DNA of 63,998 nucleotides, the filler included, from Candidatus Babelota bacterium (lineage in GTDB: Bacteria > JAGOBX01), in assembly GCA_017999075.1 (NCBI GenBank). It is 7 parts of 7 records of this genome, joined end to end, with 100 filler letters (N's around TTAATTAATTAA, not from the genome) between each part and the next. Parts side by side here need not be neighbours in the genome. Positions count along the whole stretch, not along the records: positions 28,084 to 37,239 come from JAGOBX010000113.1; 6 more parts are not named here. One strand, given 5' to 3'. The notes under the pieces were generated by a model, which was given only the letters and a program-made list of their open reading frames with translations, did no database searches and was not told where the DNA came from. Positions 1 to 63,998 of this stretch are shown here, piece by piece. Within the stretch, counting starts at the first letter, position 1. Every line of letters starts with the position of its first letter. Both the position numbers and the translations under genes were made by a program.

Positions 1-115
1 GAATTTTTTAATTCAGTGGCATATTGGAATTTTCGTTGCCGGTTACAGATGCGGGTCAGTCCCGGATTCTCACCGGAGTTCCCTTTTATTTAACAAAGAA
101 AAATTTCAACTGAAA
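1..115 (-). ncRNA. Cobalamin riboswitch, 3' part cut by the window edge
   Basis: Minus strand reads AAAAGGGAACTCCGGTGAGAATCCGGGACTGACCCGCATCTGTAA...GCCACTG, matching the conserved B12-element core. Confidence 0.88.
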
Positions 116-237
116 TTTTTTATTGATTTCATTTTATAAACAACAAAAAAAAAAGCAATAATAAAATTAAAAAAACTTTACAAAAAAAAATATATATTTA
201 TAATTATAAGAAAAAAATTTTAAACTCTTGGATAGTT

Positions 238-657
238 TTGATGCTGAAAAAATATGAATATGTTTTAAAAAATGATATAGCGGAACTTGACAAATTAGCG
301 GCAATAATAGAAGAATTATCTGAAAAATATAATATTAATCCGAAAATAAGTTATGCCATTAATTTGTCTCTTGACGAACTTGTAACAAATATAATATCTT
401 ACGGATATCACGATGACAAAGAGCATTTGATAAAACTGGATTTTATATTTGATGATAAAACAATTAAAATTGTACTTGTTGACGATGGTAAAGAATTTGA
501 TCCGTTGAAAATGCCTGTTCCAAAAACAGATATTCCTCTTGAAGAACGCAAAATAGGAGGGTTCGGGATTTATTTTGTCAGGAAATCAATGGATGATGTT
601 TTTTATGAACGGAAAGAAAATAAAAATTTTTTAACTATCACAAAAAAAATTATTTAA
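238..657 (+). CDS. Anti-sigma factor, RsbW-like ATP-binding protein
   Basis: LDELVTNIISYG, DDGKEFDP and GGFGIYFV motifs of HATPase_c_2. Confidence 0.88.
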   Translation: MMLKKYEYVLKNDIAELDKLAAIIEELSEKYNINPKISYAINLSLDELVTNIISYGYHDDKEHLIKLDFIFDDKTIKIVLVDDGKEFDPLKMPVPKTDIPLEERKIGGFGIYFVRKSMDDVFYERKENKNFLTITKKII

Positions 658-679
658 ACTTTTAGGGGAATATTTATAT

Positions 680-1582
680 ATGTTTTCAAATGTAAATGAT
701 TCCAAATTATATACGGATTTTGAACATTTTGCAGATGATATATATTTTGCCAAATATCTGAAATTCAAAAAATATTTTGATGATTCTACTTATGTTCAAT
801 TCAGGGCTGTTCAGGAATTAAGCAATAAAAAATTGGGTGAAATCGCAGTAGAAAAAAAATTTATTACTCCGAATGTTGCGGAAAGTTTATATGATGAAGG
901 AGTCAGGCTTAATAAGTATTTTGGCGAAATCGCCGTGGAAAAAAATATTTTAACTGTTGAACAGGTAGAAAAAATTGTTGAAGAACAGAAAAAAAATTTT
1001 ATCGGTATAGGCGAACTTGTGGTGGATTTTGGTTATATACGTCAGGATAAATTACTTGAAGAAATGAAAAATTTTCAGGAAAGCCAGAAAAAAACTAATA
1101 CGGCTATTGATGAAAAAATTTCTAAAATAGATTTTAAATATGTGAAACCTGTTTTAAACACAATAATAATTACTTTGACAAGAATATTATTTATGCCGCC
1201 CAAACTTACAAGTCTTATACAACCTGTGAATGCAATTTATCCTATGGATAAACTTTACAGATTTGCAGTTTCTAAAGATTTGAATTTTGATATTTTTTTC
1301 AATTATGATGAGAAATTCGTTAATGAATTATTTATTTTTAAATTCAGAAATTACAGGAATAAACGATTGTTAAAACTTCGTAATGCAATCCCTCAGGAAA
1401 TATCGAATATTTTAACAGGAGTAATTGTGAAAAATTTGTGTGAATTGAATAAAATTGATTTGAATATGTCAATACCTTATCCAATTACGGATCAAAAATA
1501 TGAATTAAGTAAAGAACACCATAAGTTTTCGATTGCTTCTCCTTCCGGAAAAGTTGAAATAATACTGCAAACTTCTAAATAA
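680..1582 (+). CDS. Protein with N-terminal MshEN-like repeats and C-terminal CheX/CheC-like region
   Basis: Repeats KLGEIAVEKKFIT, YFGEIAVEKNILT, IGELVVDFGYI; C-terminal QEISNILTG (E-x-x-N) and MSIP. Confidence 0.55.
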   Translation: MFSNVNDSKLYTDFEHFADDIYFAKYLKFKKYFDDSTYVQFRAVQELSNKKLGEIAVEKKFITPNVAESLYDEGVRLNKYFGEIAVEKNILTVEQVEKIVEEQKKNFIGIGELVVDFGYIRQDKLLEEMKNFQESQKKTNTAIDEKISKIDFKYVKPVLNTIIITLTRILFMPPKLTSLIQPVNAIYPMDKLYRFAVSKDLNFDIFFNYDEKFVNELFIFKFRNYRNKRLLKLRNAIPQEISNILTGVIVKNLCELNKIDLNMSIPYPITDQKYELSKEHHKFSIASPSGKVEIILQTSK

Positions 1583-1654
1583 TAAATAATAGCCTGAAAT
1601 AACTGTTTTTTTTAATTGAATATAGTATATAAAATTTAAAGAGAGGTTAATTTA

Positions 1655-3373
1655 GTGGGAATTCCTAATACAATAGTAAATGTTATTAATCGGGATGGAC
1701 AGACTGTAAAGTATGATATATCCAAAATTGCTGACGGAATTAAAAAAGCTATATTAGACGTAGAAAATGCAATTGAATGGATCGCTGAAAAACGCGCTAA
1801 AAAATATGCCGAAAAAATTAATTCGGAAGTGTTTGATAAATTTTATAATTTTAATTTTATATTGTCGGAATTTGTAAAGTTATACTGCGGGTTTGAACCT
1901 GATGAAAAAGAAAAAAGACTTCAGAATACTTTTGTGGCAGAACGGTTGGCAGTTATAACTGTAGAATCATTTGCTGAAATTAAAAATACGGGTTATAACA
2001 AAATAATTGAATATTCCGGAGAATTAAAAATCTTTATAAAAGATAATATAGAACGTTTTTTGAAAATTTTGAAAAAAGACGAGTTGCAGTTAAAAAATAA
2101 AATTAATGGTTATGATATTGAATTAATAACAAAAATAATTTTTGACGTTTCAGAAAAAATTATAAAGTCAGGACTTAAAAATGAACATTATTTTCCGCAA
2201 ACGAGTTTTGTTCTTGATGTTGTTGAAAATGTTTTGAAAAAAATCGGAGAAGTAGAACTGGCTGAAGGATTTATGATTTTCAGGGAAGGAATGAATAAAC
2301 TTAGAACAGGGGATATTTCAAAATATCAATTTACCAATAATGGTATTCACCGTGATATTTGCTTGAAAACAATTGAATGGAACATAGAAAATGATTGTGA
2401 AAACATATTTTCTCTGAATGATTGGATTTACGGCAGATCCGGAAGAAAAATTGAAGATTTGATTAAATTATCTGAAGAAAGATATATTACGGATGTAAGA
2501 AAAGTAGCTGATAAAATTATTAACAGAATCGAAGAAGTTAAAATTATTATTATTGCAGGTCCTTCAAGTTCAAACAAGACCACCACTACTTTGATTATAA
2601 AAAATGAATTGAGTAAATTAGGATTCAAACTTAAACAGCTTAACGTTGATGATTATTATAAAAATATAGATGAACAGCCAAAAGATGAATTTGGTGATTT
2701 TGATTTTGAAATGCCTGAAGCTATTGATATAGAACTGTTGAACAAACATTTTACCGAATTGCTTAACGGGCAAATTATCAAAAAACCTAATTTTAATTTT
2801 AAAATTGAACGGAGAGATTCATATTCTGATTTTTTTCTTGACAAAGATGAAATTCTGCTTATAGATTGTCTTCACGGATTATATAAAAATATGACATCTT
2901 CTGTTCCTAGGAATAAAAAATTCAGTATTTATATTGAATCAATGAACATAATAAGAAATACAGACGGAGTGTACACAAGGTGGACTGATGTCCGTATGTT
3001 GAAACGTATGATACGCGATGTTCAGTTCCGCGGTTATGAAACAAAAGAAACTTTAGCCCACTGGCCGTATGTCAGAAAAGGTGAATTAAAACATATAATA
3101 CCATATATATTTTCTACTGATTCAGTTATAAATTCAGGAATACCGTATGAATTGCCTGTTTTGAAAACTGCCTTGAAAACCTTGTTTCCGGATAAAGAAT
3201 TTATTGAACGGTTAAGGATAGAAGGCAGACTTGATCCGTATATACGGGGAACAAGAATTAGAAATCTTCTTGAAACCATAGCTCCAATAGAAAATTTGGA
3301 TATTGTTCCTAAAACATCGCCGCTGAGAGAATTTATCGGAGGAAGCGCTTATACTATTGCGCATAATGGATAA
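1655..3373 (+). CDS. ATP-cone plus uridine kinase/phosphoribulokinase-like protein
   Basis: N-terminal VINRDG..YD.SKI; IAGPSSSNKTT P-loop, VDDYY, RMLKRMIRDVQFRG, GELKHIIPY. Confidence 0.8.
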   Translation: MGIPNTIVNVINRDGQTVKYDISKIADGIKKAILDVENAIEWIAEKRAKKYAEKINSEVFDKFYNFNFILSEFVKLYCGFEPDEKEKRLQNTFVAERLAVITVESFAEIKNTGYNKIIEYSGELKIFIKDNIERFLKILKKDELQLKNKINGYDIELITKIIFDVSEKIIKSGLKNEHYFPQTSFVLDVVENVLKKIGEVELAEGFMIFREGMNKLRTGDISKYQFTNNGIHRDICLKTIEWNIENDCENIFSLNDWIYGRSGRKIEDLIKLSEERYITDVRKVADKIINRIEEVKIIIIAGPSSSNKTTTTLIIKNELSKLGFKLKQLNVDDYYKNIDEQPKDEFGDFDFEMPEAIDIELLNKHFTELLNGQIIKKPNFNFKIERRDSYSDFFLDKDEILLIDCLHGLYKNMTSSVPRNKKFSIYIESMNIIRNTDGVYTRWTDVRMLKRMIRDVQFRGYETKETLAHWPYVRKGELKHIIPYIFSTDSVINSGIPYELPVLKTALKTLFPDKEFIERLRIEGRLDPYIRGTRIRNLLETIAPIENLDIVPKTSPLREFIGGSAYTIAHNG

Positions 3374-3425
3374 ATATTCTTTTAAAATGTTCAGATGTTT
3401 TTTTTGGAAAATTAATGAAGAAATG

Positions 3426-5090
3426 TTAAGAAATTGCCGGAAATTTCAGTAATACTGTTACCCCGGTTTGTTTATCTGCCGGATTAGTCTGATTTTTATC
3501 TGGTGATTTAGAGGTAATATTCTTCAAATCTATTTCCCCTCCAAGTTGTTTCATATAGTTGTAACACAAAAACAATCCGAGTCCTGCTCCGTCTGAATCC
3601 TGTTTTGTGGTAAAAAATGGTTCAAAAACATTAGGAATTGTTTCTTCATTAATTCCCTGACCGTTATCTTTTATTTCAATAATTGTTCCGTAATTATCAT
3701 TATATGCAGCAATATCAATTATTCCGGAATCATGATTTATTGCATCAATCGAATTAAGAAATATGTTTATGAGAACCTGTTTGAAAATTTCTTTATCGGT
3801 TATCAATTTAAATTTTGCGGATATATTATTTCTAATAAGAATTTCTTTTTTTTTAATATTGTATTTTACAAGCAGAATGCATTCTTCAACAACTGAATTT
3901 AAATTCAGTTCTATTTTACAGACATTTTGTTTTTTTGAATAAGTCAATAAACTTTTTACTATTGATCGCGCTCTGATAATATTTGATTCAATATGCTGCA
4001 GATATTTTTTTGTTTCTGAATCTAAATTATCATATTTTTCTATTAACATTTGAGTATACCCAAGGCAGGCTACCAGCGGATTATTCAGTTCATGAGAAAT
4101 TCCATTTGCAAGTTTTCCTGCAAGATAAAGTTTTTCCTGCCGGACTATATAATCCTGGGTTTTTTTTAATTCTGAACTCATAGAATTAAAAGAACTTATA
4201 ACTCTGTTTATTTCAGTTATTCTGCTTTTTTTTATATTTAAATCGTATTGGCCTTGGGAAATTTTAGTTGAAGCTTTTTCTATATTACGGAGACTTCTTG
4301 TCAATCTGTGTATTAAAGCTATGCCTGCAATATAAAGAATAAACGCAATAGCTATATTTATTAGAATGAAATGTTTGTTTGCTTTATATGAAAGAATTTC
4401 TACAGGACTAATATCTCTTTGAAAAATGATTTTTACATTAGAACCGTTTATATCAGAAATATTTTTGAAAACTTCAGCAGAACTTGAAAAATTATAGGAA
4501 TTTTCAATATTGGTTGAAATCTCATTTCCGTCTAATATAAAAGAAATGCCTATATTATTCAGAGTGGAAAACTGCCGTATGTATTGCGGGGAAATAATTT
4601 TTAAGGCAATGACTGAACCTATAATATTTTTTCCATCTGTTACAGGACATCCGTAAATAGAATATAATTGACCGCTGTCTATTGAAATGTTTTGAATAAA
4701 ATTGTTTTTTAAAATATTAGAAGTTAAATTTTGATATTTAAATTCGGCATTAGATTTATATAATAATTTATTTGAATAATTAGTTATAAATAATTTTTCG
4801 ATCCCGGCATTTTTTTTAAATTGGGTTGCTATGAATTTTATCTGATTTTTATTTTCAAGGATGATTTTAGTTTGCAATTCCATGTTTTTTACAAAAAAAT
4901 CGGTAGTCGCCTGAAGTTCTTCAAAATTAAGAATATTATAAATGAAATTATCGGCTATTTTTTTTATTATGTTTATTTCATTTTCCCGGTAATTTTTTAC
5001 AATTTTATCATAGCCGAAGTATGTTACAAGGAATGTTTGGCAACTTATAAGAATAAGAGCCATTATAAAAAGAATGTTTTTCAGTTTCAT
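3426..5090 (-). CDS. Membrane sensor histidine kinase with HAMP domain
   Basis: Two TM segments, HAMP, H-box SHELNNPL, N-box, DNGQGI, FEPFFTTK, GAGLGL. Confidence 0.93.
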   Translation of the reverse strand: MKLKNILFIMALILISCQTFLVTYFGYDKIVKNYRENEINIIKKIADNFIYNILNFEELQATTDFFVKNMELQTKIILENKNQIKFIATQFKKNAGIEKLFITNYSNKLLYKSNAEFKYQNLTSNILKNNFIQNISIDSGQLYSIYGCPVTDGKNIIGSVIALKIISPQYIRQFSTLNNIGISFILDGNEISTNIENSYNFSSSAEVFKNISDINGSNVKIIFQRDISPVEILSYKANKHFILINIAIAFILYIAGIALIHRLTRSLRNIEKASTKISQGQYDLNIKKSRITEINRVISSFNSMSSELKKTQDYIVRQEKLYLAGKLANGISHELNNPLVACLGYTQMLIEKYDNLDSETKKYLQHIESNIIRARSIVKSLLTYSKKQNVCKIELNLNSVVEECILLVKYNIKKKEILIRNNISAKFKLITDKEIFKQVLINIFLNSIDAINHDSGIIDIAAYNDNYGTIIEIKDNGQGINEETIPNVFEPFFTTKQDSDGAGLGLFLCYNYMKQLGGEIDLKNITSKSPDKNQTNPADKQTGVTVLLKFPAIS

Positions 5091-5767
5091 AAATTTTTTA
5101 ATGACAATCTGTTATCAATATATTCGAAAACGGTCTGGTATTCTGAAAGAATTATTTTAAATGATTTTAAATCTTTATCTAAATAAGCAGTATAAATTTT
5201 TTCGTTTAAATACAAAAGATAGTTTGATAAAAATTTTAATCTTGGTTCTTTTCCTCCGATTTTGTTTTCTTCAATTTTTTTTGCCAGCCTGCCGTTGTAA
5301 TTTTTTAATTCGTTAAGTTCGTAATTATATAGGATATAATTTGTTTTAAAGTTATATTTTTGCAGATTGTTGAATCCGTTTTTTATAAATAACCTTAAAC
5401 CTTTAGTGTCGCCGAACAAATACGTTAAATTGATGATGATTTTATTTTTGAAATCCATATATTGTTCCGATAATTTTTTTTTATCTTTGAAATTTGTTAA
5501 ACACAGGTTTCTAAAAATTTCGAAATCTGAAATCAGTTCATATTTTTTTTTTGCGTCATTAGAAATGTTTTGTATGATATCATTTTTTATTTTTATAAGA
5601 TAGGCGTCTAATTCCTGTTTTGGTTCTGAATCGAATATCATTGACTTTATTTCATAGTCTTTTGTTAAAAACAGACTAACATATAAATTTTGAGAAGCAG
5701 ATACTTTACAGGAAATACAGAGTGTAATGACAATTGTCAGAATTATAACTTTTAAATTATTCAACAT
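5087..5767 (-). CDS. Hypothetical exported protein (start probably MLNNLK)
   Basis: Signal-peptide-like N-terminus; overlaps both neighbours in an operon. Confidence 0.6.
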   Translation of the reverse strand: MLNNLKVIILTIVITLCISCKVSASQNLYVSLFLTKDYEIKSMIFDSEPKQELDAYLIKIKNDIIQNISNDAKKKYELISDFEIFRNLCLTNFKDKKKLSEQYMDFKNKIIINLTYLFGDTKGLRLFIKNGFNNLQKYNFKTNYILYNYELNELKNYNGRLAKKIEENKIGGKEPRLKFLSNYLLYLNEKIYTAYLDKDLKSFKIILSEYQTVFEYIDNRLSLKNL

Positions 5768-6425
5768 ATAATTTGCTTTTGGAAAATTGAATTTCTGCTG
5801 TAAACCTGTTTTCAGGATCATCACTCACAATTTTTACTTTTAAAGGTATTTTTATATTATTATGATACATGAATTTTTCATAAAATATCGAGATATTCTG
5901 ATAATATATTTTTTTAATTACGCCTGAAATATTATCGATTTCAATATTTATTTTTTTATTCCATAACGAACATACGGTTTTAAAATCGTCCTGAGATAAT
6001 ATTTCAATTTCAGGATAACTGGACTGTTGGACTATCAGCAATTCAATGAAATCCAGTATTTTTTGTTTATCAAAATTTTTCAAGTCTTCGTTTTCTTTTT
6101 TTCCGTTTATTTCAGCGTGAATGTTTTTGCTGTCGCATTCAATTTCAATTTTAGCATAATTCATGGCAGAATACAGTTTTAATTTCAAATTAGCATTTGA
6201 CCAGAATATATCGCCGTATAAATTATTTGAGTTGCCATTTTGTTCAAAATTGCATTTTATCGGACTTTTAATCAGTTTTACCGAAGGTTTCAGTAATTGA
6301 GCAATAGTTTCTGCTGTATAAATTTTTTTTTGAGCTGGAAAAATTTGATTTTTTTTTACAGCGCATCCGCTTGATAAGCCAATCAAAATGCATATAAAAA
6401 TAAAATTGAAAACTAAATTACGCAT
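5757..6425 (-). CDS. Lipoprotein, possibly LolB/DUF4292-like
   Basis: Lipobox LSSGC; beta-rich; C-terminal IKIPLKVKI pattern. Confidence 0.5.
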   Translation of the reverse strand: MRNLVFNFIFICILIGLSSGCAVKKNQIFPAQKKIYTAETIAQLLKPSVKLIKSPIKCNFEQNGNSNNLYGDIFWSNANLKLKLYSAMNYAKIEIECDSKNIHAEINGKKENEDLKNFDKQKILDFIELLIVQQSSYPEIEILSQDDFKTVCSLWNKKINIEIDNISGVIKKIYYQNISIFYEKFMYHNNIKIPLKVKIVSDDPENRFTAEIQFSKSKLYVE

Positions 6426-7680
6426 TAGATATCATCCTGTTTATTCTTTTATTTTTTAGTGTGACTTTTTGAATTTCTTCGATGCAGTTTTTTATTACAG
6501 ATTCGTCCTGGACCTGTTTGTTTTTTTCAGTAAGAACTTTGAAAAGTAAAAAATAAATTTTATTGATTTTTATTCTGTCAGGATTAGTGCAATTAATTAA
6601 AGAAGATATATTTTCCCAATCTTGATTTGAATATAAAACAAACAGTTTGTTGAATAATTCAGTTTCAAAAATAAGCGAAGATAATGTTCCATTGATTTCG
6701 GATATTCTTTTTAAATATGTATGAGATTCAAGAATTCTGGATATTCCGTTATTTTTAATTTCTTTAAGCTTGCCGGAATCAGGCAAATATTTTTCTATAA
6801 TTGATTTAAGTTCATTTCTGGATTTATAAATCAGTATTTCTTTATCAGGAATAAACAAATCGTAAACATCCGCTTTATCATCAGTAATCATTATGGAACC
6901 GCATATTATCGATTCATAAACACGCATATTCAGACTTGTAAAACCATGAGGCCTGGTAATATTTACCGAAAATTTGTATTGAGAATATAATTTGCATAAA
7001 TCATTTTGAGCAAATACCGGGTATTTATAATTTTTTTTCAATAAACTGCTTTTCATCCATTCTTCCTTGCCGTAACCGTAGATATCAGGATTGCAGGAGG
7101 ATATTGTTTCAAGTGTTTCTATTCTTTCCGGAGTCGGGCCTCCTACAAAGCAGATTGTTTTGTCGCGGCTGACTGACATATCTTCACTAAAAATTTTTTC
7201 GTTTACAGCCATTGGAAAATACCCGGTGTTTGTTACTCCGCATTTATTCATTATTTTGATTGCTTGTTTATCCCACACAAAAAAAAATACATTGTGCGAT
7301 TGAAAAAGTTCGAGACATTTTATTTCATCGGTATTTTCATCAAATGGTTGACCAAAATCAAAAAGGAAACATATAACAGGTTTATGTTTTAAATAATCGT
7401 ATAATGTAATTTGAAGGTTTTTATCAATTTCTTCGAATATATGACTGAATATTTCTATGCCGTAACTTAGCACAATATCAGGATTGTACTCTTTAATGGA
7501 AACAATTAATTCCGCAATTTTATTATATTTAAGTTTTGGGTCTGAATTTTTATATTTTTTTACGGCCAGATCAAAATCAATAAACATTATTTCATTTCCG
7601 TGTCGGTTAAATGCATTAAGGATGTCTGTTATAATAAATTTTGCCGCTGAACTCTGTTTTATAAAACTGAATACTTTCAT
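6418..7680 (-). CDS. Glycosyltransferase, CgeB/Glyco_trans_1_2-like
   Basis: ICFVGG, LNMRVYESIICG, HTYLKRI motifs. Confidence 0.8.
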   Translation of the reverse strand: MKVFSFIKQSSAAKFIITDILNAFNRHGNEIMFIDFDLAVKKYKNSDPKLKYNKIAELIVSIKEYNPDIVLSYGIEIFSHIFEEIDKNLQITLYDYLKHKPVICFLFDFGQPFDENTDEIKCLELFQSHNVFFFVWDKQAIKIMNKCGVTNTGYFPMAVNEKIFSEDMSVSRDKTICFVGGPTPERIETLETISSCNPDIYGYGKEEWMKSSLLKKNYKYPVFAQNDLCKLYSQYKFSVNITRPHGFTSLNMRVYESIICGSIMITDDKADVYDLFIPDKEILIYKSRNELKSIIEKYLPDSGKLKEIKNNGISRILESHTYLKRISEINGTLSSLIFETELFNKLFVLYSNQDWENISSLINCTNPDRIKINKIYFLLFKVLTEKNKQVQDESVIKNCIEEIQKVTLKNKRINRMISNA

Positions 7681-7704
7681 AAAATATTAATTGAAAAATG
7701 ATTT

Positions 7705-9278
7705 TTAATGTTTTAAATCACTTAATGTTTTACCTGTACAAATAGAAACTTTTAAAGGAGTTTTCAACACAGCAATATTTTCCATTATATTTTTTATTTC
7801 AATTATAAATTTTTCAGAATAAATTTCAGGTAATTCAAAAATAAGTTCATCATGAATAGTCAATAAACATTTTGCGCTGAATGAATCAAGTATATTGTTG
7901 ATTTTAAGCATTGCCATTTTAAGTATGTCTGCGGCAGTCCCCTGTACCGGCATATTCATAGCCATTCTTATTCCTGATTGTAGAATGTTTTTATTTTTAG
8001 AGTTAAGCTCAGGTATTTGCCTGCGTCTGCCGTATAACGTGGATACAAATCCTGTTTTAGAAGCTTCGGAAATCAAATCGTCAAAATATTTTTTTATATT
8101 TGAAAAATTTTTAAAATAATTTTCAATAAAGGTTTTGGCTTGATTATAATATAGACCTGTTTCTTCAGAAAGAGAATGAGCAGTCATTCCGTATAGAACT
8201 CCGAAATTAATAGTTTTGGCAAGTCTGCGCATATCGCTGGAAACAGAATTCAAATCTTTTAACCCGAAAATTTTTACCGCTGTAGAATTATGGATATCCT
8301 CATTATTCTTAAACGATTTTATCATGTATTCGTCATCAGCGAGATGAGCTATAATTCTTAATTCTATTTGAGAATAGTCAGCGCCGACAAATATATTTGC
8401 TTCATTTTCAACAATAAAAGATTTTCTTATATTAATTTCGTCTTCGGAACTGTTAGGCAAATTTTGGAGGTTTGGATTGACGCTAGAAAATCTTCCTGTA
8501 GATGTTCCTGTCTGATTGAAGACAGTGTGAATTTTATTGTTTTTTCCGGTGTGCTGAATAAATGGTTCAATGTAAGTATTTTTTATTTTACCGAATTTTC
8601 TGTATTCAAGAATTTTTTCTATAATCGGATGAAGAAATTTTATTTTTTCAAGAGATTCAATGTCAGTTGAAAAACCTGTTTTAGTTTTGCGTTGAGCGGG
8701 CAACTGCATTTTTCCGAATAATATTTCTCCCAGCTGTTTAGGGGAATTTATGTTAAATTCGTTTTCGCCTGCGTCATTATAAATTTTTTTCATCAATTCA
8801 TCCAATTTTATTTCAAGAGTTGAATTAAGTTTTTTTAAATAATCAACATCGGTTTTTATACCGTTATACTCCATAGTTATTATCATAGGCAGTAAAACTT
8901 TTTCGATATTTTCGTATATTTGAAACTGATTTGTTTCGTTGAGTTTAATTAATAATTCATGTTTTAATTTTTTATAATAGTCGGCAAATGAACTTAAATT
9001 ATATATCTGTTCATCGTTTAATTCTGATTCAAATAAATTTGTTTTTTCAAAAACAATATTATCGATTTCTTTGACATCTGATTTAAAGTAAGTAAAGAAA
9101 ATTTTATAAATATTTTCATCTTTGGCTAAAATTCCATTTATAACTTTATAATCAAATAAATCAAGAGTATTATTATTAACAGGTAACCCGTATTCTAAAA
9201 AAAGTTTGCATATATTTTTTAAATCATATCCGGCAATATTTATTTTTTGTTTTATTATTATTTTATGCAGATTAATTA
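7705..9278 (-). CDS. polA: DNA polymerase I, C-terminal part (5' end cut by contig break)
   Basis: TGRFSSVNPNLQNLP, ADYSQIELR, AKTINFGVLYG, TIHDELIFE; the frame continues upstream of 8886. Confidence 0.93.
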
Positions 9279-9378
9279 NNNNNNNNNNNNNNNNNNNNNN
9301 NNNNNNNNNNNNNNNNNNNNNNTTAATTAATTAANNNNNNNNNNNNNNNNNNNNNNNNNNNNNNNNNNNNNNNNNNNN
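9279..9378. other. Artificial contig linker
   Basis: N44-TTAATTAATTAA-N44, stops in all six frames. Confidence 0.99.
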
Positions 9379-10349
9379 ATCTTAATCTGTATCAACTTAC
9401 TGTTCTTGTTTCCTATAAGTTCAATAAGTTTTTCACATGCAAGCGATGCTATTTTATAAATATTCATATCAAATGTAGTTAACTTAGGTGTAACATATTC
9501 ACAAAATTTAATATTGTCGCATCCTATAATTGATATATCTTCAGGAATCTTAACAAACCGTTCTTTCAATGCTTTTATGCATCCTATTGCAATAAGATCA
9601 TTTGAACAGAATATTGCAGTAGGTTTAACCCTGCACTCCAGTATTTCTTCAGCAGCTTTGTATCCTCCGTCTTCATTAAAATCTCCTGGTCTTAAATAAT
9701 CTCCTGGTAGTTTTATCTTTTTTTCATCAAGAAATTTTTTAAATCCTATATATTGATCAAGTGAATTCGGGACATTCATTGAACCGTATATAAATGCTAT
9801 TTTTCTATGTCCTGATTTATAGAAATATTTTGCAGCTTCATACCCTATCTTTCTGTTGTCTGCGCAAACATAAGAAATCTCCATATTCTCCAAAAAACTG
9901 TTTACCAGTAAAAAAGGATATTCTCTGCCTGCAAAATCAATAAGATACGTATCATTACATGTCGAGCCTATATATAGCATTCCATCTATGCTTTTTTCTT
10001 TGAACATTTCCAGATATTTTTTGCTGGAGGCAAATTCGTAACTCGCCTGCTCTAAAATAATCTGATACCCGTGTTTCTTAGCAGTTTCATAAATACCGCT
10101 TAACCCTTCTCCAAAATAACGGTCGCCAATCGCGTTTTTAATATATGGGGTAACTACCGCTATCCTGTTAGTTTTAGAATTCACCAAACCCCGCGCAAAA
10201 ATATTACGTGTATATCCGGTATCTTTAATAATATTCATAACTTTTTTTCTGGTTTTTTCGCTGATTTTAGAATGATTGTTTAATACAAATGATACTGTAG
10301 ATGTGGATACTCCGGCAAGTTTGGCAATGTCGTTTATCGTTATCGCCAT
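9379..10349 (-). CDS. LacI-family transcriptional regulator (3' end cut)
   Basis: TINDIAKLAGVSTSTVSFVLN HTH followed by a sugar-binding domain. Confidence 0.95.
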
Positions 10350-10367
10350 AATTTCACCTTAATTTAA

Positions 10368-10381
10368 GTAAAACGTTTTAC
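10368..10381. promoter_or_regulatory. Putative LacI-family operator
   Basis: Perfect 14-bp palindrome GTAAAACGTTTTAC with central CG, 18 bp upstream of the LacI start. Confidence 0.7.
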
Positions 10382-10455
10382 CTGTGGAATTTTATTATTA
10401 TAAAAATATACAATAAAATATAAAAAAAACAATTTTTATTTATATTTTATTTTTA

Positions 10456-10469
10456 GTAAACCGTTTTAA
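10456..10469. promoter_or_regulatory. Second, imperfect LacI-type operator
   Basis: GTAAACCGTTTTAA, two mismatches to the first site. Confidence 0.5.
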
Positions 10470-10517
10470 TAACTTTTATTTTTGGTTTGGCACAAGGAAA
10501 CTTTTATTTAACTTTAT

Positions 10518-12320
10518 TTATTTTCTTTTTTTAAAGGATTTTTCAAATTCATCATCAAAATATATTTCACTTTTTTCTGGAGTCAATGATTCTTTTTCGT
10601 TTATGGCGTCAGACAATTCAACTGATTTTTCTTTATCATGCCACCAATACATATATGCAGAACGTTCATCTCCGTATTTTGACAAAACTGTTTTAGGTTT
10701 TCCGAATTTATTCCAGTACAAAAGCCTTGTAGAATTTATATTCCATAACAAAGCGTACGGATGTTCATTGAATATCAATCTGTCTATTTTCCGTATAATA
10801 TCGTTTCTTTTCTGCAGTTCAAAAATTGTTTTGGTGGAATCTATAAGCATATCAACTTCAGCGTTTTTAAAACCTGTAATATTATTTCCCTGTAAGCGGT
10901 CTGCTTCTTTTGAATGCCACATTCCTTCAGCATCTTTAAAAATACCTGAACTCCAGCTCGCCCAGGTCATATCAAAACTAAATTCGTCCATACGTTTTGC
11001 CCATTCCGCAAAATCAACCAGCGAAACTTTCACCTGTATTCCTACATCTTTAAAATCTTCCGACATAATGTTTACAAATTTTTCAGTAGATTTATCTCGT
11101 TCAAGAATTTCAACTATAAATTCTTTGCCGTTTTTTTCAAGATTACCTTTTGAATTAACCGTCCATCCGGCTTCTTTAAATAATTTTCTCGCTTCATTTT
11201 TATTAAACTCTATCAGTTGATTCATACAAATATTTGTTTTATCATACAAATCTTCAAAATATGATTTATGCATAAAATACTGGTTATACATCAATTTTTC
11301 ATTCATCATCTTTCTATTAATTAAATGCGCTATAGCTTTTCTTACACGCTTATCCGAAAATATTTCTTTTCTGGAATTCATTGCAAATCCTTGAAATCCG
11401 ATAGGATTGTAATTATGAACATTTTGTTTTATTATCCAATTCTTATCAAATTTTTCTCCATTCGTTTCATTTACCCAAATTTTCGATATATATACAGGAT
11501 AAATATCTATCTCGCCTTTTTTGAAAATATCAAATGCATCTGTAGTATTACTGAAAATTTTATGATTAATAATATCAAAATTATATGTATTTTTCATGTC
11601 CGGATAATTTCTCTGCCACCAATCTTTTCTGCGTTCCAGAGTTATAACTCTTCCTTCTATTATTTTTTTTAATTTATAAGGTCCTGACACTACCGGAAAT
11701 TCAAAATTGATTTTATTGAAATCTTTATTTTTGAAATTATGTTCAGGCAGTATTATTAACCCTGATAACTCAAGCATATTCTTCCAGTGTTTTTCTCGGG
11801 CAGTAAATTTAATTGTGTAGGTGTCTATAATTTGCGGTGTTTGGAAAATTTCTAATCCCACTTTATGAACGCCTGTAAGATTTTTAGGATCCATAATTGC
11901 ATCGTACGTGAATTTTATATCCGCAGATGTTACCGCTTTTCCATCGCTCCATCTCGCTTTTTTATCTATTTGAAAAATATAACTTAACCCGTCTTCTGTA
12001 ATAGCCCACTTTTCAGCTATTGACGGAGAATATTCTGAAGTTAAAGGATCCATATTCAAAAGAGTATCAAATAACGAAGTAAATATGTTTAATGAAAATG
12101 TATTATTATCAAGGTAATAATTCAATGATTTCGGGGATTGACCTGAATATATATTTATACTGCCGCCTTTAACAGCATCTGTGCTTGCAATTGGATCTTT
12201 TTTCCTGGATGGTTTATTCCATTTATATTCTTCGCATATCACATTATAATTAATAATTGAAATTAATATTGCTGCAAAAAAAATCCGTTTTATAACTTTA
12301 ATAATGTTCATTAATATCAA
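10518..12320 (-). CDS. ABC transporter substrate-binding protein, family 5 (YejA-like)
   Basis: AVKGG, ARWSDGKAVTSADIKFT, SGPYKL, FSDKRVRKAI. Confidence 0.9.
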   Translation of the reverse strand: MILMNIIKVIKRIFFAAILISIINYNVICEEYKWNKPSRKKDPIASTDAVKGGSINIYSGQSPKSLNYYLDNNTFSLNIFTSLFDTLLNMDPLTSEYSPSIAEKWAITEDGLSYIFQIDKKARWSDGKAVTSADIKFTYDAIMDPKNLTGVHKVGLEIFQTPQIIDTYTIKFTAREKHWKNMLELSGLIILPEHNFKNKDFNKINFEFPVVSGPYKLKKIIEGRVITLERRKDWWQRNYPDMKNTYNFDIINHKIFSNTTDAFDIFKKGEIDIYPVYISKIWVNETNGEKFDKNWIIKQNVHNYNPIGFQGFAMNSRKEIFSDKRVRKAIAHLINRKMMNEKLMYNQYFMHKSYFEDLYDKTNICMNQLIEFNKNEARKLFKEAGWTVNSKGNLEKNGKEFIVEILERDKSTEKFVNIMSEDFKDVGIQVKVSLVDFAEWAKRMDEFSFDMTWASWSSGIFKDAEGMWHSKEADRLQGNNITGFKNAEVDMLIDSTKTIFELQKRNDIIRKIDRLIFNEHPYALLWNINSTRLLYWNKFGKPKTVLSKYGDERSAYMYWWHDKEKSVELSDAINEKESLTPEKSEIYFDDEFEKSFKKRK

Positions 12321-12338
12321 TTTTTTACTCCTGACAAT

Positions 12339-13352
12339 TTATATTTTAATTTTTTTTCCGTTTTTCAATAATGATAATTGTATCTTTTCAAGAATTTTAA
12401 TTATTGAAACATTAAAAGTTCTATCCGTATATATTTTGTTACTGTTATAATTATCATTCAAAATACATCTTATGAAATTTTCATATTCAACCTTTAATGG
12501 CTCAACTATTTTAAATCTTATATTTTTTCTTCCCGAATTAAAATATTCAGTAATTCCGGTTTTATCTGAATATTTTATATTTTTATCAAAAACAACAACA
12601 TTATCCTGACCGCTGATATCATCATATTTCAACATTTTATTTTCTCCGGCAACAACAATATTTCTTACTTTTTCAGGATATATTCTGTTTGCTGTAATAT
12701 TTATCATAATATCATTTTTAAAAAACAAAGTACAGAATATTACATCTTCTAATTTACTTTTTATATAACTTTTTCCTGTACACGAAACATATTCAGGATA
12801 ATCATTTAGCAAATATATAAAAATAGACAAATCATGCGGAAGCAGATCCCACAAAGCATTAATATTTGTCCTAAGTATTCCGAAATTATTTCTTTGAGAA
12901 ACAGCATATTTTATCTTACCTACATTCTCAGTTTCCATAATTTTTTTTAATGTAGTTATCCCTTTGCTGAATAAATATGTGTGCCCTATAAACAATATTC
13001 TTTTTACATTTTCTGATATATCAAACAATTCATCAGCATGACTTTTATTTAATACAAAAGGTTTTTCTACTATACAATGCTTTCCTGATAATAATATTTT
13101 TTTTGCTATATTATAATGCGTTTCATCCGGAGTAGCTATACTTACAGCATCAACATCACTATCTGCCAATATTTTTTCAATATTTTCAGACAACATTACA
13201 TCAGGATATATTTGGGAAGATAAGTTTAATTTTTTTTTATCTATATCGCAGATATATTTAAATTTAACTTTTTTTAAACGGCTAAGTATTCGGGCTATAT
13301 TCGGTCCCCAGTACCCGTATCCAATCAGGGCTAATGTGATTTTTTTTTTCAA
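12339..13352 (-). CDS. Gfo/Idh/MocA oxidoreductase
   Basis: IGYGYWG, IATPDETH, VEKP, WDLLPHDLS. Confidence 0.92.
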   Translation of the reverse strand: MKKKITLALIGYGYWGPNIARILSRLKKVKFKYICDIDKKKLNLSSQIYPDVMLSENIEKILADSDVDAVSIATPDETHYNIAKKILLSGKHCIVEKPFVLNKSHADELFDISENVKRILFIGHTYLFSKGITTLKKIMETENVGKIKYAVSQRNNFGILRTNINALWDLLPHDLSIFIYLLNDYPEYVSCTGKSYIKSKLEDVIFCTLFFKNDIMINITANRIYPEKVRNIVVAGENKMLKYDDISGQDNVVVFDKNIKYSDKTGITEYFNSGRKNIRFKIVEPLKVEYENFIRCILNDNYNSNKIYTDRTFNVSIIKILEKIQLSLLKNGKKIKI

Positions 13353-13915
13353 CTTCGTTCACCCGGAAATTTCATAAACGGAGCTGTCATTTCTGAAGTA
13401 ATTTCATTATAAACATATCGCTTCTGCCGCAAAATTTCATAAACTATTATTCCTGTTGACACAGAAACATTCAATGATCTTGAAAGTCCTGTAGTTGGAA
13501 TCCAGATTTTTTCGTCGCACAATGATAATGCGCTTTTGGAAATCCCGGTTCTTTCAGTTCCCATCACTATGGCAGTTTTCCCTTTAAATTCAGATTCCCA
13601 TATAGGTTTAGCATCTTCTGTCATATAAGTAGCGTAAACTTTATATCCGTCTTTTTTCACATTGTCAATAGCTTCTTCTATTGTATCGGTATATTTAATA
13701 TTCAGATATTCGCTGCATTTGAAATCTATGTGATTATGACGGATTTTCTTTTTGCTTATAATTCCGGCTACTATAATATTCTTCAACCCTGAACATTCTG
13801 CTGTTCTGAATATAGCGCTTATATTATGATCATACCAGATGTTTTCCACGATAAGGCAAACATTTGTAACACGTATTGATTCGGCATAATTAATTCGTTC
13901 AATTCTATTTGACAT
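13349..13915 (-). CDS. TrmH/SpoU-family RNA methyltransferase
   Basis: HNISAIFRTAE, MGTERTGIS, SLNVSVSTGI. Confidence 0.9.
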   Translation of the reverse strand: MSNRIERINYAESIRVTNVCLIVENIWYDHNISAIFRTAECSGLKNIIVAGIISKKKIRHNHIDFKCSEYLNIKYTDTIEEAIDNVKKDGYKVYATYMTEDAKPIWESEFKGKTAIVMGTERTGISKSALSLCDEKIWIPTTGLSRSLNVSVSTGIIVYEILRQKRYVYNEITSEMTAPFMKFPGERS

Positions 13916-13918
13916 ATC

Positions 13919-14209
13919 TTATTCTATTATCTTAGGAACTTTATAAAATCCGTTTTCAGACTGAGGCGAATTTGAAGTTATCTGTTCGCGGCTATATGAT
14001 TCAACAATTTTATCTTCGCGAAAAACGTTTTTCATAGGAATTGAATGTGATGTGGGTTCAATTTCCGAAGTATCAATTTCATTTATTTTAGACGCGTATT
14101 CAAGTATTGCATTCAATTGACCGCTGAATTTTTCAGCTTCTGCATCTGAAATTTTTAGTCTGCTAAGGCGCGCCACTTTCTTCACTTCATCCAAAGAAAT
14201 ACTACTCAT
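13919..14209 (-). CDS. gatC: Asp/Glu-tRNA amidotransferase subunit C
   Basis: VKKVARLSRL, IEPTSH, NVFRED, FYKVPKII. Confidence 0.95.
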   Translation of the reverse strand: MSSISLDEVKKVARLSRLKISDAEAEKFSGQLNAILEYASKINEIDTSEIEPTSHSIPMKNVFREDKIVESYSREQITSNSPQSENGFYKVPKIIE

Positions 14210-14261
14210 ATATTATATTATTCCCTAAAAAAATTTAATATAAAACAGTTAAACAGAATAT

Positions 14262-15353
14262 TTAATAAACTTCTTCTTTTTTTAAATACCCGCTCTGAAT
14301 CAAAACTGCATCAACACTATTTTTATCTACTAAAACAGGCTCAAATAAATATGAAAATACATCTTTTTTTCCATTATTTACAAAACAATTAGACATATTT
14401 TAAATTTGTTCTCTGGAACTTATTTTTTTTGCAAGTTCAACAGATTTGGCAGCAAGAATACGGGTATCTTTAAAAACTGTCATTGATTGCTTCCCTGTTA
14501 AGATACGTTTAACTGCCGCAAGTTCAGCATCCTGCCCTGTTACCGGAATTTTTCCGTCAAGTTTTTTTTCGGCCAATGCTTCTATACATGCACCGGCAGT
14601 TAAATCATTCGGTGCAAGAAGCGCATCAATCTTAATCTTATTGGATTTCAAAAAAGTTTTAATTATTTTTTTAGCTTCTTCAGGATTCCAGTCTTCAATA
14701 TCTTTTTCAAGAACAACATTTATCATTTTTTTTTCAATGTTAGGAAGTATATATTTCATTGCTCCTTCTTTATACATCTTACAATTGTTGTCTGTCGGCG
14801 CTCCGCTTAATACAGCATAATTACCTTTCGGAACTTTTTCTGTAAGATATTTTCCTTGTAATTCACCGACTTTCACATTATCGAATGATACATAAAAATC
14901 TATATCCGCATTAAGTATCAAGCGATCATAAGAAATTACCTTTATACCTTTTTGTTGAGCTTTAAATACTATATCTGCCGCCGAATCAGCATTATGAGGA
15001 GTCAATATTAAAACCGAAATCCCTTGTCCAAACATTGTTTCACATTGTTTTTCCTGCTCAGCCTCATCATTGTCCGCAGTATAACTTATTATTTCAATTC
15101 CAGCTTTAGCTGCTTCTGACTCAATAACCTCTTTATCCTTTTTCCAGCGTTCTTCCCGTAATGTGGGAAGTGATAATCCAATCTTTATTATTTTCTGCTC
15201 TTGTTTTACCTGATCTACACTGCCTTTTAATTCAGATGAAACTTCATCACTGCTTTTACTGCATCCTGAAATATATAATATTCCTAACATTAAAAATAAA
15301 GATATTTTAACAATTATAAATATTTTTTTATTCATTATCTCAAAAAATTGCAT
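14262..15353 (-). pseudogene. xylF: XylF-like sugar ABC binding lipoprotein with in-frame TAA at 14400-14402
   Basis: EERWKKD, SYDRLI, SFDNVKVGELQ, TGQDAE; the same frame continues past the stop as NNGKKDVFSYLFEPVLVDKNSVDAVLIQSGYLKKEEVY. Confidence 0.75.
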
Positions 15354-15358
15354 GTTTT

Positions 15359-16147
15359 TTAATTAATCAAAAAAGTAATATTAGCCTTATATGTGCTTTC
15401 ATTTACAGATATCAAAAATTCAGATTGAAGAAAATTGTATGTTTTTTTATCAAAATTACGGTTTTCCAAAATTACAGGCACTGAAATATTAGTTTCTACA
15501 TTATATACTTCTGATAAATGAGTCGCTGTATTTCCAAATATCATATTTGAAAATTCTTTCAATGTTTCCTGAACAATTTTTGAACGCTCCATTTTCATCC
15601 TGTTCAATCCCATTACTTCCATAATCTTCCCAACAAGTTCTTCATCCATTGATAATATCGCGCATCCTTTAAAACTCTTGTAAAATATTAACGCTGACGA
15701 TAAATCTATTTTCACTTCTTCAGGTTCAAGCACAACACAACTATGAAAACGCAAATTAAACTTTTTTAAAAATTTGGTGAAAACTTTTTCTATTGCTAAT
15801 TCCACGCTCCTCAAAAAATAATCTGCAACATGACTCATTTCAGAAGGAATTACCATATTTTTAAGTTCTTCGGATATTTTGATTATTCTGCAATTATATA
15901 CCGCATCATTAGTTTCAAAAATATTTTTTTCAATTATTTCAGCTTCTATTCGTTCAGTCGATATATTTATTAACACAAGTTCAATTTTATCCCCGGCTCT
16001 TATTGTATTATCCTTTGAAGAAAACATAAGTCCGTCAGAGCTCATATTTTCAACTATTCCAAATATAATTTTGCCGTTTAAAAATATGTTGGTTCCTACA
16101 AGTAAATTGTATCTTGATAATTTTCTTCTATCTGTAGTTATATCCAT
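15359..16147 (-). CDS. PilZ domain fused to CheX/CheC-like phosphatase domain
   Basis: DRRKLSR and NMSSDG PilZ motifs; ETLKEFSNMIFGN and ISVP CheX motifs. Confidence 0.75.
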   Translation of the reverse strand: MDITTDRRKLSRYNLLVGTNIFLNGKIIFGIVENMSSDGLMFSSKDNTIRAGDKIELVLINISTERIEAEIIEKNIFETNDAVYNCRIIKISEELKNMVIPSEMSHVADYFLRSVELAIEKVFTKFLKKFNLRFHSCVVLEPEEVKIDLSSALIFYKSFKGCAILSMDEELVGKIMEVMGLNRMKMERSKIVQETLKEFSNMIFGNTATHLSEVYNVETNISVPVILENRNFDKKTYNFLQSEFLISVNESTYKANITFLIN

Positions 16148-16301
16148 AAATATAATTTCCCCGGTTTACTTAAATAAATTTAATTTATTATTATATCATT
16201 TATTTAATTTTTCATGCAGTGATTGATTATTCATTTTTTTACAAAATCTGTAAAAAATTTTATAATTTGATTTGTTTTTCTTGAAATAAATATTTTATAT
16301 G

Positions 16302-16757
16302 TCAAATGTTTATCATAAATTTCGATTCTATATCGGTTATCTTATCGATCCGCTTCTGATGTCTGCCTCCGGCATATGGAGTGTCTATCCATGTTTTCAA
16401 TATAAGCTTTGCTTTTGGAGAAGCTAATACGCTTGCGCCAAGACATAACATATTTGAATTATTATGTTCTTTGCTGCTGATAGCAAGAAAAACTTCATTG
16501 CATGCAGAAGCCCTGATTCCTCGAACTTTGTTCGCTACCATTGATGAAGCTATTCCTGTTCCATCAACCATTATTCCGTATTCATATTCTCCGGTAGCAA
16601 CTGAACGCGCAACTAAAAATGCTATATCCGGATAATCTACAGGATCCATTGAATATGCTCCAAAATCTTTAACTGCATATCCCAATTCAGCTAAATATTT
16701 TTTTAATTCTTCTTTCAATTGAAAACCGCCGTGGTCTGCTCCTATAGCTATCTGCAT
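16302..16757 (-). CDS. rpiB: Ribose-5-phosphate isomerase B family protein
   Basis: IGADHGG, VDYPD, EHNNSNMLCLG, GGRHQKRI. Confidence 0.92.
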   Translation of the reverse strand: MQIAIGADHGGFQLKEELKKYLAELGYAVKDFGAYSMDPVDYPDIAFLVARSVATGEYEYGIMVDGTGIASSMVANKVRGIRASACNEVFLAISSKEHNNSNMLCLGASVLASPKAKLILKTWIDTPYAGGRHQKRIDKITDIESKFMINI

Positions 16758-16773
16758 ATTTACACTTCCGTAA

Positions 16774-17103
16774 TTATTTTTTTTTTATAAGTTTAATTTT
16801 TTTGTGCAAAATCATATCTTTGGCTGAAGGAGTTATTATTGATTTTGAATTTATTTCTATTGTATCAAAATTCTTTTTTATAGCATTCTTTATATCTTCT
16901 TCAACTATAACTTTTTTATTTAACAACTGGTATGGTAATCCGTTAGACTGAGAATGAATTTCTTCAGCTTTTTCTTTAACTTTTAATGAAGATTCGGTTT
17001 TATTCGAAATTTTAACAGGAATAATATTTGCAGTCTTTAATTTTTCAATAACAATTCCGCTTACTATTTTTGTCAATTCTTCCAAAGATATATCATTATG
17101 CAT
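16774..17103 (-). CDS. Small microcompartment-associated protein with putative encapsulation peptide
   Basis: N-terminal amphipathic LEELTKIVSGIVIEKL; C-terminal KVIVEEDI...SIITPSAKD. Confidence 0.6.
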   Translation of the reverse strand: MHNDISLEELTKIVSGIVIEKLKTANIIPVKISNKTESSLKVKEKAEEIHSQSNGLPYQLLNKKVIVEEDIKNAIKKNFDTIEINSKSIITPSAKDMILHKKIKLIKKK

Positions 17104-17142
17104 ATAATTTACACCTTTATTTTTTCATAATAACTTGTTCAA

Positions 17143-18597
17143 TCATATTATTCTTAAATAATCTATCATTGAACATCTGCGCATCCTGGTAAAAGTCCGG
17201 GGACGAGTTAACCCGTCTCCTGTGGGCGAAGCTATTGTAAATGTGGTATATCCTTCGCCTCCAAATCCAAGTCCTGCGCATGATGGACCGTTTTTAACAA
17301 AAATTGATACATTCATAAGTTTACCCATTTGAGTCAAGCGGTCAACATTCATAGAATGCATCATTGCAGTATGAAAATAATTGTGTTCTGCTTTATAAGC
17401 AAGCTCAAGTGCTCTATCAAAATTTTTCACTCTGCTTAACGGCATTACCGGCATCAATTGTTCAATATATATAAGTGGATGATCATTCGGCACATCTGCA
17501 AACAGCAATCTCGTAGTGTCAGGCAAATTCAATCCTAATTCTCTAGCTATAACATTCGCATTTCTCCCAACAAAATTCCTGTTTACTACTGCTTCTTCTC
17601 CTTCTTTTTCAGGCATCTTAGAAATTATTTTCGTCATAAGTTTATCAAGTTGTGACAAACTTAATTCATATCCGTTATTTTTTTTAAGAGATGATTTGAG
17701 CTTTTCTGCAACTGCATCTACTACAAATATTTCTTTTTCCGCAATACATAAAACATTATTGTCAAGCGATGCTCCTGTTATTATGCTTGCCGCTGCTTTG
17801 TCTATATTCGCAGTTTCATCAACTACTACAGGCGGATTCCCGGGACCTGCCGCTACAGTTTTTTTGCTTGATTTCATTGCTTCATCAACTACTGCAGGAC
17901 CTCCTGTCACGCATAATAATTTTATTTTCGGATGAGTAAACAATATTTTACCGCTCTCAAGAGTAGGCTGAAGAACTGTTGTCACGCAATTAGCCGGACC
18001 TCCGCTCGCAATTATAGCATTATTGATTGTCTCAACCGCAAGTAATGAACATTTTCTTGCCGCCGGATGCGGATTAAATACAACCGTATTTCCAGCAGAA
18101 ATCATCATAATTGAATTGTTGAATACTGTTTCTGTCGGATTTGTTGACGGTGAGATTGATCCTATAACTCCATAAGGCGCCCATTCCTGAAGAGTCATTC
18201 CTCTATCGCCTGTAAAAGCTTCTGTTTGAACATCTTCAACTCCAGGTGTTTTCAATATCGCAAGTTTATTTTTTTCAATCTTATCTTCTGCTCTACCCAT
18301 TCCTGTTTCTTCAACCGCAATCTTCGATACTTGAACAGTTACTGATAATGCATATTGACGAATCGCCTGAATGTATTTTTTCCTGCGGTCTAATGTAACT
18401 TTATTTAACTCCAAAAAAGCTTCTTGAGCAGCTTTTATTGCATCATCCATTTTTTCAAATATCCCATTCTTCCCGGAAGGTTTAGGGTCATAATTCGCGT
18501 TTCCTCCCGAAGAAATCAGTATTTCTTTATTAATTGAAATATTTGCAATAACTTGCTGTACTATATCTTTTATTTCATTTTCAGCGATAACCGTCAT
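17143..18597 (-). CDS. CoA-acylating aldehyde dehydrogenase (EutE/PduP family) with N-terminal encapsulation peptide
   Basis: ENEIKDIVQQVIANI then linker; PSTNPT, AGPGNPPVVVDETA, DNNVLCIAEKE, FTIASPTG. Confidence 0.92.
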   Translation of the reverse strand: MTVIAENEIKDIVQQVIANISINKEILISSGGNANYDPKPSGKNGIFEKMDDAIKAAQEAFLELNKVTLDRRKKYIQAIRQYALSVTVQVSKIAVEETGMGRAEDKIEKNKLAILKTPGVEDVQTEAFTGDRGMTLQEWAPYGVIGSISPSTNPTETVFNNSIMMISAGNTVVFNPHPAARKCSLLAVETINNAIIASGGPANCVTTVLQPTLESGKILFTHPKIKLLCVTGGPAVVDEAMKSSKKTVAAGPGNPPVVVDETANIDKAAASIITGASLDNNVLCIAEKEIFVVDAVAEKLKSSLKKNNGYELSLSQLDKLMTKIISKMPEKEGEEAVVNRNFVGRNANVIARELGLNLPDTTRLLFADVPNDHPLIYIEQLMPVMPLSRVKNFDRALELAYKAEHNYFHTAMMHSMNVDRLTQMGKLMNVSIFVKNGPSCAGLGFGGEGYTTFTIASPTGDGLTRPRTFTRMRRCSMIDYLRII

Positions 18598-18650
18598 AAA
18601 TATCACCTTGAAATTGCCGGACCATGATTATTTTTAATTTACATAACATT

Positions 18651-18750
18651 NNNNNNNNNNNNNNNNNNNNNNNNNNNNNNNNNNNNNNNNNNNNTTAATT
18701 AATTAANNNNNNNNNNNNNNNNNNNNNNNNNNNNNNNNNNNNNNNNNNNN
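18651..18750. other. Artificial contig linker
   Basis: N44-TTAATTAATTAA-N44. Confidence 0.99.
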
Positions 18751-18782
18751 AGCCGCGACCATGCGCTTATTATTACCTTTAA

Positions 18783-19190
18783 CCCGCATATTTCATTAAT
18801 ATAGAACAAATATAATGATTCTCGGAAAATTAAAAATAATCAGTATAAAATTAAAAAAAAGTATACAAATCAAAAAAAATATTCGTATTAATACAAAAAA
18901 TGAATTTATAAAAACCGAAAAATTATAGTTTTGCGCAGACTTTTCCCATATCTCAGGATTTAAGAAAATATCAATGATTTGATTAAAGATAAATTATTTT
19001 ATTGTTCAATTTAAATTAACGCAAATTTGTCCGAATAATTCTTAATAAGGAAAATAGCTTGCTATTTTGAATATTATTTTTCTGCTGTTTGAAACTATCA
19101 ATGCCGCAATCTTTATAAATTTAGTTCGTATGGTAGAACATTGAGCTTTTGCGTATTCCGTATTTTTCAGCGCGATACTGCTGATTGAAA
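18783..19190 (-). mobile_element. IS1380-family remnant (transposase C-terminus and probable right end)
   Basis: 19190-19006 translates ALKNTEYAKAQCSTIRTKFIKIAALIVSNSRKIIFKIASYFPY*ELF; ATGAAATATGCGGG end-like motif at 18796-18783. Confidence 0.65.
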
Positions 19191-19417
19191 TGTATACAAT
19201 TTTCCTCCAAAATGCTGTTTTTATAAGGATTTCAGATACTTTTAGTATACAACATTTTGGAGGTATTTGTAAGTATTAAATATCGCTGAAACCTATATTT
19301 TTATAAGTGTTTCAGCATTTTGCATTTGTCATAATGCTTAAAAATACGGAGGTAATATTATTCATATATGATTTAAAATTATTATTATTTTTAAATCAAC
19401 ATAAGGCACTTTTTAAA

Positions 19418-20641
19418 TTAATGACATTCGCCACCGTGCTCTTTACATTCCGAAAGCCCGCCAAGTTCGTTTTTAAAAAAATTATCAAGCGCAGATTTTG
19501 CTGTGCCTTCAGCTCCAAAAACCTTTACTCCTGCATTTGCAAATTTCATCTGCGCACCACCGCCCATACCGCCTGCTATGACATAATTAATTCCGTATTT
19601 TAAAATTTCATCAACTGCTACACAACCGCCGCCGCCGTGAACCGTATTGTTCTTATAAACATTAAAACTTTTAACTTTCTGATTTTCAATTTCAGCTATC
19701 AGAAAATTTTCGCACTGGCCGAAATGCGCGCTAATCATACTGTCCATTCCTTTGTTTTCTAAAATAACCATACCTATTTTCATTTGTTTTTCATCTCCTC
19801 TAAAATTATTTTTATTTAAAATTTTACTCGCTATTATAGAAAAAATATCTCTGTAAATTGATGATTTTTCTGTAAACAATTCCATTATTTTGCCGCAATC
19901 CATTTTTTCTGCAACTGCTGGAATAATCGGCAATTTGCCTAAAGGCTCAATATTAAATTTTGCATAAAGCGAGTCAGCGCCTGCGCCTTTGAGTATATCA
20001 ATTTTTTCAAGGCAGTGAGGACACTGAATGAATCCAAAATTTTCGATTACTCCAAGAACAGGCATATTAAGTTTATTACAGAATTCAATGGATTTTCTGA
20101 CATCTGATAAAGCTATTTCCTGAGGCGTTGTTACAATTACGCCTTTAGCTCCTGTAATATCCTGTGCAACTGTCAAAGGTTCGTCGCCTGTTCCCGGAGG
20201 CGAATCAATAATTAGAAAATCAAGATTTCCCCATAATGTATCCGAAACGAACTGACGAATAATTCCGATTTTCAGCGGCCCGCGCCAAATTAATGGAGAA
20301 TCAGTATCTTGAAGAAAAAATTCTACGGACATTAATTTCAGATTATCATTTATTTGTATCGGAATAAATAAACCGTTATCAGATTTTAAACTTTGATTTT
20401 TAACACCAAACATAGTTGGTATACTCGGTCCGTGCAAATCGACATCAAGCAAACCTGTTTTATAGCCGAGCAGCGATAATTTAGCGGCAAGCGAAGCAGC
20501 AACAGTACTTTTTCCAACACCTCCTTTGCCGCTTAATACGACAATTTTATTTTTGATTTGCTGCAGATGTTCTGTCAGGCGAATCGCCTGAAGTTCCATC
20601 TCCAAATCTTGTTCTTGATTGTGGTTTTCTCCGCAACCCAT
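19418..20641 (-). CDS. Mrp/NBP35 Fe-S carrier ATPase fused in frame to a NifB/NifX-like domain
   Basis: SGKGGVGKS, DVDLHGPS, WRGP, DSPPGTGD, CPHC; C-terminal ISAHFGQC and IAGGMG. Confidence 0.9.
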   Translation of the reverse strand: MGCGENHNQEQDLEMELQAIRLTEHLQQIKNKIVVLSGKGGVGKSTVAASLAAKLSLLGYKTGLLDVDLHGPSIPTMFGVKNQSLKSDNGLFIPIQINDNLKLMSVEFFLQDTDSPLIWRGPLKIGIIRQFVSDTLWGNLDFLIIDSPPGTGDEPLTVAQDITGAKGVIVTTPQEIALSDVRKSIEFCNKLNMPVLGVIENFGFIQCPHCLEKIDILKGAGADSLYAKFNIEPLGKLPIIPAVAEKMDCGKIMELFTEKSSIYRDIFSIIASKILNKNNFRGDEKQMKIGMVILENKGMDSMISAHFGQCENFLIAEIENQKVKSFNVYKNNTVHGGGGCVAVDEILKYGINYVIAGGMGGGAQMKFANAGVKVFGAEGTAKSALDNFFKNELGGLSECKEHGGECH

Positions 20642-20673
20642 TTAAATCAACTCCTTTATATTTTATAATAAAA

Positions 20674-21036
20674 TTATTTCCCTTGATGTCCAGGCAAATC
20701 AGCATTTAATAACTCTTGTAATTTTCCTGCTTTATAATCAGAAATCACCTGTTTTACTGTGCCTGACGCATTGCCGAATGTTTTTATTCCTGCTGCATGC
20801 AAAGTTTTGATAGCATTAGGTCCTAAATGTCCAGTAATTACAACCTCGGCATTTTTGTCTGCCGCAAATTGTGCTGTATGAATACCTGCTCCGCCTTGAG
20901 CTATAATATTTGCATTTTTTTCTACTTCGAATTTTTCTGTGTCTGTATCAAAAAAAATCAAGAACTGACACCGCCCGAAACGCGGGTCAACCTGAGAATC
21001 AAGATTCCCGCCTAATGATGAAATTGCAATTTTCAT
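20674..21036 (-). CDS. NifB/NifX-family protein
   Basis: VDPRFGRC, GGAGI, VITGHLGPNA. Confidence 0.92.
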   Translation of the reverse strand: MKIAISSLGGNLDSQVDPRFGRCQFLIFFDTDTEKFEVEKNANIIAQGGAGIHTAQFAADKNAEVVITGHLGPNAIKTLHAAGIKTFGNASGTVKQVISDYKAGKLQELLNADLPGHQGK

Positions 21037-21108
21037 TTAAATAACCTCCTTATGCGTATATTTTCTCATATTTGGCATGCTTCATGAAATGTCAGGTTTA
21101 AATTTTCC

Positions 21109-22818
21109 CTATTTTTCTCTATGAAATGGCCAAGTTGTTATTCCTCCTTCCATAACTTTTACATTATTCCAGCCGTTTGCCTGGATTATACGTGCCGCTT
21201 CGTAGCCGCGCAGCGAGATTTTACAATATACAATTATCTCGGCATTTTTATCAGCCGGCAATTCAGAAAGGCGTTTGCGCAATGCTCCAAGCGGGATAAG
21301 CATCTCGCCAATACCGAGCCGCATTTCTTCAAACTCCTGTGGGGAACGAACATCAAGATAATAGGTGTTCTCTTTTTTATTCACTTTTTCCATTACTTCA
21401 AAGGACGATATTCCTTTGAACAATCCGTTCATCTTATTTTCAAGCGTATGACAGGCGGCGATAAAATTATCGATTGCCAGAGTGAATGGCGGAGCGTAAG
21501 GCAAGTCAGAATTTACAAGTTCCGCAATTGTCAGTTTGCCCATAATAGCAATAGCCGCCTGCGCAATCTGTTTGCTGACATCGCCTGCGCCGACACATTG
21601 AAAACCGAGCAGCCTTCCTGTTTTATTATCAGCCGTAATTTTGCTGATGAGAATTTTTCCTTTCATAAAACCAGGTTTATCAGGACCTGCAATAATAACG
21701 CTTGTTACATCAAATCCTGTTTTTTTCGCTTTATATTCTGACATTCCAGTTGAACCTGCAGAATAATCAAAGACCTTACAAATGCCTGTATGAATAGTGC
21801 CCGGAAATTTTTTGATATTACCGCGTATTGCATTTTCACCTGCTACCCTGCCTTCAAGATTAGCAAGGTCGCCGTAAGGCGCATTGTTTTTGATGCCTGT
21901 AAGCAGATTCGGAATTTCAATGCAGTCTCCTGCAGCATAAATATTTTCGTCAGATGTCTGCATAAATTCATTAACTTCTATTGCTTTTGTATTTCCGATT
22001 TTCAAGCCTGCTTTCTCGGCAAGCGTTTTATTCGGTATAACGCCGATAGCGACAACTGCAAGCTCACAGGGAAGTTCTGTCCCGTTTTTTAATTTTACAG
22101 CTGTTAGTTTTCCGTTTTCTCCAAGAAATTCAGACACAGCATTATTTGTTATAACATTTGCAGCTTTTGTTTTTATATGATTTTCCATTATCTTTGCAAG
22201 TTCTGGATCGAGAAACATAAGTATCTGCGATTCCTGTTCAATGACAGTTATTTGAATGCCTGCAAGCTGCAGCGCTTCACAGGTTTCGATGCCGATAAGC
22301 CCGCCACCAATAACAACCGCCTTCTTGATTTTTTTTTCATCACGGATTTTCCTAAGAAAATCAGCGTCTTCCATTGATTGCAAAGTTGTAATGCCGCCAA
22401 GCTCTTTCCCAGGCAAATCAGGCATTCTCGGCGTTGCGCCTGTTGTCAATACGAGCGTATCGTATGGCAATTCAAATTCAGTATTATCCTTCAAATTCAG
22501 GCATTTGACTTTTTTATTTTTTCTGTCAATATCAATCGCTTCGGTTTCGTTGTAAACTTTTATTGCTTTCGCATTATTGAAAAAATTGGGATCGCGCACT
22601 GCGCCTGCCGGAGTACTTATCAGCTGATTTCTATCGTCAAAAACTCCGCCTACATAATACGGATATCCGCAAGAAGCCATTGAAAGATATTTGCTTTTTT
22701 GAATGATTGTTAATTCAGCATTTTCATCAAGCCTCCTTGCGCGTGCCGCTGTTTTCGGACCTGCCGCAGACCCGCCGATAATAATAATTTTTTTTGATTG
22801 TTTCATTTTTTTCTCCAT
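21109..22818 (-). CDS. CoA-disulfide/persulfide reductase with C-terminal rhodanese domain
   Basis: GGSAAG, SMASCGYPYY, GGGLIG, YAAGDC, YAPPF; rhodanese LDVRSPQE and YCKISLRG. Confidence 0.92.
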   Translation of the reverse strand: MEKKMKQSKKIIIIGGSAAGPKTAARARRLDENAELTIIQKSKYLSMASCGYPYYVGGVFDDRNQLISTPAGAVRDPNFFNNAKAIKVYNETEAIDIDRKNKKVKCLNLKDNTEFELPYDTLVLTTGATPRMPDLPGKELGGITTLQSMEDADFLRKIRDEKKIKKAVVIGGGLIGIETCEALQLAGIQITVIEQESQILMFLDPELAKIMENHIKTKAANVITNNAVSEFLGENGKLTAVKLKNGTELPCELAVVAIGVIPNKTLAEKAGLKIGNTKAIEVNEFMQTSDENIYAAGDCIEIPNLLTGIKNNAPYGDLANLEGRVAGENAIRGNIKKFPGTIHTGICKVFDYSAGSTGMSEYKAKKTGFDVTSVIIAGPDKPGFMKGKILISKITADNKTGRLLGFQCVGAGDVSKQIAQAAIAIMGKLTIAELVNSDLPYAPPFTLAIDNFIAACHTLENKMNGLFKGISSFEVMEKVNKKENTYYLDVRSPQEFEEMRLGIGEMLIPLGALRKRLSELPADKNAEIIVYCKISLRGYEAARIIQANGWNNVKVMEGGITTWPFHREK

Positions 22819-22836
22819 AATATTTAAAATTTTAGT

Positions 22837-23484
22837 TTAATTTTTTTCGCCTTTTATAACTATAAAATTTCCTTCGCCGTAACCATCCTTAAAATTTTGA
22901 ATGGATTTAATTTTTTTGTAATCTCCGAATATTGTCTGGATAATACGGATATTCTTGAATTTATGCTTAACCAGTAATTCAACGATTTCTCCTGTAGAAT
23001 AAAATTTTGCCTGACTGTAAAATTTACTTTTTTCTTTATTCTTCTGATACAGTTCGCCAAGCGGACTTTTGCTGTCAATAAATGCAATGATTATCTGCCC
23101 GCTATTTCTAAGTATACGCATTGTTTCTGCAATAGCCTGAGAAGCGTCGTCAACAAAGCATATTGTTGTTATCAACAGCGCAGTATCAAAAATATTATTT
23201 TTCAAAGGCAGATGTTCAGCAATACTTCTTATAACAGGAATATTGCAGTTTCCAGATATTTTTTTTATCATTGCAGGCGATGGTTCTATTCCATATCCAA
23301 TATTTAATGGCTCGGCAAATTTGCCGGTACCTATGCCGATTTCTATGTTTTTTCCTGAATTATCAAGAAAATATTTAATTGCCGCAAGTTCTGAATGATA
23401 AACAAATTCATTATCCACAAACCATTGTTCATAATCATTTGAATATTTTTCAAACGCTTCTATTTTCACTTGTTTTGTCCCCAT
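22837..23484 (-). CDS. Class I SAM-dependent methyltransferase
   Basis: EIGIGTGKFA, AEHLP, TICFVDD. Confidence 0.9.
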   Translation of the reverse strand: MGTKQVKIEAFEKYSNDYEQWFVDNEFVYHSELAAIKYFLDNSGKNIEIGIGTGKFAEPLNIGYGIEPSPAMIKKISGNCNIPVIRSIAEHLPLKNNIFDTALLITTICFVDDASQAIAETMRILRNSGQIIIAFIDSKSPLGELYQKNKEKSKFYSQAKFYSTGEIVELLVKHKFKNIRIIQTIFGDYKKIKSIQNFKDGYGEGNFIVIKGEKN

Positions 23485-23780
23485 AGTGAGTCATTACCGA
23501 ATTTTTTGAACCACCAGTCATCGACTGATTCAGTTTCAGATATTTCTTTTTCGTCAAATTTAAACTTGTAATTCTCAATATAATCTATCAATATTTTTTG
23601 CGCGTCGATAATCTCTATTGTTTTCTGTTTACAGATTTCATCTGATTCTCTGCATTTGTCAGGATGCCATTTTTTTATTAATTTTTTATAGTGCGCTTTC
23701 ACATCTGTATATGAAACCGGTAATTCCAATTCAAGTGTTTCAATTGCTTTTTTTAATGCTTCAATTTTTTCTTTTTTCAT
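23466..23780 (-). CDS. Small DnaJ-domain protein
   Basis: KKWHPDK; start taken at MKKEK because the upstream extension lies in a repeat. Confidence 0.85.
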   Translation of the reverse strand: MKKEKIEALKKAIETLELELPVSYTDVKAHYKKLIKKWHPDKCRESDEICKQKTIEIIDAQKILIDYIENYKFKFDEKEISETESVDDWWFKKFGNDSLWGQNK

Positions 23781-23798
23781 AGATTTTGTCCTTTTTGG

Positions 23799-23950
23799 TT
23801 GCCACAAAGACACCAAGACACTAAGTTTTAATTTTTCTTTGCGTCTTCGTGACTTCGCGGCTAATTTAATAAACTTTTCTTTGCTATTTATTCACTTTAT
23901 ATTTCATCAATCTTTATTTTATTCTTCCTTCCTTTGCGACTTCGCAGCTA
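23799..23950. repeat. Palindromic repeat unit A (hairpin, spacer, extra half-site)
   Basis: GCCACAAAGACACCAAGACACTAAG...CTTTGCGTCTTCGTGACTTCGCGGC; homologous to 25669-25813. Confidence 0.85.
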
Positions 23951-24763
23951 TAAATTTATTTTCTTGCCAGTCTCAAGCGTTTCGCAATTATGTTTTAAAA
24001 TTTCTTTCAATTGGTTAAGACGGTTTCCGCCTGTGCAATGTCCAGGATAAAGCATAATTTTTTTTTGTTTCAACATATCCGTCAATTTGAAAAAATAGTT
24101 ATCCGTAACCTTTTCAAGATGCAATCCGCCAATAATAGTTTTTATTTTTTCAGTTTTAAAAAACGAGCTTACAGTTTTAATAATGTGTTCAATGCCTGTA
24201 TGCGAACAACCCGAAAGTATTGACAATTCATTGTTATTTTTATATACCAGAATAATTTCATCGTTAAAATTATCTTCAACAAAATTTTCTTTGGTATCTT
24301 TAATAAAAAAATAATCTTTTAAAATGCTTTTTCCATTTGATAAGCGGATTATAAAAATATTATCGCTTAATTTTAATATATCATTTACATATATAATCTT
24401 GAAAAAATCAGATAATTCTTTTTCAATTATAAAATCATTACTTATCTTTTGATATTCAGAATTATTTTTTTTATATTTTGTCGTAAAAAATTTTTCGCCA
24501 ATAATCAGATTAGGTTTATTATCAAAAATTTTTTTTAAAACCTCAACGCCGCCTGTATGGTCATAATGATTATGGCTGATAATTAAGAAATCAGTTTGTT
24601 TAAGATTTATTCGTAATAATTCAGAATTTTTTATAATATTTTCGCTTACGCCTGTATCAAACAATATTCTGTTTTTTTCTTCTTCAATAAAAGCGGAAAA
24701 ACCGTGTTCTGCATTTAATTCAGAAATATTAGATATGTTATCAACTAAAATTTTAATTTTCAT
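23948..24763 (-). CDS. MBL-fold metallo-hydrolase
   Basis: AEHGFS, LFDTG, SHNHYDHTGG, GCSHTGI, GGLHL, PGHCTG. Confidence 0.92.
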   Translation of the reverse strand: MKIKILVDNISNISELNAEHGFSAFIEEEKNRILFDTGVSENIIKNSELLRINLKQTDFLIISHNHYDHTGGVEVLKKIFDNKPNLIIGEKFFTTKYKKNNSEYQKISNDFIIEKELSDFFKIIYVNDILKLSDNIFIIRLSNGKSILKDYFFIKDTKENFVEDNFNDEIILVYKNNNELSILSGCSHTGIEHIIKTVSSFFKTEKIKTIIGGLHLEKVTDNYFFKLTDMLKQKKIMLYPGHCTGGNRLNQLKEILKHNCETLETGKKINL

Positions 24764-24775
24764 ATAAATCCTTGG

Positions 24776-25642
24776 TTAATTATTTTTTGCATGCGCTAAG
24801 ACAATATTGCCGATATCAAAACCAAGATGTCTGGAAACAACTTCGCATTTCACTTTCAATAAATAAAATAAACGCTCATCCTTAATGTTCGACATAGTTT
24901 CATAATTACCCTGCCCTTTACTTATGATTAAATGAACGGAATTAAAAATCTTTTGAAATTTGTTTGAACAGCGTTCAAGAACTGTACCAGGCGCTGCCAG
25001 TCCCGATGATATTACTTTACATATTTTATCAAGTCCAATATAGCGCGCATCTTCCGTTGTGGCATCGTTTATTACAGGTGAATGACGGACTGAATAAAAA
25101 ATCTCTAATTTCGGATATTCGTCTGCCAGATATTCAACCAGGATTTTATCAAATACAATTTCACCTGCATTATCGCCAATTATCAGCAGCGATTCCGCCT
25201 TTGCCAATCGCGAAGCAAAAATATCAATAGATTGTCCTTTTAATAAAAGATAGACATAACGCTCAAGTTCGGAATTTAAATCAATTTTTTCTACAATCGC
25301 AAAATCAATTAAATTACCGAATGCGGATAACTTAATTGCAGTTGTCAACTTATCACTCGAATTTTGTAGAATTTCTTTTAACTGCAGATATAATTTCAAC
25401 GCTTCATCATTGCTCCATTTTTTTATTTCTTTATACGGGTCAACGCATTTAGTTAATGTATGTATGATATTTTCAATTTTTTCTGCAATAAGCGGCGGCG
25501 GCAATTCGCCATCGCATTCTATCAGTGTTTTCAAAACTTCATCAAGTATTACTTTTTGTAAAACATCATCGCAACCTGTTTTCCGAGCAATTTTTAATGA
25601 TTGTTTTACAAAACATCCATAACAATCTAAATAAGTTTTCAT
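24776..25642 (-). CDS. DUF89/ARMT1-like damage-control phosphatase
   Basis: MKTYLDCYGC, GNLIDF, DNAGEIVFD, INDAT, SKGQGNYE. Confidence 0.92.
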   Translation of the reverse strand: MKTYLDCYGCFVKQSLKIARKTGCDDVLQKVILDEVLKTLIECDGELPPPLIAEKIENIIHTLTKCVDPYKEIKKWSNDEALKLYLQLKEILQNSSDKLTTAIKLSAFGNLIDFAIVEKIDLNSELERYVYLLLKGQSIDIFASRLAKAESLLIIGDNAGEIVFDKILVEYLADEYPKLEIFYSVRHSPVINDATTEDARYIGLDKICKVISSGLAAPGTVLERCSNKFQKIFNSVHLIISKGQGNYETMSNIKDERLFYLLKVKCEVVSRHLGFDIGNIVLAHAKNN

Positions 25643-25668
25643 TATGAATTCTCCATATTTTTTTATTC

Positions 25669-25813
25669 TTGCCACAAAGACACGAAAACACTAAGTTTTA
25701 ATATTTTTTTATGTCTTTGCGCCTTCGCGAATAATTTAAATATAATTTTTATAATTTACTTTATATCTCATCAATTTTTTTTTATTCTTTGTGCCTTTGT
25801 GACTTCGTGGCTA
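25669..25813. repeat. Palindromic repeat unit B, abutting the GxxExxY stop
   Basis: GCCACAAAGACACGAAAACACTAAG hairpin, shared spacer ACTTTATAT(C/T)TCATCAAT, half-site CTTTGTGCCTTTGTGACTTCGTGGC. Confidence 0.85.
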
Positions 25814-25814
25814 A

Positions 25815-26206
25815 TTATAATATAACTCTCTTTATACCGTCTTTAATAAGCGCGACATTAAAATTAATAATAAACACAAGCCTTTTATTTGTTAATTTTA
25901 GATGACTTAATAATTGCGCTGTCCAAATATCATTCGGCTTATCAACTGCTTTTAATTCGCAGATTATTATATCTTCAACTAAAACATCTAATCTTAAACC
26001 TTCATCAAATATTAATCCATCGTAATGAACGGGAACATCTACTTGTCTATTGTATTTTAAACCTTTTTTTTTAATTCATGGCAAAAACATACTTCATAAA
26101 TTTTTTCGAGCAAACCTGGTCCTAAATTTTTATGAACTGTAAACGCAGAATCAACAATTTTTTCTGCGACTGATTCTTCATAATCAGAAAGTCGTTTTAA
26201 CTCCAT
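25815..26206 (-). pseudogene. GxxExxY protein split by a single -1 frameshift in an A9 run
   Basis: LGPGLLEKIYE in frame 0; RLDVLVEDIIICELKAV...AQLLSHLKLT...INFN...DGIKRVIL* in the -1 frame. Confidence 0.85.
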
Positions 26207-26222
26207 ATATAACCCCGTTTTT

Positions 26223-26287
26223 TTGCCACAAAGACACCAAGACACTAAGTTTAATATTTTCTTTGTGTCTTCGAAACTTCGTAGCAA
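26223..26287. repeat. Palindromic repeat unit C, upstream of GxxExxY
   Basis: GCCACAAAGACACCAAGACACTAAG...CTTTGTGTCTTCGAAACTTCGTAGC. Confidence 0.85.
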
Positions 26288-26288
26288 A

Positions 26289-27332
26289 TCATATATTTAA
26301 ATGCGGATTCACACGCCGCAGAATATTGTGCATACACATATAACCTTTGTCAGCGCAGGATTCTTTCGCGCCTTCGCAAACAAGGCCGTGCAGCATTTCT
26401 CCCATATAATTCATTTTTTTTTGAATCACAGATATGCTTTCATTTTTATAATATAAAATGCCGGCACTCAAAGCCAGCGATGCTTTTTCACTGACTCCGC
26501 ATTGTTTGGAAAGCAATCCTTTTTTTTGAGTTAAATAAATCTGCGTCAGCAATGCAAAAATAAATGCAGGCAGGACTTTATCGCCATACATTTTATAAAG
26601 TTTATAAAATGGTATTGACAGAAATAACCCCTGATTGCCTGAACCAGTGAATGTGCAGATTGACAGATAAACGCCTGACATTCTTTGTTCAATCAGGCGG
26701 GCAATGGCTTCACTGACATCATTAGTTTTCAAATCATCAAATAAGCTGCCATTTGTCCTTAAAATATATTTCCCGAATTCTTCTAATTCCGTATCATGCA
26801 TTTTGACAATATCGCTGATTTCTTCAAGCCCTTTAAGCATATAAGTTTTTACCGTTTTTTTGGAAAAAATAATTTTATCATTAATTTTAAATGAAATAAG
26901 ATTATCGTGTTTGTCTTTTATAACCGCTTCATAGACATTTCCACCGATAAACAATTCACTTTTCAGGTAAAAACATTTTTTATTTAATTCAATAATTTCC
27001 AGCCAGTTTTTCTTCTGCAACATTTTATTGACAGTATCAATCTGCTCGTTTGTAATTTTTGAAAAAACATTAAACTGCGGATTCGCGCTGAATATTCCCA
27101 TTGCCGCTACTGCCGCAATGCCGCGCGTTTTCAATCGTGGAACACCTGCCGTGTCTGCGTTTCGTAAAATATCTTTATTTGCCGATAATCGCGCTTTAAC
27201 GTTATTCGAGTTTATTTTTATTTCAGGACAATATTTTCTGATAGCGGCAAAAGCGTAGGCAATTGCAGCCGGTTCAGTGCAGCCGATAACTTCAATAGTT
27301 TCACTTTTCAATAAATCAAGTATTCTGTTCAT
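26289..27332 (-). CDS. L-cysteine desulfidase-like protein (CdsB/YhaM family)
   Basis: GCTEPAAIAYA, GSGNQG, GLVCEGAKESCA. Confidence 0.8.
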   Translation of the reverse strand: MNRILDLLKSETIEVIGCTEPAAIAYAFAAIRKYCPEIKINSNNVKARLSANKDILRNADTAGVPRLKTRGIAAVAAMGIFSANPQFNVFSKITNEQIDTVNKMLQKKNWLEIIELNKKCFYLKSELFIGGNVYEAVIKDKHDNLISFKINDKIIFSKKTVKTYMLKGLEEISDIVKMHDTELEEFGKYILRTNGSLFDDLKTNDVSEAIARLIEQRMSGVYLSICTFTGSGNQGLFLSIPFYKLYKMYGDKVLPAFIFALLTQIYLTQKKGLLSKQCGVSEKASLALSAGILYYKNESISVIQKKMNYMGEMLHGLVCEGAKESCADKGYMCMHNILRRVNPHLNI

Positions 27333-27432
27333 TAACAACCTCAATATCAGTAAATGTAATTGCAGTTTTAGTCAGCATATTTAACAACCAAAAAAACTGC
27401 TAAACCCCCAAAATGATTAATTTATTTTCAAA

Positions 27433-27927
27433 TTATAATTTTGGGGTAAACCTTCCATCATCTTTATTTTTTTCGCAATTTTGTGACTTGCTGTCAAGCC
27501 AGCCGATTTTTTCAACATCAAATATATCGAAATCCGGAACATACGGCTTGATATCAATAACAGGCGTTTTGTTTAGCATATCGACATTTTCAATATGCAG
27601 AATATTATTTTCCACTCGAATCAACCGAACAACCGATAATCCTATTTTATTAGGCCGTTTCGGTGAACGAACAGAGAAAATGCCGTGCTCGCAATCATCA
27701 AGAAACGGTTTGACTTTCAAGCTTACTTCATTTATTTTATGAAAATAATACAACACATAAATATGATAGAATCCAGCAATATCCGTCAACCCGTCTTTGA
27801 ATTTTTCGAATATTTCAATTTCACCTTTTATACCTATGGCGCCACGCGGTTGTATTAGAGTGCCTGTCTGTTCAGTATATGGCGTATGAATAATTCCTAT
27901 TGGTTCTAAAATAATTTTGTTTTCCAT
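27433..27927 (-). CDS. tsaA: TrmO/TsaA-family SAM-binding protein
   Basis: PIGIIHTPY, GIFSVRSPKRPNKIGLS, TPVIDIKPY. Confidence 0.92.
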   Translation of the reverse strand: MENKIILEPIGIIHTPYTEQTGTLIQPRGAIGIKGEIEIFEKFKDGLTDIAGFYHIYVLYYFHKINEVSLKVKPFLDDCEHGIFSVRSPKRPNKIGLSVVRLIRVENNILHIENVDMLNKTPVIDIKPYVPDFDIFDVEKIGWLDSKSQNCEKNKDDGRFTPKL

Positions 27928-27983
27928 TTGATTTTTCTGAATAAAGTTCTGATTTTCATAACAATTTACTTCTATTTACCTCT

Positions 27984-28083
27984 NNNNNNNNNNNNNNNNN
28001 NNNNNNNNNNNNNNNNNNNNNNNNNNNTTAATTAATTAANNNNNNNNNNNNNNNNNNNNNNNNNNNNNNNNNNNNNNNNNNNN
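27984..28083. other. Artificial contig linker
   Basis: N44-TTAATTAATTAA-N44. Confidence 0.99.
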
Positions 28084-28889
28084 GAAAGTACTATTTCATT
28101 ACAATGAGACATTTCAAGATGGCGTTTGAATTTCGAATCAAATATCTCGGCGCAGGAATAAATATGTTTATTCAACGAATCAATTGTCATTATTGTCATT
28201 ACAGTCCGAGAATCTATTTCCTGCGGAGAAGCAGAAAATGAAGTATCTGCAAGGACAAGAATTCTACTTGCGGTTTTTATATTAGCTCTCAGAAGCGAAG
28301 CTTCTTCAACAAAATCTCCGTATATATAATGTAAATCCCTTAATTCAGGTTCTGATTTTAACGTTGAAATATCGTTCTGATCACGCATATTAATTAATAC
28401 AACTTTATCTGATGTATACGACGGATTCATCTTCAGTATTTCAACTAAAAATTCAAACATGCCTTCACGCCATCCGCATATAATAAAATGATCTTTTAAA
28501 TTTTGAAGTCCAGTCAAGCCGCGTCCCTCCTTTAATTGTTTTTCTACCAATAATGTCGTTATAGAACCGGTAACGACTCCGACTAACCCTACCCCTATTA
28601 TTAAGACGAATATATCTAAAAATCTCCCAAGCGGAGTTTTGGGGCTTATATCACCGTAACCGCAAGTTGAAACTGTTACTACTGTCCAGTATAAAGAATC
28701 TAAAAAAGAACCGTAACCATCATTATATTTTCTTTCAATATAATAAAATATAACAGCTACCGCAAAAATAAATACTAATGCCATAGTGAATATTTTTGCA
28801 TTCTTATTGGAAGTGAAAAAATATATGATATTCTTATATATCTTAATGATTATTTTTTTTATAAATTTCAAAATATTCATTTTTATCAA
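28084..28889 (-). CDS. Two-TM potassium channel with RCK/TrkA-N domain (3' end cut)
   Basis: YWTVVTVSTCGYGDISP pore; HFIICGW and GDFVEEASLLRANI RCK motifs. Confidence 0.9.
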
Positions 28890-30976
28890 GATAAAATATT
28901 GTCTATTAAAGAATAAGATTTATTTTTTTCAAAAACTATATTTTTATTGGTTCCTTCGACTTTTTCTCTTTCACTCAAATATGGTAAAAATAACAAGTTA
29001 TTCAATATTACAAGCATTTCATTAATAAATAATTCCGTATTCTGTATTCTGTAAACGTTTATTTCTTCTTTTGAAATATAATTGTCTGCATAAATAAATC
29101 CAAAAAACTTATCGTGAAATTTAAGCTGAGACACAATAAAATCACTTGATTCGAATTTTGCTTTTAATCCGTTTATTATTTCATCTGTCATCAAATTGGT
29201 ATTCGGAAATTTCATACTCATTCCATGTTTTGCAAAATTTGATTCAAGATTATTTTTTACTTTCTCAGCATCAAATTCAACTGTTTTAGCCAATTTTTCA
29301 AAACTATTGCCGTAATAAGGCAGTTTATCATACATCTGCAATGCATCCGAAAGTTTAGGATTAAATTTATAATATTCTTCTTTATTTGAAAATTTTTTTA
29401 TAAGTTCTTCTCTGGTGTTGGCGCCTATAGCTGAAAAACAATAAAATTTTCCGGTCTCAGAATTCTTTATAAAAATAGCAGCCCTGTCATATTTCAGATA
29501 AATTTTACTTGTCAATGATATTATTATATAATTAAAATGTTTTTCTATATCGTAGGTTTGCTGAAAATGAGAATATACTGTATTTAATGTTTCTATTCTA
29601 TTAATATACAGGTACAATCTGTCAAAACTGTCATTTAATTTTTTTATAAGATATTCATATGACCGTGTCAGCATATTTATTTCATCATCGGTTGCTGACA
29701 ATTTCTTAAAAGGATCTGTATCGTCAAAAGCGATATTTCGTTTAGCTTTAAAAGAAATAATATTTTCTTTAAGCTCACTGGATAAATGCACTATTCTACG
29801 CAGCATCAATCCGTCAAGATAAAAATTTAAAACTATTATCGTTACTATTACTGTCAAAATTGATATTCCAACTATAAATGCCTCAAGTAAATGAAGTCCT
29901 TTACTTAAATTTTTCAAACTATATAATATTAAATAATTATTTGATGTCTTTATAAACAGGATTTCCTGTTCATCTATACTTACTTTTTTGATTTTATCAA
30001 AATCATTTGATATTATATTAAAATCAGATTGAAAATGAAAATACTCAAATAATTCTGAATTTAACAGTCCTGATATAAAACTAAAACTTCCTGATGAAAT
30101 TTGTCTCCAATCTGTTTTTGCAATTAATCCGTTAAAAAATTTATTATCAACATTATCAATATTATTAAAAAATTCTGTATCAGAAACAGAAGATTTACTC
30201 AATTTTTCAAATTCGGCAATCGTAGATTTTCTGTTATTTATAAACTTCCATTCAATTATTTTTTTCAAATCACCAAAATTGTTATATCTTACTTTTTCAA
30301 TGTTATCCGGTGAAATACTGGTTATTAATTCCTTATATTTATTTAACTCCGTAAGCTGGACAGTATCAGATAAAGACTGAATTCTTAAAATTGATGGTTC
30401 ATTATTAAAAATATTCTTTATATCAGAACCTGATTCTATGCTTGATTTAATCAATTTTAAATATTTAATTTCATTGTTAAGTAAGGTGTCAGCCTGATAA
30501 TTAAATATGATATATCCTAAACTCAATATAACTATTAAAGTGAATGAACTCAACCCTGCAAAAAATTTTTGTTTCAACTGGCTTTGAGTTTCTTTTGTAA
30601 ATTTCAACAATCTGAATATTCTCAGCGCTCTTGTAAATCTTAACAGTTTAACGCTGCGCATACTTTTTATCGCTGGAGTCAATATAGGCAGAGATGATAA
30701 AAAATCTATCCATCCGTAATCAAATAAAAAATATTTCCATTTTCCAATCCAGAATTTAATTAGAAATTCTAATGTGAATATGACCAAAAAAATTATATCA
30801 GCTTTTTCAAAAAATAAATCCCATCTATTTGAAAAATCAACAAGTTGTGGAACCAATAAACTTATAACCGACAACATAACGCACAGCATTATGGCTGTAT
30901 TAAAAATTTTGTTATTAACAACTATACGAAAAAATTCAAATGTGGATTTATATAATTTTGTTAATTTAGAATACAT
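28886..30976 (-). CDS. Voltage-sensor (S1-S4) / extracytoplasmic domain / HAMP / GAF membrane protein
   Basis: S2 IFTLEFLIK, S3 WIDFLSSLP, S4 RSVKLLRFTRALRIFRLLK; two more TMs around about 200 aa; DDEINMLTRSY HAMP; YDRAAIF...GFIYADN GAF. Confidence 0.75.
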   Translation of the reverse strand: MYSKLTKLYKSTFEFFRIVVNNKIFNTAIMLCVMLSVISLLVPQLVDFSNRWDLFFEKADIIFLVIFTLEFLIKFWIGKWKYFLFDYGWIDFLSSLPILTPAIKSMRSVKLLRFTRALRIFRLLKFTKETQSQLKQKFFAGLSSFTLIVILSLGYIIFNYQADTLLNNEIKYLKLIKSSIESGSDIKNIFNNEPSILRIQSLSDTVQLTELNKYKELITSISPDNIEKVRYNNFGDLKKIIEWKFINNRKSTIAEFEKLSKSSVSDTEFFNNIDNVDNKFFNGLIAKTDWRQISSGSFSFISGLLNSELFEYFHFQSDFNIISNDFDKIKKVSIDEQEILFIKTSNNYLILYSLKNLSKGLHLLEAFIVGISILTVIVTIIVLNFYLDGLMLRRIVHLSSELKENIISFKAKRNIAFDDTDPFKKLSATDDEINMLTRSYEYLIKKLNDSFDRLYLYINRIETLNTVYSHFQQTYDIEKHFNYIIISLTSKIYLKYDRAAIFIKNSETGKFYCFSAIGANTREELIKKFSNKEEYYKFNPKLSDALQMYDKLPYYGNSFEKLAKTVEFDAEKVKNNLESNFAKHGMSMKFPNTNLMTDEIINGLKAKFESSDFIVSQLKFHDKFFGFIYADNYISKEEINVYRIQNTELFINEMLVILNNLLFLPYLSEREKVEGTNKNIVFEKNKSYSLIDNILS

Positions 30977-31046
30977 ATATTATTACCGTATTTTAAAAAT
31001 TTAATTTTAAAAATATTTTGTTTACTTATAATTTTATAAAAAAAGT

Positions 31047-31074
31047 ATTATACTACAATTTATTTTTCTGTCAA
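31047..31074 (-). promoter_or_regulatory. Sigma70-type promoter for the voltage-sensor/K+ channel operon
   Basis: Minus strand TTGACA-N16-TATAAT. Confidence 0.7.
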
Positions 31075-31088
31075 ACTTAATGATTTTA

Positions 31089-31129
31089 TTTTTTTGTGAT
31101 TTTTTTCAGTGAAAAAAATCACAAAAAAA
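31089..31129. promoter_or_regulatory. Perfect inverted repeat between divergent genes
   Basis: 20-bp arms T7GTGAT7CA-G-TGA7TCACA7. Confidence 0.55.
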
Positions 31130-31215
31130 ACACTTGTAATAATTTTGTTTATATAATATATTTTAATTATAGATATATAATTAAATTTTAAATAAAATTC
31201 AGGGGTGAGATAATT

Positions 31216-33756
31216 ATGGAAAAAGTTAAAAAAAATATATTAACTTTTGGAGTTATTGCTTTGCTTGCTATATGTTCTGCGCTGTTAATTACATGCGGAG
31301 ACAGTAATAATAGTTCTGCAAGTAACACTCTCCATGCTCCGGCTCTTAATTCAATTTCTGTAAACGACGGATATTCTAATAATAAACTTTCCTCTGTTGA
31401 TCCAGGTATGTATATAAATTTACAATATGCAACTGAATTTGATCCTTCTGTAGAAACAGGAGATACATTGACTCTCATTCAATCATCATTTCCTGACACA
31501 GGCTCCATCCCTTTATCATTTTATTTAATTGATGCTGCTGCTTATAAAAACGATACTCAAGCCGAACAAATAACAGGATTAGACACAAACTATTTTTCAG
31601 TATTACTTGGTTCAAGTTTTTATAATTATCAAGGCGGAGAAGTTGATTTAGTTATACCTGAAGACGTTCCAACAGGATATTACAGAATAGTATCATTCAT
31701 AGATCCGAATAACAATTACAATATAGTAAACAGCAACGGAGTAAAAACAAGTTATATGTCAGATTCATTTTTAGTTACCAATGCTGATTCAAGCTGGGTT
31801 GAAATTACAAGTTTTAATGCAACTTCCAAAGTAGCAGTTTATTCTGATTCAGACTGGTTAAGAAATGGCAAACCATATTTATATGATACTCAAGTTATAG
31901 CTCAAACAATATTGCTGGATAATACAAACGGAGATACTGATTATAATGCTAATGACTCTTCCACGTGGACATACGCTACTACATTTGACACAAAAATCAT
32001 AAACCGTTCCGGACATATTCAGGTTAATTTTGATTTAACCCTGAGAGGAAAAATTGCAAAGGTTACAGATACCACTTATGTTTCATTTTATCTCAGCACC
32101 TGGCAGGAAAAAGGCGCGGCAGCAGGAGTTGACAGCGCAACTTACTGGGCCAATTTAGGGCTGAATCAGGCTGCATTAAACTGGTTCAATAACAGTATGC
32201 CGGCAGATTATTATGTAACTCCGACAAACCTGTGGCAGGAACTTAAAGTTCTGTATAAAGGCGATTCAGTTACTCCTGACAGATTTGACTGGTATTTCCC
32301 TGTTGCTGCAGGATCAGACAGCAAATATATTTCAGATACAACAGTTGAACCTCCAGCAAACATTTTAGCAGATGATATTGATACCTGGCTTGTTGGAAGC
32401 ACAATTCATTATAAATATTATGATCGGGGAAGAGGCAGAACTCAAGTAAGAAATTCATTCACTCTTGACTTATGGATTCCTGACACTACTGCAAGGATGA
32501 TAGATTACATTGATTCATTATGCGGAAAATCCGTATGGAGACTTGTAATGTATGTCGAAAATAGGGAAGCTGGAATATTTGAAGACGATTGGAGCGTAAT
32601 AGAACAGTTCCGCGCAGAAGATTATGTCAGGTTCGTAAAAATCAGGCATGATGATTTATTCCCTGACGGAACCAGGGCGCCTAAATACGCAGGTTCAAAC
32701 TGGTGGAAGTTCAATAATTATAAAGCTGGCATTGACAGAAATGATTATACTGGATCAGGCGGCGGTTTCGGATGCAAATTTGCAAATTATGATGAAATAT
32801 ATGCTGCTGCAGGTTATGACGGAGGTTTTATTGAAGAAGACAATGTTCAATACATAGACGTTACAGTATTTGGTTTCAACATTCCTATTTTAGATGTGAA
32901 AAATGTGTATAAAGGCATAGCTTATGATATTCAAAAAAGTTACCGCCAATTTTATTACAAAGTAGGTTACTGGGTTTTATTTTCAAAATACGATGAACTC
33001 GGAACACAGGAAATAGTTGGTTTAAATGCTGATCCTTTTGTTGAATGGTCAAAAGAAATAGCTAAAAAAGAAAAAACATTTATGGTGGGTCCTGTTCCAG
33101 TAACTCCTGCAGTATCTGTAAGCGTAAATGTAGGAATTTCTCTTGCAAAAGGACTTATGAAAATGAATACTGCACGTTGGAGCGCAGGTTTGGGCGGAAT
33201 AAATGTAGTAGCTGACGCATGGGCTTTAGACGGATTATCTGTCCAGTCAGCAGGAAGCGATTTTGTAGCTATTGCAGGAAAAATGACTCCGTATATAGCT
33301 TTAGTCGCAGGAGCCGAACTTGCTGTTGGCGGCGGATGTTTAAAAGCTGGAGTTTACTGTAATCTTGAACTTCTAAGATATGATATGCCTATTTATTTAG
33401 GATCATACGCAGAAGCTGTTGTGAACGGCTCTATAGTTGATGGAGACAATACCCTTGAACTATGGCAGAATTCAAATAACCGTTATATAAAATCAGGTCA
33501 ATTTTTCAGAGTTGATTTAAAACAATCTACATTAAGCGGAGCTCTTGGATTATTCGCTGAAGTAGGAGTTCCTTATCCGAGATTTTGCTGGTCATGCTGG
33601 CGTGCATGGAAATGCGATATATGTGTTCCTTATCCTTGCGGTATAAATTGGGCTACTGCAAGATATGAACTTCCGATAGTAAGCTGGACAGGATTATGGA
33701 CAAATGCAGTTTTATTCAACCAGACATTCGGAAACAAAAGATATGCTTGTTTTTAA
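31216..33756 (+). CDS. Large lipoprotein with beta-rich C-terminal domain and Cys/Trp-rich tail
   Basis: Lipobox LLITC; Ig/CARDB-like IPEDVPTGYYRIVSFID; FMVGPVPVT amphipathic strands; strong RBS. Confidence 0.75.
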   Translation: MEKVKKNILTFGVIALLAICSALLITCGDSNNSSASNTLHAPALNSISVNDGYSNNKLSSVDPGMYINLQYATEFDPSVETGDTLTLIQSSFPDTGSIPLSFYLIDAAAYKNDTQAEQITGLDTNYFSVLLGSSFYNYQGGEVDLVIPEDVPTGYYRIVSFIDPNNNYNIVNSNGVKTSYMSDSFLVTNADSSWVEITSFNATSKVAVYSDSDWLRNGKPYLYDTQVIAQTILLDNTNGDTDYNANDSSTWTYATTFDTKIINRSGHIQVNFDLTLRGKIAKVTDTTYVSFYLSTWQEKGAAAGVDSATYWANLGLNQAALNWFNNSMPADYYVTPTNLWQELKVLYKGDSVTPDRFDWYFPVAAGSDSKYISDTTVEPPANILADDIDTWLVGSTIHYKYYDRGRGRTQVRNSFTLDLWIPDTTARMIDYIDSLCGKSVWRLVMYVENREAGIFEDDWSVIEQFRAEDYVRFVKIRHDDLFPDGTRAPKYAGSNWWKFNNYKAGIDRNDYTGSGGGFGCKFANYDEIYAAAGYDGGFIEEDNVQYIDVTVFGFNIPILDVKNVYKGIAYDIQKSYRQFYYKVGYWVLFSKYDELGTQEIVGLNADPFVEWSKEIAKKEKTFMVGPVPVTPAVSVSVNVGISLAKGLMKMNTARWSAGLGGINVVADAWALDGLSVQSAGSDFVAIAGKMTPYIALVAGAELAVGGGCLKAGVYCNLELLRYDMPIYLGSYAEAVVNGSIVDGDNTLELWQNSNNRYIKSGQFFRVDLKQSTLSGALGLFAEVGVPYPRFCWSCWRAWKCDICVPYPCGINWATARYELPIVSWTGLWTNAVLFNQTFGNKRYACF

Positions 33757-33918
33757 CGGTTTAATTTAATAAGAATAGGATCTGACTAATAAGTTGTTTT
33801 TTGAAATAGGGGCACAATTAAGTTGAAAAAGTAATAAACTCCTGGTTTGAGGTGCTTTTTCAACTTATTAGTCGCCGCTATTTTATTAATTGATTTTGTT
33901 AAATATTCATAATATTAT

Positions 33919-33960
33919 AAAACTCGAAAATGTTAAAAATCAGGCATTTTCGAGTTTTTT
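33919..33960 (+). terminator. Probable intrinsic terminator
   Basis: AAAACTCGAAAATG / CATTTTCGAGTTTT stem followed by a T-run. Confidence 0.6.
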
Positions 33961-33999
33961 TATTTATGATTTTAAATTTACAGTTTACAGGAATATTTT

Positions 34000-35952
34000 A
34001 TGAACAACTCAAAAAAAATAATTTTATATATTTTATTTTTTGCAGCAGTATTTACATTAAGTTATATTTATTTTTCAAACAAAAAAAATATTTCAGGAAT
34101 ATGGAATATAGGCGATAAAATGCGTTTTGAATTAGATATGGTTACAAAAACATTCATATCCTCAGGCGCTGTAGGTTTAAATTCTCTTGAAAACAGATCT
34201 TTAACTAATATTAAATCAAATATTCTTATAAAAATAATAGAAATCGGAGATACTGAAGTATATGCAAAAGGTATGATTGAAAATTTTCGGCAGGAAACAA
34301 ACGGGCAAAAAATTGATATTGAATTTTATAATCTTCCTTTTCTTATCAAATTTCACAAAAACGGACAAATAATAAAAATCACACATTCTAAATTATTGAA
34401 TTATGACAAAAAGTTTTTGATTGAAGCTTTAATATACAATTTACAATTCACGTATTATCCTCAAAAAAAATCATGGGGAGCTATTGAAAAAACAATTACT
34501 GATTCTTATAAAACAGAATATTTTTTTGATGAAAAACAGAATATTCTAACCCGGAATATTTTAAGTTACTCGCAATCAGATAATGAACAACTTATTCCAG
34601 GATCAATTCCGAGAATAAATAAAGGAATAGGAAAAATTGTTCTGCCTAAAAAAAAATCATGGTTTGAATCAATAGAGTTCGAAATAAATCTTGACTTGTA
34701 CAAAGATAAATCAAAAGTGTTCGAAAGTGAAACAAAATTTACTGCAAAATATTCGTCTGCCCCGTCAAAACATAGTTTTTGGGATTCTACAGACGATAAA
34801 AATAAAATTTTTGAATCTCTTGAAAACCCATTTAAAAAAACTGAATTATCAGAAGACGAAAAAAAAGTCGAAGAAATTCTCGATAAAGAACAATATATAA
34901 ATCCTAAAGTTGTGGATGATGCTCTGGAGCAGGTAAAAAAACAAAACATAAAGTTTGAAGTATTGATGGAAGCATATATATCTAAATATTTCGGCGGATC
35001 AAATAATACTCAGGAATTAAAAGAACTTTTTGATATACTTGTTGGTTATCTGAAAAAAAATCCCGATGAATGTTCAAAAATTATTGAGCTGATCAGAATG
35101 AACAAACTTCCTGAAAAAGGAAGCGGATTTTTGTTTCTGCTTCTTGAAAAAACAGCTCACTTGAAAGCTCAGGAATCATTGATTTCAATACTTGAACGAT
35201 CATCTGAATTTTCAAGATTATCATTAGTAAGAGCATCCGGAGCTCTAATGGGAATCCCTCATATTAATTCTTCATTATTTGACAAATTGATTTTTTTAGA
35301 ACAATCAGGATCAATCGCAGAAGTGGACGGCAGAAATTCTGCTCTTCTTACAATAGGTTCTTTAGGAAACATTTCCGTAAACCCAAATATAAAAACAAAA
35401 TCGGAAAATCATCTGCGCGCCAAACTTCTTGGAGTTCAAAATGTAAATGAAATTTCTAATGCGGTAATACTTGACGCAGCATCAAATACAGGCAATCCAA
35501 ATCTTATTCCTGAACTGGAAAAATTTATTTTCACCTCAAAACATGAAATAGTAAAAAATCATGCTGTTACAGCTCTTATGCATATGCCGGAAAAAGATGC
35601 AAATCCTGTTATAATTAAAATATTAAAATCAAACGATATGTCTAACATAGGCAGCGCAGTAAAAGTTTTAAACAAAAGAGAAAACTTTAACCGTTCAAAA
35701 AAAATCGATCCGGAAATAAATAAAATATTGCTTGATAAATTTCCTTATACGCAAAATTCTATTGAGCTGAGGAAAGAAATGGCAGAATATTTGTCTATCA
35801 GTGAAACAAATCATCCTCTTTTATTAAAAACTGCTGACAACAAAAAAGAAAATTGGGAAATAAGAAAAATAATTTATGAAAAAATACCTGTAGGAAAAGA
35901 ACGGGTTATTGAAAGAGTAAAACCAGGCAGCGGTTTAAAAAGAAAACGATAA
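34000..35952 (+). CDS. Membrane-anchored HEAT-repeat protein with vitellogenin-N/MTP-like organisation
   Basis: N-terminal TM, beta-rich first half, then KAQESLISIL, ALLTIGSL, LDAASNTGNP helical repeats. Confidence 0.6.
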   Translation: MNNSKKIILYILFFAAVFTLSYIYFSNKKNISGIWNIGDKMRFELDMVTKTFISSGAVGLNSLENRSLTNIKSNILIKIIEIGDTEVYAKGMIENFRQETNGQKIDIEFYNLPFLIKFHKNGQIIKITHSKLLNYDKKFLIEALIYNLQFTYYPQKKSWGAIEKTITDSYKTEYFFDEKQNILTRNILSYSQSDNEQLIPGSIPRINKGIGKIVLPKKKSWFESIEFEINLDLYKDKSKVFESETKFTAKYSSAPSKHSFWDSTDDKNKIFESLENPFKKTELSEDEKKVEEILDKEQYINPKVVDDALEQVKKQNIKFEVLMEAYISKYFGGSNNTQELKELFDILVGYLKKNPDECSKIIELIRMNKLPEKGSGFLFLLLEKTAHLKAQESLISILERSSEFSRLSLVRASGALMGIPHINSSLFDKLIFLEQSGSIAEVDGRNSALLTIGSLGNISVNPNIKTKSENHLRAKLLGVQNVNEISNAVILDAASNTGNPNLIPELEKFIFTSKHEIVKNHAVTALMHMPEKDANPVIIKILKSNDMSNIGSAVKVLNKRENFNRSKKIDPEINKILLDKFPYTQNSIELRKEMAEYLSISETNHPLLLKTADNKKENWEIRKIIYEKIPVGKERVIERVKPGSGLKRKR

Positions 35953-35960
35953 TATAATTT

Positions 35961-37115
35961 ATGATTGCTGAAAAATCAGATAAAGGCGATATCCCTGAAA
36001 TAAAAAATCAACCAGATTTATACGGAAATTATATCGAAAATCTTTGTGGCAATACAAATGAATTTAATCTTTCAAAAGTATTTCATTTCATACTTGTTAT
36101 TTTTTTCTATATATTTTCAAGGCATCTTCTTCAATTACTTTTTAACGGTTTTTCAAGTGAGACAATCAACTTTTTATTTTCTTTCAATTTAAACCACAAT
36201 ATATTCCTTATAATATTAAATTTCCTTATTGCAGAAATATTATTATTAAAAATATTTATCAACAAAACATATTATATTATTTCAAAATTTTCATTATTAA
36301 GTATAAGTCTGATTTTTTTACAACCAATATTTTTTAATTTTTTTAAAATTTTTCCGCAAATCAATTACTTTTCTGATATTAAATTCATAAATTATAATTC
36401 GTGCATACTTATATTGTTTGTCATTTACATATATTTTTTTAAAATTAATAAAACCCAAAGCTTTAATAAAAAAAAAATTATGTTTTTCATTAATTATTCA
36501 ATAATTTTAATAATAGGAATTCTTATAGGAATCCATATCCCTAAAAGTTTCGACAAATTTCCAAACATTTTAATTGTCAACTCTGAATTTATATTCAATT
36601 TTATTTTTGCAATAAGCGCTGTTTTTTTTTATACGGTGTTTTCAGAGGAAACAACAAAAAAATTTTATTCAGGAAACTTTAATGTTTTTTATTCAGATTT
36701 CAGAATTTATATTTTAATTTTAATGTCATATTGTTCATTTTTGATAAACTTCCAATTTTTTTTATGCATTTCAGCAATGCAGGGAATAATTATAATTTCA
36801 TATTTTCCGCCTTTCTTCCTTATAAATATAAATTTTTTCAAACAATTATTTTCAATATTAAAAATTCTTTTTTTATTAATTCTCGGTTTTTCAATTTCAA
36901 ATTTTCATATAATGCTTTTCCCTGAAAAAATAATTCTAATAATTTCTATTTCAGGAGTAGTATTAGCTGCGCTAAGTGAAATTTCAAAAAGTCAAAATAC
37001 AAATTTGAATAAAAAAACATCATCATTTTTTATACAATTTTTATTTATGACAATTTTATCAGGGTTATTATTTTACGTTTTCAAATATTATAATCTTAAA
37101 ATCTTATTTATTTAA
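35961..37115 (+). CDS. Hypothetical polytopic membrane protein
   Basis: 384-aa ORF with many hydrophobic segments, directly after the previous gene. Confidence 0.55.
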   Translation: MIAEKSDKGDIPEIKNQPDLYGNYIENLCGNTNEFNLSKVFHFILVIFFYIFSRHLLQLLFNGFSSETINFLFSFNLNHNIFLIILNFLIAEILLLKIFINKTYYIISKFSLLSISLIFLQPIFFNFFKIFPQINYFSDIKFINYNSCILILFVIYIYFFKINKTQSFNKKKIMFFINYSIILIIGILIGIHIPKSFDKFPNILIVNSEFIFNFIFAISAVFFYTVFSEETTKKFYSGNFNVFYSDFRIYILILMSYCSFLINFQFFLCISAMQGIIIISYFPPFFLININFFKQLFSILKILFLLILGFSISNFHIMLFPEKIILIISISGVVLAALSEISKSQNTNLNKKTSSFFIQFLFMTILSGLLFYVFKYYNLKILFI

Positions 37116-37239
37116 AATATGGAATTAAATATAAAAAAAAATCTGATAAAAATTTTTGAATTTCTTGAAAAAGAAAATTATCCGGTTTTATATTCGGTCA
37201 TAACTTTTATTTTCGCTATAATTTTAAGAAATATTATAG

Positions 37240-37339
37240 NNNNNNNNNNNNNNNNNNNNNNNNNNNNNNNNNNNNNNNNNNNNTTAATTAATTAANNNNN
37301 NNNNNNNNNNNNNNNNNNNNNNNNNNNNNNNNNNNNNNN
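37240..37339. other. Artificial contig linker
   Basis: N44-TTAATTAATTAA-N44. Confidence 0.99.
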
Positions 37340-39949
37340 GAATATAAAGAAGACGGTAATATTTATTTCTATAATGAGAAGGGTAAAGTTATTAAAACAC
37401 TTGAAAAGGGTTTTAAAAAAGGCGTGTTATATGTTCAGGACGGCGGTCAGGTAATTTTTACGAATAATAGCGAAGCGGAAATTTTATGGAATACCGATAT
37501 GCAAAAGATGGAAGATACTAAACGAAGAATTTTCGGACCGCGCGGAATGGGACTTTATTTAGAAGCAGGCGATGCAATGTATCCTGGCGATGAATTGCCA
37601 AGCGTATGGGGCGATGTAGGCGATGCATTAGATAAAGGCAAACCGATTAACAAAGGCAAGAGCCGTTTGCATTTCCAGATGGACGGAAACTTGGTAATGA
37701 AATCATATTATGACGAAGCCAAACAACGAGATGCAGATGGTAATTCGGCTGTAAGTTCAACTGAAATTTCGTATTGGGAAACCAAAACAGCAGGCAGAGG
37801 CGCTAAAGTAGTAATTATGAAAAACGGTAATCTTGTGGTTGTTGATAAGAATAATACTATTATCTGGCAGGCAAATACATCCGGCTATCCACACGCATTG
37901 TTCACAATCACTGACAAGGGTTCAATATTAATGCGTGATTTTCTAGGAAATATGCTTGCATCAGGAAAATATCCTACAATTGTTGTGGATAAAAATCAAC
38001 CTGCAGAAAAACCTTCGGATTTAGAAAAAGCAATTGATACTGCGAAACAAATAAAAGAAGCGGCTATGCTGATTAAAGAATCTTGGAAAAGTCCGGAAGG
38101 AACTGCAAAAGCCATTGTTGCAATATATGGTCAGAAAAATAATGCACTGCCGCCTGCTCCTGAATTTAAAGTTGTAACAAGAGATGTATCGGAAGAATTA
38201 CTGCCGTTAAAGGAAACAACTCCTCGTCAGGGCGATTATTATAAATTAACGCCAAAACAGGAAAAAGCTAAACAGGCGGCAATTGATGCGGTTAATGCGA
38301 TATCTTCGCTTGAGCCAATGCTTATTATGACTTCGGATAAAGAAAAAATAGCAAACGCTAAAAAACTTGTTGACGCTGCAATAGCCGAAGGAGTAAAAGA
38401 ATCTGAAATTTCTTATTCGATTAAGGCAATACTTGATTCGCTTGAAAAAGCGGTTGTTCAACTTGAAACTTACCTCGAAGAAGAATCAAAGAAAACGCCG
38501 CTTCCGGCTGAATTGAAAACTGATAAGAAATATTATTTAAAAACTAAACACAGCAATATGTATTTGCGCGTGAGTGATAAAAATGTAGTTCAATCGTATT
38601 TTCCGGATAACGGCACACCAGGTAATGAATATAAATTTGTTCTTGAAAGCGACGGTAACGGATATTTCTGGTTGAGAAACGCTCATGAAAACGCGTATAT
38701 AGGTGTTTTAAATATAAGCAGTAAATCTGCTGGCGCAGAAATGAATTTGTGGAATAAAGAAGATTCTGATAATTATAAATGGAGCGTTATTTCTGCAGGG
38801 AACGGATATTATAAATTGAAAATGAAACACAGTAATTTGTTTATGAATGTATCAGGAGGAAATTCAAAAGACGGATCAAAAGTTGTGCAGTGGTCTGCGG
38901 ACGGTTCAGGTAATAACGAGCAGTTTATGTTTGAAGATGCGGAAGTATCGAAGACAACAACCGCTCCGGTTCCAACTCCAACCCCTTTACCAACATCTGC
39001 GCCTGCACCAAAACCGACTGCTTCAGCAGCAAGTTCGGCAACGCCTGTAAATCTTGCGCTCGGCAAAACAGCGACTTCGAGTTCGAACGAAAATTCTGTT
39101 AATACAGCGGACAAAGCGTTTGATGGAAATACAGGCACGCGCTGGGCGTCAATCGGCGGCAGAGATCCGCAATGGTTAATGGTTGATTTGGGTGCAGAAG
39201 CTGTTATAAGTAAAGTGTCGTTGTCGTGGGAAGCGGCAGCCGGAAAAAATTATCAAATTCAGGTATCTAATGACGGAAATAATTGGACTGATGTTGCGTC
39301 TGTAAATGACGGAACAAGCAATCATAAACGCGAATTGACCATCAATAACGCGAAAGGCAGATATGTCCGTATGTATGGAACACAGCGCGCAAATAGCTGG
39401 TATGGCTATTCAATCTGGGAATTTGAAATTTGGGGAGTTTTTACTGGGGTTGCTCAAGAATCATCCAAATCCTCACCTCAAACACCTGCGCAAACATCGG
39501 CTGATGAAGGTAAACCTGTAAATGGAAATTATTATAAAATTCAGGCGAAACACAGTGGACTACTAATTAGTGTGGATAATTCAGCAACAAATAACGGAGC
39601 GAATGTTTCGCAGCAGCCGGACAATAATCTGAATTCACAAATCTGGAAACTCGAAGATATGGGCAGCGGCTATTTTAAAATTGTTAATAAAAACAGCGGC
39701 AAATGTCTTGATGTTGCCGGCGGTTCAAGAAACGATGGCGGTAATATTCATCAATGGGATTATGCAAACGGCGATAATCAGGTATGGAAATTTGAAGAAG
39801 CCGGCGCTGGTTATTATAAAATAATCCCTAAGCATATAAATAAAACAGTAGATGTTTCTGGTGGCAGTAAAAACATAGGCGCCAATATTCAGCAGTGGTC
39901 GCATAATACAGGCGATGGTCAGAAATGGAAACTGATAGAGGTGAAATAA
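37340..39949 (+). CDS. Multi-lectin protein (5' cut): bulb-type lectin, helical spacer, ricin-B, PT linker, F5/8C (CBM32), ricin-B
   Basis: FQMDGNLV and GNLVVVD..IWQ; QxW repeats; NLALGK..AFDGNTGTRW..YSIWEFEI; frame open from contig start. Confidence 0.85.
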   Translation, partial: EYKEDGNIYFYNEKGKVIKTLEKGFKKGVLYVQDGGQVIFTNNSEAEILWNTDMQKMEDTKRRIFGPRGMGLYLEAGDAMYPGDELPSVWGDVGDALDKGKPINKGKSRLHFQMDGNLVMKSYYDEAKQRDADGNSAVSSTEISYWETKTAGRGAKVVIMKNGNLVVVDKNNTIIWQANTSGYPHALFTITDKGSILMRDFLGNMLASGKYPTIVVDKNQPAEKPSDLEKAIDTAKQIKEAAMLIKESWKSPEGTAKAIVAIYGQKNNALPPAPEFKVVTRDVSEELLPLKETTPRQGDYYKLTPKQEKAKQAAIDAVNAISSLEPMLIMTSDKEKIANAKKLVDAAIAEGVKESEISYSIKAILDSLEKAVVQLETYLEEESKKTPLPAELKTDKKYYLKTKHSNMYLRVSDKNVVQSYFPDNGTPGNEYKFVLESDGNGYFWLRNAHENAYIGVLNISSKSAGAEMNLWNKEDSDNYKWSVISAGNGYYKLKMKHSNLFMNVSGGNSKDGSKVVQWSADGSGNNEQFMFEDAEVSKTTTAPVPTPTPLPTSAPAPKPTASAASSATPVNLALGKTATSSSNENSVNTADKAFDGNTGTRWASIGGRDPQWLMVDLGAEAVISKVSLSWEAAAGKNYQIQVSNDGNNWTDVASVNDGTSNHKRELTINNAKGRYVRMYGTQRANSWYGYSIWEFEIWGVFTGVAQESSKSSPQTPAQTSADEGKPVNGNYYKIQAKHSGLLISVDNSATNNGANVSQQPDNNLNSQIWKLEDMGSGYFKIVNKNSGKCLDVAGGSRNDGGNIHQWDYANGDNQVWKFEEAGAGYYKIIPKHINKTVDVSGGSKNIGANIQQWSHNTGDGQKWKLIEVK

Positions 39950-40239
39950 AATTAAAAAAGCGACGGTTCTAATTTAATTGATAATTAACAATTGACAATT
40001 GACAATTATTGAAATTATAGATTGCAGATTGAAAAAGTCGAAAAAGCGTCGGTCGGAAAAAGTGTCGTATAGTCAAAAGTCAGCATTGAAAAAGGGGATG
40101 AAAAAAGGGGACATACGTGCACAAATAAAAACAATTATAGAGATTACAGATTGAGAATTTAAAAGGCACTAACGCAGAAAGCACAGAGTTTCAGATTATT
40201 GAATTTAAATTTTTAAAATTTTTTCGAGGATTTATTACA

Positions 40240-40869
40240 ATGAAAAAAATAAGTATAATCGGATTAATTATGATTTTTTTGAGTGTTGCGGTTTTTGCTG
40301 AAAACGCTGCTACGAAATCAAAACGCGGAGTTAGAAATACAGGAACTGGCGGTAATACGGTTGTTGCGCCGGGAGCTGAGAAATATACTGTTTATGATTA
40401 TATGTCTTTAGATACAAAAATAAAAGTAAAAGAAAAAGAATTGGAAGATTTAAGAAAAGCAGCTATCAATAATCCAAGGGTTAAAATGCAACTTCCTGCG
40501 CGTGAAAAAGAATTAGAAAAAGAAATAAAAGAATTAAAAGCTGAAAAGGAAGCAAGAGATAAAGCTAATGCAGGGAATACGCGCGCAAGCCGCCTTGAAC
40601 AGAGAAAACCTGTTGTAGAAGAAAGTAAAAAAATTGAAAATAGCAAATCATTAGAAGAAATCAGAAATGAAATAAATGAACTTGAAAAATTATCTGCTGA
40701 TTTTTCTAAAAAAAAGAGTGAAAAGGAACAAAAGGTCTCTGAGTTAACAAAAGAAATTTCTATTTTAACAAAAGAAATTTCTGATTTAAATAGTGAAATT
40801 TCAAATGTTAAAAATAAAATTACAGATGCTAAAAAACAGGAAAAAGAAGCCGAAACTTTGAAAAAATGA
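40240..40869 (+). CDS. Secreted coiled-coil protein
   Basis: Signal peptide ending AVFA; heptad-rich body. Confidence 0.75.
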   Translation: MKKISIIGLIMIFLSVAVFAENAATKSKRGVRNTGTGGNTVVAPGAEKYTVYDYMSLDTKIKVKEKELEDLRKAAINNPRVKMQLPAREKELEKEIKELKAEKEARDKANAGNTRASRLEQRKPVVEESKKIENSKSLEEIRNEINELEKLSADFSKKKSEKEQKVSELTKEISILTKEISDLNSEISNVKNKITDAKKQEKEAETLKK

Positions 40870-40965
40870 TAATAATCTGAAAAGTTGAAGAAAGAAAAGT
40901 AAATGGATTAGTAAAGAAAATATCCGGTTCCTAATATAAAAATAATTTTTTTGGAGGAAAATTAA

Positions 40966-42000
40966 ATGTATATCAGGCAAAAAAAAATAATTTATTCAAT
41001 ATTTATTCTATTTGTTTTTTTAGTTATTTTTAGTTGTTCTAAAAATAAAGGGAATGAAACTTCTGTTTCGCAGCCTATTCAACAGCAGCCAGAAAAAAAA
41101 ATTTTAAATATTAAATTAGTGACATTAAAAGCCGATGAGTATACTGATAGATATGAAAAATTGTTAAAAGAATATTTGAAAAAAAACGGAGTTATTGAAG
41201 GGACTGATTATAATCTGAAATTATTATCGGCTCAAAATGAAATAACAATTATCCCGACTATAATAGATTCTGTTGTTGCTGAAAAAGCTGATATTTTATT
41301 GACTTTTTTTCCTCAAGTTTTATATGCTTCAATAAAAAAAGCGCCTGATATAAAAAAAGTTTTTACAGCTATTGTAAATCCTTTTTTAATTGGAGCAGGT
41401 AATTCTGATACAGATCATATACCAAACTTAACCGGCAATTATGAAGTTTATCCTATAGAAGCTATGCTTGATTATTTTAAAGAATGCAGGCCAAACGCTA
41501 AAAGAATTGGTTTTATATATAACACTAGCATTGAAGAAGACGGTTATATAAAAGATGAAATACTTAAAGCGGCAAAACAGAAAAACATTGAAATGTTTGT
41601 AAAAGGATATGCTTCAACCATTGAAATATCTGATGCGGCAAATTCGTTATTTTCAAAGAAATTAGACGCTGTTTTACATTTGCCTACAAGCGATTTTATT
41701 CAAGTATTAAATGTAATTTCTAAAAAAGCAGTTGAAAATAAAATACCTGTATTAAGTTTTGGCGATAAGGATCTTCCACAACTTTCTATTATGGGCATTG
41801 ATGAAGATGAAACGGAAAAGTATAGTTTTGCAGAATTGGTTTTAAAAGTAATTAAAGGCGAGGACCCTGGAAAAATACCTTTTGTAAATAGTAAATCAGC
41901 AAGGAAATTTATATATGTAAATAAAAAAAATATAGATTCAATAGGGTTTAAAATCAGCGAATCTGTATTGAAGAAGGCCGATAAAATAATTGAAAAATAA
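40966..42000 (+). CDS. ABC transporter substrate-binding lipoprotein (ABC_sub_bind-like)
   Basis: Lipobox IFSC; VFTAIVNP, PNLTG, KRIGFIYN, GEDPGKIP. Confidence 0.85.
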   Translation: MYIRQKKIIYSIFILFVFLVIFSCSKNKGNETSVSQPIQQQPEKKILNIKLVTLKADEYTDRYEKLLKEYLKKNGVIEGTDYNLKLLSAQNEITIIPTIIDSVVAEKADILLTFFPQVLYASIKKAPDIKKVFTAIVNPFLIGAGNSDTDHIPNLTGNYEVYPIEAMLDYFKECRPNAKRIGFIYNTSIEEDGYIKDEILKAAKQKNIEMFVKGYASTIEISDAANSLFSKKLDAVLHLPTSDFIQVLNVISKKAVENKIPVLSFGDKDLPQLSIMGIDEDETEKYSFAELVLKVIKGEDPGKIPFVNSKSARKFIYVNKKNIDSIGFKISESVLKKADKIIEK

Positions 42001-42217
42001 ATTTTGAGGAATATCGACTTCGAAAAAAATGGGGACGGTTCTCATTTAATTGAGAATTAGAAAAATTACAGAAATAGCGGATGATGATGTTTTAAATATT
42101 GAGTTTTAAGTTATGAATTGAAAAAAATGCTTTAGTGTTGTTGAATTAAGGGAAGGTAAAGGAATCAATAAAAAAATAATAATTTTATAAAATAATATTT
42201 TTCAGGAGACAATTTTT

Positions 42218-45200
42218 ATGTTAAAAAAAATTTCATTATTTTTTGTAGTAACTATTTTATTGCTGGCAGGGATAATGAAAATTGACGCGAATGAACGCGG
42301 TTCGCAGAGTAAGCGCGGACTTAGAAATGTCGAGCAAAAAGCGGCTCTTGAAAATGTAGAGTTGCCGGAAACTAATGAAACTACTAAATCTATTGAAATC
42401 GGAAAAATAATCACTGATAAAGTGCTTCCTGTTGAACTTGGGAAATATTATTTTACAGTGAATGATAAAGTATATGAAGTGAATTTGACTACAAAAGAAA
42501 TCAAGGCGTTTGCTGAAGAATTGCCTGAAATCAGCGGCAGTTTTTTTATGGTTGGCGCGGACGGGCAGATATATGAAATGACAGATTCGCGTATTGACGG
42601 ATTGGCGGATTCGGATAAACTCCGCAGTGTTAAATCTGCGAAAAAAAGCAAATCAAAGAAGAAAATTTTAAAATCAGTTTCTAATTCCTCATCGGCAAAA
42701 TCAGTGAAATCATCAAGAGACGCGCGGTCGGTTGCAGGAGAAGATTTATCCATTAAACCTATAACAAAATTTTCGGTTGTTGGTAATGACAGATATGTTT
42801 ATGAATATGATTTGATTAATAAAACAGTTAATAAAAAGGATGAATTTGAATATGAAATTGAAGACGGAAAAATTTATATAAAGACAGGCGAAGAGTTTGA
42901 AACGGTAGATATTCAAAAATTAAAAGATTCAAAAATTGAAAAATTGAAAGATTCAGATAATGAAAATGAATCAGAGAGGGCAGTAAAATCAAGAAGCGCC
43001 AGAAGCGTGAGACGTTCACAGACAGGAAACCGCGGTGAAAGAAGAGTTGAACAATTAAGCGGTCAAGATTCTAAAATTTCAGATACGGAAATAATTGAAT
43101 GCACGGAAAGCGGTCTGATAAAAATAATATTGAAAGCAGAGTATTCTGCATTGATAAAAAAAAATGAGAAAATAGAGGGAAGAATCATAACTAAAAAACC
43201 GTTGAATATTGATAAATCAAAAATTTATTTTGTTGAAAACGGTTATATTTACGAAGCGGATTTAAAAAATAATTGTATCGGAAAATTTATTGATAAACAG
43301 GTTTTGAAAACAAATAAATACTGGTTTACAGTTAAGCCTGATGGAAATATTTTGGCTGTAAAATTGACGGATTTGACAAATGACGAATTAACGGATTCGA
43401 CAAAAAAAACAGTCGGCGATAGAGGCGTAAAATCAAAGAGTTCGCCCAACCGGAGAGTGAGAACGGCAGGCGATAGAAGCGAAACTGAGGTAGATACCGG
43501 ATTAAAAGATATTATAGAAAGTGATTTAAGACTGAAACAAGAAAATTATATAATGGCGGGAAAAGATAGGATTTTATATTTGTATGATATAGAAAAAAAT
43601 GAAATTTTTAAGTATTCGAAGCATTCGGAAGAAATTAAAGAAAATCAAGTTTTAATAATTGATTCGGAAAACAATAAATATTTTATTGATTTAGAAAAAG
43701 GAACAATAGAAATTTCAAAAATTGAAAAATTTGAAGATTCAGAACAGGAAGGCGACAGAGGAATACGTTCAAGACGCAGCCCTAAAAGTCAAAGACCAAA
43801 AATTGTAAAATTTGGAAAATCAATGAAAAAAACGGCCGAAAGCACAGTTAGGTCGAAACGCGGAGTACGTTCCGTCTCCTTGCAAACAGATGAGGAAGAC
43901 GCATTTCTGCTTGAACTATTGAGCGAGTTTATGCTTGAGTTAGAGCCGGCAATTGAAAAAATATCGGCCGGCAAACTTGCATTTGCAAGTTCAACATCAG
44001 GTCAGAACAGTATAGAAAAATTTGTAAACGACGGAGATGTAAAAACGAGATGGTCGTCAATTTTTTTCGATAATCATTGGATTAGTATTGATTTGGGCGA
44101 CAGAAAAAAAATTACAAAAGTAGTATTAAATTGGGAGCGAGCATGCGGTTTGAATTATAAGATTCAAGTTTCAGACGATAATATAAATTGGATTGATGCC
44201 GCGAATATAACAGACGGGAAATGGGAGATTAGAGAAATTCCGGTTGATGCATACGGCAGATATGTCCGGATGAACGGCGTTAAACGCGCGACACAATGGG
44301 GGTTTTCAATTTGGGAATTTGATATTTACGGAAGCGATATAGTCGATAAAGTCGAGGTTGATCTGAAAATGAAAAATGCTGTTATCAAATCAATAACAGA
44401 TTTGATAAACGAATTGCCTGAAGTATCGATTGTTAAAACTGAAGACCGCGAGAAAATATTTTCTGTGCTTAAATTGATTGAAGCATCCAAAAAATACGGA
44501 GCGTCGGAAGCTGATATATCAAATCTTGATAAACTTGTAAAACTTGAAAATCAATTGGAGCGGCTTGCGAAAAAAAATATTATGCCTGCAAATATCATTG
44601 CTTTAAATATGTCGAATGAAATAGTTAAGAGTGACGGCAAAGGCAACTGGAATGCAATCGGAAGCGGTTATAATTTTATTGCAGTAGGAGCGGACGGCGA
44701 ACTTTGGACTTTAAAATCGCAGGAAATTTATAGATATAAATCAGATAATAATTTTGAAAAAATTGGTGGCGCATTGGTAAATATTTCTATTGGAAAGAAT
44801 ATATGGATGGTTTATGGGACGAATTCTTCGGGAGCAGTATATTGGAGACATCCAACACAAAATGTATGGCAGAAATTAGGCGGAACATTAAAACAACTTT
44901 CTGTTGGTTCAGATAAAACTCTTTTCGGGGTCCAATCAAATCAAACTATTTGGGAATTATCTAATAATAATTGGAATAAACTTAATGGAGAATTGAATTA
45001 TGTTTCAGTAGGCAATAAAGATAATATTTGGGGATTAACAAAGGATGGTCAAATTTATCAATATGCAAGCGGGAATTGGAAACAGATTGATGGAAATATG
45101 AAATTCATATCCGCAAATAACGGGAATACGGCTTACGGATTAGATGCCAATAATAATGTTTTCAAATGGCAGAACGCCAAATGGCAGCAGCTTGAAGGTC

Positions 45201-46420
45201 AGTTTAAAATGCTTGATGTTAAAACCGATACTGAAATAGTATCTCATTTTTCGCCTGAAAAGGAAATAGAATCAAAAAATATCCCGATAAATTTAGCTAT
45301 TGACGCGATAAACGCATTGCCAGAAATTTTGTCTGTTAAAATTGAGGATAAAGATAAAATCGAGGCCGCAAAAAAAATAGTTGCAGAAGCGAAAGCAAAA
45401 GGCGCGGCTGACTCAGATATAACAAATCTTGATAAAATTTCTAAACTTGAAGCACAGATTACAGCGCTTGAGAAAAAAGCAGCAGAAGAAGCTGCGGCTA
45501 AATTAAAAGCTGAGCAAGAGGCAATTGCAAAAGCCGCAGCCGAAGAAGAAAAGAAAAATGCAATCAAATCAGCGATAGACGCAATAACCGCTTTTCCTGA
45601 AGTTTCGGCTGTTAAAATTGAGGATAAAGATAAAATCGAGGCCGCAAAAAAAATAGTTGCAGAAGCAAAAGCAAAAGGCGCGGCTGACGCAGATATAACA
45701 AACCTTGAAAAAATAACGCAGCTTGAAAGCAAGATAGGGGAACTTGAAAAAATTGCAGCGGAAGCAAAGGATATTTCAATTGAAAAAATTTCAGTAGGTA
45801 AAAACGCATCTGCAAGTTCCGGCACGGCAAAAAATGCAATTGACGGCAATGTAAATACCTTATGGGCTGCAGGCTGGTTTGATAATGAATGGATCGCGAT
45901 TGATTTAGGCGATAGAAAGAAAATCACAAAAGTAGCATTAAATTGGGAACGCTGCGGTTCAGAATATAAAATACAGGTATCGGACAATAATGAAATATGG
46001 AAAGATGCAGCGCATATAAAAAACGGCAAAACGGAGAATAAAGAAATTACAGTTGATGTTTTAGGCAGATATGTCCTTCTGAAGGCTATTAAATGTCCTA
46101 ACGGCGGGTCAGCAGTAAGAGAATTTGATATTTACGGTCGGGATTTGACTGCAGCAGAAAAAAAATCCGAAGCTGAAGCCGCTGAAAAAGCTGCGGCTGA
46201 AGAGTTGGCAAAAGCAGCCTTGAATCTTGCTTTAAATAAATCAATAACCGCAATGTCCCAAAACAGAAGTTATCCCGTAAAAAATATTGTTGACGGAGAT
46301 ACTAATACTTACTGGCTTACAGATGAAGGCGGTAAACCGAATTTAACAATAAATTTTGGCGTTAATACGGAAATGACCACTTTAAAAATCAAATGGCATT
46401 CAAGGCGGTTAAGAGAAGGA
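42218..46420 (+). CDS. Giant secreted protein (3' cut): novel N-terminal repeats, F5/8C domains, tectonin-like propeller, helical repeats
   Basis: Signal peptide; DGDVKTRWSS and DGNVNTLW F5/8C domains; W..I.G.L..ISVG repeats; three AI.ALPE..EDKDKI repeats. Confidence 0.85.
45335..45710 (+). repeat. Recent intragenic duplication of a helical repeat
   Basis: GTTAAAATTGAGGATAAAGATAAAATCGAGGCCGCAAAAAAAATAGTTGCAGAAGC identical at 45335 and 45611. Confidence 0.85.
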
Positions 46421-46520
46421 NNNNNNNNNNNNNNNNNNNNNNNNNNNNNNNNNNNNNNNNNNNNTTAATTAATTAANNNNNNNNNNNNNNNNNNNNNNNN
46501 NNNNNNNNNNNNNNNNNNNN
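46421..46520. other. Artificial contig linker
   Basis: N44-TTAATTAATTAA-N44. Confidence 0.99.
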
Positions 46521-48393
46521 TGTCGTTATATCTATTATAAGTATCATTTGTGATCCAGATTGATTGACGAGGGTCCCAAAAAGCAAACATTTCATTAATT
46601 CCGTTCTTGTTTTTGATAGAAGCGACAAGCGGTTCGCGTTTAACAGCTAAACTAACTAGCACAGGCTGATAAGCTGATTTTAAAGATTCATATCCTTTTT
46701 TTGGAAGTCTGAAATAATCAACAACTGACCATGTTATACTTGGCCAGCAGTCGACAAACATAAATTGAAACAGACCTGTTATAGGTTTGTGTTTGGCGCG
46801 GCGGTAGTTTTCAATTGCAAACTTTATTAAATTCGCCTGATATTCCTGGCTGTTTTTTATAAATTCTTCTATATTTGTTCCGATTTGAATTTTGGCGACG
46901 TTAAAAGTTTGTTCATATCTGAAATTATGATAACCCCAGAATTCCCAGTCGGGCGGCCAAATTTTGTTTTCTGGAATAAATTTTTTTATACTTGATATAG
47001 CCGGTAACGCCTGCGCTCCGAATTCTGTTATCATAGGAGCGCAAGGTAATCCTGCAAATTCAGAATAGTGTCCATAATACCATCCTGGATATGGATGTGT
47101 TTCGAGTTCTGATGCCATCTCGATGTGTCGCCAAGCGTCAATACTTTTCAGCGCTGCATATAATATAGGCGTGAGTTTATTTTTATTGCCGCTTGGTTCA
47201 TTATGACAGCACCAAACTACTATGCTTGGATGATTCATCAGATAAAATGCCATCTCTCTGATTTGCACAACGGATTTAGCAATAAAATCATTGTCATCGG
47301 CATAACTCCATTGCAGCGCGAAATCTTGCCATACAATTATTCCATTTTTATCGCATTCAGAATAAAGTTCTTTTCTGTTAACATGCGCATGAACACGGAT
47401 AGCGTTCACATTTGCGTTTAATAATAATTTAATATCTTTTTTGATTTTCTCATTCGTATATTCAGAAAGCCATTGTGTTGGTATGAAATTAACACCGCGG
47501 ATAAAAATGCGTTTGCCGTTCAAAAACCACACCCATTCTTTAATTTCGATTTCGCGAATTCCGAATACCTGTGAAAAACTGTCAATTAGTTTTCCGCAGA
47601 TATACAATTGCATTTCAGCTTTGTAAAGATGCGGGAATCCATAATCGTGGCACCACCACAATTTCGGATCAGGGATATTGACGCAAAAAACAATCGGGTC
47701 TTTTTCACGGGCAAGCGAAACCTCGCGCGTTAAAGTTATTTTTTTTTCACTTTTAAAATTTTGAGGTGAAATAATAATCTTGACTTTAACAATCTCGTTT
47801 GATGATAATTTCTCAATTTTAGCGGTAATGAGCAAAGCCGCCTCTTTTTCAGATATAATTTTAGAATTTATCTGAAGCCAGCGGGTTCTTACAACATTTG
47901 TTATCATTAAACTCACATTATTCCATATGCCTCCAGAATTTTTATCCTGCCCGCGTTTCACATCCCATCCGCCCGGCCTTGTATCGTGTTGTCCGAATAT
48001 TCCTTTTATAACTTTTTTTTTATGAGGCCAATAACGGGGCGATTCAAACGGCGAATCAACTCTTACTATTAATTCGTTTTTTTTCTTCAAAAGATGAGTT
48101 ATATTGAATTTAAAAGGTGAAAAATAACCTTCGTGTTTTCCAAGATAAACGCCATTTAAAAAAACTTCAGCAATGTAGTCAATGCCTTTAAAACAAAGAA
48201 AAATCCGTTCTTGTTTAGATGTTTTTACTTTTTTGAATATTTTTCTAAACACAACAAGTCCTGAATGATCGAGTCCTTGTAAATACCAGTTTGAAGGTAT
48301 CTGCATTTTTTTCCAAGTTTTTGAATTTTCATAATTTCTGTCAAGCGTATAATCCCAAACGCCGTCAAGTGCAATATATTTTCGTGTATCCAT
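46521..48393 (-). CDS. Glycoside hydrolase family 2, beta-mannosidase-like (3' end cut)
   Basis: FKGIDYIAEVFLNG, FIRGVNFIP, WQDF, WCCHNEP, ITEFG. Confidence 0.9.
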
Positions 48394-48412
48394 TTGATTT
48401 AACTCCGTTTAT

Positions 48413-50212
48413 TTAGATTTTTATAACCGCTCGGTCTTTTTTTATTATTGCGGATATAATTGACATAGATTTTAAAAATAAAGTATAATTATTAGTGATT
48501 TGATTTGCATTATAATACCTGAAAACTTCAAACCACGAGTTTAATAATCGAAGTTTGGATTCTTTGAGAGGTTCTAATAAAATTTTCAATAGCATAGTAA
48601 GATGAACACGGCATTCAGTGTTGTCGAGCATTCCTGCAGGATAAGGCGTAAAATTTTTATAGATATTATTATTACCCTTATTTTTATAATAGTTTAGCAA
48701 CGCTGATTTTATAAGCCATCGTTTCAAATCGGCCACAAAAGTTTTGTCAGCCGCTGCAACATCATTTCCGGAAATGTTCATCAATTGTTTCAATTTTTTG
48801 GATTGATTGTGCGCCATTTTTAATAAAGGGATATATCTTAATTCTTCTTGAGTTTCACCGTAAATACTTATCAGGCGTGCTGTATCTTCCCCTCTAGTAA
48901 TTTTATCAAAACAGAATGAGTTGCCTTGGATTATAGAATTAGCAAGAGAAAATATCAGGCCGCCGCGTGCACTTGGATGCCTTGAGTTTTTTTTATCAAT
49001 TTTATAGATGTAGTCTATTGATTTGCGGTATAAATTGTTTTTCTGATAAAACATATTAAATGATAAGTCTTGTTTATCTGGTGCAACATCAGATAGTGAA
49101 ATTGATTTTTTGATGGGAATATTTGGATTATATTGATAATATTCACCAGCCTGGATTGTGATGGTTTTACCGTTTTTCAATAAACTGCCTAGTCCGTTTA
49201 GTCCGAGTCCCAAAAAAGTTTCGCCATTATCTTTTAATAATTCGCAGTAATTTTTTTCAATCAGCTGATCTTCATCAATTTCAATAAGTCCGCATAGATT
49301 ATCAGGATATATTGTAAGGATTTCTGCCGCGACAAATAATTCGGAAAAATTTCTGATATTAGGATAACTGCATAAACCTGCTGAATAAATATTTTTAATA
49401 TAATCTCTCACATCAGTTTCACAATTTTCAATTTTAGAAAAGATTAACTCATTAAATATTTTGTCAAAAAAATGTTGCGTTATGTATTTAACGTTTAAAT
49501 TTTCCAGTCTGCAATTTTTATTAATGAGTCCTGATATCCAGTCATAAGCTTCTTTATTAATTTCTTTTTTGGTAGAACCGATTACTACATAAACGGGATA
49601 TTTAAAATTTTTTGGAAGACATTGATACTTGGAATTCAGAATTTCGTTGAAATTATTTATTGCATCCAGGAAATACAGGTCTTTATAATCAAGGACTCCG
49701 GTTTCATCGCTTCTCAAAGGATATGGGTGATCAAAATTTAAAGTATTCATATATAAATTACCAAGGGAAGTTTGTTTATAATAATCACCGACATAAACAG
49801 GCATTATAATAGCGGAATTAGCTGGATTAACAGAATTTTCTTTTTGAATTTCTGGCAACTGCAGATTAGTTTTTGTTTTTTCATTTGACATGTAATAGCA
49901 TCCGCTTAAATATTTTTGCAGTTCTTCAAGAAAATCTATATTGTTAGAATCAAGTAAATCAATTAGTTTATCTGAATTCATCTGATCAATAAAAACATCT
50001 GTTTTTTTAGCAGCTTCAAACAAAAAACTCAAAATGGTATTAAAATCAAATATCAATTCAACTGTATTGAAAATGTTATAAAATTCCTGATAATCTGATT
50101 TATTTTTGTGATTTTCACTGTTGAAAAAATCAATAAGCAATTTGTTGATTTTGTCATTTTTATTTATCTTTAGTTTCTTGAAAATCGCGTTTAATAATTT
50201 GTTTTTTTTCAT
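48413..50212 (-). CDS. Hypothetical protein, possible GT-A-like C-terminal domain
   Basis: YPNIRN, IDEDQ (DxD-like), GGL, ITRGED. Confidence 0.45.
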   Translation of the reverse strand: MKKNKLLNAIFKKLKINKNDKINKLLIDFFNSENHKNKSDYQEFYNIFNTVELIFDFNTILSFLFEAAKKTDVFIDQMNSDKLIDLLDSNNIDFLEELQKYLSGCYYMSNEKTKTNLQLPEIQKENSVNPANSAIIMPVYVGDYYKQTSLGNLYMNTLNFDHPYPLRSDETGVLDYKDLYFLDAINNFNEILNSKYQCLPKNFKYPVYVVIGSTKKEINKEAYDWISGLINKNCRLENLNVKYITQHFFDKIFNELIFSKIENCETDVRDYIKNIYSAGLCSYPNIRNFSELFVAAEILTIYPDNLCGLIEIDEDQLIEKNYCELLKDNGETFLGLGLNGLGSLLKNGKTITIQAGEYYQYNPNIPIKKSISLSDVAPDKQDLSFNMFYQKNNLYRKSIDYIYKIDKKNSRHPSARGGLIFSLANSIIQGNSFCFDKITRGEDTARLISIYGETQEELRYIPLLKMAHNQSKKLKQLMNISGNDVAAADKTFVADLKRWLIKSALLNYYKNKGNNNIYKNFTPYPAGMLDNTECRVHLTMLLKILLEPLKESKLRLLNSWFEVFRYYNANQITNNYTLFLKSMSIISAIIKKDRAVIKI

Positions 50213-50225
50213 TAATTATTCAGAG

Positions 50226-51557
50226 TTAATATATTAAAAATAATCTTAAGTCCATAACATTGATGCCTGTTGGACCAGTTATAATCAGATCATTCAACTT
50301 TTTGAAAAAAGTATAGGAATCATTAGAGTTAAGAAATTTTGAAGGATTCAAATTTAGCGATTTGGCGCGTTTGAGTGTTTGATAATCAGCTATTGCTCCT
50401 GCAGCGTCAGTAGGTCCGTCAGTTCCATCAGTGCCTATACTCGCTATTGTAATCCGTTCTTTATTTTGTATATTTAAAACCGCTGCCAGAGTAAATTCTT
50501 GATTTCTGCCTCCTTTACCGTTGCCTTTTAATTTTACTATTGTTTCTCCGCCCGAGATAATACAGGCTGGTTTTTGTAAAGGCTGATTATTATAAAATAT
50601 TTCTTTGGCTATTGCGTAATGAAAATTCGCAGATTCAGTAGTGTCTCCGCATATTTCAGATGAAAGTATTATTGTGTTATAATTTAGGGATTCCGCCTTT
50701 TTTTTTGCTGCTGCGAGGGTTATTTGGTTGTTAATAAGAATAATATTTTCAATTTTTGGATGATAATTGACTGCAGTTTTATTAAAATTTTCAGTAAACA
50801 ATTTTTTTAATTTTTTATTCGAAAAAATCTTATTTAATAAATTATATTTTTTGAAAATTGTCAAGCAATCTGAATTTGAAACTTTTGATTGAAACACGGT
50901 CGGGCCGCTGGCTATTGTTTCCAAATCATTGCCTATAACATCAGAAACGATTAAAGACAGGCATTCAGCAGGATAAATATAATTTAAAAGTCCTCCACCT
51001 TTAACTTTTGATAAATATTTGCGTATTGTATTTATTTCTTTGATTTCGGCGCCGCAGGCTAAAAGCATTGCAGTGATTTTCTGTTTATCTTCGAGAGTCA
51101 CGTTATCTTCAGGATATATCAGAAGCGAAGAACCTCCTCCTGATAAAAGACAAATGACAAGATCATCTTTATCAGATTTTTTTAAAAATTCTGCAAGTTG
51201 TTTTGTATGTTTGATTCCATTTTTATCTGGGATAGGATGTCCGGCTTCGACTATTTTTATCTTTTCAGTTTTTCGTGAATGTCCGTATTTTGTTATAACA
51301 TATCCGGCGGTAATATAATTTCCTAATATATTTTCCAATGAAACAGCCATAGCAGCGCTTGCTTTGCCGAAACCTATTACATATATATTTTTATATTTAT
51401 TCAATCCGTATATTTTGCCGTTAACGCAAAATTGATCTTTCGTAAGATCAATACATTGTTCAAAAACTGATTCAACAGAGCTTTTCTCAATAGCGTAATC
51501 AATAATTTTAAATGCGTCTTTTCGCGTTTTTATTAAGATGTTTGAGTTTTTATACAT
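50226..51557 (-). CDS. Glycerate kinase, MOFRL family
   Basis: GFGKAS, EAGHPIPD, SGGGSSL, GGRNQE, GTDGTDGPT, TGINVMD. Confidence 0.95.
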   Translation of the reverse strand: MYKNSNILIKTRKDAFKIIDYAIEKSSVESVFEQCIDLTKDQFCVNGKIYGLNKYKNIYVIGFGKASAAMAVSLENILGNYITAGYVITKYGHSRKTEKIKIVEAGHPIPDKNGIKHTKQLAEFLKKSDKDDLVICLLSGGGSSLLIYPEDNVTLEDKQKITAMLLACGAEIKEINTIRKYLSKVKGGGLLNYIYPAECLSLIVSDVIGNDLETIASGPTVFQSKVSNSDCLTIFKKYNLLNKIFSNKKLKKLFTENFNKTAVNYHPKIENIILINNQITLAAAKKKAESLNYNTIILSSEICGDTTESANFHYAIAKEIFYNNQPLQKPACIISGGETIVKLKGNGKGGRNQEFTLAAVLNIQNKERITIASIGTDGTDGPTDAAGAIADYQTLKRAKSLNLNPSKFLNSNDSYTFFKKLNDLIITGPTGINVMDLRLFLIY

Positions 51558-51561
51558 AGTC

Positions 51562-52350
51562 TTAAATATTGAATCTTAGTACTGAATTTTTAAAATGCTC
51601 CCAGCCGTTAGGTGCTGGTTCAGGTATTTTAATAATATTTTTTATTTTTATAAGCTTTTCGCAATACTGCATATTTTCATTTATTATTATAAAAGAAACA
51701 TCAGAATATTTTAACATTTTATAATCGTTATCTGAATTGCCAATTGCAAATATGATATTTTTAGAAAATTTTTTTTTTATAAATTTAAGCGCGTGAACTT
51801 TATCTGATTTTGCAGAAAGCGATAGAAATTTTCCTCCGTATTGTATTTGTAAATTATGCATACGAGTAAATTCATTTATTTTTTTTAATTGTTTTTGAGT
51901 TCCGTTGAATTTAAAAAGATATGAATACCGCCTGTTTATACTACGCTTTGCGTCAGCAACAGAATAACCGCATAATTTCGAGTATTCTTTTAAAGAAAGG
52001 CTTTTAAGGTCGATTAAGCAATCTTTGAATTTGTTTTTTATTTCAAGATAAGTATCAAAAAAATCTTCACGAAGACGGCCTAACCGGATATATTCATTAT
52101 TCCATTTCTTCGTTAGCACCTGCTGGAATTTATTTGGGAAAAAAATAAAATTTCCATTTTCGCCAATAAATGGGCATACAGTTTTTATTTTAGAATTAAG
52201 ATAATTGAGTTCTTCGAAAGTTCTTGAAGAAATAAAAAAAACAATTATATTATTTTTAGTTAATTCGCGGATATATTTATAATTATTGCCTGCATAGTAT
52301 TTTTCATTCCAGAAAGTGCCGTCTATATCTGTGAAAATAATCTTATTCAT
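51562..52350 (-). CDS. Mannosyl/glucosyl-3-phosphoglycerate phosphatase-like HAD (IIB)
   Basis: FTDIDGT, SSRTFEE, PFIGENG, GGKF, GNSDNDYKML, PAPNGW. Confidence 0.82.
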   Translation of the reverse strand: MNKIIFTDIDGTFWNEKYYAGNNYKYIRELTKNNIIVFFISSRTFEELNYLNSKIKTVCPFIGENGNFIFFPNKFQQVLTKKWNNEYIRLGRLREDFFDTYLEIKNKFKDCLIDLKSLSLKEYSKLCGYSVADAKRSINRRYSYLFKFNGTQKQLKKINEFTRMHNLQIQYGGKFLSLSAKSDKVHALKFIKKKFSKNIIFAIGNSDNDYKMLKYSDVSFIIINENMQYCEKLIKIKNIIKIPEPAPNGWEHFKNSVLRFNI

Positions 52351-53350
52351 ATTGAAAAACCGCTGATTTAAAAGGTTTTAGAATTATTTCAGCGTAATCA
52401 ATTACCTCCTGATATTCTTCCTTTGTAAGATCATAAAATGGAGTAAATTGAAATTTGTGTTTTGAAACTGCCTGTTGAAAATTTTTTATCCGATCCCATT
52501 CTTCTATAAGCATAGGAAGTAATTTTAAAAAAGAAGAAAATAAACGTTTATATGAAAGTTTATCGCCGAAAGAATATTGTAAATACCTGGATTCTATCAA
52601 CTGCCAGAAGCTTGCTGTAGCTGCGTCAATTTCAATTGCCTTATATTCAAGCGCGGTGCACATTATACCCCACAAAACATGCAATTCGCGTTCCTCCATA
52701 TTACGTGTGGGCGAGTTAGGCGCTTTATGCCAGTGGCGCATAAAAGATTTGTCCATTATATAAGCCGAAGGATATCCGTTTCTTAATGCGCGTAAATTGA
52801 ATTCTGTCCATTCTCCCCAAAATTTTCGGCGTGCATTAAAACCTCCCAGAATTTTGAATATGCTGGTATAACCGGCAACGCACATACCTTGTATAGGCAT
52901 ATAAAGTAAACCATTTATTTTTTGTTGAGGAGTATTAGCTCTCGGTTTAAATAAAATATCAGTATTTTCCTGATAAGACGGCAATCCTAAAAAAGCTACT
53001 GTTTTATTATAAAAAGCATCTTCAAAGTCAGAAAAAATATCGCCGTGAATAGTGCAGTCGTCGTCTATGAAAGCCATAAGCGGACTTAATACACAACTCA
53101 AAGCAAACTGTCTGCCGCCGCTAATAGATGTATCCCCATCATTGACAAAAATCTGCGTTTCGAATTTTGAATAATTTCTCGTCAATTTCTTTAAAACATT
53201 TATATTTGATTTTGAATTTTTTTTGTTGCATATTATATTTACGCATAACTCTGTGGATACTGGTATTTTAATAGATTCTATAGAATCCAGAAGTTTAGTT
53301 ATGTATTCGAAACGCTCGGGAATTGTTAAAATTGATAAAGTCCAATGCAT
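52343..53350 (-). CDS. GT-A (family 2-like) glycosyltransferase
   Basis: SISGGRQ, AFIDDDC, LGGFN. Confidence 0.75.
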   Translation of the reverse strand: MHWTLSILTIPERFEYITKLLDSIESIKIPVSTELCVNIICNKKNSKSNINVLKKLTRNYSKFETQIFVNDGDTSISGGRQFALSCVLSPLMAFIDDDCTIHGDIFSDFEDAFYNKTVAFLGLPSYQENTDILFKPRANTPQQKINGLLYMPIQGMCVAGYTSIFKILGGFNARRKFWGEWTEFNLRALRNGYPSAYIMDKSFMRHWHKAPNSPTRNMEERELHVLWGIMCTALEYKAIEIDAATASFWQLIESRYLQYSFGDKLSYKRLFSSFLKLLPMLIEEWDRIKNFQQAVSKHKFQFTPFYDLTKEEYQEVIDYAEIILKPFKSAVFQYE

Positions 53351-53402
53351 AATTTATTTACCTTTTTTTTGACAAATTCAATTGCCTCAATAACAACAAC
53401 AA

Positions 53403-54530
53403 CTATAAAAAACCGGTTTTTATTGATGCAGGCATAATATACTCATTTAAAAGCCTTTTGTTCCCGCCGTTTGCAATACCTATAGTTATTGCCGGAATAT
53501 TCATTGATATGGGTATGGAAACATCCGAAACTTGTGAGACATAATGTGTGTCGATATTTAGAATACTGTGTATTTCAGAAATTATTTTTATTATTGGTTC
53601 TTTGTTGCCGATTATTCCGCCTGGAGTAAGGGAATTATTCTGCAAATATATTTTGCAAGGATTATTTTTAGAAATCAATTTTGCAAAAAAATCTATTGAA
53701 CTGCATATATTTTCAACAGGTTCAAGTTTGTCGGCTTCTATCCTTAATTTGATTTTAACTTTATTCGCATAATCGGCATTTCCTTTTTCACTTGTAATCT
53801 TTTCGATGGTTATATATTTTTCTTTGCGCATATTTAAGTCGATATCGAAAATCTTGTTTAAAATTAAAGTGGAATAATAAACAGCATTATTGTTTTTAAA
53901 AATCGTATCAGGCAATTTGTTTGAATTGCATACCCCGTCTGTAGTGATAATTATATTGATATTATTTCTGAACAGTGATTGATTAGCCACTTTTCCTAAC
54001 TGTATACCGTCCAAACATATTACATAATCAATAGTATTCTGATATTTCATCATTAGTCCTCGCATACCTGCCGAAGCTCCACTGCCTTGACTACCGGCAG
54101 TGCAGGCAAATATAATATCGCCGTGTTCAAATAAATTGTTCTTTTTTAAAATATAAGCAAGCGAGAAAAGAGACGCCAATCCTAAACTGTTTAAACCTAT
54201 TGAAGGACCTACTATTTTATCTGTTTCAATATACGTATTTAAATCAACATCCTGGTCATATGCTGTATCCATATTTGATGAAACAAGAATTTTAGGTAAT
54301 TTTTTGTTGCAGGATAAAATACTTATTACATTGCCGAAATTATCAATTTTCAATTCGTCTAAATTCAGCAATGAAAATTTTTCCAATAAAATAGCCGCTT
54401 TTCTATGCGTTTGAAAAGTTGGAGAAGGTATTTTGCTTAATAATACCGCGTCACCTAAGATCATTGAACTTTGATTGTTTGCTATTTTTGTTAAATAATT
54501 CAGTTCACTTATATTAATTTTGTTTTTCAA
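53403..54530 (-). CDS. M20-peptidase-like protein with degenerate metal ligands
   Basis: IPSPTF, IDNFGNVI, GPSIG, SDVSIPIS..IPAITIG; frame continues 14 codons past the TAG. Confidence 0.75.
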   Translation of the reverse strand: MKNKINISELNYLTKIANNQSSMILGDAVLLSKIPSPTFQTHRKAAILLEKFSLLNLDELKIDNFGNVISILSCNKKLPKILVSSNMDTAYDQDVDLNTYIETDKIVGPSIGLNSLGLASLFSLAYILKKNNLFEHGDIIFACTAGSQGSGASAGMRGLMMKYQNTIDYVICLDGIQLGKVANQSLFRNNINIIITTDGVCNSNKLPDTIFKNNNAVYYSTLILNKIFDIDLNMRKEKYITIEKITSEKGNADYANKVKIKLRIEADKLEPVENICSSIDFFAKLISKNNPCKIYLQNNSLTPGGIIGNKEPIIKIISEIHSILNIDTHYVSQVSDVSIPISMNIPAITIGIANGGNKRLLNEYIMPASIKTGFL

Positions 54531-54755
54531 TATATGCCATATCCTGTTTTATAAAATTTTTTCAAGCACATTAAAAAGTGAAATTAAAGGTTTGTTTTCA
54601 GTTGACCGGAATTTTTTTCAATCCAAAATGTAATCATATTTATTTTTATATATAAATATTTAATATCATAATAAAATATTTATAAAAAAATTTCAAATAG
54701 AATTGTTTGTATTTTTAAATTGTTATAAAAAAATATCATATTAAGTTTTTTAATT

Positions 54756-55574
54756 TTATTTTTTTTCGTAAATTATTATCGGATATTTATTGTATTTTAT
54801 ATAGTAAATATTATTTTTAACTTTTTCTTCAATTTTTTTTAGAAGATTTTTTGCGTCGCCTCTGTAATAATCAAATGAATAATCAAGAATAAATGCATAA
54901 ACAGGAAATCTGTCATTATTGAATGCAAAAAATATATTGTCGTCAGTTATTATAAAATAATTTAACCAAAATCCATATAGATAATTATAATTGTTGCCTA
55001 CATATTGGATTCGTTCTGTGGCAATAATGCAACTTTTTTCAGGTTTATTTTTTATAATATCATTAATTAATAATTTTATAGACTTTTTGTTTTTAATTAT
55101 TTCATTATAGAGGGTTATTCTATCTGAATATTTATATTTGTCATGATATAATTTTTTTACAAGAAAATAATCTTTTGCAATGTTCTGGAATAAAATTATA
55201 AGCAGTAAAATAATAATTATTTTATCTGATAAGTGAGTGATTTTTTTGTTTTTTAAAGAAAGTTTAAAACAGAATTTTCGTATAGAAACTATGGTTAACA
55301 GCATAACTATATAAATTCCGGGCAGAAAAGTGTATTCGTGAGAAATAGTTCTTAAACTTGAATTGTTATTTGATAAATAAATATAAAAAAAAGGAATTAA
55401 AAAATATATAAAAAACAAACGTATATTTAGCAGAGGAATAAATAAAAGGATTCCGGTATAATAATATGTCAAATCAAAGTTGGGTTTTGAAAAAATATGG
55501 GTTAATATTTTTGAAGGTGTTTGTAAAAAATTGAAAATTATTTCTTTTGTGTTTGCGCCTATACTGCCATAAAT
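54756..55574 (-). CDS. Membrane protein C-terminal fragment, possibly DUF2079-like
   Basis: Frame open from contig end: YGSIGANTKEIIFNFLQTP...FIPLL...HEY. Confidence 0.5.
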   Translation of the reverse strand: MYGSIGANTKEIIFNFLQTPSKILTHIFSKPNFDLTYYYTGILLFIPLLNIRLFFIYFLIPFFYIYLSNNNSSLRTISHEYTFLPGIYIVMLLTIVSIRKFCFKLSLKNKKITHLSDKIIIILLLIILFQNIAKDYFLVKKLYHDKYKYSDRITLYNEIIKNKKSIKLLINDIIKNKPEKSCIIATERIQYVGNNYNYLYGFWLNYFIITDDNIFFAFNNDRFPVYAFILDYSFDYYRGDAKNLLKKIEEKVKNNIYYIKYNKYPIIIYEKK

Positions 55575-55674
55575 NNNNNNNNNNNNNNNNNNNNNNNNNN
55601 NNNNNNNNNNNNNNNNNNTTAATTAATTAANNNNNNNNNNNNNNNNNNNNNNNNNNNNNNNNNNNNNNNNNNNN
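55575..55674. other. Artificial contig linker
   Basis: N44-TTAATTAATTAA-N44. Confidence 0.99.
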
Positions 55675-55675
55675 T

Positions 55676-57718
55676 CTTGAAAATATAAATGGACCATATA
55701 ATTATGAATTAGTCGTATATACTGCTGCTCCGGATATTCTGTCTCCGGTTAAACAAAAAGGAATTTTAGAAAAGATTATTGAAATGCATAAAATAAAAGA
55801 TTCTACAGAAGATATATTGAATGATATAAGTTTGTGTAAAAACAATTTGATGCCTCCAGAATTGGTAAAAGAAATATCCGGGCTGATTTGTTCTAAACAA
55901 AATGTTTTTAAAGTATATTCTGATTATAGAATTCAGATTGTAAAATCTAATCAGATAGATTTTGATGATATAATTTTTTATATAGTAACAATTCTGCAGA
56001 AAAATATCGGAGTGACAGAACATTATCATAAAAAATACAAATTTTTTTTAATAGATGAATATCAGGATACAAATTATGCGCAGTATCTGTTTGCATTGAA
56101 AATAGTAGAAGAAAGTAAAAATATTTTTGCTGTAGGGGATGACGATCAAAGTATTTACGGATGGCGGGGAGCTGATATTACTAATATTTTAAATTTTAAA
56201 GATGATTTTAAAGATGCTCTTATTATTAAATTTGAACGTAACTACAGGAGTAGCGCCAATATTCTTATGGCTGCCAATAATATCTTTAAGGAAAAAGATG
56301 CTGCCATAAGGAAAGTATTGAAGGTTAGCGGAAATTATACTATAGGGAAAGCAGGACTTGGCGAAAAAATTATAGAGTACCAGGCAGAGAATGAAAAAGA
56401 AGAAGCGGAGTTTTGCCGATATATAATATCTGAGACTGTATCTCAAAACAAAAAAACTGTTCTTGAAAAATTAAAAAAAATATTCGATGAAATTAATGGA
56501 GAACTTTACAGCGCTACAAACGAAATGCTGAATGCTTACAATTATCTTTCCGAATATACAATTCAGTTATGGAGTAAAACTGTAGAATGGGTGAATACCT
56601 ATAATATTGTTGCCAATAATTTGGATTTTGAAAATGTTAATCTGCTTATAAAAACATTCTACGATTTTAATAATTTGTTCAATATGACTTTTGAATTTAA
56701 AAAAACCGAACAGGAAATTTTAGAAAGTTTTTTTTGCAGATTGAAAGATAAAATGCATTATTTATTCGGTCAGTCATCTTTATATAGAAAATTTGCCGTT
56801 TTTTATAGAGTAAACTCTCAAAAAGAAATTTTTAAAACAGTTTTTAATGAATCCGGAATACCTTTTATTGAAGTTGGGAACAATAAACTTTTTGAATTCA
56901 GGGAAATTCAGAATATATTGTCTTTACTGAAAATTATTACAGGTTACATAAAACTATATTCTTACGGGCAATTGACTAATTATTTTTATTTAAACAATGA
57001 AATAACTAATATTTCATATCTTCCTTTTTATAAAGTTCCGGATAAAGACAGGGCAGCTTTGGAATATTGCCCGGAAAATATTTTTTTGTTATCATCGGAT
57101 TTTATAGATGCCAATAAAAATGTTCTGTCTGTTCAGAGTTATTATTTTTTAATCAATATGATAAAATTATGCGAAGATATATATCACAATTACATTGATA
57201 AAAAAATAAATTATTGTTTTCAGAAAATTATAGATTATCTTGATTATACCTCAAAAATGTATCAGGATAATCCGAGCAGTAAACAGTTGAGAAAGAATAT
57301 AGAATCGTTTAGAATGATAATGACGGATTTTGAATTGCATTCTTCAAAAGATAAATCCCAGACATTATTCAATTTTTGCAAATATATAATTTATAGAAGT
57401 TCCGACCAGCAGTCTATGGATATTTATAATGACGGAGTTTATTTGATGACACTTCATTCTGCAAAAGGTCTGGAATTTGAAAATGTATTTTTTACAGGAC
57501 TTGAAGAAGACGTGTGCCCTTATAAATGGCCGAGTTTGAATAAAATAGGCAATAAAGAGCTTGATGAAGAAAAACGGTTATTTTATGTTGGAATAACAAG
57601 GGCTCAGGAAAAACTTTATCTTACATATGCCAAAAACAGGAATTGGTACGGCAAAAAAGTTAAACATAAACCGTCCAGATTTCTAAGGTACATACCTGCA
57701 GATTTAATACAAAAATAA
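55676..57718 (+). CDS. UvrD/PcrA-family helicase (5' end cut)
   Basis: IDEYQDTN, VGDDDQSIYGWRGA, NYRS, MTLHSAKGLEF, EEKRLFYVGITRA. Confidence 0.93.
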   Translation, partial: LENINGPYNYELVVYTAAPDILSPVKQKGILEKIIEMHKIKDSTEDILNDISLCKNNLMPPELVKEISGLICSKQNVFKVYSDYRIQIVKSNQIDFDDIIFYIVTILQKNIGVTEHYHKKYKFFLIDEYQDTNYAQYLFALKIVEESKNIFAVGDDDQSIYGWRGADITNILNFKDDFKDALIIKFERNYRSSANILMAANNIFKEKDAAIRKVLKVSGNYTIGKAGLGEKIIEYQAENEKEEAEFCRYIISETVSQNKKTVLEKLKKIFDEINGELYSATNEMLNAYNYLSEYTIQLWSKTVEWVNTYNIVANNLDFENVNLLIKTFYDFNNLFNMTFEFKKTEQEILESFFCRLKDKMHYLFGQSSLYRKFAVFYRVNSQKEIFKTVFNESGIPFIEVGNNKLFEFREIQNILSLLKIITGYIKLYSYGQLTNYFYLNNEITNISYLPFYKVPDKDRAALEYCPENIFLLSSDFIDANKNVLSVQSYYFLINMIKLCEDIYHNYIDKKINYCFQKIIDYLDYTSKMYQDNPSSKQLRKNIESFRMIMTDFELHSSKDKSQTLFNFCKYIIYRSSDQQSMDIYNDGVYLMTLHSAKGLEFENVFFTGLEEDVCPYKWPSLNKIGNKELDEEKRLFYVGITRAQEKLYLTYAKNRNWYGKKVKHKPSRFLRYIPADLIQK

Positions 57719-57789
57719 TTGATTTTTTTATTATAGGTATATAATATATATCTTTTAAAATAAAATTCTTAAAAATATGATTTTATATT

Positions 57790-58161
57790 ATGCAGAATAA
57801 GCCAACAGTATTAATTGCGGATGATTCGCCGCTTGTAAGGTATCAATTGGTTGATATATTTGAGGATTTGGGGTTTGATATTATAGGAGAAGTTTCGAAT
57901 GGTAATGAAGCAATAATTTTATATAAAGAAAAAAAACCTGATTTTGTAACTCTTGATATACTAATGCCTGAAAAAAGCGGACTGGAAACTCTTGAAGAAA
58001 TAATTAAACTGAATCCAGCAGCAAAAATTATTATGATAACGGCTTTAGGTAAACAGGAAATTATTTCAAAGTGTTTAAAAAAAGGCGCATCTGATTTTAT
58101 ATTAAAACCTTTTAATCCGCTGCTTATCAAAGAAACTTTTAATAGACTAATGAAATTTTAA
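57790..58161 (+). CDS. CheY-like single-domain response regulator
   Basis: IADDS, TLDILMP, MITA, FILKPF. Confidence 0.93.
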   Translation: MQNKPTVLIADDSPLVRYQLVDIFEDLGFDIIGEVSNGNEAIILYKEKKPDFVTLDILMPEKSGLETLEEIIKLNPAAKIIMITALGKQEIISKCLKKGASDFILKPFNPLLIKETFNRLMKF

Positions 58162-58246
58162 GATTGTTTTGTTTTAATTAAATTAAACCTATAATTTTTC
58201 TTGTTTTTTTAAAGACAATTAGTAAGAATTAATATTTCTGTGAAAC

Positions 58247-58275
58247 TTGACAAAAAGTTGAGAATAGAGTATATT
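58247..58275 (+). promoter_or_regulatory. Sigma70-type promoter, possibly leaderless
   Basis: TTGACA-N17-TATATT, ATG 7 nt after the -10 box. Confidence 0.6.
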
Positions 58276-58281
58276 ATTAAT

Positions 58282-59340
58282 ATGAAATGGAATATTATTC
58301 TATCAGTTTATATAATATTTTTATTTAATATTTCAGGGCATTCCGCAGAAAAAAAAGAAGTCAAATTAGTGCATTTAATAGTTTCTCCTGAAATGATTGG
58401 TTCTAACGATAATATTTTGATTAAACCTATACCTTCTCCTGATGGCAAAAAAATAATTTTTACAAATAATAATTATGATAAAATATGGATAAAAAAAATT
58501 AATGATGATGAAAAACCTGAATTGATTGTTTCCGAACCAGGTTGCGGATTAAATTCAATGTGGATTGACAATACAAATATTTATTATATTACAGGCGTGG
58601 AAAAAGAAAATAAAAGATATAAATTTACTATATACTCAATGGATATAGTTTCAAAAAAAATTGACAGACTTACTCCTTTATCAAGTGACAGGCGGATACC
58701 GTCTGTAATAAACGGGCAAATAATATTACCGTATGTTAAAAATGATTCGAATTCAAAATTGATGAATCCGGCTAAATTAAACAATCTTGCGGATGATTTT
58801 TTAAACTCTTTATTTTTTGATAAGTTTAGTTCTGTTGAAGAAGTAAAAAAAAATAAACAATATATTATTTTAAATAAAAAAAAATATGCCAATATTACTG
58901 AATCTGATGTTCAGACATTATATTATATTGATGGATTGAAATTATATAAAGCTGATATGGAAACAGGACGCATTTCATTAATAGACAATAGGGTGTACAG
59001 TTATAGTGTTTCTCAGGATAAAAAGTTTCTTGCATATTGTAAGAATAATGACGTGGTAATTTATAATGTCAGTTCAAAATCAAAAAAAATAATCAATGAC
59101 GCTTCCCAACCATCATGGATGAATTCTGACGCTTTAATTTATATTAAATCAGAGGATGACGGGCACAAAATAACAGGTTCTGATATTTATAAAAAAAATA
59201 TTGCTGATAATTCTGCGGAAATAAATATTACCCGTACGAAAACAGAATTTGAATATCATCCGTTTTATGAGCAGTCGAATAACAGAATTTATTATAGTTC
59301 ATTATCGGATAATTCCATAAAATATATTGAGTTAAAATAA
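58282..59340 (+). CDS. Exported TolB-like beta-propeller protein
   Basis: Signal peptide; PSPDGKKIIF, VSQDKKFLAY, QPSW, YHPFY. Confidence 0.75.
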   Translation: MKWNIILSVYIIFLFNISGHSAEKKEVKLVHLIVSPEMIGSNDNILIKPIPSPDGKKIIFTNNNYDKIWIKKINDDEKPELIVSEPGCGLNSMWIDNTNIYYITGVEKENKRYKFTIYSMDIVSKKIDRLTPLSSDRRIPSVINGQIILPYVKNDSNSKLMNPAKLNNLADDFLNSLFFDKFSSVEEVKKNKQYIILNKKKYANITESDVQTLYYIDGLKLYKADMETGRISLIDNRVYSYSVSQDKKFLAYCKNNDVVIYNVSSKSKKIINDASQPSWMNSDALIYIKSEDDGHKITGSDIYKKNIADNSAEINITRTKTEFEYHPFYEQSNNRIYYSSLSDNSIKYIELK

Positions 59341-59357
59341 AAACTTGGAGGTTTGCC

Positions 59358-61070
59358 ATGCAGAAGAAAATTATTATTTTAATGGTTTTTGTATTGTGTT
59401 TTTCTTTTTATATTAACGCTGCGGATGATTTGAAAAATATTGTTATCTGCATAGATGCGGGACATGGCGGAACCGATCCAGGCGCAAAAGGGATTCAAGG
59501 ATTAAAAGAAGCTGAGACGGTTTTAAAAATAGCTAAGTTGGTTCAGTCTAAACTTGAAAGTAAAGGCGCTGTTGTAGAAATGACCAGGGAAACCGATTCT
59601 GTAATGTCTTTATCTGCAAGAACAAATCTTGCCAATGCGGTTAAAGCAGACAGATTATTATCAATTCATTTAAATGCGTTTAATACTAAAGCTAATTATA
59701 CATTAACGACTGTGTATTTGACAGCTCAGCCTTCATCGAACAGTACTAAAATTGCGGCATTTATAGCTAAAGATATAAATACAGAAATAGGTCTTGGATT
59801 TGCTTCTTCAAATTTTTCTCCTGCTATTTCCGGTGTAAGAAAAGAAAATTTTCATATGCTTCGTGAATCGTCAATGCCTGCGGTTTTGACTGAAAGTTCT
59901 TTTATCGATTATCCTGCTGAAGAAATAAAACTTACGGATCCTAAATATATAGAAAAAGTTGCTCAGATAATTTTTACTGGAATTTGCAAACATTATGGAG
60001 TTCAGCCTGAAATTCAAACTGTTCAAAAATCTTCGTTAAACATAACAGTAGCTGATAAAACTGATAATGCGAAAGTTTTGGAAAACGTTACAGTTTCTGC
60101 AATATTTTCCGGCGGCGGCGTTATAGAACTTTTAACTGATAAAACAGGAAAAGTTTTATTTACAGGTTTAGTTCCAGGGAAAATATCCGTTAGGATTAAA
60201 CATCAGAATTATAAAGAAGCGCTTTTTGAAAATGTAGAATTGAAATCAGGACAGACCACCACATTAAATTTGTTTGCTGAGGAAAGAACAGGTTCTATTA
60301 TCGGTATTATAACTGATGCCAAAACAGGAACAAGACTTGTTAATGTTAAATGTTCGTTGATATTCAATAATAGTGTTGTAAAAACAGGAAATACCGGTGC
60401 TACAGGTGTGTATAAATTTGAATCTGTTAAATGCGGAGATTATTCGGTTAAAGCTGAATTTGACGGATATGCTGCTGCAATTCAAACGATTCAAGTTTCC
60501 GCTGATTTAGAAAAATGGAATTCCATAAAATTAAATCAGGATATTAAAATCAAATCAGAAATTTCCGGAATAGTTAAAGACGCTGTTACAGGCGAAGCTA
60601 TTTCAGGAGCTAAGATGACATTATATAAAGGAACAGTTTCAACAAATTCTGTTTATTCCGGAGTTGACGGAAGTTATGTTTTTAAAAATCTGGATAATGC
60701 AACGTATAAAATTCAATGTAAACCTAAAAGTATTTATAAAACAAAAACAATTTCATCAATTAAACTTGGAGAAAATGAAACCAAACAAACAGACTTTATT
60801 TTAATGAATCCTGAAACTCCAGGGTCCATCAACGGTTACGTTTATAGAATTAAAAATAATAGAAAAGTAGCTGTAATGAGCGAAGAAATTAAAATTTATA
60901 AAGCAGGTAAAATGGAAGCTGTATGTCAAACAGGATGGGGTGCTACTGCCGGAATGTTTCGTGTAGATAATTTGAAAGCAGGGAAGTATGATATTCACGT
61001 GGCTGGAACTATAAAAACTTCGACTGTAAGCGCAGGAAAAACAGTTAACCCAAGCATAAAAATTGAATAA
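59358..61070 (+). CDS. N-acetylmuramoyl-L-alanine amidase (Amidase_3) with carboxypeptidase-regulatory-like domains
   Basis: IDAGHGGTDPGA, SIHLNA, MPAVLTE; repeated G.V.DA.TG beta domains. Confidence 0.9.
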   Translation: MQKKIIILMVFVLCFSFYINAADDLKNIVICIDAGHGGTDPGAKGIQGLKEAETVLKIAKLVQSKLESKGAVVEMTRETDSVMSLSARTNLANAVKADRLLSIHLNAFNTKANYTLTTVYLTAQPSSNSTKIAAFIAKDINTEIGLGFASSNFSPAISGVRKENFHMLRESSMPAVLTESSFIDYPAEEIKLTDPKYIEKVAQIIFTGICKHYGVQPEIQTVQKSSLNITVADKTDNAKVLENVTVSAIFSGGGVIELLTDKTGKVLFTGLVPGKISVRIKHQNYKEALFENVELKSGQTTTLNLFAEERTGSIIGIITDAKTGTRLVNVKCSLIFNNSVVKTGNTGATGVYKFESVKCGDYSVKAEFDGYAAAIQTIQVSADLEKWNSIKLNQDIKIKSEISGIVKDAVTGEAISGAKMTLYKGTVSTNSVYSGVDGSYVFKNLDNATYKIQCKPKSIYKTKTISSIKLGENETKQTDFILMNPETPGSINGYVYRIKNNRKVAVMSEEIKIYKAGKMEAVCQTGWGATAGMFRVDNLKAGKYDIHVAGTIKTSTVSAGKTVNPSIKIE

Positions 61071-61187
61071 TCTTGAGGGAATATGCCTTTGAAAGGTTTT
61101 ATTTTAATTTGGCAAGTTATCCGGGATAATAGAATTTTTTGTAAACAAATTGTATACAAAGTCAAAAGTAAATAACGACGGGGTTCT

Positions 61188-61910
61188 ATGAAATATTTTT
61201 ATATTGTATTTTCAATAATAATATTATTATGTTTGGCTGTATACTTTTCTTTTTACAAAAAACAATCTGATTTGTGTTTTGAATGGAAAGCCGGAGATAA
61301 ATATGAGATCAGTTATATTATTGAAAAAAATTTTTATATTGAAAATAAAATAAGCGACACTGATTTTACTGAAATTGAAATATCAGACACTTCGGTTTAT
61401 ACAAGAAAAAAATTTTTTTATGTAACATCTGAGTCATCAGGATATTTTCAGGATGAATTAGAAAAGTCAGATGTAAAAGTTTTACCTGAAATTGAATTAT
61501 TTCTTGATAAGTATTTTATAAAAACAAAAGATAAATCTTTTGCTTTATTCCCTTTTGTTTTGCCTGGAAAAATTCCTGTTGCTTGTTCATGGTATTATAA
61601 ATTTTCTGCAAAATTTTTTGATATAAATGAATTTGAACTTATTTCTAAATTAGATAATTTTAATGAAAAATCAGCGGAAATATCATTCAAAATAAAAGAA
61701 ACTAATATTAAACATTATGATGAAAACGGATTTGAATATAATTCGAAATTATCCGGTAAAGGAACGGGAATATTTGATTTGAAAACTAAATTTTATTCTA
61801 AATTCAGTTTTGAAATAAAAATAGAAACCGATATTTTCAAATCAGGAGAATTATATCAAAAATCTTCAATAACATTTTATCCGCAATTTAAAATTGGTAA
61901 AATTGATTGA
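61188..61910 (+). CDS. Hypothetical membrane-anchored beta-rich protein
   Basis: N-terminal TM; WKAGDKY; GKGTGIFD. Confidence 0.65.
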   Translation: MKYFYIVFSIIILLCLAVYFSFYKKQSDLCFEWKAGDKYEISYIIEKNFYIENKISDTDFTEIEISDTSVYTRKKFFYVTSESSGYFQDELEKSDVKVLPEIELFLDKYFIKTKDKSFALFPFVLPGKIPVACSWYYKFSAKFFDINEFELISKLDNFNEKSAEISFKIKETNIKHYDENGFEYNSKLSGKGTGIFDLKTKFYSKFSFEIKIETDIFKSGELYQKSSITFYPQFKIGKID

Positions 61911-61980
61911 ATTATTTTTTTCTGAAAAAAATAATTAGTTTCGTTTTTTAAAATTAAAAAGAATATTTGTGTTATAGAAT

Positions 61981-62730
61981 ATGCTTGATGTGCACTGTCA
62001 TTTATATGACGAAAAATATGATGATATATTAACTGAAGCAGTTGCTTCGGAATTATCTGTGATAGTTAATTCTGGCGATTGCATTGATGTGATTGAAAAA
62101 TGTAAAGCAATGTCGGATAAGTTTTCAAATCTTTATTTTTCAGCAGGAGTTCATCCTCATAATGCTGAAAAAGATAAAAAAAAAATATCCGAGATTTTCC
62201 ATTCCATAAATCATCCTAAATGTATTGGAATTGGAGAAATAGGATTGGATTATTATTATTCATTCAGTGAAAAAAATGTACAAAAATCAGTATTTGAAAA
62301 TCAGATAAAAATTGCTGCTGATAATAAAAAAAATATGATAATTCATTCGAGAAATGCTGAAAAAGAGGTCTATGATATTTTAAAAGAAATAAATTCTGTT
62401 AATGTACTTGTTCACTGCTATACAGGTCAGATTGAAATTCTTGAAAAAATGATTGAATGCAAAAATTTTTATTTCAGCATTGGCGGAATGATAACTTTCA
62501 AAAAAAATCAGAATATAATTGAAATTTTAAAATTGATTCCTCTTTCAAAACTTCTTGTTGAGACTGATTCTCCGTATCTAACTCCACTCCCCCACCGAGG
62601 GAAAATCAATATGCCTAAGTATGTTGAATTTATTTATTTGAAAATAAGCAGTATTTTAGGTATTAATTTTCCAGAGCTTGATAAATTAATAGAAGATAAT
62701 TTTAAAAAATTTTCAGGAATTAGTTTATGA
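61981..62730 (+). CDS. tatD: TatD-family hydrolase
   Basis: DVHCH, GVHPH, GEIGLDY, IHSR, VHCY, VETDSPYL. Confidence 0.95.
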   Translation: MLDVHCHLYDEKYDDILTEAVASELSVIVNSGDCIDVIEKCKAMSDKFSNLYFSAGVHPHNAEKDKKKISEIFHSINHPKCIGIGEIGLDYYYSFSEKNVQKSVFENQIKIAADNKKNMIIHSRNAEKEVYDILKEINSVNVLVHCYTGQIEILEKMIECKNFYFSIGGMITFKKNQNIIEILKLIPLSKLLVETDSPYLTPLPHRGKINMPKYVEFIYLKISSILGINFPELDKLIEDNFKKFSGISL

Positions 62731-62781
62731 TTGAATTGTTTGGAAAAAATTGGCAATCAGTAATTATTTATTGAGTTTGCG

Positions 62782-62957
62782 ACTAAAAGTGCCGTATAGT
62801 CAAAAGTCAGTATTTAAAAAACAAACTGATTTAGTAATATTTGTTTTATGCATAACAATAATGTTTTCAATAACTCGAAAATTTAATTATTAAAAAGTGA
62901 TTAAAAATGACTTTTGACTATACGGCACTTTTAGTTCGGCACTTTTAGTCTTTTAGT
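62782..62957. repeat. Long inverted repeat element with stuttered right end
   Basis: 28-bp perfect arms at 62782-62809 and 62908-62935; related arm near 40058-40086. Confidence 0.85.
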
Positions 62958-62987
62958 GGCACATAAGAAGTTATCGGACTGTATCCG

Positions 62988-63998
62988 TCATTTTATTTTA
63001 AAATTTTTATTGTAATTCTTCACCATTTTTCCGAATGATTTATCCTTTTTACGCTTTTCATGATATGACATTTCATAGAATTCAGATTCTCTTATTATTT
63101 TAAGAAAATTTTTATATCTGCTTTCTTCAATTTCCCCCATTTTTACAGCTTCAATTATTGCACAGTCTTTTTCGTGAGTATGTGTACAGTCATTGAAACG
63201 GCATTGTTGAGAATATGAATAAAACTCATCGAATGTCTGAGTTATTCCATCTTCAATTTCAAAATTCCCAAGTTCTCTTATCCCTGGAGTGTCAATGAAA
63301 ATGCTGCCGGAATCAAGACATATAAGTTGACGTCTTACTGTGGTATGTCTGCCTTTTCCGCCTTTCTCACGCACTTCGTTAATTTTAAAAACATTTGAAC
63401 CTATCAACTTGTTAAGTAAAGAAGTCTTTCCAACGCCGGATTGTCCTAACAGGCAATATGTTTTCCCAATTAAAAGAATTTTCAACAATTCTTCTAATCC
63501 CTTTTCAGCAATATTACTAATAAGCAGATATTGATTTTTCAGTTTTAATAGATTACTTTTCAAATTTGCTAATTCTGAAGAAGATAGCAGATCAATTTTA
63601 CTAAAAACAACTATAGGTTGAATTCTGTTTTCATTAAGCATAACGAAATACCTATCCAGCAGATTGAAATTGAAATGTTCTGCCGACTGCAGAACTATTC
63701 CGAAATCAATATTAGCGGCGATTAACTGAAAATCTATTCGTTTACCTGATTCCTTGCGTTTCAATAAAGTTTTACGAGGCAAAACAGAATGAATTACTGC
63801 AAGTGTGTAATTGTTCAATGCTTGTATTGAGACCCAATCTCCGACCGTAGGCAGAACAGTTGAGTCTTCTGCATCAAATAAAAATTTTCCGGTAAGTTCT
63901 GCTAACATTTCATAGCTACCATCGGAAACTATCTAGCTATTTTTGTTGACTTCAATTACTCTTGCAAGTAAAAAGTCATCTTTAGTATACTCGTCAGC
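62988..63998 (-). pseudogene. rsgA: RsgA GTPase with in-frame TAG at 63933-63935 (5' end outside window)
   Basis: PTVGDWV, SKIDL, GQSGVGKTS, GRHTT, DTPGIRE, CRFNDCTHTHEKDC; upstream frame reads ARVIEVNKNS*IVSDG. Confidence 0.75.

Follow-up and report, generated by a model that had tools for sequence, protein, structure and literature searches.

A bacterial homologue of the LLTP N-terminal module encoded beside a conserved strand-rich partner protein

Gene content of the locus

The window analysed here is a 63,998-nucleotide stretch of DNA from a wastewater bacterium, in which MAG contigs are strung together with runs of N between them. The genes of interest lie on a single contig of 9,156 b (window 28084-37239; G000:C254), and because this contig ends at 37239, genes past that position are no neighbours of the pair. 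A first-pass annotation had read two adjacent ORFs, followed by a polytopic membrane gene, as a split vitellogenin/MTP-type lipid-transfer protein. Both ORFs and the membrane gene were found on this contig, with the following features:

31216..33756, + strand: 846-aa probable lipoprotein, the "partner" (ORF; leader with Cys27)
31216..31296, + strand: putative signal peptide with lipobox-like LLITC (Cys27), then a linker rich in Ser and Asn (translation, hydropathy)
32956..33753, + strand: conserved partner beta-domain, aa 581-846 (hhalign, 22-sequence alignment, AF2)
33919..33958, + strand: terminator-like hairpin, 16-pair stem then T run (consensus scan only)
34000..35952, + strand: 650-aa LLTP N-module homologue, Vitellogenin_N-like (ORF, Pfam, profile, AF2, fold matches)
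34006..34077, + strand: N-terminal transmembrane helix/signal anchor, aa 3-26 (AF2 helix; hydropathy 2.26)
34117..34755, + strand: beta-barrel, aa 40-252, around helix 135-146 (AF2; VIA to 9bd8_A)
34852..35910, + strand: HEAT-like alpha-helical solenoid of ~20 helices, aa 285-637 (AF2; sub-threshold HEAT_2/Vitellogenin_N)
35961..37115, + strand: 384-aa polytopic membrane protein (~10 hydrophobic segments, hydropathy)

All nine motifs quoted in the first-pass annotation were located in the two translations: FMVGPVPVT (aa 622), TPYIALVAGAELAVG (691) and AGVYCNLELL (711) in the 846-aa protein; FLIKFHKNGQI (aa 114), LIYNLQF (144) and IEKTITDSYKTEY (162) in the 650-aa protein, with AQESL (390), ALLTIGSL (448) and LDAASNTGNP (491) in its C-terminal part. 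The 846-aa protein is a probable lipoprotein, since its hydrophobic leader ends LLITC(27)GDSNNSS, and it would be lipidated at Cys27; Thr at lipobox position -1 is unusual. The two genes are separated by a 243-b gap containing the terminator-like hairpin, support for which is weak because the consensus scan found 4 such sites against 2.4 expected in shuffles.

The 650-aa protein and the LLTP N-terminal module

Yolk formation and the assembly of plasma lipoproteins both depend on large lipid transfer proteins (LLTPs: vitellogenin, MTP, apoB and the apolipophorins), a superfamily discussed as animal. The 650-aa protein had been described from its sequence as having a beta-rich N-half followed by helices, in the layout of vitellogenin-N and MTP, and this description was borne out. 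In a confident AF2 (AlphaFold2) model (pLDDT 91.3), strands occupy aa 40-252 and helices aa 285-637, and pLDDT by block is mostly 84-98 across the barrel strands and the inner helix (135-146). One N-terminal hydrophobic segment is present in 106 of 117 family members.

The model was compared with solved structures, as the first-pass annotation had proposed. The ten best Foldseek matches in the PDB were all LLTPs (MTP, lipovitellin, bee vitellogenin and apoB100), with E values of 1.6e-13 for MTP and 4.7e-13 for lipovitellin. In VIA, residues 31-393 of the model aligned with the beta-barrel of apoB100 (9bd8_A) at Z 17.6 over 282 residues (rmsd 13.6). Lipovitellin reached Z 16.8 over 485 residues and MTP Z 16.6. 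Unrelated helical-repeat proteins nearly equal these values (Z 15-17). Both domains were matched by LLTPs only (Foldseek, VIA), helices 285-637 aligning with the helical domains of 1lsh_A, 6i7s_G and 9enr_A. The Foldseek superpositions on LLTPs have low TM-scores (0.24-0.34; rmsd 21-24 A), and the two domains are therefore oriented otherwise than in solved LLTPs. The A and C beta-sheets of the lipid pocket are absent after the helical domain, the chain ending at aa 650, 13 residues past the last helix.

Taken alone, the 650-aa protein scores 15.9 bits against Pfam Vitellogenin_N (PF01347; E 0.005, aa 404-537 to profile 386-531), which is under the gathering cut-off of 24 bits, and its HEAT_2 match is likewise sub-threshold. 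A profile of the three closest sequences recovered 253 representatives at E<=1e-3, and most of these are 590-710 aa long and match from end to end; NCBI labels such relatives only as "HEAT repeat domain-containing protein". Of 74 relatives scanned, 48 reach at least 24 bits on Vitellogenin_N, 7 more match under the cut-off and 19 have no match at E<=0.01; the highest scores are 89 and 74.6 bits, and matches span profile positions 78-556 of 590. With a family profile built from 121 sequences, lipovitellin came up at E 6.9e-13 (profile 121-585 on residues 78-560 of 1lsh_A); for MTP (8eoj_B/6i7s_G) the E value was 1.5e-9, with profile 136-615 on residues 120-592. Each match is one long stretch with the barrel included, and homology of this family to solved LLTPs is significant over both the barrel and the helical parts.

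These results bear on the most sceptical reading of the locus, namely that an ordinary HEAT-repeat protein carries an unrelated beta domain and resembles LLTPs by chance, next to an unrelated neighbour. The window protein's own sub-threshold Pfam matches are compatible with this, as is the PDB sequence search with the 121-sequence profile, topped by designed HEAT proteins (alphaRep), and the fact that 249 of 401 sampled genomes match the family profile, nearly all via the HEAT region only. Bacterial HEAT-repeat proteins (HEAT_2, alphaRep, PBS lyases) match the C-terminal third of the protein (aa ~440-640), but they have neither the N-terminal barrel nor a full-length LLTP match. Chance resemblance is contradicted by the profile matches, which run unbroken through the barrel, by the Foldseek and VIA fold matches, in which the barrel alone reaches the apoB barrel at Z 17.6 and both domains find only LLTPs, and by a gene pairing that recurs across phyla; we consider it very improbable. 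We conclude that the 650-aa protein is a bacterial protein genuinely related to the LLTP N-terminal module.

The smallest LLTP, the large subunit of microsomal triglyceride transfer protein (MTP; 6I7S, 8EOJ), is among the closest known systems. Like the 650-aa protein it has an N-terminal beta-barrel round a long helix; next comes its helical domain, which is two-layered in MTP and aligns with the ~20 bacterial helices. The 650-aa protein differs in being bacterial, in its N-terminal membrane anchor and in having neither A/C sheets nor a PDI partner; the two are 12-14% identical, and their domains are arranged differently relative to each other (TM 0.32-0.34). MTP, whose sheet region (604-884) comprises two long-stranded antiparallel sheets, is about as large as the 650-aa protein and the partner domain taken together. 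Having a single Cys (aa 358), the 650-aa protein lacks the conserved LLTP barrel disulfide, which one published account gives as Cys174-Cys194 in MTP (PMC6717300), and in the 121-sequence alignment Cys fills at most 27% of any barrel column. Lipovitellin/vitellogenin (1LSH; honey bee 9ENR, 9ENS) is the best sequence-level match, but its open beta-sheet, vWD and phosvitin parts have no counterpart in the 650-aa protein. The whole N-module also aligns with the N-terminal beta-alpha1 region of ApoB100 (9BD1, 9BD8, 9E9R) at Z 17.3; apoB runs on into a huge lipid-wrapping belt, whereas the bacterial partner is a separate protein, sometimes a giant one.

A conserved gene pair and its uncatalogued partner domain

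The gene pair is real and conserved. Co-location of homologues of both genes, anticipated in the first-pass annotation, was seen across distant lineages (Magnetococcales, Desulfobacterales, Beggiatoa-like bacteria, Anaeromyxobacter and others), with the partner domain adjoining the LLTP-like gene in most loci examined and the partner gene usually first, the reverse of LLTP domain order. By BLAST clustering, one family of giant genes adjoins the LLTP-like gene in 13 of 16 genome-contig loci, and a domain HMM placed an adjacent partner domain in 12 of the same 16. The training set of this HMM left out the 7 other-lineage copies and the metagenome loci. In the 401-genome sample it found an adjacent copy at 7/8 LLTP-like copies in other lineages (9/10 counting G000 and its sister genome G001), and in metagenome loci of another LLTP-like subfamily the domain lies directly upstream in 8 of 13.

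Copy numbers also correspond. Whole-genome scans gave ratios of domain copies to LLTP-like genes of 1/1 in G000, 1/1 in G001, 3/3 in G209, 2/2 in G161 and 1/1 in G084, every domain copy being adjacent to an LLTP-like gene. Since three of the 401 sampled genomes (G253, G094 and G108; 4 copies) carry the partner domain without a nearby LLTP-like gene, the domain can evidently work alone. G129 has an LLTP-like gene with only a weak partner-domain match, 26 kb off.

The 846-aa protein has one close homologue (P0005, 68% identity). Its strand-rich C-terminus, to which the first-pass annotation had pointed, proved to be exactly its conserved region: hhalign matched the window partner to the core module of giant partners with probability 95.8% (E 7.8e-9, aa 616-835). 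This beta-domain contains the FxVGPVPV motif, Gly/Ala/Val-rich amphipathic strands and a Cys-rich insert, and in a 22-sequence alignment the strands are strongly amphipathic, with one Ile/Val/Leu face and one charged face. Partner lengths across bacteria run from 339 aa to more than 3,300 aa; the conserved domain is the common element, set among unrelated additional domains. In giant partners it is internal, with more than 1,000 aa on either side, and the accompanying PA14, Big_2, PD40 and PPC domains are of kinds typically seen in surface or periplasmic proteins.

The partner beta-domain is uncatalogued. At E<=0.1, Pfam gave no family, whether the query was the whole 846-aa protein, only its last 246 aa or any of 7 further partners, and none of its LLTP sheet, outer-membrane and autotransporter families matched the domain; no PDB chain matched it by sequence at E<=10. 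The AF2 model of the partner is poor (pLDDT 35.9), only the long C-terminal strands reaching 60-82, and all its best VIA matches fall below the noise mark of Z = 8. On top were 3dzm_A and PagL (2erv_B; Z 7.8), followed by the TamAB hybrid barrel (7.2), OmpW (6.3) and the autotransporters BrkA, AIDA-I and NalP (5.5-5.8); the LLTP sheet regions of bee vitellogenin (907-1199, Z 5.4) and apoB (820-1042, Z 5.0) also lie within noise.

A possible envelope complex and alternative readings

Our best explanation overall, to which we give a probability of about 0.5, is that the LLTP-like N-module and the partner domain form an envelope complex for a hydrophobic ligand. The 650-aa protein, with its membrane anchor, barrel with inner helix and helical solenoid, would face the periplasm or cell envelope, and its chain stops where the lipid-pocket A and C sheets start in MTP and vitellogenin. 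The probable lipoprotein encoded upstream would contribute its conserved C-terminal domain, all-beta, amphipathic and ~200-260 aa long, and both proteins most likely belong to one envelope complex. The barrel and helical clamp would grip the partner's beta domain, as they do the A and C sheets in MTP, and the complex would bind or hand on a hydrophobic ligand such as lipid. We infer that the two proteins probably bind each other physically, and more tentatively that the pair may handle lipid. Against this reading stand the gene order, reversed relative to the LLTP domains, the 243-b gap with its terminator-like hairpin, the low TM-scores, the window protein's own sub-threshold Vitellogenin_N score, and the partner-domain copies that have no LLTP-like gene nearby. 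The first-pass idea of a split LLTP stands as regards N-module homology and co-location; as to its other half, that the partner could supply the lipid-cavity sheet, the partner domain gave no sequence match to LLTP sheets and only noise-level fold matches to them.

An alternative, by analogy with TamB and TamA, places the two proteins across the envelope. The partner's C-terminal domain would form a beta-barrel in the outer membrane and, much as in autotransporters, anchor surface proteins, many of them giant and adhesin-like, while the LLTP-like protein would be an inner-membrane-anchored periplasmic assembly or tether factor; any lipid role would then be transfer between two membranes rather than a closed pocket. 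The N-terminal signal anchor of the LLTP-like protein recalls TamB, which has one too, and the likeness to TamB-TamA and other envelope lipid-transfer systems anchored in the inner membrane extends to a large periplasmic lipid-transfer-type domain and a strand-rich partner encoded alongside, although the resemblance is of the works-like kind only, no sequence or fold relation to AsmA/TamB being seen. Small outer-membrane barrels and autotransporter beta domains as the leading VIA matches (Z 5.5-7.8), the domain repertoire of giant partners, the occurrence of the partner domain alone in three genomes and an aromatic final residue in 4 of 9 small partners (the window partner ends ...YACF) fit this arrangement. 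Yet every barrel Z value is under the noise mark and comes from the pLDDT 35.9 model, outer-membrane and autotransporter families are absent from the Pfam results at E<=0.1, the internal position of the domain in giant partners is awkward for an even-stranded barrel, and the window's partner is lipoprotein-like. We regard such an arrangement as unlikely.

It is similarly improbable, in our view, that the pair acts without lipid, the barrel and helical domains being only a protein-binding platform, like that of MTP for nascent apoB, that would tether or fold diverse exported proteins tagged with the beta domain. The barrel and helical domains of MTP are described, in the same account, as its apoB-binding chaperone part (PMC6717300). 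One-to-one copy number, adjacency and the variety of partner sizes and extra domains around one conserved domain would also suit a docking role. Against it, amphipathic strands suit a lipid-facing sheet at least as well, and every characterised LLTP, to our knowledge, handles lipid.

A membrane-anchored look-alike of the LLTP front half beside a strand-rich partner suggests that a machine supposed to be exclusive to animals may have a two-part relative in bacteria, and in a full-text literature search for bacterial LLTP-like members we found no paper. MTP is possibly the oldest LLTP member according to one account (PMC6717300); a conserved bacterial barrel-plus-clamp family makes the origin of the superfamily testable. 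A further-reaching scenario, which we consider doubtful, gives bacteria a two-gene lipoprotein machinery of their own: an LLTP front half anchored in the inner membrane and an amphipathic beta-sheet partner from a separate gene, in some cases within a protein of more than 3,000 aa, would together bind or transfer lipid in the cell envelope. The origin of the LLTP superfamily, hitherto regarded as an animal invention with MTP as its oldest member, would then lie in a bacterial system of this kind. In sulfate reducers, magnetotactic bacteria, large sulfur bacteria and uncultured wastewater lineages, the pair may also be a sign of an envelope system not yet described, which would handle lipids or anchor giant surface proteins.

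The polytopic membrane gene does follow the pair, as first annotated, starting 8 b downstream of the 650-aa gene, but it does not appear to be part of the system. Its 384-aa product has no Pfam family, and a homologue adjoins the pair only in sister genome G001 (cluster c5). Conserved within the genus only, it is a lineage-specific neighbour.

Locus of the gene pair

The first-pass annotation read two adjacent genes as a split vitellogenin/MTP-type lipid-transfer protein, that is, a protein of the large lipid transfer protein (LLTP) group that includes MTP, vitellogenin and apoB. Both genes lie on one MAG contig. The window consists of seven pieces of about 9.2 kb each, joined by paired 44-N runs, and gene neighbourhoods end at 9279, 18651, 27984, 37240, 46421 and 55575.

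Features of the contig that carries the gene pair (window positions; genes from ORF calls)
28084-37239, MAG contig G000:C254, 9,156 b
28084-28889 (-), second channel-like ORF (Pfam), cut by the contig end; it comes after the 696-aa Ion_trans gene
28886-30976 (-), 696-aa protein with an N-terminal Ion_trans (voltage-gated-channel-type) domain (Pfam) and a long unannotated C-terminal half
31216-33756 (+), 846-aa ORF, the partner
34000-35952 (+), 650-aa ORF, the LLTP-like protein
35961-37115 (+), 384-aa ORF with about ten hydrophobic segments (hydropathy)

Every motif quoted in that annotation is present: those in the 650-aa protein fall within aa 114-491, those in the 846-aa protein within aa 622-720. 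The membrane gene that the annotation placed after the pair is found as the 384-aa ORF. This membrane protein recurs only in the sister genome G001, which rules it out as a third, general component. The two genes of the pair are separated by 243 b, with a terminator-like hairpin inside (a weak consensus match); at most other loci the partner and the LLTP-like gene either overlap or lie 0-100 b apart. The partner gene has a G+C of 0.37 against 0.27-0.29 in its neighbours (window 32001-34000), which may be a simple consequence of its Gly/Ala/Val-rich composition; acquisition from elsewhere is possible. DNA of the region is present in wastewater and activated-sludge sequencing runs from two studies, and no RNA run is recorded as carrying the region of the gene pair.

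A ricin-type lectin gene at 37424-39949 (+) was ruled out as a member of the locus, as it sits on a different contig. Its 841-aa multi-lectin product combines a B_lectin/putidacin-like N-terminal part (NCBIfam LLB_putidacin, 51.5 bits, far under that model's cut-off), an F5/8 type C domain and several ricin-B trefoils, and the gene has a GC of about 40% in surroundings of 25-30%.

A bacterial member of the LLTP N-module family

With the 650-aa protein, the LLTP N-module family has a bacterial member. Its AlphaFold2 model, built with the 121-sequence family alignment A2 (mean pLDDT 91.3, pTM 0.74), runs from a helix at 3-26 through twelve strands within 40-252, with a helix at 135-146 among them, and a less confident linker to about twenty helices at 285-637. 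Foldseek against the PDB returned only LLTPs at ranks 1-10 (MTP, lipovitellin, honey-bee vitellogenin and apoB100; E 1.6e-13 to 1.2e-6). TM-scores to these structures were low (0.24-0.34, rmsd 21-24 A), so the barrel and helical domain differ in relative placement from those of solved LLTPs. In VIA-align, residues 31-393 of the model matched the isolated apoB barrel at Z 17.6; lipovitellin scored Z 16.8 over 485 aligned residues and MTP Z 16.6. Helical-repeat proteins of no relation reached Z 15-17 on the solenoid alone, and matches covering both domains came from LLTPs only.

Sequence profiles lead to the same family. The A2 profile matched lipovitellin (1lsh_A) in one stretch, profile 121-585 to chain 78-560 (E 6.9e-13), and the MTP large subunit at 136-615 to 120-592 (E 1.5e-9); designed HEAT proteins ranked above both in this search of PDB sequences, with matched positions only at about 498-600. 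Model, Foldseek and family profile thus bear out the layout first proposed from the sequence, a beta-rich N-half followed by helices as in the vitellogenin-N/MTP module.

Taken alone, the 650-aa protein stays below threshold in Pfam (HEAT_2 19.8 bits; Vitellogenin_N 15.9 bits, cut-off 24), and an NCBIfam search returned nothing meaningful for either protein of the pair. Two near-length relatives were found by word-based search (56% and 49% identity). An exhaustive profile search with the protein and these two relatives gave 253 cluster representatives at E<=1e-3, mostly of 590-710 aa and many matched end to end. When 74 representatives were scanned with Pfam, 48 reached the Vitellogenin_N gathering score, seven fell under it and 19 had HEAT-type matches only; the best Vitellogenin_N alignments span profile positions 71-89 to 527-581 of 590, a stretch that takes in the helical domain and part of the barrel. 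Database annotation of bacterial relatives may exist, since Pfam's own model already recognises this many of them. A full-text literature search, judged from listings and abstracts, found no publication on bacterial LLTP or Vitellogenin_N homologues.

Of the 117 family members with an initial Met, 106 have a single N-terminal hydrophobic segment, and for this reason the family looks like one of signal-anchored, extracytoplasmic proteins; a lipobox-like motif occurs in eight. What is new here is an LLTP N-module that is bacterial, apparently membrane-anchored and split from a conserved partner, with a mechanism that we infer.

A conserved gene pair

The family of the 650-aa protein forms a conserved gene pair with proteins carrying one particular beta domain, corresponding to aa 581-846 of the partner. 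When genome contigs were scanned with a subfamily alignment of 12 sequences, 16 loci were recovered; they belong to Magnetococcales, Beggiatoa-like and Thiotrichales bacteria, Desulfobacterales, Desulfatiglandales, Anaeromyxobacter and Algicola. BLAST clustering of the neighbours placed one gene family directly beside the LLTP-like gene in 13 of these loci; its members are mostly giant (2,467 to >3,331 aa), with one of only 652 aa. Run on six-frame translations, an HMM of the partner domain located it beside the LLTP-like gene of the window, of G001 and of 12 of the 16 loci; it missed L007, L018 and L019, and also L008, where the upstream DNA is cut off. Metagenome contigs, scanned for a different subfamily, yielded 13 loci with the domain directly upstream in eight; in the other five the contig ends (three), the match is weak and frameshift-like (one) or no domain is found (one). 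The narrower sub-alignments A4 and A10 served as locus queries, so that genome loci and metagenome loci each represent one subfamily.

Across 401 genomes the A2 profile matched 249, almost all through the HEAT region only. Among the matches listed, beyond which there were 407 further weaker ones, full-length matches comprised ten gene copies in seven genomes (G000, G001, G129, G161, G209, G218 and G084). The adjacent gene carries the partner domain for nine of these ten copies among the matches listed, and seven of the nine lie outside the HMM training set; in G129 the domain match is weak (E 1.1e-4) and 26 kb away from the LLTP-like gene. In whole-genome scans with A8, the 22-sequence alignment of the partner domain, the number of domain copies equalled that of LLTP-like genes, and every copy was adjacent to one, in G000 (one), G001 (one), G209 (three), G161 (two) and G084 (one). 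Homologues of the two genes are thus co-located in genomes and metagenomes, as the reading of a gene pair had implied. Two genomes from the window's own family and class (G002 and G003) have neither the partner domain nor an LLTP-like gene. The LLTP-like gene of G218 (L020 / L049, G218:C46:53247-55127) contains one in-frame TAG according to the genome search, yet an open frame of 630 aa spans the full match.

The partner domain and possible roles of the pair

The 846-aa partner is a probable lipoprotein, because its hydrophobic leader ends in LLITC27, followed by GDSNNSS. Its one close homologue of near length in a word-based search (68% identity) adjoins the homologue of the 650-aa protein on a 22-kb contig of G001, followed by the homologue of the 384-aa membrane protein. 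There the three-gene block is succeeded by a 354-aa ORF without family and a radical-SAM gene (L003, 10583-12590); the window contig ends before the equivalent place.

The giant partners carry PD40, PA14, Big_2, aspartyl-protease and CarboxypepD_reg domains, and their lengths are mostly lower bounds from genes cut by the 10-kb flank. In L004-L015 (e.g., L009 1403-9973 and L013 3-9998) PD40 propellers, PA14, Big_2 and aspartyl-protease-like domains surround a conserved core module. This shared, unannotated module of about 650 aa has two near-length relatives by word-based search. [quoted passage not shown] The domain is C-terminal in small partners (339-903 aa) and internal in giant ones. With partners so diverse and often so large, the LLTP-like protein might act purely as a docking factor or chaperone for exported proteins, a reading to which we give a low probability.

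Pfam gave no family at E<=0.1, whether searched with the 846-aa protein, with its last 246 aa or with seven further partners, and no PDB chain matched the partner by sequence at E<=10. The AlphaFold2 model of the 846-aa protein, built on a 15-row alignment, has pLDDT 35.9 and pTM 0.31; it is unusable for the N-terminal 560 aa and reaches pLDDT 60-82 only in the long conserved C-terminal hairpins. A VIA-wide comparison of this poor model returned nothing above the noise mark of Z 8. Under that mark, the highest scores belong to small outer-membrane barrels and autotransporter beta domains (Z 5.5-7.8), followed at lower scores by the sheet regions of bee vitellogenin (Z 5.4) and apoB (Z 5.0). 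MTP is absent from the best 50 rows, which carries no weight with a model of this quality. The ESM Atlas gave a 645-aa 'Lipoprotein' cluster as best match to the whole protein (score 0.90; the Atlas's own model has pLDDT 0.48), and for the domain alone hypothetical proteins at 0.91-0.94 with low recognition, all in unnamed clusters. Strands of the aligned domains are strongly amphipathic, with Ile/Val/Leu/Phe on one face and Glu/Arg/Lys/Gly on the other, a pattern with which a lipid-facing sheet, a sandwich and a barrel would be equally compatible. The partner could be an outer-membrane barrel served by an inner-membrane-anchored LLTP-like assembly or tether factor. The leading sub-noise structures and the predicted signal anchor are in keeping with this arrangement, to which we give a low probability.

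According to the MTP structure paper, the conserved LLTP module consists of a barrel that surrounds a long helix and, after it, a helical domain in two layers; in MTP there follows a domain of 281 aa whose two six-stranded sheets hold lipid and are clamped by the helical domain (PMC6717300). Compared with MTP as described there, the 650-aa protein has the same barrel-plus-helix and helical-domain module, whereas its chain stops right after the helices and lacks the two-sheet lipid domain. It also lacks the barrel disulfide that the same paper calls conserved (PMC6717300), because its only Cys is at aa 358. We propose that the partner's strand-rich domain would stand in for the missing sheets and that the two proteins would form a complex. 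The LLTP helical clamp exists to hold beta-sheets, the bacterial protein is without them, and its constant neighbour brings a strand-rich domain whose size is about right; on these grounds we put the probability of a physical complex at about 0.6. A hydrophobic-ligand or lipid function of the pair, drawn from the same three points, is a distinctly more tentative suggestion. Of the split lipid-transfer pair originally proposed, the N-module homology and the conserved pairing therefore stand, and the lipid mechanism keeps this tentative status.

The partner domain occurs in 11 of the 401 genomes: six paired, two marginal (G129 and G198) and three with strong matches and no LLTP-like gene (G253, G094 and G108). 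In these last three, no LLTP-like gene lies within 12-17 kb of the domain or appears among the matches listed in the A2 search of the 401 genomes. Since three genomes carry it alone, the domain can exist without the LLTP-like protein. G108 holds two copies (L079, G108:C13, 243-5856), and after each comes a gene for a beta-propeller protein of about 390 aa with SBBP / Reg_prop repeats, possibly a different pairing for the same domain.
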